From: a virus
Lineage: Duplodnaviria > Caudoviricetes
IMG/VR virus record: IMGVR_UViG_3300032320_001242
Location: 1 to 32,186 of that record
DNA: 32,186 nucleotides
Reading direction: 5' to 3' (one strand)
Shown here piece after piece: positions 1 through 32,186 of the stretch. Each line of letters begins with the position of its first letter. The stretch's first letter is position 1. The translations under genes were made by a program, and so were the position numbers. The notes beneath the pieces were generated by a model. The model did no database searches. It had not been told where the DNA came from and saw only the letters and a list, made by a program, of their open reading frames with translations.

Positions 1-123
1 ATCCAAGGGTCTGCGGCTTTGCGCTTTGCCAGGTTGCGTCGCACTGTTTCGTGCATTCGACGCAGTTCAGGAGACGAGTACAGGTGCGTCTCGTCTGCAA
101 CAGCGAAGGACTCTTTGCCGCCG
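1..123. repeat. Terminal direct repeat copy 1 (circular assembly overlap)
   Basis: 1-123 is identical to 32064-32186; the terL reading frame continues across the junction. Confidence 0.95.
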
Positions 124-638
124 TCCTTTGAAGCAGACGCCGCTGTCGATGGAATGATCTCGCCGCCACCTCGTAAGATGGTGCGAGTCAAGCCGATATC
201 AATGCCTGGGTAGTCGCTGCCGAAGTTCGTTTTGATGTGCTCGAGCATAAAGCGCACGTTGTCGTAGGTGTTTCCAGACTGGCTCTCCTCTGTGGCGAGG
301 CACCGAATGAAAGGGTACTGAACTGGGCGACCGACTGGCGTGCCATCGGCTGCAAAGTGATCAAAGCGTGCTGGGCCTAGGGCCTCGAAGCAGACGATCA
401 TTCCAGCGAGTTCGCTCTTGGCTCTGCCTTTTGGACGTGAGAAGAAGGCGCGTCTAGTCTTGCGCTTGCCGTTGTTGTCGATCTCGTAGGCTCTGAGTAT
501 GAAGGTGGCCTGCTCGTCGTCCAAAACGATCGGCTCGCCCTGCACGTCGCCTGGCCCGTGAACCAGGTAAGTCTCTATCCAGTCAATGGCCACCCACCCG
601 AGCGACTTAAAGCTGGACTGCTGTGCTTTCTTGGTCAT
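1..638 (-). CDS. terL: Terminase large subunit, N-terminal ATPase part (continues at 32063->31145; about 518 aa in total)
   Basis: Own translation from ATG 638: MTKKAQQSSFKSLGWVAIDWIETYLVHGPGDVQGEP..., Walker A-like RPKGRAKSE, Walker B FAVADETH; in frame with ORF 31145..32119. Confidence 0.9.
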   Translation of the reverse strand, partial: MTKKAQQSSFKSLGWVAIDWIETYLVHGPGDVQGEPIVLDDEQATFILRAYEIDNNGKRKTRRAFFSRPKGRAKSELAGMIVCFEALGPARFDHFAADGTPVGRPVQYPFIRCLATEESQSGNTYDNVRFMLEHIKTNFGSDYPGIDIGLTRTILRGGGEIIPSTAASASKDGGKESFAVADETHLYSSPELRRMHETVRRNLAKRKAADPW

Positions 639-1062
639 TGTCCCCCACGACCTTCAAGAGGCGAGTGCGCCGCTGATCTGTCAAAGTCTTGCTTGTTGCC
701 TTGCTAGCGTCCTGGTCGGTGTCCACCTGCAGGCGCAGACGCAGTCTGTCCTCTGGTGTCGCGCCGAACTTGGCCACTCGAATGCGCAGCTCGGCGGCGG
801 TGTTCTCGCCGCTCCAATGCGCAGAGTGCAAGACTGCCGTGTCGAGCAGAAAGTCCCAGTCGGTCTGAGTGAAGGTCAGCGCCATCGGCGACGTGCGCCA
901 GGTCTGCCACCACTTGATCGTCTGCATATGCCAGTCGTAGCCCTTTGGCAGCTCTGGACCGCGCACGACGCCGTCTGCAGTAACGAACTGAGTTGGTATC
1001 GGGTCGGCGTTGCGACGTCTGCGCTCGCTTGCTGGTTTCGGCGCTGGGCCTTTGCCTGCCAT
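607..1062 (-). CDS. terS: Terminase small subunit
   Basis: MAGKGPAPKP...RRRRN, WWQTWRTSP, AELRIRVAKFGATPEDRLRLR typical of actinophage TerS; overlaps the terL start. Confidence 0.85.
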   Translation of the reverse strand: MAGKGPAPKPASERRRRNADPIPTQFVTADGVVRGPELPKGYDWHMQTIKWWQTWRTSPMALTFTQTDWDFLLDTAVLHSAHWSGENTAAELRIRVAKFGATPEDRLRLRLQVDTDQDASKATSKTLTDQRRTRLLKVVGDNDQESTAVQL

Positions 1063-1166
1063 ATCTTGACTCCTAAAGTCCTGGACCCGTACGCGCCGCG
1101 AGGCCTATGGCATCGGGGTTTCCGTTCCGCGTAGATGCGCAAAGCGCGAGGGTGGTGTGGAACTAC

Positions 1167-1466
1167 CTATGTATATGGTTGCGATCTGCGCGAGCTGTTG
1201 CAAGGCCTGCACAGGACTCGAAGGTTCGCCAGATCGTTAGTGCCGCCTTTGGAAAGCGGAATGATGTGATCAACAGTGAGGTCGCTTGGCGTTCCGCACT
1301 GGCTGCACCAGGGCTGCTGCTCTCTTAGTTTGCGAGAGAGCCTGCGCCAGCTTGACCCATATCCACGCTCGGTCGCGCTGGGTCTATCCCTACTATTACT
1401 ATCTAAGCATTCAGCGCAGCGCGCTGCTTTGCCGACTTTGCCGCACTTAATGCAGGGTCTGAGCAT
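1167..1466 (-). CDS. HNH endonuclease (packaging-associated)
   Basis: CSQCG...TVDHIIPLSKGG...NLRVLCRPCNS HNH motif, immediately upstream of terS. Confidence 0.9.
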   Translation of the reverse strand: MLRPCIKCGKVGKAARCAECLDSNSRDRPSATERGYGSSWRRLSRKLREQQPWCSQCGTPSDLTVDHIIPLSKGGTNDLANLRVLCRPCNSSRRSQPYT

Positions 1467-1664
1467 CTATTCATCATCGTCGTCATTAAACGACTCGAAG
1501 TCAAGGACTCGGTCCTTGTCGGCGTCAGATAGAGAGGTATACGCATCAAGCGACGAGCGCACCACTCGAGTGAGTAGGGTCTCGATCGCGTCAAAGCTGA
1601 GTTCTTGATCGACGCTTAACTCGGTACCAACGGCGCCGATGTGAACTGAGATCTGCAGTGTCAT
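1467..1664 (-). CDS. Hypothetical protein with acidic C-terminus
   Basis: 65-aa ORF abutting the HNH gene, downstream of a predicted promoter. Confidence 0.65.
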   Translation of the reverse strand: MTLQISVHIGAVGTELSVDQELSFDAIETLLTRVVRSSLDAYTSLSDADKDRVLDFESFNDDDDE

Positions 1665-1704
1665 AGGCTGGCCTGTCTGAATACAAAGATGCCCGAGTAT
1701 GAGA

Positions 1705-1750
1705 AGTCTACCACAGCGACCACCCCACGCGCAAGCGACACGACCGTGTC
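1705..1750 (-). promoter_or_regulatory. Candidate late promoter with GACAC/GTGTC inverted motif
   Basis: Minus strand TTGCGC (1734-1729), 18-bp spacer, TAGACT (1710-1705); GACAC-gacc-GTGTC at 1737-1750; intergenic, upstream of the packaging/structural genes. Confidence 0.5.
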
Positions 1751-2330
1751 ATTCTCTCGGCGTGTCGAGCAAAAGCCCGAGTCGCGGCCACTCTGCTTTG
1801 TCCCAGCTGTGGCCTTTGCCCCTAAAGCAAGGGCAGTCCTCGGCCGCGCACCTGCAGCCGTGGTCTCTGCACAAGATGAGCCCCTGGTCTAGCTTGATGA
1901 TCAGCTGGCTGGCACAGAACGGGCACCGAAGCCCAGTGCGCAGAGGCTCTGGCCTGTTGCCTATGACGACCTCGATGTGCGAATGGTGTCCCTTTATCTC
2001 AGTCACGATCTCCTCGAACCACTCAGGTCGGTTGCTTTCTGGCCAGCTGTGAAGACGCGCTGCGCACCAAGCCAACGAACGAGCTGGATTCCTGTTGGGT
2101 GTGGGCTCGTCTTGATCTGCGGCGCGCAGTGCGTCTTCCCACCTAAGTGTATCACGGCCGAGCTTGATCTTTGTGTCCAACACGCCAACACGCAACGGCA
2201 TTCGAGGGCCTGGGACGGCGCGTGCCCCACTAGGGCCAGACCTGCCTGGGAGCATCGCAGCCCCGAGGCGAGAGTACCACTCGACTAGGTCGAGGGTTAA
2301 GACAGCGATCTCAGCTAAAGGGTCAGACAC
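1749..2330 (-). CDS. Hypothetical Cys-rich protein (possible late regulator)
   Basis: Probable GTG start at 2330 overlapping the dut stop; CPFC...C..C..C Zn-binding C-terminus; function inferred from position only. Confidence 0.7.
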   Translation of the reverse strand: MSDPLAEIAVLTLDLVEWYSRLGAAMLPGRSGPSGARAVPGPRMPLRVGVLDTKIKLGRDTLRWEDALRAADQDEPTPNRNPARSLAWCAARLHSWPESNRPEWFEEIVTEIKGHHSHIEVVIGNRPEPLRTGLRCPFCASQLIIKLDQGLILCRDHGCRCAAEDCPCFRGKGHSWDKAEWPRLGLLLDTPRE

Positions 2331-2754
2331 CTGAGCTCCCAAAGCCAGAAGCACCACGCTCTGTTTTGGGAAGCTGATCGACCTGCTGAATAGAGACGCC
2401 AAGGGAGCGGTTCGGCATAAGTATGTACTGAACCAGGCGCATTCCTCGAGTGACGAGGACGGGCTGGTCGGTCATATTCCAGACGCCAGCAAAGAGGGGG
2501 CCCGTGTAGCCGCAGTCAATAACGCCCTGCGCCACCATAAGCCCGTGCTTGCGCAAGGTCGAACTGCGACCAGTCAGCAAGCCCCACGTGCCCTCTGGCA
2601 GCTTGACTGCCACACCTAGCGGCACATCAACGAAGGTCTGTGGCTCGATCGTCGTGTCTGCGTCCACGAACAGATCGAAGCCAGCGTCGTCATCGTAAGC
2701 CTTTGCAGGCCCTTGCGCGGTTTCAGACAGCGCGGTCCACAGTAGGTCACTCAC
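2323..2754 (-). CDS. dut: Trimeric dUTPase
   Basis: All five motifs present: DAGFDL, GRSS, GVIDCGYTG, RLVQ, RGASGFGSSG. Confidence 0.93.
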   Translation of the reverse strand: MSDLLWTALSETAQGPAKAYDDDAGFDLFVDADTTIEPQTFVDVPLGVAVKLPEGTWGLLTGRSSTLRKHGLMVAQGVIDCGYTGPLFAGVWNMTDQPVLVTRGMRLVQYILMPNRSLGVSIQQVDQLPKTERGASGFGSSGV

Positions 2755-3130
2755 TCCAGTCCCCCTCGAACTCCTTCATCGAAGCGACGACTGGCACTTC
2801 AAGCTCTGCCAATGCGACGCTGTTCTGCCCGATGTCGCCGAGCACGACGACTGGGATATTGTGGTCAACAGCGTGCTGAATCTCGAGCACGGTGCCCACA
2901 GTCAAGACGCCACGCACCAGCACGGCGATGACGATGTCAGCCCTGGACAAAAGCGCCAGGTTCGCGTCGTGCACGGTGCCGTCTGGTACTAAGTCGGTCG
3001 GAGCAGTCCACGCAGCCGACGGGTCATAGACCCAGGCTTTGTCTTTGTACGACTCCTTCACTTCGGCCTTTAAGCGCCCGATCTCAGTGCCCTTGGCAAA
3101 GTCGATGGGTGCTGCTAGATAAACGATCAT
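2747..3130 (-). CDS. Nucleoside 2-deoxyribosyltransferase superfamily protein (Rcl/DNPH1-like nucleotide N-glycosidase)
   Basis: VYLAAP...VYDP...HDANLALLSRADIVIAV...TVGTVLEIQHA...IPVVV; catalytic Tyr and Glu positions retained. Confidence 0.8.
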   Translation of the reverse strand: MIVYLAAPIDFAKGTEIGRLKAEVKESYKDKAWVYDPSAAWTAPTDLVPDGTVHDANLALLSRADIVIAVLVRGVLTVGTVLEIQHAVDHNIPVVVLGDIGQNSVALAELEVPVVASMKEFEGDWSE

Positions 3131-3531
3131 TTGAAATCCCCCCAGTGTCCGAAGGCGCGAGAGAACTGCGCCATCTTGGTGTAAATAGCGATATCGTGCC
3201 AGGTGTCGTCGCTTGGTGATCTGCCGTCGGCATACGCGCCGATCAGACGGGCGACTTTGCCCAGCAAGTAGAAAGCGATGCCGAGCTCCTCGTTTGTGAC
3301 CTTGGTTGGCTTGCCGATCATCTGCGACATAGCGAAGCCGATGATCTTCAAGTCAGCGCTGCCGTACTCGATCGCCTTTGGCAAGACGTCGCCGAGTTCG
3401 TCATTCGCGGTCTGTGTCCACCAACCGACAAGGTCGTCAGTGCTGGTCTCCCATTTCGGGTTGTCCTCGCCCGACAGGAACCTGGCCAGGTTGCGCCAGT
3501 CGTTCGGGTTGTCCTTTGGGTTCTCTTCCAT
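3127..3531 (-). CDS. DUF1599/Nmad1-like all-alpha (MazG-fold) protein
   Basis: K..EYGS.D, GKVARL, DDTWHDIAIYTKM pattern; ATG 3531 overlaps the purZ stop (TAATG). Confidence 0.65.
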   Translation of the reverse strand: MEENPKDNPNDWRNLARFLSGEDNPKWETSTDDLVGWWTQTANDELGDVLPKAIEYGSADLKIIGFAMSQMIGKPTKVTNEELGIAFYLLGKVARLIGAYADGRSPSDDTWHDIAIYTKMAQFSRAFGHWGDFK

Positions 3532-4559
3532 TAGAGCCACGCCATCGTCGTCGGGCTGGTGCCAAGCAAGCCGACAGAAGCGCCGATCTGCGCCTCGATC
3601 TCTTGAATGCAGGCCTTCTGCACGTCGTCGAGTTCGACCTCGCTCTTGCCGTGCAGCTCTGGAAAGAGGTAGTCGAACATAGTCAGCGCCACCTTGACGG
3701 TTGGTGCGCCGCCGTTCGCGATGATCGCCTGGCGCACTAGGCCAGGGTCGAACTGACCGACACGGCGAATCTTCTTAGTCACTGTCGTGCGTTCTGGCTC
3801 TATGCCAAGCGCGTCCCAGCTGGTCTCGCCGTCAAGCGGCCCCGAGTTACCAGACACGCGAATCGGGTAGGTGCGAGCCGTGACCCAGACGGTGAAGAGA
3901 TCGACGGCTTTGTCCCAGGGGCTGATGCCAGCCTGGCCCAAGAAGTCGATCGCTCTGCAGTCCTGTGAGGTGCAGAAAGGATAATAGCCTGCGTGCAGGC
4001 CTAGGCCGTAGCCCTGTGTGCCCTCGATCAGGGCGGTGCCGCCTCGAGCCAGGTGCTCACGAATCAGGCGAGAGGTGTCAACGCCGCCGCCGTACAGATC
4101 TGCCTTGCGCATTAAGCGGTCGGCACGAGCTGCACCGATGCCCTTGCTGGTGCTGCCGACTCGCTCGGTCATTCCACCGTCGGCTTCGATGTCGTGGTGA
4201 CGAGGCTCCAGAATGGTAGCCTGGTCGTCGATGAGCAGACGAGCGGTGGCTTGGTAGCCTGCTCTGTCCAGCTGCTCGAGTTCGTCATTCAGCACCTGCA
4301 TATCGATCTCTGAGCCTGCTGCGATGATCAGGTCAGACTCTGGTGCTGTTACTGCGTTGACTGGCACGGTGCGCAGTCGCCAAGCGAAGTCTGCCTCGCC
4401 GTCTGGTCCTTTGCCGTGCACTGTGTGACCAGCGTTTGAGCCTGCCACTCTGATGCCCATAAACGGCACCTGGCTGGTCGCAGATAGATGACCTGCGACT
4501 GCTCCTTTGCCTTCACTTCCGAACTGACCGCCTACTACAGCGATGAGGTGTCCTGCCAT
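3531..4559 (-). CDS. purZ: PurZ/PurZ0-type N6-succino-2-amino-2'-deoxyadenylate synthetase (PurA homolog)
   Basis: GGQFGSEGKG (Ser replaces PurA Asp13), GSNAGHT, GSTSKGIG, EGTQG, YPFCTS, TTVTKKIRRVG, TMFD; compact 342 aa. Confidence 0.88.
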   Translation of the reverse strand: MAGHLIAVVGGQFGSEGKGAVAGHLSATSQVPFMGIRVAGSNAGHTVHGKGPDGEADFAWRLRTVPVNAVTAPESDLIIAAGSEIDMQVLNDELEQLDRAGYQATARLLIDDQATILEPRHHDIEADGGMTERVGSTSKGIGAARADRLMRKADLYGGGVDTSRLIREHLARGGTALIEGTQGYGLGLHAGYYPFCTSQDCRAIDFLGQAGISPWDKAVDLFTVWVTARTYPIRVSGNSGPLDGETSWDALGIEPERTTVTKKIRRVGQFDPGLVRQAIIANGGAPTVKVALTMFDYLFPELHGKSEVELDDVQKACIQEIEAQIGASVGLLGTSPTTMAWL

Positions 4560-4570
4560 TTCGTCCCCCC

Positions 4571-4891
4571 TTAAAAGGTTACTTCGTTGGTTGTGGTTTT
4601 AGTCCAGTAGCTCGGGAACACGGTTGCCGACTGGACTGACCAGCACTCGTGACGAGCCAAGATGAACTCGTATTGCCTTGCGATATTGCGCATCGATCTC
4701 TTTTCGAGGTAAAAGCTCGGGAACCAGCGAACGAGACCGAAAGTATAGCGCCTCTTTAAGAAGCAGTCAACCTCGACACGCAGGTCGATCGGTGTGACGT
4801 CGGCTTCTAGCTTGAAGCCACAATACTGGAACAGCCAGACCGCAGACCTGCACCGCCTGCACTCAGACTCGACCGCCTTCTTATCAAGCAC
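4571..4891 (-). CDS. Hypothetical protein (CxxC...HxC, possible Zn binding)
   Basis: 106-aa ORF with GTG start and AGAAGG-like RBS, directly upstream of purZ. Confidence 0.7.
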   Translation of the reverse strand: MLDKKAVESECRRCRSAVWLFQYCGFKLEADVTPIDLRVEVDCFLKRRYTFGLVRWFPSFYLEKRSMRNIARQYEFILARHECWSVQSATVFPSYWTKTTTNEVTF

Positions 4892-5051
4892 CTTCTTTCT
4901 CCTGTCCAGGGTCTAGCTCCGAGTAACTGACCGACCGCCCCCCCTTATAGGGGGGGGCGAAGTCGGTCAATATGCTCTCCGCGTGTGCCGATACCTGACC
5001 GACCCCGAGGCGGTGAATATCGGTCAAGTCGGTGAATCTGTTTTTACTCAT
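4884..5051 (-). CDS. Possible small protein overlapping the candidate origin
   Basis: MSKNRFTDLTDIHRLG..., ends overlap both neighbouring genes; may be incidental to the repeats. Confidence 0.35.
   Translation of the reverse strand: MSKNRFTDLTDIHRLGVGQVSAHAESILTDFAPPYKGGRSVSYSELDPGQEKEGA
4928..5035. other. Candidate replication origin: C7-TTATA-G8 palindrome with TGACCGA iterons
   Basis: TGACCGAC-CGCCCCCCC-TTATA-GGGGGGGGCG-AA-GTCGGTCA (4928-4969); further TGACCGA/TCGGTCA/TCGGTGA at 4996, 5020 and 5029; just downstream of the primase-helicase. Confidence 0.5.
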
Positions 5052-7101
5052 CGAGCAGCCCTTCGAAGCTCTGCAGCATACCGACAGCGAAGGGCTTGCG
5101 GTGCTTGAAGTAGCGGCCGTTGCCCTGAACACGCAGCTCCAAGAAGCCTCTGTTCTCCAGCCCAGCCAGTGCCTGCTTGATCTGGTCAGAGCCGCCCTCG
5201 ACCACCTGAATGATCTGGTTGGTGCTCATCTCTTGGCCGTGCCCTGCCATAAACTCGGAGACGCGCTGCATCAAATGATCGCGAGCCGAGAACTGGACTG
5301 AGCCGCCAGAGATGCCTATTTCGATCTTGTCACCCTGTGAGACCAGATCGGCGGTGCCGATGTAGCTGGCCTCGAGCGCGATGCCACGGACGAAGCCTGG
5401 GCGATCTTTCGTCACTTTAAGGCGCAGCTTACCGTTGGAGCCTCGACCGAAAGGCATCTCGACATCGACCGAGATCGCGACCCCGTCAATATCGGCGCGC
5501 TTGGCCTGGGCACCGATAGCGTAGTTGCCTCGCGTGTCCTTGCTCTTTGTCACGTGATCGATCGTCAAGACCGCCGCACCCCAAAGGCGCAGGGGTCGAA
5601 GCACGACCTGGCTGAACTGCGTGGCGTCTTTATTCTTTTCGAGGTCCAGGCCCAGCAGGTTCATCGCTGCATTGACCCCGTCCATCACGAGCAGGCTCGG
5701 GCGGCCGTCTCTGATCGCTGGAAGAAGCGCCTGCTGAGCTTCGGCGTCGTATGGGCCGTCTGGGTTGGCGTAGTGGAACTGCTCGAAGTGGTGTTCCTGG
5801 ACGCCGAGCGCTTTCAAGCGGTTGCGAATGCCCCGACCTGAATCCTCGAAGTCCACGTAGAAAACGGTGTGCCCCTTGACTAGCTCCTGGCGCACGGCTT
5901 CCAGTGCCACCCAGGTCTTTCCAGACTCTGATTCGCCGAAGATCGCGTTGATCTTTCCAGCATAGAGCAGTGCCTTGCCGTCGGTGCGGTACAGGACGCA
6001 AGGCTCGGGTTCTGAGTCCTCTGCCGCCCAGTCGAGCTTCTTTGGGTGCCAGCTAGTGGTCGGCTCTGTCGCCTCTGGCGCCTGGAAGTCTGGCGCTGGC
6101 GCTTCGAGCATCTGCGAGACATCGACCAGCTGCAGGCTCGGGCTTGAAGTACCGAAGCCGAGATCGCGCAGGGCTCCAGCCGCTGCCTTGAAGTCGCCGC
6201 CGTGATTGACCAGCGTGTAAACCGCGAACTTGCTGTAGGCGCGCTCAGACTCGAACTGCGTGCTGGTGCTAAAGACGTAGAAGAAGTCCTGGCCGTCGAA
6301 GCCCGTGGTGGCCGAGATGCCGTCATTCTTTCCAGGCCTGCGCCACGCGGTGGTCGGCCCCTTGGTGTAAACCTTTGACCAGCCCAGAGGTAGCAGCAGC
6401 TCGTCCCAGCTGGTCTTGTCGCCGAAGTCGTCTCCTGGCAGTAGGCCATCGGTCGGCTAGACCGTCACTTCTGACGCCACCACTGAGGCCTTGGGCAGCT
6501 GGTCGAAATACTTGAAAAGGCTGTGCAGCGAGTCGCGCTCGTCCTGCGTCAGAGTCGGAATCGTCTCGATCGAGCCTGAGATCAGCTGCCAGCCGCGCCC
6601 TGAGGGGTGGCAAGCGCCGCCCGTTGGCGCGACCACGACATAGCCGCCCTCGCCGCGAGTTTCGACCAGGACATCGACCCCGTCGTTATCGCCTGGTCGC
6701 CTGGCCAGCTTCGTGTTGCCTGGCACCTGCCCGTCTATGCGATAAAGCCAGTGCAAGCCGCCGCTTGGCGTGATCTCGCAATAGCCCGAGTTAATCCGTT
6801 CCCAGAGGTCGCCGAGCCCGATCTGCTGCGCCATATCGCGCGCCTGAGTGTGCAGCCCTGCGGCCACCGCCCGTCCTTCCAGCTCTAGCATCTCGAGGTT
6901 GCCGCTTATGTGCCCAGTGATCAGCCCGACCCCTTGCGAGGTCTCGAACCACTTGCGCAGGTTGTCCTCTGTCGGCATCTCGCTCTGGTATCGCTTCCAG
7001 CTGTCTAGCGCTGGCCTCTTGCTGCCGTCGCTGGCCACTGGCACAACCGAGCAGCCAGCTGCTGCGAAGCGAAGTGCTGCCGCAAAGATATCGATGGTCA
7101 C
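5044..7101 (-). CDS. Bifunctional primase-polymerase fused to an AAA_25/RepA-like helicase; one in-frame TAG at 6457-6459
   Basis: GTG 7101 coupled to the upstream stop; Prim-Pol motifs (KRP, GVGLITG, LELEG, TPSGGLH, ETRGEGGYVVVAP); ATPase motifs GESESGKT, YVDFE, LLVMDG, IDHVTK; the two ORF-track halves are in the same frame. Confidence 0.85.
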
Positions 7102-7265
7102 TGGCCGCCCCAGCCGTCGCCTTTGAAGATCAGGCCTGGAACTGAATAGACGCGCTGCATCGGCAGATCGCACTCCTCGCAGATCTTGAAAGCCTGCTCT
7201 GAGAATGCGAAGGTCGAGGCGCCCGTAGCTTGACAGGCGCTGCACTTGAACTCATAAGATGGCAA
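7098..7265 (-). CDS. FmdB-family zinc-ribbon protein
   Basis: Own translation from TTG: MPSYEFKCSAC...CEECDLPMQRVYSVPGLIFKGDGWGGQ. Confidence 0.85.
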   Translation of the reverse strand: MPSYEFKCSACQATGASTFAFSEQAFKICEECDLPMQRVYSVPGLIFKGDGWGGQ

Positions 7266-7291
7266 AGAAACCCCCCTTTCACTTGCTCTTG

Positions 7292-7352
7292 TACCGAGCT
7301 GGGAATCGAACCCAGAAGCCAGCTTCCCCGTCTGACTTGTCCAACCTCGGCG
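7292..7352 (-). ncRNA. tRNA-like element lacking a D-stem
   Basis: Acceptor-like GCCGAG/CTCGGT, unpaired GTTGGAC, stem AAGTCAG/CTGGCTT with loop ACGGGGAAG, perfect T-arm CTGGG-TTCGATT-CCCAG; intergenic. Confidence 0.6.
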
Positions 7353-7358
7353 ACCCCC

Positions 7359-7382
7359 CTAGGCTCGGAAGGTGTAGCCTAG
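7359..7382 (-). other. Hairpin between the SSB-like gene and the tRNA-like element
   Basis: CTAGGCT-ACACCTTCCG-AGCCTAG, 7-bp stem. Confidence 0.5.
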
Positions 7383-7386
7383 AAAC

Positions 7387-7842
7387 CTAGCTGGCGACGA
7401 TCTTGCCGCCTAGCTGCGCGAGTAGCGCTGCGACTTCTGGTGGCACTGCGCCGTCGGCCACGACCGCCTTGGCTGCTGGAGCTTGTGGCCCCTTGGCAAG
7501 TGCGGCTTTGGCTCGCTCGACATCAGCGGCGTCTGTCGTTGCGTCAATGAGAATCCAGGGCGCAGTCTTTCCAGGCTTCGCGATGCCTTGTGAGATACGA
7601 GCCAGGACTTTCTGGCCGATCTTTGGTCGCAAGGCGTTACGAAGCGCGATATTGAAGAAGAGCACGTCGTTGTGTGACTCGCCGCTGTCCAGATCGATCA
7701 GATCGACCGAGACTGCGTCAGCGTCGCCGTTCACTGTCTGGATTCCCTCGCGGTAGTCCTTCGGTGAGATGATGAGAAGGTGCCCCTGCAGATCTGCAGG
7801 ACGCGGCCCTTGTTCGTTTGTTGCTGGAGATGAGAACTCCAT
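7387..7842 (-). CDS. Putative ssDNA-binding protein (actinophage type)
   Basis: 151 aa, beta-rich N-terminus and Ala/Pro-rich tail, located between exonuclease and primase; function inferred. Confidence 0.55.
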   Translation of the reverse strand: MEFSSPATNEQGPRPADLQGHLLIISPKDYREGIQTVNGDADAVSVDLIDLDSGESHNDVLFFNIALRNALRPKIGQKVLARISQGIAKPGKTAPWILIDATTDAADVERAKAALAKGPQAPAAKAVVADGAVPPEVAALLAQLGGKIVAS

Positions 7843-7855
7843 TTCGACCCCTTTG

Positions 7856-7981
7856 CTAGTTGGTTGGTGGTTGGGTATTGGCAGTCGGCCCGAGGCTCTC
7901 CGTCAATGCTTTGCAGATGTCGTTGATCGTGGGCGCTGGCATCGAACAGCTGCACCCATCGCGACACGGGTCGCAAGTCAA
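7856..7981 (-). CDS. Small hypothetical protein
   Basis: TTG start overlapping the exonuclease stop; MTCDPCRDGCSCSMPAPTINDICKALTE... Confidence 0.4.
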   Translation of the reverse strand: MTCDPCRDGCSCSMPAPTINDICKALTESLGPTANTQPPTN

Positions 7982-8715
7982 GCGGTGTCCCCTGGACAGC
8001 CGACGCTTGCGTCTTGTGAGAAAGGCTTGAAATAGGGGCACCAGTTGCAAAGGCGATCGGCCTTGGCAGGTATCTGGGCCCACATCGAAGGCGAGCGCTC
8101 GACATCGACTGCAGCCAGGAGCGCGTGCACGTTGTCCACTCGCTCGAGCGCTTTGAGTGCGACGCTCTCGTCATAGTCGTGCATAACCAGGTGCATATCG
8201 GCAAGCGAGCCACCAGTGGGCAAGAAAGCCAGAGCGACCTTGTTGACAGCTGCTCCCTGCTTGGCCTTGCCGTAGCCGTAGAGCTGGACTTGGACGATCT
8301 GCTGCTGAGTCGCCCCGTCGCGCTTGTACTTCTCGAGTGAGGTGCTGCCAGTCGTTTTCCAGTCCAGGACTATGCCGCGCGCCGTGTCGTAAAGATCGAC
8401 GGTGCCGCCCAGCCCTGCTCGGATAGTGACTCGCTGCTCGACTTCGAAGCCTTCGATCTTGCCAAAGACCTCGGCGAGGTAGGCGTGTATTGCCGTGCCC
8501 ACCTGAGCGGCCCAAGAGCCGCCGCTGGTCTCGTTCGGCTTGTCCCAGTCGAGCAGCTTGTAAGCCATTCGACGGGTGCATTCGTGCCCCATCTCGCTCG
8601 GGCCAATGCTGATCTGGCGCGACCGAGGCGAGTAGATGCCTGCGTCTGAGATGATCTTCTGGAGATCTTGTGCGTACTGAGTGACGGGCGCGTAGAGCGT
8701 TGCGAACTCGCTCAT
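7978..8715 (-). CDS. PD-(D/E)XK exonuclease (Cas4/RecB-like)
   Basis: IGPSEMGHECTRR, GTAIH, E, GTVD, VLDWKT, QVQLYG, C-terminal CNWC...C. Confidence 0.88.
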   Translation of the reverse strand: MSEFATLYAPVTQYAQDLQKIISDAGIYSPRSRQISIGPSEMGHECTRRMAYKLLDWDKPNETSGGSWAAQVGTAIHAYLAEVFGKIEGFEVEQRVTIRAGLGGTVDLYDTARGIVLDWKTTGSTSLEKYKRDGATQQQIVQVQLYGYGKAKQGAAVNKVALAFLPTGGSLADMHLVMHDYDESVALKALERVDNVHALLAAVDVERSPSMWAQIPAKADRLCNWCPYFKPFSQDASVGCPGDTA

Positions 8716-8792
8716 TCCTCGTCCTCGTCGTCCTCGTAGGGCACTGACGGAATCGGGCCCCAGTCTGGCTGAATCGGCTCGACGAAGCTCAC
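8712..8792 (-). CDS. 26-aa acidic peptide
   Basis: GTG start, MSFVEPIQPDWGPIPSVPYEDDEDEE; start and stop overlap both neighbours (GTGA, ATGA). Confidence 0.55.
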   Translation of the reverse strand: MSFVEPIQPDWGPIPSVPYEDDEDEE

Positions 8793-9094
8793 TCCTCTGT
8801 CACCAGAGTGAAGCGCCTGCTGACCGACTCTTTCGACAAGAAGCCGAAGATCACTGGGTCCAGGACCTTCTTGGCCTCTTGCACGTCGAATCGCTTGCTC
8901 GTCACTCGTGTCCAGCGCACGACTGCTCGGCCCTGGAAAGTGCCGATCTCGTCGTCGCCGAGGGCTTGTTCGATGTGCGTTCTGGCGTCAGCCGCACGCT
9001 CCTCGAGCTCTTTGATCTCGCCTTGCAGCTTCTTGTAGAGATCGAGCCAAGCGATCACGCTGATCTCGAGCTCCTTCTTGGTCTGTTCTGTCAT
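8789..9094 (-). CDS. Hypothetical coiled-coil protein of the recombination module
   Basis: 101 aa with GGGGGA RBS; helical N-terminus, VRW..V.S.RFD pattern. Confidence 0.75.
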   Translation of the reverse strand: MTEQTKKELEISVIAWLDLYKKLQGEIKELEERAADARTHIEQALGDDEIGTFQGRAVVRWTRVTSKRFDVQEAKKVLDPVIFGFLSKESVSRRFTLVTEE

Positions 9095-9103
9095 CTTTCC
9101 CCC

Positions 9104-9532
9104 CTAGTACCAGTGTTTCTCTTGCCAGTGCGCCCACGCGCCGCAAGGCCCTGCTGCTCCGTAGCGCCTGCCGATGTAAGCCAGCGCTGCAACCGTCTGC
9201 GCCACAGGCGCGTCTGAATGCTTCATTCCGAGATTCTTGTAAGTCGAGTCGAGGAGCTGGCCGATACCGCGAGCACTCGAGCTCGGGTTCTTGGCTGCTG
9301 CGTTCCAGCCCGACTCACGGCCAGCAAGACGGCTAAAGCAGACGAACTGCTTTGGTGTGAGCAGCTCCTTTGCCAGAGCCTTCGCACTAACCTGATCGAT
9401 CGGTGGTCGCTCTTTGAAGACCACTGGAACTGCCTGCTCTGCTGTGAATGCTTGCACCAACAAGATGCTGGTGACGACTGCTGCTGCGATGCTGATTCCC
9501 CGTCTAAAAAGCTGTTCGAGTCTAGAGCACAC
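9104..9532 (-). CDS. Lytic transglycosylase (SLT-like) with N-terminal hydrophobic segment
   Basis: RESGWN..AKNPSSSARGIGQLL...YIGRRYG..PCGAWAHW. Confidence 0.85.
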   Translation of the reverse strand: MCSRLEQLFRRGISIAAAVVTSILLVQAFTAEQAVPVVFKERPPIDQVSAKALAKELLTPKQFVCFSRLAGRESGWNAAAKNPSSSARGIGQLLDSTYKNLGMKHSDAPVAQTVAALAYIGRRYGAAGPCGAWAHWQEKHWY

Positions 9533-9556
9533 AGGGCGCTCCTTTCTTGAGCAGGT

Positions 9557-9907
9557 CTAGTCGAACTTTGGTTTGTCATAGCCTGCTGCTTTGAGTAAGT
9601 CAAGAAGTACCGAGAGCGGTACGATGGCTGGCCAGTCGTCGATGTGACTGGGCCCTTGGCCGTCCAGACGGAGAACTGCCACTGGCAGAAGCCCGTCTTG
9701 CTGGCGTTCGCGTAACTGCTTCATCGCGGCACTGACTTGGATGCCTCGACGAGCCTTAACTTCGACGTCCACACCGATCACGCCAGTGATGTCCGTCCCT
9801 GTCCTGCCCGAGCCAGCTGGCTGAGCATAGGGGAAGCCGTTTTCGCGAAAATACTCGGCGACGATTCGCTGGGATTCGTAGCCGCGTGCGATGCGTGAAG
9901 AGGTCAC
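9557..9907 (-). CDS. Holliday junction resolvase-like PD-(D/E)XK nuclease
   Basis: Probable GTG 9907; RGYESQRIVAEYFRENGF...GTDITG...VEVKAR. Confidence 0.8.
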   Translation of the reverse strand: MTSSRIARGYESQRIVAEYFRENGFPYAQPAGSGRTGTDITGVIGVDVEVKARRGIQVSAAMKQLRERQQDGLLPVAVLRLDGQGPSHIDDWPAIVPLSVLLDLLKAAGYDKPKFD

Positions 9908-10059
9908 CCCAAGACCTTCCAGACCACGAAGGCGCCGATAGCGACGCCAACGCTGATGCCTGGAAGTACGGAACGCCTTGGAGCGGCCGCCCCCCTCATA
10001 GCCGAGCAAAACCTTACCCACGCGAGCTGCTCACTTAAGTCGAGCCGTTTCTTGTGCAT
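9904..10059 (-). CDS. Small putative membrane protein
   Basis: Own translation MHKKRLDLSEQLAWVRF...GISVGVAIGAFVVWKVLG; stop overlaps the next GTG. Confidence 0.5.
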   Translation of the reverse strand: MHKKRLDLSEQLAWVRFCSAMRGAAAPRRSVLPGISVGVAIGAFVVWKVLG

Positions 10060-10306
10060 TGAAGATCTCTTTCAGTTCGAGTCCGACATCGAAAGGCGAG
10101 TGATAGTACGCGCTCGTCGTTTGATCGCCAGAGACTAGAAGCAGACACCAAGTGGCTGCTGGTAGTTGAATGCGGTACCACTGGCCCGCGGCTGTTTCGC
10201 CTGCGTGCTCGAAGTGGTCTGGTAGTGGGCCGACCGCCAGCTTGCGCTGTGCCCTGCTCTGATTAGAGTCTGATTCGGTCCTAACTGCGTATTTGAATGA
10301 GTACAT
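10031..10306 (-). CDS. Hypothetical protein
   Basis: ATG 10306 preceded by GGGGGAAGGA; MYSFKYAVRT... Confidence 0.65.
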   Translation of the reverse strand: MYSFKYAVRTESDSNQSRAQRKLAVGPLPDHFEHAGETAAGQWYRIQLPAATWCLLLVSGDQTTSAYYHSPFDVGLELKEIFNAQETARLK

Positions 10307-10334
10307 CGAGGTCCTTCCCCCTGTTGTTGGATAA

Positions 10335-10375
10335 GTAAAGCACGCCCCGCGAGCGCCTGTCAAAGCGACACGCCG
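10335..10375 (-). promoter_or_regulatory. Possible promoter for the replication module
   Basis: GTGTCGCT then TTGACA (10363-10358) at the purB stop, followed by an AT-rich TTTACTTAT; the -10 element is imperfect. Confidence 0.35.
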
Positions 10376-11595
10376 CTCTGAGCGGCCGCTGCGAGCATCG
10401 CGCGCAGTCTGGCCAGAGCTTCGAAGGTGTGGTCGATCTGTGGTGCTGGACAGCTCTCGACGGTGCCCAGCTTCCGCGCCTCTTCATAAGCCTGGTCCCT
10501 CGACAGGCCTTCTCGGATTAAGCGGTTCATCTTGGTGGTGGTGCCTTCGTGCTTAATATTTCGACGCATACCCTCGTGGTTGATGTCGAGCTTGCCCACA
10601 AGGTCAGAAGTCGAAAGAAGCACGTGCTCGGTGATCGCACATAGATCTGGGAGAGCGATTCGCTCGACAGATGAGTGCGAGATGTCGCGCTCGTGCCAGA
10701 GCGCTATGCCCTCGGTGATCGGCATAACATAAGACCGCGCTAGCCGTGCCAGGCCAGAGACCTTCTCGGCCGTAATCGGGTTGCGCTTGTGCGGCATTGA
10801 AGACGAGCCCCGCTGCCCCTTGACGGTGCCTTCAAAGATCTCGGCCACCTCGCTGCGCTGTCCGTGCCTGATCTCCAGAGCCAGGGCCTCGCAGACTGTT
10901 ACGATATTGGCCAGGCTGTAAGCCCAGGCGCCGAGGCTGTCTCGCATAAGCACCTGCGTCGAGCTGTCTGGCACGTTCAGGCCCAGCGCTCCACAGACTG
11001 CGATCTCGACGTCTCTGGGAACGTGCACGTAGTTGCCTAGCGGCCCCGAGATGTGGCCGACCCTGACCTGATCTGCTGAGGCCACAAAGCGATCGAGCGA
11101 TCTGGCCAGTGCTAGTGTGATGTCTGCGACTCGGTAGCCCCAGCTGGTCGGCTCGGCCGCTTGTCCGTGGGTGCGGCCCTGCCTGGTCGTGCCTCGGTGC
11201 TCAGTGGCGTGCGTTATTAGCTCGGCCAGGAGCGTGTAGCCAGCGTTGCCGATGAGCACATTGGCCTGGGTCAAGATCAAAGCCTGAGCTGTCTCGACCA
11301 CGTCAGAGCTGGTCAGCCCGTAGTGCAGCCAGCGATGAACGCCTTCGTGTTCGGTGTTTTCTTTCCAGGCTGCCAAGAACGCCATAAGGTCGTGGCGCAG
11401 CGTCTCCTCTTGAGCACGCACTTGCTCCAGTGTCGGCCTGAGCGTCAGCTCGAGGTGCATATGCATATCGGGCGGCACGATACCGAGCTGCCCCTGCGCT
11501 TTCATCACCTCGATCTCGACGGCCGCCCAGTGCAGGGCTTTGTTGGCGTCGCTCCAGACCAGGCTCATCGGTCGCGAGCAGTAGCGGTCGATCAC
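10360..11595 (-). CDS. purB: Adenylosuccinate lyase (phage-encoded)
   Basis: Start re-called at GTG 11595 (MIDRYCSRPMSLVWS); HDLMAF, HYGLTSSDV, GRTHGQAAEPT, signature SSSMPHKRNP, LWHERDISHSSVER; 411 aa. Confidence 0.93.
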   Translation of the reverse strand: MIDRYCSRPMSLVWSDANKALHWAAVEIEVMKAQGQLGIVPPDMHMHLELTLRPTLEQVRAQEETLRHDLMAFLAAWKENTEHEGVHRWLHYGLTSSDVVETAQALILTQANVLIGNAGYTLLAELITHATEHRGTTRQGRTHGQAAEPTSWGYRVADITLALARSLDRFVASADQVRVGHISGPLGNYVHVPRDVEIAVCGALGLNVPDSSTQVLMRDSLGAWAYSLANIVTVCEALALEIRHGQRSEVAEIFEGTVKGQRGSSSMPHKRNPITAEKVSGLARLARSYVMPITEGIALWHERDISHSSVERIALPDLCAITEHVLLSTSDLVGKLDINHEGMRRNIKHEGTTTKMNRLIREGLSRDQAYEEARKLGTVESCPAPQIDHTFEALARLRAMLAAAAQSGVSL

Positions 11596-11723
11596 TTCTT
11601 TGTGTAGTCTTTCAGTGCCTGGTTTATCACTTCGGAGACGCTGGTCTCCTCTCGCTCTGCCAGCTTGCGCGCTGCTTGCCATAGGTGGTCCGAGACTCGG
11701 ACGCTTCTGATCGGTGTGCTCAT
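11592..11723 (-). CDS. Ribbon-helix-helix DNA-binding protein
   Basis: Own translation MSTPIRSVRVSDHLWQAARKLAEREETSVSEVINQALKDYTKK; GTGA overlap with purB. Confidence 0.8.
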   Translation of the reverse strand: MSTPIRSVRVSDHLWQAARKLAEREETSVSEVINQALKDYTKK

Positions 11724-11873
11724 TCATATCCCTTCGAATAGGCACTCGGCTGCCGTGCCCCAGCAGTAGCCAGAGCCCGTCCACCAGAGATGCCCACTCA
11801 CGTAGTAAATGACGACGATCGCCGCCAATATTAAGATAGCGCGAACGCGCTTGCCCCGCTTTGTTAGCTTCAT
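11724..11873 (-). CDS. Small membrane protein
   Basis: MKLTKRGKRVRAILILAAIVVIYYVSGHLWWTGSGYCWGTAAECLFEGI; basic N-terminus plus a TM segment. Confidence 0.7.
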   Translation of the reverse strand: MKLTKRGKRVRAILILAAIVVIYYVSGHLWWTGSGYCWGTAAECLFEGI

Positions 11874-12043
11874 TTGACCAGCCACCAGCCAGCGTTCAGC
11901 ACGCCATTGACGAAGCGAGCCTGGGCCTCTTTGGGGCCGACGCCGCCGTAGAAAGTGACGGTCTCCAGCCAGCTGTCCTGGCCGTTGGTTACTAGCGCGG
12001 CCACCTGCCAGGCGCCGCTTGACTTGACGCGGAATACGTTCAC
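11870..12043 (-). CDS. Hypothetical protein
   Basis: GTG start after GAGGAG; MNVFRVKSSGAWQVAALV...; coupled at both ends. Confidence 0.65.
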   Translation of the reverse strand: MNVFRVKSSGAWQVAALVTNGQDSWLETVTFYGGVGPKEAQARFVNGVLNAGWWLVK

Positions 12044-12195
12044 GCTACGAACTCCTCGATCTCAACGACGCTCCTGATGGCTGAGGCCTCGGTGATGCCA
12101 ACGAAGGCGCCTTTCCAGAAGTACAAGCCGTCCTGCTTTATAAGTGCCAGCCTAATCGCGTCGTGCAGCATCGCTATCGAAGTCAGCTCGCTCAT
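12040..12195 (-). CDS. Hypothetical protein
   Basis: MSELTSIAMLHDAIRLALIKQDGLYFWKG...; TAATG and GTGA overlaps. Confidence 0.65.
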   Translation of the reverse strand: MSELTSIAMLHDAIRLALIKQDGLYFWKGAFVGITEASAIRSVVEIEEFVA

Positions 12196-12500
12196 TAGAG
12201 TAGGCCCTTGATGATCTGAGCCAAGAGCTCGACTGAGATCTCGCCGCGAATGCTGATCTTGTTGGCCAGCATCTGGTTGCCCTCGAAGCGAATGACGTCG
12301 ATCTCGTTGTCGTTGTCCACCACGCGCACGCCCTCTGCGAAATAGGTCTGGCCGTTGCGAGTGATGTAGCCAGTTTGTTCTTCTGTCCAGACGTCCACGC
12401 CACCGAACTCGTTGTACTGTGGCACTGCGCAGTCGCCGCCTTCGATTACGAGCTCTACTGCCTTGTCGATCTTTGCCGCTGTTGTTGTTGCTGTTGTCAT
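12195..12500 (-). CDS. Hypothetical early protein
   Basis: ATG 12500 follows the shared leader AAACGGAAGGCAAGAAAATG; MTTATTTAAKIDKAVELV... Confidence 0.75.
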   Translation of the reverse strand: MTTATTTAAKIDKAVELVIEGGDCAVPQYNEFGGVDVWTEEQTGYITRNGQTYFAEGVRVVDNDNEIDVIRFEGNQMLANKISIRGEISVELLAQIIKGLL

Positions 12501-12626
12501 TTTCTTGCCTTCCGTTTTTAGGGGCCTTTCCCCGTCCTTATAAGATAAGAATACCAGATCGTGCATACGCTGTCAATACAGAGATCGGCGTGTCGCGGTG
12601 TTAGCTTGATCACACCGCGACACGCC
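12501..12626 (-). promoter_or_regulatory. Promoter cassette copy 1
   Basis: TTGACA (12576-12571), GCGTATGCACGATCTGG, TATTCT; TGTGA-N6-TAACA box 12599-12614 lying inside a 15-bp perfect inverted repeat 12587-12626. Confidence 0.85.
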
Positions 12627-12631
12627 TGGAC

Positions 12632-13063
12632 TCAGTAACGCTCGTTGCAGCTGTGGCAGCGCCAGTGGTTGACGGGCCCCCAGCTGTGCCAGGTCAGGCG
12701 CTCGCTGTTGACGCACCAGAGCCTGGCAGGTCGGTTGGTATCTGGACGGTCGCGCTGGCTAGCCTCGGCTATCCGCTTCATACGGTCAAAGACGGCCTTG
12801 GCCGAGGCTTCAATACTGCGAGTCCAGCTGTCAGTCTCACCCCAGTCGATACCGCCATAGCCGTAATGCCTGGCGTCAGAGATCAAGTCGTCCCAGCCCT
12901 CTTCATCAAGTCGGACCGTAACGGTATAGACCTGTCGCTTGATGACCTGATCGGTCAGGCCACAGCCGCGGCCTTCGTGGTCGTCGTAGAATATTCGAGC
13001 CACCTTAATGACGATCGGGAACTGAGGTGGGTAGATATTCGGATACTCCAGGGGCGGCCTCAC
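12632..13063 (-). CDS. Hypothetical protein with C-terminal Zn-ribbon-like motif
   Basis: Probable GTG 13063 (MRPPLEYPNIYPP...), coupled to the upstream stop. Confidence 0.7.
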   Translation of the reverse strand: MRPPLEYPNIYPPQFPIVIKVARIFYDDHEGRGCGLTDQVIKRQVYTVTVRLDEEGWDDLISDARHYGYGGIDWGETDSWTRSIEASAKAVFDRMKRIAEASQRDRPDTNRPARLWCVNSERLTWHSWGPVNHWRCHSCNERY

Positions 13064-13212
13064 TGGGCACCCCCCTGGTGGCAGTCGCAGTCGCAAGGGC
13101 GGCGGCGAGACGGAAAGGCGCCCATATGGGCGACCTTGGTACAGCGATCGTGCTGGTCTGTGACGCACCGAGCTGATGTGAAGCTGGTGGCGTACTCTCT
13201 GAGACCTTTCAT
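13060..13212 (-). CDS. Small Cys/His-rich protein
   Basis: MKGLREYATSFTSARCVTDQHDRC...PCDCDCHQGGAQ; GGGAG RBS; first gene after cassette 2. Confidence 0.7.
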   Translation of the reverse strand: MKGLREYATSFTSARCVTDQHDRCTKVAHMGAFPSRRRPCDCDCHQGGAQ

Positions 13213-13242
13213 ATTCTGCTCCCTTCCTGAGCTTGTAATACT

Positions 13243-13309
13243 ATTTTACCAGATCGTGCATACGCTGTCAATACATTCACGGCGCGTCGGGGGTGTGAGA
13301 TTCATCACA
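13243..13309 (-). promoter_or_regulatory. Promoter cassette copy 2
   Basis: TTGACA (13271-13266), same 17-bp spacer, TAAAAT; perfect TGTGA-N6-TCACA at 13294-13309. Confidence 0.85.
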
Positions 13310-13432
13310 TCAGTCCAGATCTTCAAGTCGGTCATATGGCGAGCAGCTACAGCGATCGGCTCGCTCATCGCAGCCGTCGCAGGTCTCGTCTCGGCCCAGG
13401 GCGATGTCGTCATCTTCTCTCGGCTCGCTCAT
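13310..13432 (-). CDS. Small acidic Cys-rich protein
   Basis: MSEPREDDDIALGRDETCDGCDERADRCSCSPYDRLEDLD; ATGA overlap. Confidence 0.6.
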   Translation of the reverse strand: MSEPREDDDIALGRDETCDGCDERADRCSCSPYDRLEDLD

Positions 13433-13581
13433 TCGATCGCCGCGCCTTCCTGCGCCCAGATTCGCTTTGCGAGCTGCTGAGCCTCGTGCTGACGGTTGGC
13501 GCTGTAGTTGTGGTCTTGCGTCAGAGAGCCGAGGCTGGCCAGGACCAGCAGCAGCTCCTCTCGAGTTAGTTCAAGCTTCAT
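13429..13581 (-). CDS. Hypothetical protein
   Basis: MKLELTREELLLVLASLGSL...; GGGAG RBS, ATGA overlaps. Confidence 0.65.
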   Translation of the reverse strand: MKLELTREELLLVLASLGSLTQDHNYSANRQHEAQQLAKRIWAQEGAAIE

Positions 13582-13847
13582 CGGTGCTCCCAGGCTGCGC
13601 GAGGTGCGTAAGGCTCGTCGCGGTTGTCGGTTGTCGCTATCCAGAGGGCGGGCTTACCGACTGCGCTCCAGTAGACGTCGTCGTTCTCGTCCTCGCCGTC
13701 GATCACGACGACGTTGGTGATGATGCCAGCAAGTGGGTAGCCTGGCTGGTAGCCGACGTTCACTGGCTGGTCGCCGAGTTCTGGGTTGTCGTCCAGCATC
13801 TCTTGAAGCGTCTCGATGAGTTCGTTTAGAGTGGCCACTCTATGCAC
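13578..13847 (-). CDS. Hypothetical acidic protein
   Basis: TLNELIETLQEM...VNVGYQPGYPL...PYAPRAAW; start position uncertain by a few codons. Confidence 0.7.
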   Translation of the reverse strand: MHRVATLNELIETLQEMLDDNPELGDQPVNVGYQPGYPLAGIITNVVVIDGEDENDDVYWSAVGKPALWIATTDNRDEPYAPRAAWEHR

Positions 13848-14019
13848 CTGCCTTCTCGTTTGCGATCAGTTGAAGAGTGAGCTGGTCCTGGTAGTAGCGG
13901 TCTGCGCAGTCTAGGCAGACGATGACGGTCTGGCGGCCTCTGATCTGGTGCGCCAGAATCGTAGGACCTGATTCGCAGCTTGCGCAGCCTACTTCGCAGC
14001 TTGTGCAGAGCAGCATCAT
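13840..14019 (-). CDS. Small Zn-finger-like protein
   Basis: MMLLCTSCEVGCASCE...VCLDC; TAATG overlap. Confidence 0.6.
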   Translation of the reverse strand: MMLLCTSCEVGCASCESGPTILAHQIRGRQTVIVCLDCADRYYQDQLTLQLIANEKAGA

Positions 14020-14222
14020 TATGCACTCACCAAGTCCCAAGCCGATACGAGAGCGTTGTGGCCGATGCCCCAGCTCTCGATCGATTCGAACCACTTGCTG
14101 TCCTCGAGCTGCTTGCCGACTATCCAGCTGCCGCCGATCTTCTGAACGCGAACTGTGCCGCAAGGTGAGAGCCAAAGCTCCTTGTTGATCTGAACCATTC
14201 CGTGCTTTGTTGCTGTTGTCAT
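14019..14222 (-). CDS. Hypothetical early protein
   Basis: ATG 14222 after the shared leader; MTTATKHGMVQINKELW... Confidence 0.7.
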   Translation of the reverse strand: MTTATKHGMVQINKELWLSPCGTVRVQKIGGSWIVGKQLEDSKWFESIESWGIGHNALVSAWDLVSA

Positions 14223-14332
14223 TTTCTTGCCTTCCGTTTGTTGGTCCCTTTCGGGCTTATGGGATAAGCGTACCAGACCGTGCATACGCTGTCAATACAG
14301 AGAGACGCTCGTGTCGTGTTAGTTTGATCACA
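14223..14332 (-). promoter_or_regulatory. Promoter cassette copy 3
   Basis: TTGACA (14295-14290), GCGTATGCACGGTCTGG, TACGCT; TGTGA-N6-TAACA at 14317-14332. Confidence 0.85.
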
Positions 14333-14573
14333 TCAAGTCGCCTGGCGTCTCGATCTTTCGCATCTCTTTGGCGATGATGCGGTTGCCCCAGAACCTGAGC
14401 ACTGGCTGGGGCAGCTGGGGCAGTCTGATCTCCTTGAAGGGCAGAAGGACCAAGATCAGCAGCGGCCAGAAGGCTAGAAAGAAAGCCATCACCGACCAGA
14501 CGAACAGATCGCGCCCCTTGACCAGCGCTACGAACCCGACCACTGGTACGGCCAGGACTGACCACCAGCCCAT
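14328..14573 (-). CDS. Small two-TM membrane protein
   Basis: Hydrophobic segments flanking KGRD...W. Confidence 0.75.
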   Translation of the reverse strand: MGWWSVLAVPVVGFVALVKGRDLFVWSVMAFFLAFWPLLILVLLPFKEIRLPQLPQPVLRFWGNRIIAKEMRKIETPGDLM

Positions 14574-14746
14574 CAGTTGGCCACCTCGTTGTACTCGGAC
14601 AGCGCCTGGGAAAGCTGGCGAATCGAGTCGATCAAGACGTCGCGAATCTCGTCTGGCTCCTGGCGCTCCTCGGCTTCCAGGAGCTGGTTGCCGACGGTGT
14701 ACATCGCCGAAGTGATGCCCGTCCAGACCTCTTTGACGGCGCCCAT
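14573..14746 (-). CDS. Hypothetical protein
   Basis: MGAVKEVWTGITSAMYTVGNQLLEAEE...; TAATG and TGATG overlaps. Confidence 0.65.
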   Translation of the reverse strand: MGAVKEVWTGITSAMYTVGNQLLEAEERQEPDEIRDVLIDSIRQLSQALSEYNEVAN

Positions 14747-14988
14747 TAGAAGGCCACCTTTCCGATCTCTACGACTTCAACGATCTCCAGTGGTTGCAGC
14801 CAGTCGGTTCTAGTGACCATTCGCTGCATCTCGCGCTCTGCCAGCTTTAGCGAGACGTGGAAAGTCGCGGCTGGTGTGGCGTTCAGATCGCCGCGTGAGA
14901 TGTTGCGAAAAATGACTGCGTGGGTGAAGATCTTGTTCTCTGACTTGCGTGTGAGTCCGTATCCTTGGGTCTTGAAGAGCTTTGCCAT
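14746..14988 (-). CDS. Hypothetical early protein
   Basis: ATG after the shared leader; MAKLFKTQGYGLTRKSENKIFTHAV... Confidence 0.75.
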   Translation of the reverse strand: MAKLFKTQGYGLTRKSENKIFTHAVIFRNISRGDLNATPAATFHVSLKLAEREMQRMVTRTDWLQPLEIVEVVEIGKVAF

Positions 14989-15108
14989 TTTCTTGCCTTC
15001 CGTTTGGGGCCCTTTCTGGGCTTATGGGATAAGCGTACCACGCCGTGCATACGCTGTCAATACGGAGAGGCATCGCGTGTCGGCGTGTCGCGTGTGAGGT
15101 TGATCACA
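14989..15108 (-). promoter_or_regulatory. Promoter cassette copy 4
   Basis: TTGACA (15060-15055), GCGTATGCACGGCGTGG, TACGCT; perfect TGTGA-N6-TCACA at 15093-15108; two GACAC motifs. Confidence 0.85.
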
Positions 15109-15126
15109 CCACCGAGATATAGATGA

Positions 15127-15158
15127 AGGCCCCCCCACCCGTGAGGGCAGGGGGGCCT
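15127..15158 (-). terminator. GC-rich hairpin ending the late/lysis transcript
   Basis: AGGCCCCCC...CCC-TCAC-GGG...GGGGGGCCT just after the holin stop; weak U tract. Confidence 0.65.
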
Positions 15159-15169
15159 GTTGTATCTGG

Positions 15170-15373
15170 TTACTTAGAGCCGAGTCCGAACTGCGTGGCC
15201 CGAGGGTCCAGCGCTTTCAGTAGAGGACCAGCGACTGCGGCGATGCCTGCCAGTGCGTAGTCCTTGAGTGGGCGTGTCTGATCGACGAGATACAAAGCTA
15301 GTGCGGCCGATGCCGCTGCTCGGAGATATGAAGTGACCATCGCATCGAGCTTGGTCTTGGTTTGCTTGGTCAT
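15170..15373 (-). CDS. Putative holin
   Basis: 67 aa, two hydrophobic segments, C-terminal LDP....FG, follows the endolysin. Confidence 0.75.
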   Translation of the reverse strand: MTKQTKTKLDAMVTSYLRAAASAALALYLVDQTRPLKDYALAGIAAVAGPLLKALDPRATQFGLGSK

Positions 15374-15377
15374 AGTT

Positions 15378-15887
15378 CTACTCCTTGAAGGTTGGTCTGC
15401 CGAAGCCGACGACAGAGACGGGCAGCGAGGGTCTGATCTTGCTGCGATTCTTGATCTTGTAGGCGCGAGTCTTCAAGCAGACCTCGCCGCCGTTGCGCTG
15501 ATCTCCGCGCTTGTCTGGGCTGGTGTTACCCTCGACCGTGGCGATCGTGCCGTCGCCGTTGTCTCGAACAACGATTCCAACGTGCGAGATGCGATCGACC
15601 CCGTCGCCAGGGAAGTCAAAAAATACGATATCGCCTGGCTCTGGTAGTGCGTCAGCTGCATCTTGCCACGCGCCTTTCTTCTTGAAGGCTGCAGCGCCTG
15701 CAGCAGTGGAAACACAGTTCGGGAGCTTGAGCTTGACGCCGTTGGCGCACCACATCACGAAGGAGCCGCACCAAGGCAAGAACTGAGCCTTGGCGAAAGC
15801 GCCGTACTTGGTCTGGTTCTCTTTGGGTCCTTCGATCGTGCCAGCCTCTGCCAGCGCTGTCGCTATGAACTCGGTCCTCTGACTCAT
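15378..15887 (-). CDS. Endolysin, CHAP-domain peptidase
   Basis: PWCGSFVMW, PGDIVFF, SHVGIV, TVEGNTS (Cys/His catalytic pair). Confidence 0.9.
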   Translation of the reverse strand: MSQRTEFIATALAEAGTIEGPKENQTKYGAFAKAQFLPWCGSFVMWCANGVKLKLPNCVSTAAGAAAFKKKGAWQDAADALPEPGDIVFFDFPGDGVDRISHVGIVVRDNGDGTIATVEGNTSPDKRGDQRNGGEVCLKTRAYKIKNRSKIRPSLPVSVVGFGRPTFKE

Positions 15888-16087
15888 TTCGCCCCTCTTT
15901 CGATTAGAACTCGGTAGATCTCTTCAACCTGGCGCTCGAGTCTTGCGACCGAGTCTTTGACACTGGAGCCGCCGTTCGGCTTAAGCTCGCTCAGGTAGTG
16001 CCGCACCAGAAAGCGCACCATCACAGCAAAGGAGCCAACCAGCGTCGCGATCGCGACTGCCAGGCCTGCCCAGTCTGACGGGCTCAC
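15884..16087 (-). CDS. Membrane protein of the lysis module
   Basis: Probable GTG 16087; TM segment followed by ELKPNGGSSVKD.V.RLE. Confidence 0.75.
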   Translation of the reverse strand: MSPSDWAGLAVAIATLVGSFAVMVRFLVRHYLSELKPNGGSSVKDSVARLERQVEEIYRVLIERGAK

Positions 16088-16338
16088 CTTTCGATCGCCA
16101 GCACTTGCATAATCACGGTGCCAGATGAGGTGATCGCATAAAGCGCGGCCTCGCGGTTTTGCAGTGTGATCTTGTCGCCGCTGTCCATCTTGTAGCCAGT
16201 GGAAGCTGTGACGTCTGAGGCTCCGAGGTAGCACGTGCCGCTCGAGCTGTGCAAATAGACCATCTCGCCGACAGCGTCGGCTGCAGCAAGCAGGGTCGCA
16301 GTCGTGCCGACCGTGACTTGCGCTGATCTGACTCCCAT
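16084..16338 (-). CDS. Hypothetical small beta-rich protein
   Basis: AAGGAGAG RBS, 84 aa. Confidence 0.75.
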   Translation of the reverse strand: MGVRSAQVTVGTTATLLAAADAVGEMVYLHSSSGTCYLGASDVTASTGYKMDSGDKITLQNREAALYAITSSGTVIMQVLAIER

Positions 16339-16535
16339 ATTCTCTCCTTGTGTTGTAGTGGTGGGGCTAGAGGTCTTTCACCTCATCGCAGTGCAGGCTT
16401 CGACCTCTGCATAGCGTCATCGCACGTCAGACGTCTCTGCGTGCTGCCCCCTCTAAACCAGGTCTCTTCTGACTCGTCCATCGCGTCGTCTATGTCGCGC
16501 AGCAGTGGGACCAGGTCAGTCAGTAGCGTGTCTAT

Positions 16536-16760
16536 TTAGAGCGCTGCGATCTCGTCAGCAGTCAGGCCCAGCGCCGCAAGCTTCGCTCGTGCTGATGCTT
16601 TGGCTGCCGCTTTCGCTTCTGCCGCTGCGTCTTCCTCTGCTCTGCGTGCTTCGACTGCGGCTGCGCGTGCTTCGTTCTCTGCGATCTCTGCTGCTGTGAG
16701 ATCGCGCTCTGTCACTTCGCCAGTCGCGCAGTTGACTTCTAGTGCCTTTGGTGTTGTCAT
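16536..16760 (-). CDS. Tail-fibre-associated small protein
   Basis: EVNCATGEVTERDLT...KLAALGLTADEIAAL; GGAGAG RBS. Confidence 0.75.
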   Translation of the reverse strand: MTTPKALEVNCATGEVTERDLTAAEIAENEARAAAVEARRAEEDAAAEAKAAAKASARAKLAALGLTADEIAAL

Positions 16761-16773
16761 CGTGTGTCTCTCC

Positions 16774-17280
16774 TTATGAGTTCTTGATGCCGTATAGAGT
16801 TGCGCTTGTGTGTTCTACGAACTTGTCCGTGCCACCGTCAACGGTGAAAGTCAGGCTGGTGATCGCCGCAGTGAAGGGCCACGTAAAGGTCGCCAGATGT
16901 TGGTTGACGGTGCTGCCGTTGTTTGCTTGCGTACCGTCGCCGAGCATCGCCTTGTTGGAAGCCGAAGCGTAGTTTGGAAAGTACAGCTCAGACGAAGCGA
17001 AGGTGCTAGCGGTAGCAGTAGAGCCGTTCAATAGCGCCCTGAATGAGCCGTAGGTCTGCGATATGGGGCTGCCAAGGTTGTTGAGCAAGTGCAACAAAGT
17101 CGAGGCTGTGTCCGCTCCACCGTTGACCCCGATGAGAGCCCAGTTCGCAGAGATGTCAGACCTTGCGCTCAGCACCACCTTGAGGTCGGTGTAGGTCGCA
17201 GGGATGGAAGTGAAAGCCATACTCGTCGCTCCACCAGAACCGACGGTGACGGTCGCTATCTTGATGTACGTGGTTGCCAT
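16774..17280 (-). CDS. Putative tail-tip/receptor-binding paralog 3
   Basis: ATG 17280; FTSIPATYTDL...AITSL...TLYGIK. Confidence 0.75.
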   Translation of the reverse strand: MATTYIKIATVTVGSGGATSMAFTSIPATYTDLKVVLSARSDISANWALIGVNGGADTASTLLHLLNNLGSPISQTYGSFRALLNGSTATASTFASSELYFPNYASASNKAMLGDGTQANNGSTVNQHLATFTWPFTAAITSLTFTVDGGTDKFVEHTSATLYGIKNS

Positions 17281-17774
17281 TACGCCGCCTTTATTCCGTA
17301 GAGAGTGAAGGTGCACCCAGTCGAGTAAAGATCAGCGCCGCCCATCTGAAACTTGATCGAGCTTATTGCAGAAGTGGAGCGCCACAGGTTGACGACTGCT
17401 CGCGTGTTTGTGGTGCTAGAGCCGTTGCGACCGAGCATCGTCTTGTAGATCGAGGTGTTGGCATAGCTTGGCAGATTCAAGATCAGAGTGGCGAAAGCCG
17501 CACCTGGGCTGGTGATCGAAGGGTCCAGGTAGGCCGTGCCAGTGGAGCGCGTTGAAGCGCCGCTTGATCCGTTGCCTTGAAGGTCCGACATTGAGTAGTT
17601 CGTGCCCGTGTCATTATTCAGCAGCACCTGAATGGCCCTGCTGCCGCCAGAGTTGTTCTTTATGGTCGCCACCAAGACCAGATCTGTGTAAGTGGCTGGA
17701 ATGCTGCTAAAGGTGATCGTTGCTGTGTCGCTTCCAAGCGTGTTAGTCGCTATCGGTTCGTAAGTAGTCGGCAT
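17280..17774 (-). CDS. Putative tail-tip/receptor-binding paralog 2
   Basis: ITFSSIPATYTDL...AISSI...TLYGIK. Confidence 0.75.
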   Translation of the reverse strand: MPTTYEPIATNTLGSDTATITFSSIPATYTDLVLVATIKNNSGGSRAIQVLLNNDTGTNYSMSDLQGNGSSGASTRSTGTAYLDPSITSPGAAFATLILNLPSYANTSIYKTMLGRNGSSTTNTRAVVNLWRSTSAISSIKFQMGGADLYSTGCTFTLYGIKAA

Positions 17775-18340
17775 TATTTTATCCCATACAGAGCGATAGT
17801 CGTTTTGTCAACCCAAGAGCCGTCCACTGTGAAGTCTGCCGTTGTGATAGCCGCGGTCACGTTGCTGTAGGCGCTACCCAGCATCAGCTCACCCGAACCG
17901 TTGCCGTCATAGCCAGCGAGGTAGCGCAGAGTCTTGGTTTTGCTTGTGTTCGTGTAGTCTAGGATGTCGAGTATCGCTACGCCATAAGTGGACGCCGTGA
18001 CCGTGCTGCCTGGAATGCCGCCGATAGTTCCATAGCCTGAGACCGCGTAGGCCGAAACAGCCGAACCGTTGCCATAGAGGTGATGGCGGTAGCCTGTTTG
18101 ACCGTTTGAGTTGATGCTCACATAGCAAGTCAAGCCCCCAGCCGCATAGGTGCCGCGGCCGTACACTCTGAACTGCAGGTGCTTGAAGGTGCCAGGTATT
18201 GAAGTGAAGGACAAGGTCGCGGTTGTGCCCGAAGCTGTAGCAGTAGCGATGGACTGGTAATCGCCTGCAGCGGCGGCAGCCGAAGTGAAACCGTAGGCGC
18301 TTGCCGCTAGGCCGCCTCTTGCTCCGAGTATTGGACTCAT
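17774..18340 (-). CDS. Putative tail-tip/receptor-binding paralog 1
   Basis: LSFTSIPGTFKHLQ...AITT...ALYGIK. Confidence 0.75.
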   Translation of the reverse strand: MSPILGARGGLAASAYGFTSAAAAAGDYQSIATATASGTTATLSFTSIPGTFKHLQFRVYGRGTYAAGGLTCYVSINSNGQTGYRHHLYGNGSAVSAYAVSGYGTIGGIPGSTVTASTYGVAILDILDYTNTSKTKTLRYLAGYDGNGSGELMLGSAYSNVTAAITTADFTVDGSWVDKTTIALYGIK

Positions 18341-18348
18341 CTTTCCCC

Positions 18349-19350
18349 CTAAGCGAACTTCGTCTGGCTGGCGAACACGGTGTAAGTCGGCGTCGCCGCA
18401 GTCTTGACGACCGTGTAAACGTAGGCGTCGATGCTTGAGGCGTTGCCAGAGGCGAATGCTGTGCCGCCCTGGTATTTCGGTGTCACCGATGAGCCGTCTA
18501 TTTGTAGAGCGCTGTTGTAATAGGCAGTCGTCCCGTTTGTAACGAGGTGGGTCACTGTGATCGCGTCTCCAACGGCCAGAATCGAGCTGAGCGAGACTCC
18601 AGAGGCGGCCCGAATATTCAGCGTCCAGTTCGCGCTGGCGTTGCTAGTGTAGTAGAGAACGCCCTGAGTAGAGGCGTCGTAGTTGATCGTTCCAGTGGCT
18701 GCTGTGGCAGAAACGGTGGTGCGCTCCTCTGGGCTGAGCAGGACTTTACTCGAGAGCGTGTCTGCTGTCGCGCGCCCGACGATCGTGTCGGTTGAAGTCG
18801 GAAGAGTAAGAGTGCCAGTGTTGCTGATCGACGAGATGATCGGGCTGGTCAGGGTCTTGTTGGTCAGGGTCTGGCTGCCAGTCAAGGTCGCGACAGTCGA
18901 ATCGATCGCGAGTGAGACGGCGCCCGAAGTGCCGCCACCAGAGAGGCCTGTGCCTGCTGTGACGCCCGTGATGTCGCCAGACTCTGGTGTTGCGAACTGG
19001 AAGAAGATCGCAGCGCTGGTGCTCGTGAAGTAGAGAACTCCACCCTGGTACTGCGCGAGGACGAGCGAGCCTGACGTGTTGACTGTCGCCGTTCCAGCTG
19101 TAACCGTGCAGGCTCCTGCACCGTGATTCTGAATCGTAACGATGTCGCCAGCTGCGAATAGAGCGGTGTTCACGGTGATCGTGGTGGCGCCAGCGTTTGA
19201 CATCGCGACCGTTGTGCCAGCATCGGCAGCGACCAGCACGTAACTTGCGGTCTTTGCCGTGGCGCTGCCACCAAGCATCGCGGTCTGTTGCAGCGATGTC
19301 ATCTGCGCGGCACTGAGCACCTGCCCAGTCGTGAAGGTCTGCTTTGCCAT
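18349..19350 (-). CDS. Minor tail/tail fibre protein
   Basis: FTTGQVLSAAQM N-terminus, GDITGVTAGTGLSGGG and QTLTNKTLT fibre motifs. Confidence 0.8.
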   Translation of the reverse strand: MAKQTFTTGQVLSAAQMTSLQQTAMLGGSATAKTASYVLVAADAGTTVAMSNAGATTITVNTALFAAGDIVTIQNHGAGACTVTAGTATVNTSGSLVLAQYQGGVLYFTSTSAAIFFQFATPESGDITGVTAGTGLSGGGTSGAVSLAIDSTVATLTGSQTLTNKTLTSPIISSISNTGTLTLPTSTDTIVGRATADTLSSKVLLSPEERTTVSATAATGTINYDASTQGVLYYTSNASANWTLNIRAASGVSLSSILAVGDAITVTHLVTNGTTAYYNSALQIDGSSVTPKYQGGTAFASGNASSIDAYVYTVVKTAATPTYTVFASQTKFA

Positions 19351-19362
19351 ATCGTCTCCTTG

Positions 19363-20613
19363 TTAGTAGGTAAGCGCGTCCGTGTCTAGAATGCCCTGAG
19401 TGGCAGAGTCCAGAATGAAGGCCTGAATGATCGGCTCTGCAGTCAGCAGCGTCGCGCCAAAGGTGGTGCGCGTGATGTCGTACTGCACGCCTTGAACGAA
19501 CAGCTCGCGAGTGACGGTGGTCGAGCCTGGCATCGCTTTGGTGACGTTAACCAGATCGAACAGCTCGACCTCGAGGGCGGCCAGAATGCGAGCGGTCTCG
19601 GATTCGTCCACCAGGTTCAAGCCCAGCGAGTCAATGCGTAGCGTCGCGTCTTTGCGAGCCAGCAAGATGCTCCTGGCCATATTCAGCGACTCGTCGTCTG
19701 TTTCTATGAGGATATCCTTGCGAATGCCCGAATGCTGGAAGTAGGTGTCGATCGAAGGCTGATCAAAGACGTTCTGCGCGGTGCCGCCCGATCTCTGGAC
19801 CGTGACGTCGTTGACCAGCAGCGTGTCGTCGAAAGCAAAGTCGATGGTCGAGAAAGCGATGCCCACACCCGTGTCGCTGTAGATCGTCGCTGTGGCGTCT
19901 GCTTTCTGGGCGATGGAATGGCGATCGAGATAGACTGCGTCTCCCTCGGCGTTCACAAAGAAAGCGCCGAACTCTGACAGCTCGACCGTCTGCAGCGCGT
20001 CCAACGAGGTCCTGCTAGTACCAGGGTCGGCTTGCAGGGTTGAAATACCAGCGTCGATCGCCCGAGCAGAAGCTGGGAAAGCGACCAGGTCTAAGATGTC
20101 GGAGACGCGGTCGCCCGAGAGCTGGCCTGCTGTAGCTCCAGGCACTGTCGTGATGTTGGCGCCTTGCAAGAGCCTGAAAGCATCGACGCAAGTCAGCGTC
20201 ACTCTGTCCACGCCATCGACGCCTCGTACGAAGCTGGTGTCGTAGCTGGTGATGAAGCCGCTGAAAAGAAAATAGCGCACGCTGTTGTAGTCGGCGAACA
20301 CTCTGATCTTGCGAAGCGGCACCAGCTTGCCGAAGTAGGGGCCCGAGGTGTTGCTCGGGTTGAAGTCGCCGTTGTCGTCTCTGATCTCGACAGTGGCAGT
20401 GCCAGCCTCGAACTTGTTCAGAATGCGGTTGCGGCCCCGACGAATCGAAGCGCGAAGCACCTCATTGGTCACGACGATCTCGTCGTCCCCGTCTGCTAGC
20501 TGGCCCGTGCCGAGCTTGCCTTTGATGGCGTCGTCGAGTGTGAAAGCAGTGACAATGAAAGAGGGGCCGTTCGTGAAGTCGATCGAGACGCCGAGCTGTG
20601 GTAGGCCAGGCAT
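19363..20613 (-). CDS. Minor tail protein (tail tip/hub)
   Basis: 416 aa directly after the tape measure; IRRGR....FEAGTA motif. Confidence 0.8.
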   Translation of the reverse strand: MPGLPQLGVSIDFTNGPSFIVTAFTLDDAIKGKLGTGQLADGDDEIVVTNEVLRASIRRGRNRILNKFEAGTATVEIRDDNGDFNPSNTSGPYFGKLVPLRKIRVFADYNSVRYFLFSGFITSYDTSFVRGVDGVDRVTLTCVDAFRLLQGANITTVPGATAGQLSGDRVSDILDLVAFPASARAIDAGISTLQADPGTSRTSLDALQTVELSEFGAFFVNAEGDAVYLDRHSIAQKADATATIYSDTGVGIAFSTIDFAFDDTLLVNDVTVQRSGGTAQNVFDQPSIDTYFQHSGIRKDILIETDDESLNMARSILLARKDATLRIDSLGLNLVDESETARILAALEVELFDLVNVTKAMPGSTTVTRELFVQGVQYDITRTTFGATLLTAEPIIQAFILDSATQGILDTDALTY

Positions 20614-22925
20614 CAGATCGAGACCGCGTTCTTGGTGATCGACAGGCCGCTGTTCTGGCCCTGCAGAATCGCGTTTCTGATCTGCGCGACTAGGTCGCCC
20701 TCTGAGATCACCGAGCCCTGAACGTTGATGGTGATGGAGCCGCCGAAGCCGCCGCTACCCAGAGGCACGACTGCTTCTGGACCAGACTCACCGATCATCG
20801 CGATCGTTGGGCTGGTAACAACGCCGCCGCTTGCGAGCATCGGCATTCGGTTGAGCTTGTTTAGTAGGCCCTGAGTGGTGAAGTTGCCGCCGCCGACCAA
20901 GCCAGAGGGTGCCTCTGCTTTCGGAATAACTGGCCCGATAAAGCCTGGGTCTCCTGGCTTCGGCGCACTCGGGAAGTCTGGAAGGTAGGGCTTGAAGCTG
21001 GGCGGCAGGTACTCTTTTGGAGGCTCGGGCGCCAGTGGTGACTTGACGGCCGCAGTGTAGGCGTTGAGAGCGGCGAGTGCGCTGACCCACGAATCTCGCG
21101 CCGAGTTGCCAGGCGTTGGCCAAAGAGCAGAAGGCGTGACGCCCTCTGTGATCTTCTTGGCGTAGTCCACCACCTGCGCATTTGTGAGGTTCCAGGCGCC
21201 TTTGAGCTTCTCGATCTCGTATGGGTCGAGCTTGCCGTCGTTGAGTGCCTGGAAGAAATCCAGGTACAGAGCGGCCTGCTGCTTGGTGACGCCCCACTGG
21301 CCAGCCAGCTTGTCCACCTCAGCGGTTGAGACCTTGCCGTCGTTGACCGCAAAGACCGCCGCAATATAGACCGTGACTGCGTCCTTAGAAAGCCCCCACT
21401 TGGTAGCGAGGATAGCGATCTCTTCTGGTGAGATGTTGGTGTCCTGGACAACGACCAAGAGGTCGGCGTAGCGCTGGAGCGCTGTGTTTGATCTGAGTTG
21501 GGCTTCGTACGAAGCCAGAATCTGTGCCAGGCGCGCCTGCTCTGCAACGGCGCCCTGCTTGACCAGGTTGAGTCGAGCCGCTTCAAGTTGAATCGGGTCG
21601 GTCTCTGTAGTCGGCTTGACTCCGAGCTTCTTAAGCGCAGCCAGGGTCGCCTGAGTTCTGACCAGCTTGAGCTGCTCTGCAGTCAGCTTCGCGGTTGCAG
21701 CGGTGCCAGCCTTTAGGTCGATCTTCATACCCTTGAGAGAGGATAAGAAGTCGGTGGTGGTCTTGTCTAAGCCGTCGAATGAGAACTCCAGGCCATCGAC
21801 CTTTGTGGCCGCGTCGTCCATCACTTTGTTCGCTTTGTTGACGGCGAGGTACAAGCCGCCAACCGTCAGAGTGAATGCCGCGATGCCAGCGGCGGCGGCT
21901 GTCAATGAAAGGCCGCCTGTTGCTGCTGCTTGCGCTCCTGCCGCTGCGAGTGCTGCGGCTCTGATCGCTTGGTAGGCCTTGACCAACGCCTGAATCGCCG
22001 TCACGAACGCGATCACCTTGCTCGCTACGAATGTCGCGGCGAAGATGATGCCGAGCGCAGTGAAGAGGTCTTTGTTTCTGGCCACGAAGTCGAAGGTCTT
22101 GTACAGGACCATCGCGAAGCCGAAGATCGCCTTGATCGCTGTCTGGAAAGCTGCGACTAGCTTGTCGCCGTTCTCATTGATAAAGGTCTGGACTGCTGGA
22201 ATGACCTTCTGGGTCAGCAGCTGGAAGAAAGACTCGATCGTCGGCATCAACGCGACACCGAGCGTCTCTTTTGCTTCGTCGAATGCGATGCCGACTCGCT
22301 TCATACGATACTCGAAGGTCTCGGCTCTGGTCGAGGCTGCGCCAGCGAATGTCTTTGCAGTCAGCAACAACACAGCATTGAGGTCTTTTGTCTTGGTCAT
22401 CGCGGCCGTGATCGGAACGCCTAGATTCTTGAGGGCTTTGAAGTTGCCCTGGGTCGCCTTAACGACGGCGTTGGTAGCGGCTGCCATATCGACAGAAGCG
22501 CCAGCTGAAACGTCCATCGCGATGCCGAGCAGACCTTGAGCCTGGGCGACGCTGCCTGTGATGCTAGCGAGTTTCCCGAATGCTGGACGAAGCTCGTCGT
22601 CTGTAATGCCGAGCGCGCGAGCAGTCTGGTCGATGTACTTCTCTATCGAGGCGATGACCTCGTTATTGGCGCCTACTGTGTTGCGTAAAGAGTTAGCCAG
22701 CAGCGCCTGAGACTTCTCGTCTGCGATCGCGGCTTTGACTGAGTCCACGCCGATCTTGACTGCGAAGGCTGCAGCTGCAGCGGCAGCGACGCCAAATGCT
22801 TTGGCCGAGTTCTTGGCCATACGGTCGAAGCCCTTTGACAGGTTGACCAGGTCTTTCTTGGCGGCCTTAGTGCCTGCGCCGTTGTATTGCGAGAGGATTC
22901 GTGCGACTATCGCGCCAGTGGCCAT
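20613..22925 (-). CDS. Tape measure protein
   Basis: 770 aa, Ala-rich and helical; C-terminal LASGGVV..PT.AMIGESGPEAVVPL. Confidence 0.9.
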   Translation of the reverse strand: MATGAIVARILSQYNGAGTKAAKKDLVNLSKGFDRMAKNSAKAFGVAAAAAAAFAVKIGVDSVKAAIADEKSQALLANSLRNTVGANNEVIASIEKYIDQTARALGITDDELRPAFGKLASITGSVAQAQGLLGIAMDVSAGASVDMAAATNAVVKATQGNFKALKNLGVPITAAMTKTKDLNAVLLLTAKTFAGAASTRAETFEYRMKRVGIAFDEAKETLGVALMPTIESFFQLLTQKVIPAVQTFINENGDKLVAAFQTAIKAIFGFAMVLYKTFDFVARNKDLFTALGIIFAATFVASKVIAFVTAIQALVKAYQAIRAAALAAAGAQAAATGGLSLTAAAAGIAAFTLTVGGLYLAVNKANKVMDDAATKVDGLEFSFDGLDKTTTDFLSSLKGMKIDLKAGTAATAKLTAEQLKLVRTQATLAALKKLGVKPTTETDPIQLEAARLNLVKQGAVAEQARLAQILASYEAQLRSNTALQRYADLLVVVQDTNISPEEIAILATKWGLSKDAVTVYIAAVFAVNDGKVSTAEVDKLAGQWGVTKQQAALYLDFFQALNDGKLDPYEIEKLKGAWNLTNAQVVDYAKKITEGVTPSALWPTPGNSARDSWVSALAALNAYTAAVKSPLAPEPPKEYLPPSFKPYLPDFPSAPKPGDPGFIGPVIPKAEAPSGLVGGGNFTTQGLLNKLNRMPMLASGGVVTSPTIAMIGESGPEAVVPLGSGGFGGSITINVQGSVISEGDLVAQIRNAILQGQNSGLSITKNAVSI

Positions 22926-22928
22926 CGT

Positions 22929-23468
22929 CTATCCCTTTCGCTTGTTGAAGTTCGCTTGCAGCTCGCGCTTTGCGTCCTCGAGTGCAGCGGCGATTCGTAT
23001 TTGAATCTCGGGGCCGAGCTTGTCCACTGCACGCCAGATGGCGCGAGAGGCTAAGATGCCGCCGTTGAGGTTCGCGGTGAACTGGTTCACGCTTCCAGAT
23101 CTGCGACCTGCGACTTCAAAGATCGCACCAGAGGCGTCCTCTTGAATGAGAGCGCCTGCGCTGACCGTGTAGTCGTCTCGCACTTTGCCAGTCCTGCGTG
23201 TTTTCTTGATGCCGTCTCTAGCCTTCTGGCTATCCCAGGCAGGCCAGCCCTCGCCACCACGAACCGTCTTGCGAGGATTCTTGGCAGGCACGGTGCGCCA
23301 GCCGCGCATCGGTGGGTCCTTGGGTATGAAGCCCTTTGCCAGGCTCTCTGCCCTAAGCAGCTCCGAGTTGATCACGCGATTAAAGCTGCGCACTGCGCTC
23401 TTGTCGAACTCTTTGAGGGCGTCCAGCGTCTCTTTCATACCTGTCAAAATGATAGGTTGCTCAGCCAC
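22929..23468 (-). CDS. HK97 gp10-like neck/tail completion protein
   Basis: GTG start; LTGMKETLDALK...GAIFEVAGR...RAIWRA; position in the tail module. Confidence 0.65.
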   Translation of the reverse strand: MAEQPIILTGMKETLDALKEFDKSAVRSFNRVINSELLRAESLAKGFIPKDPPMRGWRTVPAKNPRKTVRGGEGWPAWDSQKARDGIKKTRRTGKVRDDYTVSAGALIQEDASGAIFEVAGRRSGSVNQFTANLNGGILASRAIWRAVDKLGPEIQIRIAAALEDAKRELQANFNKRKG

Positions 23469-23613
23469 GCTGCTTGCTCCTTTGCTTCATATAGATGCCG
23501 ATGGCTTCAAGAATGCCGTCAGGCGCGTCTAGCAGATCGACTGGTGATATCCCCGTTTCCACAGAGATAGCCGCTACGGTGTAGGTTAGGCTATCTCTGT
23601 GGATTCGAAAGAA
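23461..23613 (-). CDS. Tail assembly chaperone C-terminal extension (-1 frame)
   Basis: Open -1 frame FRIHRDSLTYTVAAISVETGISPVDLLDAPDGILEAI... with no start codon near its 5' end. Confidence 0.6.
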   Translation of the reverse strand, partial: FFRIHRDSLTYTVAAISVETGISPVDLLDAPDGILEAIGIYMKQRSKQRG

Positions 23614-23864
23614 GCGTCGCTTACTAGCTCCACCGCCTCGAGGGTATCTAAGAACTCTGGACCAAAGAGCTTCACTACGAGTCCGTTGTTGCGCATCGAC
23701 TCCCAGGCCAGCCAGTAGATGTGCTCTAGCTTCTGGTCCTCACTGAACAGCTTCGCCAGCCCCTTGCCGAACTTCTGCTCGAAGGCGACGATGGTGCGTG
23801 GTCGAAGCTGAAAGAGATGCTCTGCTCCGTCTGTGGTCTTGATCTTGATGCCTAATCCGTCCAT
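23586..23864 (-). CDS. Tail assembly chaperone
   Basis: 92 aa after the tail-tube genes. Confidence 0.75.
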   Translation of the reverse strand: MDGLGIKIKTTDGAEHLFQLRPRTIVAFEQKFGKGLAKLFSEDQKLEHIYWLAWESMRNNGLVVKLFGPEFLDTLEAVELVSDASFESTEIA

Positions 23865-23888
23865 ATTTTCCCCCTTTGGGATTCGTTG

Positions 23889-24302
23889 TTACGGTGTTGT
23901 TGACTTGGTGATGGCGCCTGAGATGGGCCACGTAATCGAGGCCGTCGCTAACTCTCCGACGGAGCCGTTAAGCGGCGTCCACTCGGTGACAAGCACGGAA
24001 CCCGTGTATTTCGGGTTCGTAGCTCCGACGGTCGTGTTGACTGGGCGGCACTCGAAAGCGACTGCTGTGCCCAGAAGTGGGTAGATGATCGACTCGATGC
24101 TCGAAGTCGCATAGTCCTGGTGAAGCTCCAGCGTCAGTGAGTTGTCGGCCAGGCCTGCAACCCTCTTCTTGGCTGTGTCTCCAAAGGCTGTGGTCTCGAC
24201 GATATCGAAGCTCGATGATAGAGTGATGGAAGCGACGTGGTCTGAGATGTCGCTTGAAGCGCCAAGGACGACGTACGCGTTGTTAAGGACGAGGCGTGCC
24301 AT
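23889..24302 (-). CDS. Major tail (tube) protein paralog 2
   Basis: DISDHVASITL...VETTAFG...RVAGL.DNS...NPKYTG...WTPLNGSVGELAT...WPISG. Confidence 0.8.
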   Translation of the reverse strand: MARLVLNNAYVVLGASSDISDHVASITLSSSFDIVETTAFGDTAKKRVAGLADNSLTLELHQDYATSSIESIIYPLLGTAVAFECRPVNTTVGATNPKYTGSVLVTEWTPLNGSVGELATASITWPISGAITKSTTP

Positions 24303-24724
24303 TATGCAACCGCCTTAGTGATCGCTCCAGTGATCGGCCAAGTGACCGAGACCGTTGCAAGCTCTCCGACCGACCCATTAATCGGGGTCCACTCGGAACA
24401 AAGCGCGGTGAAGGTGTATGAAGGGTTCGCAGCACCGACAGCGCTTGAAGTCGGCAAGACCACGACTGTCGTGGTGGTACCGAGCAAAGAAGAGCCGATC
24501 GTGTTAAGAGTCGCTTCGACGTTTGACGCTGCGAAGTCCTGGTGGAACTCGAGTGTCACTGAGTTGTCCTGCAAGCCAGCGACGCGAGTCTTGGCTGCAG
24601 TCGAGCTGAACGCAGTCGTCTCGACGACATCGAAGCTCTGGTTGATGGTGACTGACGCGATGTGATCGCTCAGGTTGACCGAGTTGATAGTGACCTTGGC
24701 GTCGTTTAGAACTATACGGGCCAT
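24302..24724 (-). CDS. Major tail (tube) protein paralog 1
   Basis: NLSDHIASVTI...VETTAFS...RVAGL.DNS...NPSYTF...WTPINGSVGELAT...WPITG. Confidence 0.8.
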   Translation of the reverse strand: MARIVLNDAKVTINSVNLSDHIASVTINQSFDVVETTAFSSTAAKTRVAGLQDNSVTLEFHQDFAASNVEATLNTIGSSLLGTTTTVVVLPTSSAVGAANPSYTFTALCSEWTPINGSVGELATVSVTWPITGAITKAVA

Positions 24725-24903
24725 TAGATATCTCCTTCTTTGGTTGCTGGTTTAAACGGCGCTGGTGCAGTGCTGTCTTTGATGTGACCTGCCGCTACGA
24801 GGGCGTCGATATCGGCGCCTGCAGCTTCCAGGTCTTTTGCGGTGAGGGTGTCACCTTTGATCTTTCCACAGACCTCTAGGTCCGAGGTTACGGTGTAGCT
24901 CAT
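24724..24903 (-). CDS. Small hypothetical virion protein
   Basis: MSYTVTSDLEVCGKIKGDTLT...DIDALVAAGHIK; AAGGAG RBS. Confidence 0.7.
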   Translation of the reverse strand: MSYTVTSDLEVCGKIKGDTLTAKDLEAAGADIDALVAAGHIKDSTAPAPFKPATKEGDI

Positions 24904-24914
24904 TCTGTCTCCTT

Positions 24915-25313
24915 TTATCCGTAGATGGTCAAGCGGTAGCGATACGCAAGGAACAAGGTCCCTGCAGACTCATATTCGCCAGGCGATGCCGATATGACTC
25001 GCAAGGTCTGAACTGCGCCCCCAAGAGTGCGGTCTCCTTCGATGGCTGTCTTGATCGAGCCTGCGCCCGTGCCAGCCAGGAAAGCGTCGAGCTTGTTCTG
25101 CCCAGCGCGCTCCGACATTCGCTGCACGATGACCAGGATATCCAGGTTCGCCTGATCTAGGCCGCGAGCGTTGTCGATGTCGAAGGTCAGATCGAGGTTG
25201 CCGATCACCGCGCAAGGCGGCGTCACAGCGTCTGGAAGAGTGTCATAGCAGCGAAGCCCTGCGATGGTTTGAAGTCTAGTGACGAGTCCGTCGCGCACTG
25301 CGCTTGGTATCAT
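24915..25313 (-). CDS. Tail terminator/completion protein
   Basis: 132 aa between adaptor and tail tube; AIEGDRTLGG motif. Confidence 0.7.
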   Translation of the reverse strand: MIPSAVRDGLVTRLQTIAGLRCYDTLPDAVTPPCAVIGNLDLTFDIDNARGLDQANLDILVIVQRMSERAGQNKLDAFLAGTGAGSIKTAIEGDRTLGGAVQTLRVISASPGEYESAGTLFLAYRYRLTIYG

Positions 25314-25921
25314 CAGACGGCCACGCCGTCCAGCTTGCGGAATGGGCGAAGCAGGGCTTCGACATCTGCATCGAGTCGCGCCGATAGGCGCACGGTGCCG
25401 AGATCTGGAGAGCCTGCGATGCCGAAAGGCGACTGCCGACGGCTAAAAATGCGAGAAGCTTGCATCTGAGTGGCGGCTTGCACCTCGTAAGGCACCGCGC
25501 TCCAGCCCCAGATGCCCTTGACACGAACTGACTGTGGCAAGTTGCTCGGAAAGATGTAGGCGCCGATCGCAAGGAGCCTGGTGAATGGCCAGCCCCTGCG
25601 TGGGTTGTTGATCGGCTCTTTGAAGAAGTCGCTGGCTGCAAAGACCGTGCCGTAGGTCTGGCCCAGGTCCTCGTCGATCGCGACCTCGGTGATCGTGACG
25701 ATGTCGTCGATGGCCAGCAAGAACGGGTCGATCGGTGTGAAATAGCGAGATACTGGCACCTGCGAGGTGCCGTCTTGGTAGAAGAAGCGGCCTGTGTAGT
25801 CGTCGATCATTCGGCTGGCTGCGTGAATCGCGGCTTCGAGTGGAACGTCGTCGATCGAGTCAGTGATGGCAAGCGCTGCCTTGACTTCGGCTAGCGTGCA
25901 GTAGGCGTTTGTCAGTGCCAC
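25313..25921 (-). CDS. Head-tail connector (adaptor)
   Basis: YCTLAEVKAAL...AASRMIDDYTGRFF...GWSAVP..V..A...LLRPFR. Confidence 0.8.
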   Translation of the reverse strand: MALTNAYCTLAEVKAALAITDSIDDVPLEAAIHAASRMIDDYTGRFFYQDGTSQVPVSRYFTPIDPFLLAIDDIVTITEVAIDEDLGQTYGTVFAASDFFKEPINNPRRGWPFTRLLAIGAYIFPSNLPQSVRVKGIWGWSAVPYEVQAATQMQASRIFSRRQSPFGIAGSPDLGTVRLSARLDADVEALLRPFRKLDGVAV

Positions 25922-25936
25922 GTCGTGTCCTCTTCT

Positions 25937-26632
25937 CTAGCTGGTGCGGTTGTGCCTGTCGAGGTGGTGCCTCTCGTCAAGCCAGTAAGTCTTTTGGTGC
26001 GGCAAGATGGCCGCCGTATTCGCGTAGATCGGAAAGCCCAGCTGCTTAATCCTGCGGCAGAATAGCAAGTCTTCACTCACCCACTCGCCGTTGATGGGCC
26101 CGTCCCAGAACCAGCACCAGTCGGTGCCCTGATTCGGGTCCGCAGCTTCGCGCATCTTTTCGAGCACGCTGCGGTGGATTAACATACAGCCAGTTCCACA
26201 GGCTTCGATCTCGAAGATCGCGTTGCGCTTGTAGTCGCTGATCGACGCGAGCCGCCCGTTTGCAGTGGCTTCAAAGATCAGCGGCACGGGCATCGGGTAG
26301 ATGCTTTCGTTGACGTCCCAGGCTCCGAAGTACAAGCCTGCCACGACTGGTCGCTCTTTGTCGTGTGCCGTGTTGATGAGGACATCGAACGCCTCAGCCG
26401 AAAGCTGCTCGTCGGTGTCTATCAACAGAAGCCAGTCTGAGGTGGTTTCGTCCAAGAAGGCCTTCACGACTCGGTTGCGCAGCTTGCTAAGCAAGCCAGA
26501 ACCCCGAGCACGAACGTAAGGACCGAGCCTGGAGCTGCGCGACTGCGTCAGTTGGACCATACGAAGTGCGAAGTCGCCGTTGACCATTCCAGGGTCACAG
26601 ACTCCGATCGATACTTTGTGGCTTGCTTTCAT
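25937..26632 (-). CDS. GT-A fold (GT2-like) glycosyltransferase
   Basis: RNRVV..FL, WLLLIDTD (DxD), GTGCMLIHRSV, SEDLLFC, H.K. Confidence 0.8.
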   Translation of the reverse strand: MKASHKVSIGVCDPGMVNGDFALRMVQLTQSRSSRLGPYVRARGSGLLSKLRNRVVKAFLDETTSDWLLLIDTDEQLSAEAFDVLINTAHDKERPVVAGLYFGAWDVNESIYPMPVPLIFEATANGRLASISDYKRNAIFEIEACGTGCMLIHRSVLEKMREAADPNQGTDWCWFWDGPINGEWVSEDLLFCRRIKQLGFPIYANTAAILPHQKTYWLDERHHLDRHNRTS

Positions 26633-26648
26633 ACTACCCCCTTAGTGG

Positions 26649-26686
26649 GGCCAGCAGCTGAGTCGGGGGAAACCCAGCTGCTGGCC
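26649..26686 (-). terminator. Strong hairpin after the capsid gene
   Basis: GGCCAGCAGCTG/CAGCTGCTGGCC 12-bp perfect stem, extendable to 15 bp, loop TTCCCCCG; no U tract. Confidence 0.55.
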
Positions 26687-26705
26687 TTTGAACTAGATCA
26701 TTCGA

Positions 26706-28055
26706 TTAGAATGAAGGTGCTACCAAGCCAGTGCCTGAGATGGCAGAGACCGCTGTTGGGTAGCGTCCTGCAGAGAAGGCTGCGTAGCCGTACACGACGG
26801 ACTTCACAGTCAAGTTACCAGCGCCAGTCGCGTCGAAGTTCAACGCGAACGGTGAGCCTGGTTGCTCCCAGAGGTGCATTTCTGGTGCTGCCACGCAGAA
26901 GATCTTGTCCTGGTTCGTTGCAGCGCCGCCATCTGTTGCGATGCTTGCGTCTGTCACGATAGGAAGACCCATCAATGAATAGCCAGAGTTGCCGTACGCT
27001 GATGCGCCAGCTCCTGCAGCGAATGCGTTCATTGGTCCTTGCGCTGTTGGCACAACAAGAGGGCGGTTGCTTGAATCAAGCGCTGCCAACAAGTAAGCCA
27101 AGCGGCGAGGGTGCATCACCCAGTGAGTTGGGTTGATGAATGCGTTAGTCTGAATCTGTTGCACAGCGTCAGCTAGCTTTGGATAGAGAAGCGCTACCGT
27201 TGGAGAGGTAGATGTGTAAGTGATGGCGTTGATGCCAGTAGTCGAAGCGATGCCCAAGATGGTGCCTGATGTTCCAGCGCCGTTGATGCATTGGCTGTCG
27301 AGGTTTGTGTGCCACGCACGAATGAGGTCGGCCACGATGAAAGCATCGATGCCTGTGCCACGTTCGATCGCCTGGCGGCTGATGTCTTGCTGTCCTGCGA
27401 TCGTGCGCACGTTAACAGTGAGCAGCGTATCGTCAGCGTCTGTCTCTTGGACAGCTGCGTTTTCAGTTGCCTGAATCGCAGTCGCTGTGCCAGTCGTCAT
27501 TCGGCTTATGTTGATCGTCATTCCGCTGGTCGGAAGTGTGTGCTTGTTCGTTGCAGCGTCCAAGAATGGGCGTCCTGCGCGAGCTAGCGGTGCAGCGAGG
27601 TCTGTGAGATATTGAGGTACTACGAGACCCTCGAATGCTCCAGTGCCGACATCGCGGCGTTCGATCGCTTCTTCACGCATATGACGTGCAAGACGCTCAT
27701 TCGCAGCAAAGTCGTTCTTGAACTGTGAGTTAAAGGCGTCCTTCACGAATGAAGCTTCTGCCTCTGGTGCGTAGGTGCGTGCTTCGCGTGTAACGATAGC
27801 GCCGCCAACCTTTGGCATCGCAACGTCTGCAACAGCAGCGCGTGCTTCTGCTAGCTTAGCGTCAGAAGCTGCTTGCTCCTGTAGCTTTGAGATCTTTGTG
27901 TCTAGTGAGCGTGCTTCCTCTGCGAGGGTTTCAACCTTCGCGGATTCGTCATCTGTGAGGTCAGTACGGTCTTCGGCTGCGACTGCTTCAAGAATCGCGT
28001 CCATCTCGGCCTTTACTTCTTCACGGCGCTCGATCACTTTGTCAGTGTATGACAT
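26706..28055 (-). CDS. Major capsid protein (HK97 fold with N-terminal delta domain)
   Basis: 449 aa, coiled-coil N-terminus, GLVVPQYL, WVMHPRR, LMGLPIVTD; AAGGAG RBS. Confidence 0.92.
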   Translation of the reverse strand: MSYTDKVIERREEVKAEMDAILEAVAAEDRTDLTDDESAKVETLAEEARSLDTKISKLQEQAASDAKLAEARAAVADVAMPKVGGAIVTREARTYAPEAEASFVKDAFNSQFKNDFAANERLARHMREEAIERRDVGTGAFEGLVVPQYLTDLAAPLARAGRPFLDAATNKHTLPTSGMTINISRMTTGTATAIQATENAAVQETDADDTLLTVNVRTIAGQQDISRQAIERGTGIDAFIVADLIRAWHTNLDSQCINGAGTSGTILGIASTTGINAITYTSTSPTVALLYPKLADAVQQIQTNAFINPTHWVMHPRRLAYLLAALDSSNRPLVVPTAQGPMNAFAAGAGASAYGNSGYSLMGLPIVTDASIATDGGAATNQDKIFCVAAPEMHLWEQPGSPFALNFDATGAGNLTVKSVVYGYAAFSAGRYPTAVSAISGTGLVAPSF

Positions 28056-28166
28056 CGATATAGCTCCTTTTGAGTAGTTGGGTTGTTGAGGTGGTGGCGT
28101 CTGACTCGCGGCGCTTGTAGGGTGCGAGACGTTGCTCCGACTTCGTCTGCCTGTCAGGGCAGAATC

Positions 28167-29606
28167 TTAGTTCGTTTGGTTGACGATGGCCTGGGCCAGG
28201 CGCAGCGAGATCGAGCGGCCAGCGACTGAGAGCTCTTCATCTGGTGCCTCTTCTGCTGGAACGACTTCGTTCGCTGACAGCAGCTGCTCCACTGTCATCT
28301 TGGCTTCTGCCAGATAGTCATACGATTCGCTGATCTTGTCAAGTACGGCCTGGACCACAAGAAGCGACTCGCCGTCAAGAGCACGCACATCGCGAGCCTC
28401 GACTGTGGTCGTTGGGTAGGCTGGGTAAGTGACGACGCTGACGTCGCCGTCTGCAAGTGAGACCTCGGTCAGTGTGCGGTTCTTTCGGTCCTCGCTCCAC
28501 TTCTGGCGTATCACTCGAAAGGCGAAGGACATCTGATCGACGTCGCCGCGCTGCACGAGAGTCCAGAGATCGCGTGCCTCTGTGGTGTCTGCCAGCTCAG
28601 CATCAAAATACAGGCCGCGCTCGTCCTCAGACAGCGTCAGCGTTCCGTTCTTGGTGCGTGCGAGCGGCAAGCCGTCGTGGTTGATCAAGAGGCGCACGTC
28701 TGGCGTCTCAGTTAAAGTCTTGCGAAATGCGCCAGGGGCGATCACTTCGTTGAAGGGCAGTGGGACGCTGGACTCGTTAAAGACAGCAGCGTATCCAGCC
28801 AGGCGCATAGTGCCCTCGGCTTCGCGCGCTTCGATATCGCGGACCACGTAGGTGCGGCGTTCGATCTCTTTCATTTTGCTCCTTGGTGTGTTGTCGGACT
28901 CTGCGTCGAGCGCGTCGATCTTGCGCTGTGCCCAGTCCTGAGCTCTGTTGCCGAAGTTTGAATCCCCACCCCAAAGCAGCCACGCGACTAGCCCTGGCCC
29001 TGGGTATCCAGAGTCTGCAGGGTCTGAGTTCTGTGGTGCGTCTCCGTCGATCTTGTGTCGCGCGAACCAAGGCGCCATTCGGCGCACTTTGTCCTCGCTG
29101 ATGTTGCCGTCTGACATCTCGCGCGCTTCTCGTTTGGTGCCGTCTGTAAGACCGTCACCGCCGAAGCCGTCGCGCAAATACTTGAGTCCGAGGCTGGCGT
29201 TGTCGCGCATATAAGAAGGCGCCGACAGATCGACAGCTCGAGAGGCTTCCTCTGAGCGCCAGGCGTTGCAGTAGTAGCCGCCGTCAACAAAGTCGTCCCA
29301 GCGCTCGCACCAGGCTTTGGTGCCGTCCTCGCTGAGTCTGGTCTCATCATAAAAAAAGCAGTTGCCGCAAGCGCGCCCCTCTGGGACGTCCTCTGCGAGT
29401 GCAGGTCTGTAGTTCTCTGGCAGCTCGCGTGTGCTGACCTCGCCGCCAGGCTCTAGATCTTCAGAGATCGAGGCTGCGACCATCTGGTCGATCGCGTCTT
29501 GCTTGGTGTCGTGGCAGCCGATCGTGGTGTAGCGCCCGTCTGTTTCTTCTTTGACGGTGGCCCAGCCTGAGCAGTCTGCCTGCTTGTCACTGATATAGTA
29601 AGGCAC
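28167..29606 (-). CDS. HK97-family prohead protease with about 244-aa multidomain N-terminal extension
   Basis: C-terminal GYAAVFN...E.I.PGAF...LINHD...MSFAF...DVSVVTYPAY; N-terminal Cys-rich modules. Confidence 0.88.
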   Translation of the reverse strand: MPYYISDKQADCSGWATVKEETDGRYTTIGCHDTKQDAIDQMVAASISEDLEPGGEVSTRELPENYRPALAEDVPEGRACGNCFFYDETRLSEDGTKAWCERWDDFVDGGYYCNAWRSEEASRAVDLSAPSYMRDNASLGLKYLRDGFGGDGLTDGTKREAREMSDGNISEDKVRRMAPWFARHKIDGDAPQNSDPADSGYPGPGLVAWLLWGGDSNFGNRAQDWAQRKIDALDAESDNTPRSKMKEIERRTYVVRDIEAREAEGTMRLAGYAAVFNESSVPLPFNEVIAPGAFRKTLTETPDVRLLINHDGLPLARTKNGTLTLSEDERGLYFDAELADTTEARDLWTLVQRGDVDQMSFAFRVIRQKWSEDRKNRTLTEVSLADGDVSVVTYPAYPTTTVEARDVRALDGESLLVVQAVLDKISESYDYLAEAKMTVEQLLSANEVVPAEEAPDEELSVAGRSISLRLAQAIVNQTN

Positions 29607-30994
29607 TAGTTGACCTCGTACGTGCTCGCAGGGTCGCCAGGGTCGATCGTTGCGAGTCCTTGTAGCTGAGTCGTTGGGACGCCTGTGTGCTTCATCTCTG
29701 GCATACCGACCGCCGCCAAGACTGCAGAAGGCTCGAAGCCAACCTGAATCAAGCGAGTGGCGATCTCGGTGCGCAGTTGCAGGCCGACGTCTTTAGCGTC
29801 AGCTGCGTCGATGTTCTGCAGTGGAACGCGGTACTGATCGCCCATATCGCCAAGCGGCGCAAGGTCTTCAACAGCGCGCACGTCGTTCAGTGACAAGAAG
29901 CCGTTTGTGAGTCCCGAGGTGTAAGCCTGGAAGCGCTCGATCGTGGTACCACGAAGCAGGGCGTCAAGGTTGAACTTGACAAAGCCGTCCTTCTCTGGCA
30001 GGAGCTGGGAGAGCGCCTGCTCGAGTCGTTCAAGCAGTGGACGCAGCGAGTGCTGCACGAAAGAAAGGTTCTGAGCTTCAACGCTTGCGAATGACATAGC
30101 GCCAGCGACTGGGTGCCCGAGCAGTGAGATCGGAACGCGGAACAAGCGAGCGATGTCCTCGACGTTAAAGCGGCGAGTGTCCAAGAGCTGTGCGTCTTGT
30201 GCGTTGATCGCCAGCGGCCTGAAAGAGGCGCCATTCGTGAGAATGCCGATCTTGCCAGCGCGGTTCGGACCTGCGTGGTTGATGCTCCAGTTGCGAGCCA
30301 TATCCTCGGCTTGCTCTTTCGTCAGATCGCCCTGCGCTTCAATGACGCCGCCTGGGTTGGCAGCGTTGCCGAAGTAAGCGGCTGCGTAGGTGTCTGCAGC
30401 CATCGCAGCGCCGATCGTAAGTCGAGCAGCACCGATCGGGCTGAGCCCGTAGTGCGAGCCTGGAAGTCTAAAGAGGGGGATATGCAAGATCTCATCGCGT
30501 GAGAGCTCGCGGCTAAAGTTGCCGTATGCGTCGCGCATCTTGTAAACCAGCGGCGCTCCAGGGTCTGGCCTGGAAACGCGAATGTCTTCTGGGTGCACGA
30601 CGTAGAGCTCGACGACTTCGTTGTTGCCGTCGCGCACGGTCAAGATGTAGGCGTTGCCGTGCAGGTTGAGCGAGGCGAGCACCTGCTCCAAGAACTCGAG
30701 TCTGGTGCTTTCTGGGTTCGGTTGCGAGACCCAGTTAGGTGCCTCGCCGTAGATCGCGGCGTAAGAGATTCGATTCCGACCACGACGCACGTAGGCGCCC
30801 ATCGGCAAAGAGGCGATCGTGTCACCAAGCAAGCGAACACAAGCATAGACGGTGGACATACGAATCGCCGAGTCTGCTGTGACTTCGACGCCAGAAGGGG
30901 TCGCAAAAGCTGGGCGTCCTGGAATAAGCGGCTCGACGTACTGGTTGACTGCGCGCTTCTCAGAAGCCGAGCGCAGTGACTTAGATATTGACAT
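29606..30994 (-). CDS. HK97-family portal protein
   Basis: VYACVRLL...IASLP, LHGNAY, EILHI, GLSPI, IARLFRVP, FNLDALLRG. Confidence 0.93.
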   Translation of the reverse strand: MSISKSLRSASEKRAVNQYVEPLIPGRPAFATPSGVEVTADSAIRMSTVYACVRLLGDTIASLPMGAYVRRGRNRISYAAIYGEAPNWVSQPNPESTRLEFLEQVLASLNLHGNAYILTVRDGNNEVVELYVVHPEDIRVSRPDPGAPLVYKMRDAYGNFSRELSRDEILHIPLFRLPGSHYGLSPIGAARLTIGAAMAADTYAAAYFGNAANPGGVIEAQGDLTKEQAEDMARNWSINHAGPNRAGKIGILTNGASFRPLAINAQDAQLLDTRRFNVEDIARLFRVPISLLGHPVAGAMSFASVEAQNLSFVQHSLRPLLERLEQALSQLLPEKDGFVKFNLDALLRGTTIERFQAYTSGLTNGFLSLNDVRAVEDLAPLGDMGDQYRVPLQNIDAADAKDVGLQLRTEIATRLIQVGFEPSAVLAAVGMPEMKHTGVPTTQLQGLATIDPGDPASTYEVN

Positions 30995-31137
30995 CAGGCG
31001 CCTTTCTCACAGGACCAGACAAGGAATGAGCCGAGTGCAACGAGTGCGACTGGCACTGACAGCATAGCAAGACCGCAAGTCGCGGCTACAAGGCCACCGA
31101 CCTCGATCACGACTGACCAGTTGAGTTTCGTTTTCAT
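30994..31137 (-). CDS. Small membrane protein upstream of the portal
   Basis: MKTKLNWSVVIEVGGLVAATCGLAMLSVPVALVALGSFLVW...; AGGAG RBS, TGATG overlap. Confidence 0.7.
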   Translation of the reverse strand: MKTKLNWSVVIEVGGLVAATCGLAMLSVPVALVALGSFLVWSCEKGA

Positions 31138-31144
31138 TGATCTC

Positions 31145-32186
31145 CTAGAGCTCGAACGCAAAGAACTGCGTCGCGGTTTTGACTTCTGGCTGGTTGAGCT
31201 GCGCGTCCGTCCTGCCGAGGTAGGCCAGCACTGCAGCGATCAAGCCGTCGATCTTGTGCGTTTGCGAGGGTTTCGATACTTGCCCGTAGCGAGCTGGTAT
31301 CGCGTTCAGTACGTGCCGAGTCAGCTCTGGCGAGCCGTCGTGCTTGAGTCTGCCTTCGAGTGTGTCTTCAAGAAAGCGGTCGAGTCCCTGGCTCATCAGC
31401 TTGCGCTGGCTGGCTGGATAGACTGCGACCACTCGATCAACGAAGGACGTGTTCCAAGCATCGAGGTACGACTGCCAGCCCGAAGGGTCTGCCCAGATCG
31501 AGCGAACGTCGTACTTCTCGAAAGTCTCGCGCACCACCTCATCGACTTCGATGCGTGGCACTTCCCAGCCGTAACCAGCTGGGCCAGGTGGTCGTTCCCA
31601 GCAGGCGATCTGAAAGATCTTGCCGTCCTCGACTCTGCAGGCGACTAAAACAGTAGCGTCGTCTTTGCGACTGCCATCATAGCCAAGCACGACGGGCGTG
31701 CCGTCTGCCAGCTGCTCGGGCTCTGCTGCCTTGTTCCAGGCGACTGAGTCCATATATTTATCGCTGTCGGTGGAAGGCTGGTTCAAAAAATAGCGTCTTG
31801 CATCTGACCCCTTGGTCATTGGGTCCTGTATCTCGTTCACGAGACGGTCGATATCAAGCCAGGCGTAGGCTGGGCCGTATGCGACTGCGAGCGCTTTCTT
31901 AAGCTGCTCGGTGTTCTGCAGATCAGGCACTTCTGGCGCCTGTATGTGATCGAACAAGAGGCCAGGATTCTTTGCTCTGCCTTCTTGCATCGCTATCCAA
32001 AGCCTATGCGTCTGCTCTGCGATCGAGTCCTCACCGACTGCGTACATCGTTGAAGTCTCGAGCATCCAAGGGTCTGCGGCTTTGCGCTTTGCCAGGTTGC
32101 GTCGCACTGTTTCGTGCATTCGACGCAGTTCAGGAGACGAGTACAGGTGCGTCTCGTCTGCAACAGCGAAGGACTCTTTGCCGCCG
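31145..32186 (-). CDS. terL: Terminase large subunit, C-terminal nuclease part
   Basis: RRYFLNQ, LGYDGSRKDDAT, WADP, KIDGLIAAVLA RNaseH-like motifs; continuation of 638->1. Confidence 0.92.
   Translation of the reverse strand, partial: GGKESFAVADETHLYSSPELRRMHETVRRNLAKRKAADPWMLETSTMYAVGEDSIAEQTHRLWIAMQEGRAKNPGLLFDHIQAPEVPDLQNTEQLKKALAVAYGPAYAWLDIDRLVNEIQDPMTKGSDARRYFLNQPSTDSDKYMDSVAWNKAAEPEQLADGTPVVLGYDGSRKDDATVLVACRVEDGKIFQIACWERPPGPAGYGWEVPRIEVDEVVRETFEKYDVRSIWADPSGWQSYLDAWNTSFVDRVVAVYPASQRKLMSQGLDRFLEDTLEGRLKHDGSPELTRHVLNAIPARYGQVSKPSQTHKIDGLIAAVLAYLGRTDAQLNQPEVKTATQFFAFEL
32064..32186. repeat. Terminal direct repeat copy 2
   Basis: Identical to 1-123. Confidence 0.95.

Follow-up and report, generated by a model that had tools for sequence, protein, structure and literature searches.

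A likely PurZ0-type Z-DNA pathway in a complete 32-kb phage genome in which neither a family A nor a family B DNA polymerase was found

The closest described relatives of the Z-gene set analyzed here are found in cultured PurZ0 phages (Ghobes, Archimedes, Galactica, and Goodman), whose PurZ0 proteins are 44-52% identical to that of the window (the whole stretch of DNA that was analyzed, 32,186 nucleotides). In Ghobes and Wayne, the accessory enzymes have been characterized: DutZ converts dATP and dGTP to monophosphates, with dATP preferred, and DmtZ is a dAMP-specific hydrolase/transferase (PMC12884076). Ghobes carries the four cassette genes in the order of the window (gp50, 51, 53, and 55), with dmtZ and dutZ likewise separate, and Archimedes has the same order; a distal phage purB is shared by the window, Ghobes (gp36), Archimedes (gp38), and Galactica (gp75), and neither DatZ nor DUF550 occurs in the window or in these phages. 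However, the window has no DNA polymerase I (DpoZ-1), its primase-helicase and virion genes are unrelated to theirs, and its genome is smaller (32 kb versus 39-83 kb). The Z-cluster of cyanophage S-2L (PurZ, DatZ, MazZ, and PrimPol; PMC8065100, PMC8342488) resembles the window in having no DpoZ and a PrimPol as the sole polymerase-family gene, and in both cases the exclusion of A would have to arise from the nucleotide pool. By comparison with S-2L, the window has PurZ0 instead of an ATP-using PurZ, DutZ and DmtZ instead of DatZ and MazZ, and its own PurB. The features of the window are as follows:

1..123, no strand: terminal direct repeat, identical to 32064-32186; circular genome opened inside terL
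2323..2754, minus strand: dutZ, trimeric-dUTPase homologue belonging to the clade of PurZ0 phages (48% identity to Ghobes gp55)
2747..3130, minus strand: dmtZ, NDT/Rcl-family dAMP N-glycosidase/transferase homologue (38% identity to Ghobes gp53, E = 1e-14)
3127..3540, minus strand: uncharacterised all-helical protein, PurZ0 partner gene (134 aa if translation starts, as is likely, at ATG 3531; 137 aa from GTG 3540)
3531..4559, minus strand: purZ0, predicted succino-amino-deoxyadenylate synthetase of the PurZ0 type (S15, T258, D296; NF038379, PDB 7VF6, motifs, and trees)
4571..4891, minus strand: ORF upstream of the cassette, with a homologue after the primase in a Z-less sister genome
5044..7101, minus strand: Prim-Pol/AAA helicase (PF09250 and PF13481)
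10360..11595, minus strand: purB, adenylosuccinate lyase (TIGR00928 and presumed catalytic motifs; start GTG 11595)

The terminal repeat indicates a circular, complete genome of 32,063 bp cut within terL, and the IMG/VR record is classed as having direct terminal repeats with a completeness of 100%; a polymerase hidden by an incomplete genome was thereby ruled out. The clade is uncultured, and DNA related to it occurs in freshwater metagenomes. The RNA run X18 yielded short scattered contigs only. The suggestion that this is an actinophage is an inference: the closest cultured matches of the capsid are mycobacteriophages (37%), and WhiB, although encoded by two Z-less sister genomes, is absent from the window. 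A host search of prokaryotic genomes returned a single distant locus with PolA; it lies in a Gemmatimonadales assembly and falls outside the clade of the window.

The four cassette genes are all on the minus strand and lie back to back without the spacers seen in cultured PurZ0 phages. The purZ0 stop codon overlaps ATG 3531 of the second gene, the stop of the latter overlaps the dmtZ ATG, and dmtZ and dutZ overlap by 8 bases, which bears out the translational coupling proposed in the initial annotation. The cassette is whole and unchanged in order across the clade, in which PurZ0 identity ranges from 73 to 99%. In the 342-aa synthetase, the motifs GSEGKG, TTVTKKIRR, and TMFD noted earlier were located at positions 14-19, 258-266, and 293-296, respectively. 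S15 replaces Asp13 of PurA, a Ser that serves as the criterion for PurZ/PurZ0 (PMC12884076), and both S15 and T258 agree with PurZ-specific positions. D296 aligns with the Asn of ATP-using PurZ rows: the motif reads TMFD in the window, SMAD in Archimedes, SFAD in Ghobes, and NFCN or NFAN in four PurZ rows, so that the position of phiVC8 N297 and S-2L Q308, residues whose role was described in PMC8342488, is occupied by Asp rather than Asn or Gln. The Lys at the Arg303-equivalent position, which was among the features noted at first, is not diagnostic, as several PurZ0 rows have Arg there. PurZ0 is reported, in a paper of 2023, to prefer GTP as donor. One sentence in PMC12884076 gives the donor preferences in reverse order.

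Profile searches are consistent with this assignment. The NCBIfam PurZ model NF038379 scored 325 bits (cut-off 300), whereas the PurA models TIGR00184 (136, cut-off 396) and NF003295 (209, cut-off 368) fell short, and the best PDB match was 7VF6 (E = 7e-86), ahead of archaeal PurA (1e-41) and PurZ (1e-29). In quick trees whose only PurA rows were two bacterial-type sequences, the protein grouped with PurZ/PurZ0 apart from the PurA pair (SH-aLRT 100) and outside the PurZ clade (99). The proposed phylogenetic check thus separated it from both, although a PurZ0 node appeared with a support of just 82 in one tree and was left open by the second. It is very improbable that the enzyme is an ordinary PurA, providing with PurB an auxiliary supply of AMP, or that it makes another purine: D296 is PurA-like and purB is present, but the Ser at the Asp13 position, the PurA scores, the grouping in the trees, and the coupling to homologues of dATP- and dAMP-destroying enzymes all point away from it. 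Taken as a predicted function, the PurZ0 identity is supported, and a Z pathway is likely encoded.

The Rcl-like glycosidase and dUTPase recognized in the cassette were recovered by PF05014 (E = 1.3e-6) and PF00692 (E = 2.5e-25), respectively. At E <= 1e-22, the dUTPase matched phage records exclusively from the six genera whose phages carry PurZ0 (all 136 records), a placement of DutZ by similarity rather than by a tree. DmtZ residues Y4, D10, P37, N57, V78, G79, and E83 correspond to Y6, D12, P57, N77, V98, G99, and E103 of Ghobes, so that the Tyr6/Asn77/Glu103 triad, Asp12, and Pro57 are all retained. Unlike in the cultured PurZ0 phages, no Trp is present at the position aligned with Ghobes W124, a lid residue that was modelled but not mutated (PMC12884076). 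Since the module is of the PurZ0/DutZ/DmtZ type published for Ghobes and Wayne (PMC12884076), DatZ and MazZ would not be expected here, and the non-canonical Z pathway originally proposed stands as a PurZ0 pathway but not as a novel accessory set.

The purB gene at 10360-11595 had been overlooked in the first reading. Its product scored 341 bits with TIGR00928 (cut-off 326) and shares RH, GLTS, RTHG, and SSxxPHKRNP, which we take to be the catalytic motifs, with PurB of Galactica and Ghobes. The longest ORF starts at 11784, and GTG 11595, which overlaps the stop codon of a short ORF lying upstream, is the likelier start. A phage PurB is no novelty, being annotated in PurZ0 phages of Gordonia and Streptomyces. 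The records G003 and G008 are labelled 'provirus', and G003 ends just short of the expected purB start; trimming of purB, taken for a host gene, would plausibly account for the label.

One of the less ordinary features is that no PolA or PolB was detected in the complete genome or in four near-complete relatives. An ORF profile scan and a PF00476 search revealed no family A or B polymerase in the window, and tblastn with three PurZ0-phage polymerases gave nothing below E 0.2. PF00476 was found in none of eight clade records, which include four with a completeness of 92-100%, versus six of eight other PurZ0 records, and PolB in none of five clade genomes. Genus tallies suggest that every cultured PurZ0 phage carries a family A or B polymerase; the reported absence of DpoZ is thus confirmed and unusual for PurZ0 phages. 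The statement that DatZ, DUF550, and PolA could not be recognized also held in the HMM search of the ORFs. The DatZ-type HD domain (HD_3) was missing from all five genomes searched, with the positive control detected, and DUF550 from the same number and from the ORF scans, with a silent control in the five-genome search; the negative for S-2L-type MazZ relies on these DUF550 and ORF scans rather than on a dedicated profile. DUF5664 was not found in the window either (one control was silent, and the Arthrobacter protein was detected in the ORF scan).

The only polymerase-family domain found in the window is that of the Prim-Pol. Its frame contains a TAG at 6457-6459 that is private to this assembly, the position being AAG in all five close relatives and in the three DNA runs covering it; recoding or programmed read-through was ruled out, given the AAG of relatives and the use of TAG to end 12 of 48 listed ORFs. 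As the sole such domain, the Prim-Pol/helicase could itself be replicative and Z-selective, a third independent DpoZ-like solution, and the primase and exonuclease trees indeed split Z-gene from Z-less genomes, whereas the two groups are intermingled in the trees of capsid, portal, and tail (unrooted FastTree, 8 rows). Such a role appears improbable, however, because the same family is present in Z-less sisters with 56-58% identity, and S-2L PrimPol, the one tested case, did not discriminate A from Z (PMC8065100).

The reading we favor, with a probability of roughly 0.7, is that this complete 32-kb phage with PurZ0, DutZ, DmtZ, and PurB, and with no PolA or PolB, makes Z-DNA through control of the nucleotide pool rather than through a Z-selective polymerase. 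Judging from homology, DutZ would convert dATP to dAMP and part of dGTP to dGMP, and DmtZ would split dAMP to adenine and could transfer the sugar-phosphate to free Z. PurZ0 would join dGMP and aspartate, probably using GTP, and the phage PurB would release fumarate to give dZMP, which host kinases may raise to dZTP. The phage Prim-Pol would then prime and the host replisome probably elongate; with dATP in short supply, such unselective polymerization would insert Z opposite T, as in S-2L. The host, the activities of these enzymes, and the presence of Z in virion DNA are all predicted from sequence. Pool control without DpoZ has a precedent in S-2L, whose DNA is fully substituted (PMC8065100). 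When the S-2L cluster was placed in E. coli with host polymerases, substitution reached 12% (plasmid) or 4% (chromosome) (PMC8342488), and this low yield implies that substitution may be partial.

Restriction sites were used as a proxy for Z. Among related genomes, 21 Z-blocked six-base sites occurred at 0.80-0.90 of expectation in five Z-gene genomes versus 0.23-0.68 in three Z-less sisters. However, G/C-only sites were likewise less depleted (0.61-0.91 versus 0.15-0.35), and G+C content differs as well (52-58% versus 41-49%), which suggests that the hosts may differ; the genomes compared are also related to one another. On the supportive side, the SalI site, still cut on Z-DNA, was seen twice against 45 expected. 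On the other side, AATT does not occur in the window (21 expected), even though Z mostly protects this site from MluCI, CATG is also avoided, and GATC is nearly absent from three of four relatives. Of three enzymes assayed at CATG, two cleave Z-DNA, and Z protects only in part against Sau3AI. The signal is therefore not specific and weakly supportive. It is conceivable, though unlikely, that the Z genes are active but substitution is low or patchy, or that they chiefly sabotage the host dATP pool, with A-containing sites staying exposed. The continued avoidance of AATT, CATG, and the relatives' GATC, the low substitution by host polymerases in E. coli, and the lack of a selective polymerase would fit; on the other hand, avoidance of CATG and GATC is compatible with Z given the enzyme data, cultured PurZ0 phages avoid some A-containing sites too, and S-2L achieves full substitution without DpoZ.

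The sister lineage has virion and primase genes in common with the window but none of the Z genes. The product of 4571..4891 is 26% identical over 109 aa to that of L165:6701-7054 in a sister genome (pairwise E = 3e-5), and homology at the downstream cassette flank was not significant (E = 0.026). Gene order suggests that the DpoZ replication module was swapped out. Indirectly in line with Z, N6/N4 methylases were found in none of ten clade records versus two of three complete sisters. C5 methylases were absent from five near-complete Z-gene records and present in two partial ones and in all three complete sisters, so they do not cleanly separate the groups.

The remaining cassette gene encodes a small helical protein (structure model pLDDT 83) for which ATG 3531 is the likelier start, the ESM Atlas record beginning there. 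Among the conserved genes of the PurZ0 cluster, it is the only one still uncharacterised. The family follows purZ0 directly in 68 of 73 loci, and its members after purZ0 in cultured phages are Ghobes gp51, Archimedes gp51, Galactica gp66, and Goodman gp55. It is sharply bounded, with 946 clusters (50% identity) at E <= 1e-3 and 922 at E <= 1e-10. It occurs in 31 cultured phage records, none of Arthrobacter, the tally for Arthrobacter PurZ0 phages being 0 of 105. In one such phage examined, the slot after purZ0 is filled by the dATP/dGTP diphosphatase DUF5664-1 (PF18909); the two families are distributed in a complementary manner in cultured PurZ0 phages but have no detectable homology, and a DUF5664 relationship was ruled out (hhalign probability 0.1%). 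The earlier label 'DUF1599-like' survives as a weak lead. Neither the protein nor 57 aligned members matched Pfam at E < 0.03, NCBIfam gave no match to the protein, and two of the 57 touched DUF6378 (best E 0.06). DUF6378 (PF19905) and DUF1599 (PF07659) proteins were the next structural neighbours in BFVD, at a non-significant E of 0.14-1, and ESM feature scores of 0.91 and 0.89 were obtained for clusters with these domains in 14% and 10% of members. Searches of PDB (profile, Foldseek, and VIA) gave generic helical matches only, S-2L MazZ (7ODY; Z 5.2, rmsd 2.9, 63 aligned) among them, and no significant similarity to any known hydrolase emerged from sequence and structure searches. By analogy with the DUF5664 slot, the protein is probably a further nucleotide-pool enzyme, most likely adding a predicted dATP/dGTP diphosphatase activity. 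A possible but less favored role is that of a PurZ0 binding partner or regulator without hydrolase activity, which would suit its position next to purZ0 and two natural fusions with PurZ0 (P0074 and P0198). Fusion of neighbouring genes is frequent without binding, however, and the conserved charged residues E48, K55, E58, D63, E85, K95, R98, D112, and D116, which look catalytic, and the Arthrobacter distribution argue for an enzyme.

A bolder scenario is offered tentatively: the freshwater clade may be widespread and fully Z-substituted via the host replisome with no selective polymerase, its DpoZ module having been replaced by the corresponding one of A-DNA phages that still trade virion genes with it, and the helical gene may represent a new and large group of nucleotide hydrolases of the Z pathway that replaces DUF5664. 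Z substitution of this DNA, if real, would mean that the PurZ0 branch, too, can do without DpoZ, and that five small genes are enough to bring unselective replication machinery to ZTGC DNA. This would be relevant to attempts at increasing the Z content of cellular DNA, for which the S-2L cluster gave partial substitution only. In addition, the helical family is directly assayable, and the Z-gene and Z-less sister genomes form a natural pair for the costs and benefits of Z.

The window represents the entire genome of a tailed phage (its record is classed as 100% complete), in which a 123-base terminal repeat interrupts the terminase gene. The observation in the initial annotation is confirmed, and its interpretation is supported in part. 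All four ORFs named in the initial annotation were recovered on the minus strand, with stops overlapping starts. A G-run ribosome-binding site, made of five or six G followed by A, stands ahead of purZ0 (4559), dmtZ (3130) and dutZ (2754). The features are as follows:

2323-2754, minus strand, dutZ
2747-3130, minus strand, dmtZ
3127-3540, minus strand, uncharacterised gene (134-137 aa)
3531-4559, minus strand, purZ0
6457-6459, minus strand, in-frame TAG splitting the primase-helicase gene
10360-11595, purB, above the TIGR00928 cut-off
11592-11726, minus strand, small ORF overlapping, at its stop codon, the likely start of purB; on inspection by eye it resembles a ribbon-helix-helix regulator
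12000-15100, short intergenic stretches that nearly repeat one another and precede small genes (similar near 12500, 14210-14330 and 14980-15110), possibly promoter or regulatory repeats
23889-24724, minus strand, a tandem pair of paralogous major tail protein genes, each also present in relatives with and without Z genes
25937-26632, minus strand, glycosyltransferase-like gene flanked by the genes for the major capsid protein and the head-tail adaptor, kept in six of seven relatives and possibly involved in virion glycosylation

On its sequence, the synthetase is a PurZ0: it scores 325 bits against the curated PurZ model (cut-off 300), fails all five PurA models, and has as its closest solved structure 7VF6 (E 7e-86), which is the PurZ0 of Gordonia phage Archimedes according to PMC12884076. 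It carries S15 and T258, at positions described as PurZ-specific, and D296. At this last place the E. coli motif is TKLD and four PurZ rows of the alignment have Asn; PurZ0 probably uses GTP. An amide at the equivalent position conflicts with G (PMC8342488). The Lys pointed out in the initial annotation (K263, aligned with phiVC8 K267 and equivalent to Arg303) is not diagnostic, because several PurZ0 rows carry Arg there. The phylogeny it had proposed, run as quick trees, placed the synthetase outside both PurA and PurZ, with PurZ0 itself not resolved as one clade; the enzyme lay inside an uncultured clade with strong support (40 of the 79 rows, SH-aLRT 99). A second quick tree used 36 of the 79 rows, near-identical rows and one long branch having been left out.

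The accessory enzymes, initially considered non-canonical, are in fact an already known set. According to PMC12884076, DatZ and MazZ are replaced in PurZ0 phages by DutZ, which converts dATP and dGTP to monophosphates, and by DmtZ, which breaks dAMP down to adenine and also carries out transfer to Z, dutZ being present in 98/98 PurZ0 genomes and dmtZ in 85 of them. The DmtZ ORF is 38% identical to Ghobes DmtZ (E 1e-14) and conserves its catalytic triad along with D12 and P57; W124 is not kept. The DutZ ORF is 48% identical to Ghobes DutZ, its 136 matches at E<=1e-22 all falling within the six PurZ0-phage genera. The PurB step is credited to the host or to uncharacterised phage proteins in the PMC12884076 supplement; purB is also annotated in Ghobes, Archimedes and Galactica. 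Another PurZ0 lineage with PolA (loci L051-L060, L065-L069 and L079) has purB inside the cluster, in the order purZ0, uncharacterised gene, purB, dmtZ, dutZ.

The gene following purZ0 had no match in Pfam, PHROG or NCBIfam, and no description of its family was found in the literature searched, most subscription papers lying outside that scope. Among 73 viral loci carrying it, purZ0 is present in 69 and directly upstream in 68; the four loci without purZ0 have at most 160 bases upstream, and one contig is rearranged. It is present in 31 records of cultured phages, Arthrobacter not among them. In the slot after purZ0, the single Arthrobacter phage inspected carries DUF5664, a family with demonstrated dATP/dGTP diphosphatase activity; one comparison detected no homology between the two. 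The family profile matched 946 clusters. The predicted structure is all-helical (pLDDT 83); its nearest neighbours after its own family are DUF6378 and DUF1599 proteins, at a weak E of 0.14-1, and S-2L MazZ (Z 5.2) is found among generic matches. The conserved residues (E48, K55, E58, D63, E85, K95, R98, D112 and D116) would suit a metal-dependent nucleotide hydrolase, a prediction to which we assign a probability of about 0.55. The domain is fused to PurZ0 in two proteins, and the protein might alternatively be a PurZ0 partner, which we consider rather doubtful. Two further proteins, P0076 and P0077, each contain two matched stretches of the domain, probably a tandem duplication, an arrangement compatible with a dimeric fold.

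No DpoZ was found in the window by Pfam scans of 59 ORFs and then 66 more, by a six-frame search for PF00476 or by tblastn with three PurZ0-phage polymerases; the HMM check for PolA suggested in the initial annotation returned none. None of the eight records of the clade, of which four are 92-100% complete, has PF00476. It is present in six of eight other PurZ0 records, both misses being only 65-75% complete; PolB is missing from 5/5 records searched. In cultured phages, PurZ0 and PolA agree as genus tallies rather than record-by-record pairs (Arthrobacter 105/105, Microbacterium 18/18, Gordonia 6/6), and PolA is annotated in Galactica. The only polymerase-family domain in the window is that of a Prim-Pol/helicase fusion protein. 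The TAG splitting this gene is private to the assembly, either an assembly error or a private variant, because AAG is found in 5/5 relatives and in all three DNA runs covering the place, one possibly the source sample. S-2L is a precedent for Z-DNA without DpoZ. The PolA-less PurZ0 clade was not described in the literature searched (again with most subscription papers outside scope); Fig. 5 of PMC12884076 may already show such genomes, because that paper gives freshwater a share of 8.2% of PurZ0 genomes and an NCBI uncultured phage protein (P0037) is 69% identical to the product of the uncharacterised gene.

As a proxy for Z in DNA, 21 six-base sites whose enzymes a published table lists as Z-blocked were compared with Markov expectation. 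Blocked sites reached 0.80-0.90 of expectation in five Z-gene genomes versus 0.23-0.68 in three Z-less sisters, with strong depletion in 5/76 and 18/36 testable site-genome pairs, respectively, and the SalI site, which is cut on Z-DNA, was seen 2 times against 45 expected. This is weakly supportive at most, because G/C-only sites are likewise relaxed (0.61-0.91 vs 0.15-0.35), the two groups differ in G+C, the genomes are related rather than independent, AATT is missing from the window and GATC is nearly absent from 3/4 relatives. Over the whole window, CCGG (81 expected), CATG (71), AATT (21) and GTCGAC (18) never occur; CCGG is also absent from 4/4 near-complete relatives.

The host is probably an actinobacterium, as first proposed, since two sisters encode WhiB and the capsid matches are mycobacteriophages; related DNA occurs in freshwater metagenomes. 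The G+C content is 52-58% in Z-gene genomes and 41-49% in the sisters, a gap reflecting either a host difference or a Z-linked shift. A Gemmatimonadales assembly likewise has PolA, purZ0, the uncharacterised gene and dutZ together on one contig of 91 kb (L089:1804-11500), either a prophage or a mis-binned phage.

The three complete sister records (G017-G019) resemble the window in capsid (73-74%), portal (73%), primase (56-58%) and exonuclease (63-65%), and contain no purZ0, dmtZ, dutZ, purB, uncharacterised gene or PolA. Their terminase genes are only 28-32% identical to those of the Z-gene genomes G000-G004, though the portal is common to both. The nearest PurZ0 relatives with PolA (G009 and G010, SH-aLRT 97-98) share almost no virion genes with the window and have the order purB, primase, PolA, purZ0, uncharacterised gene, dmtZ, dutZ, whereas in the window's clade purB is followed by the SLT, exonuclease, ssb and primase of the sister lineage and then purZ0. 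Gene order is most simply explained by a swap of the replication block that lies between purB and purZ0, probably one in which a PolA-less block came in. In capsid, portal and tail trees, Z-gene and Z-less genomes are intermixed, suggesting that exchange between them continues.
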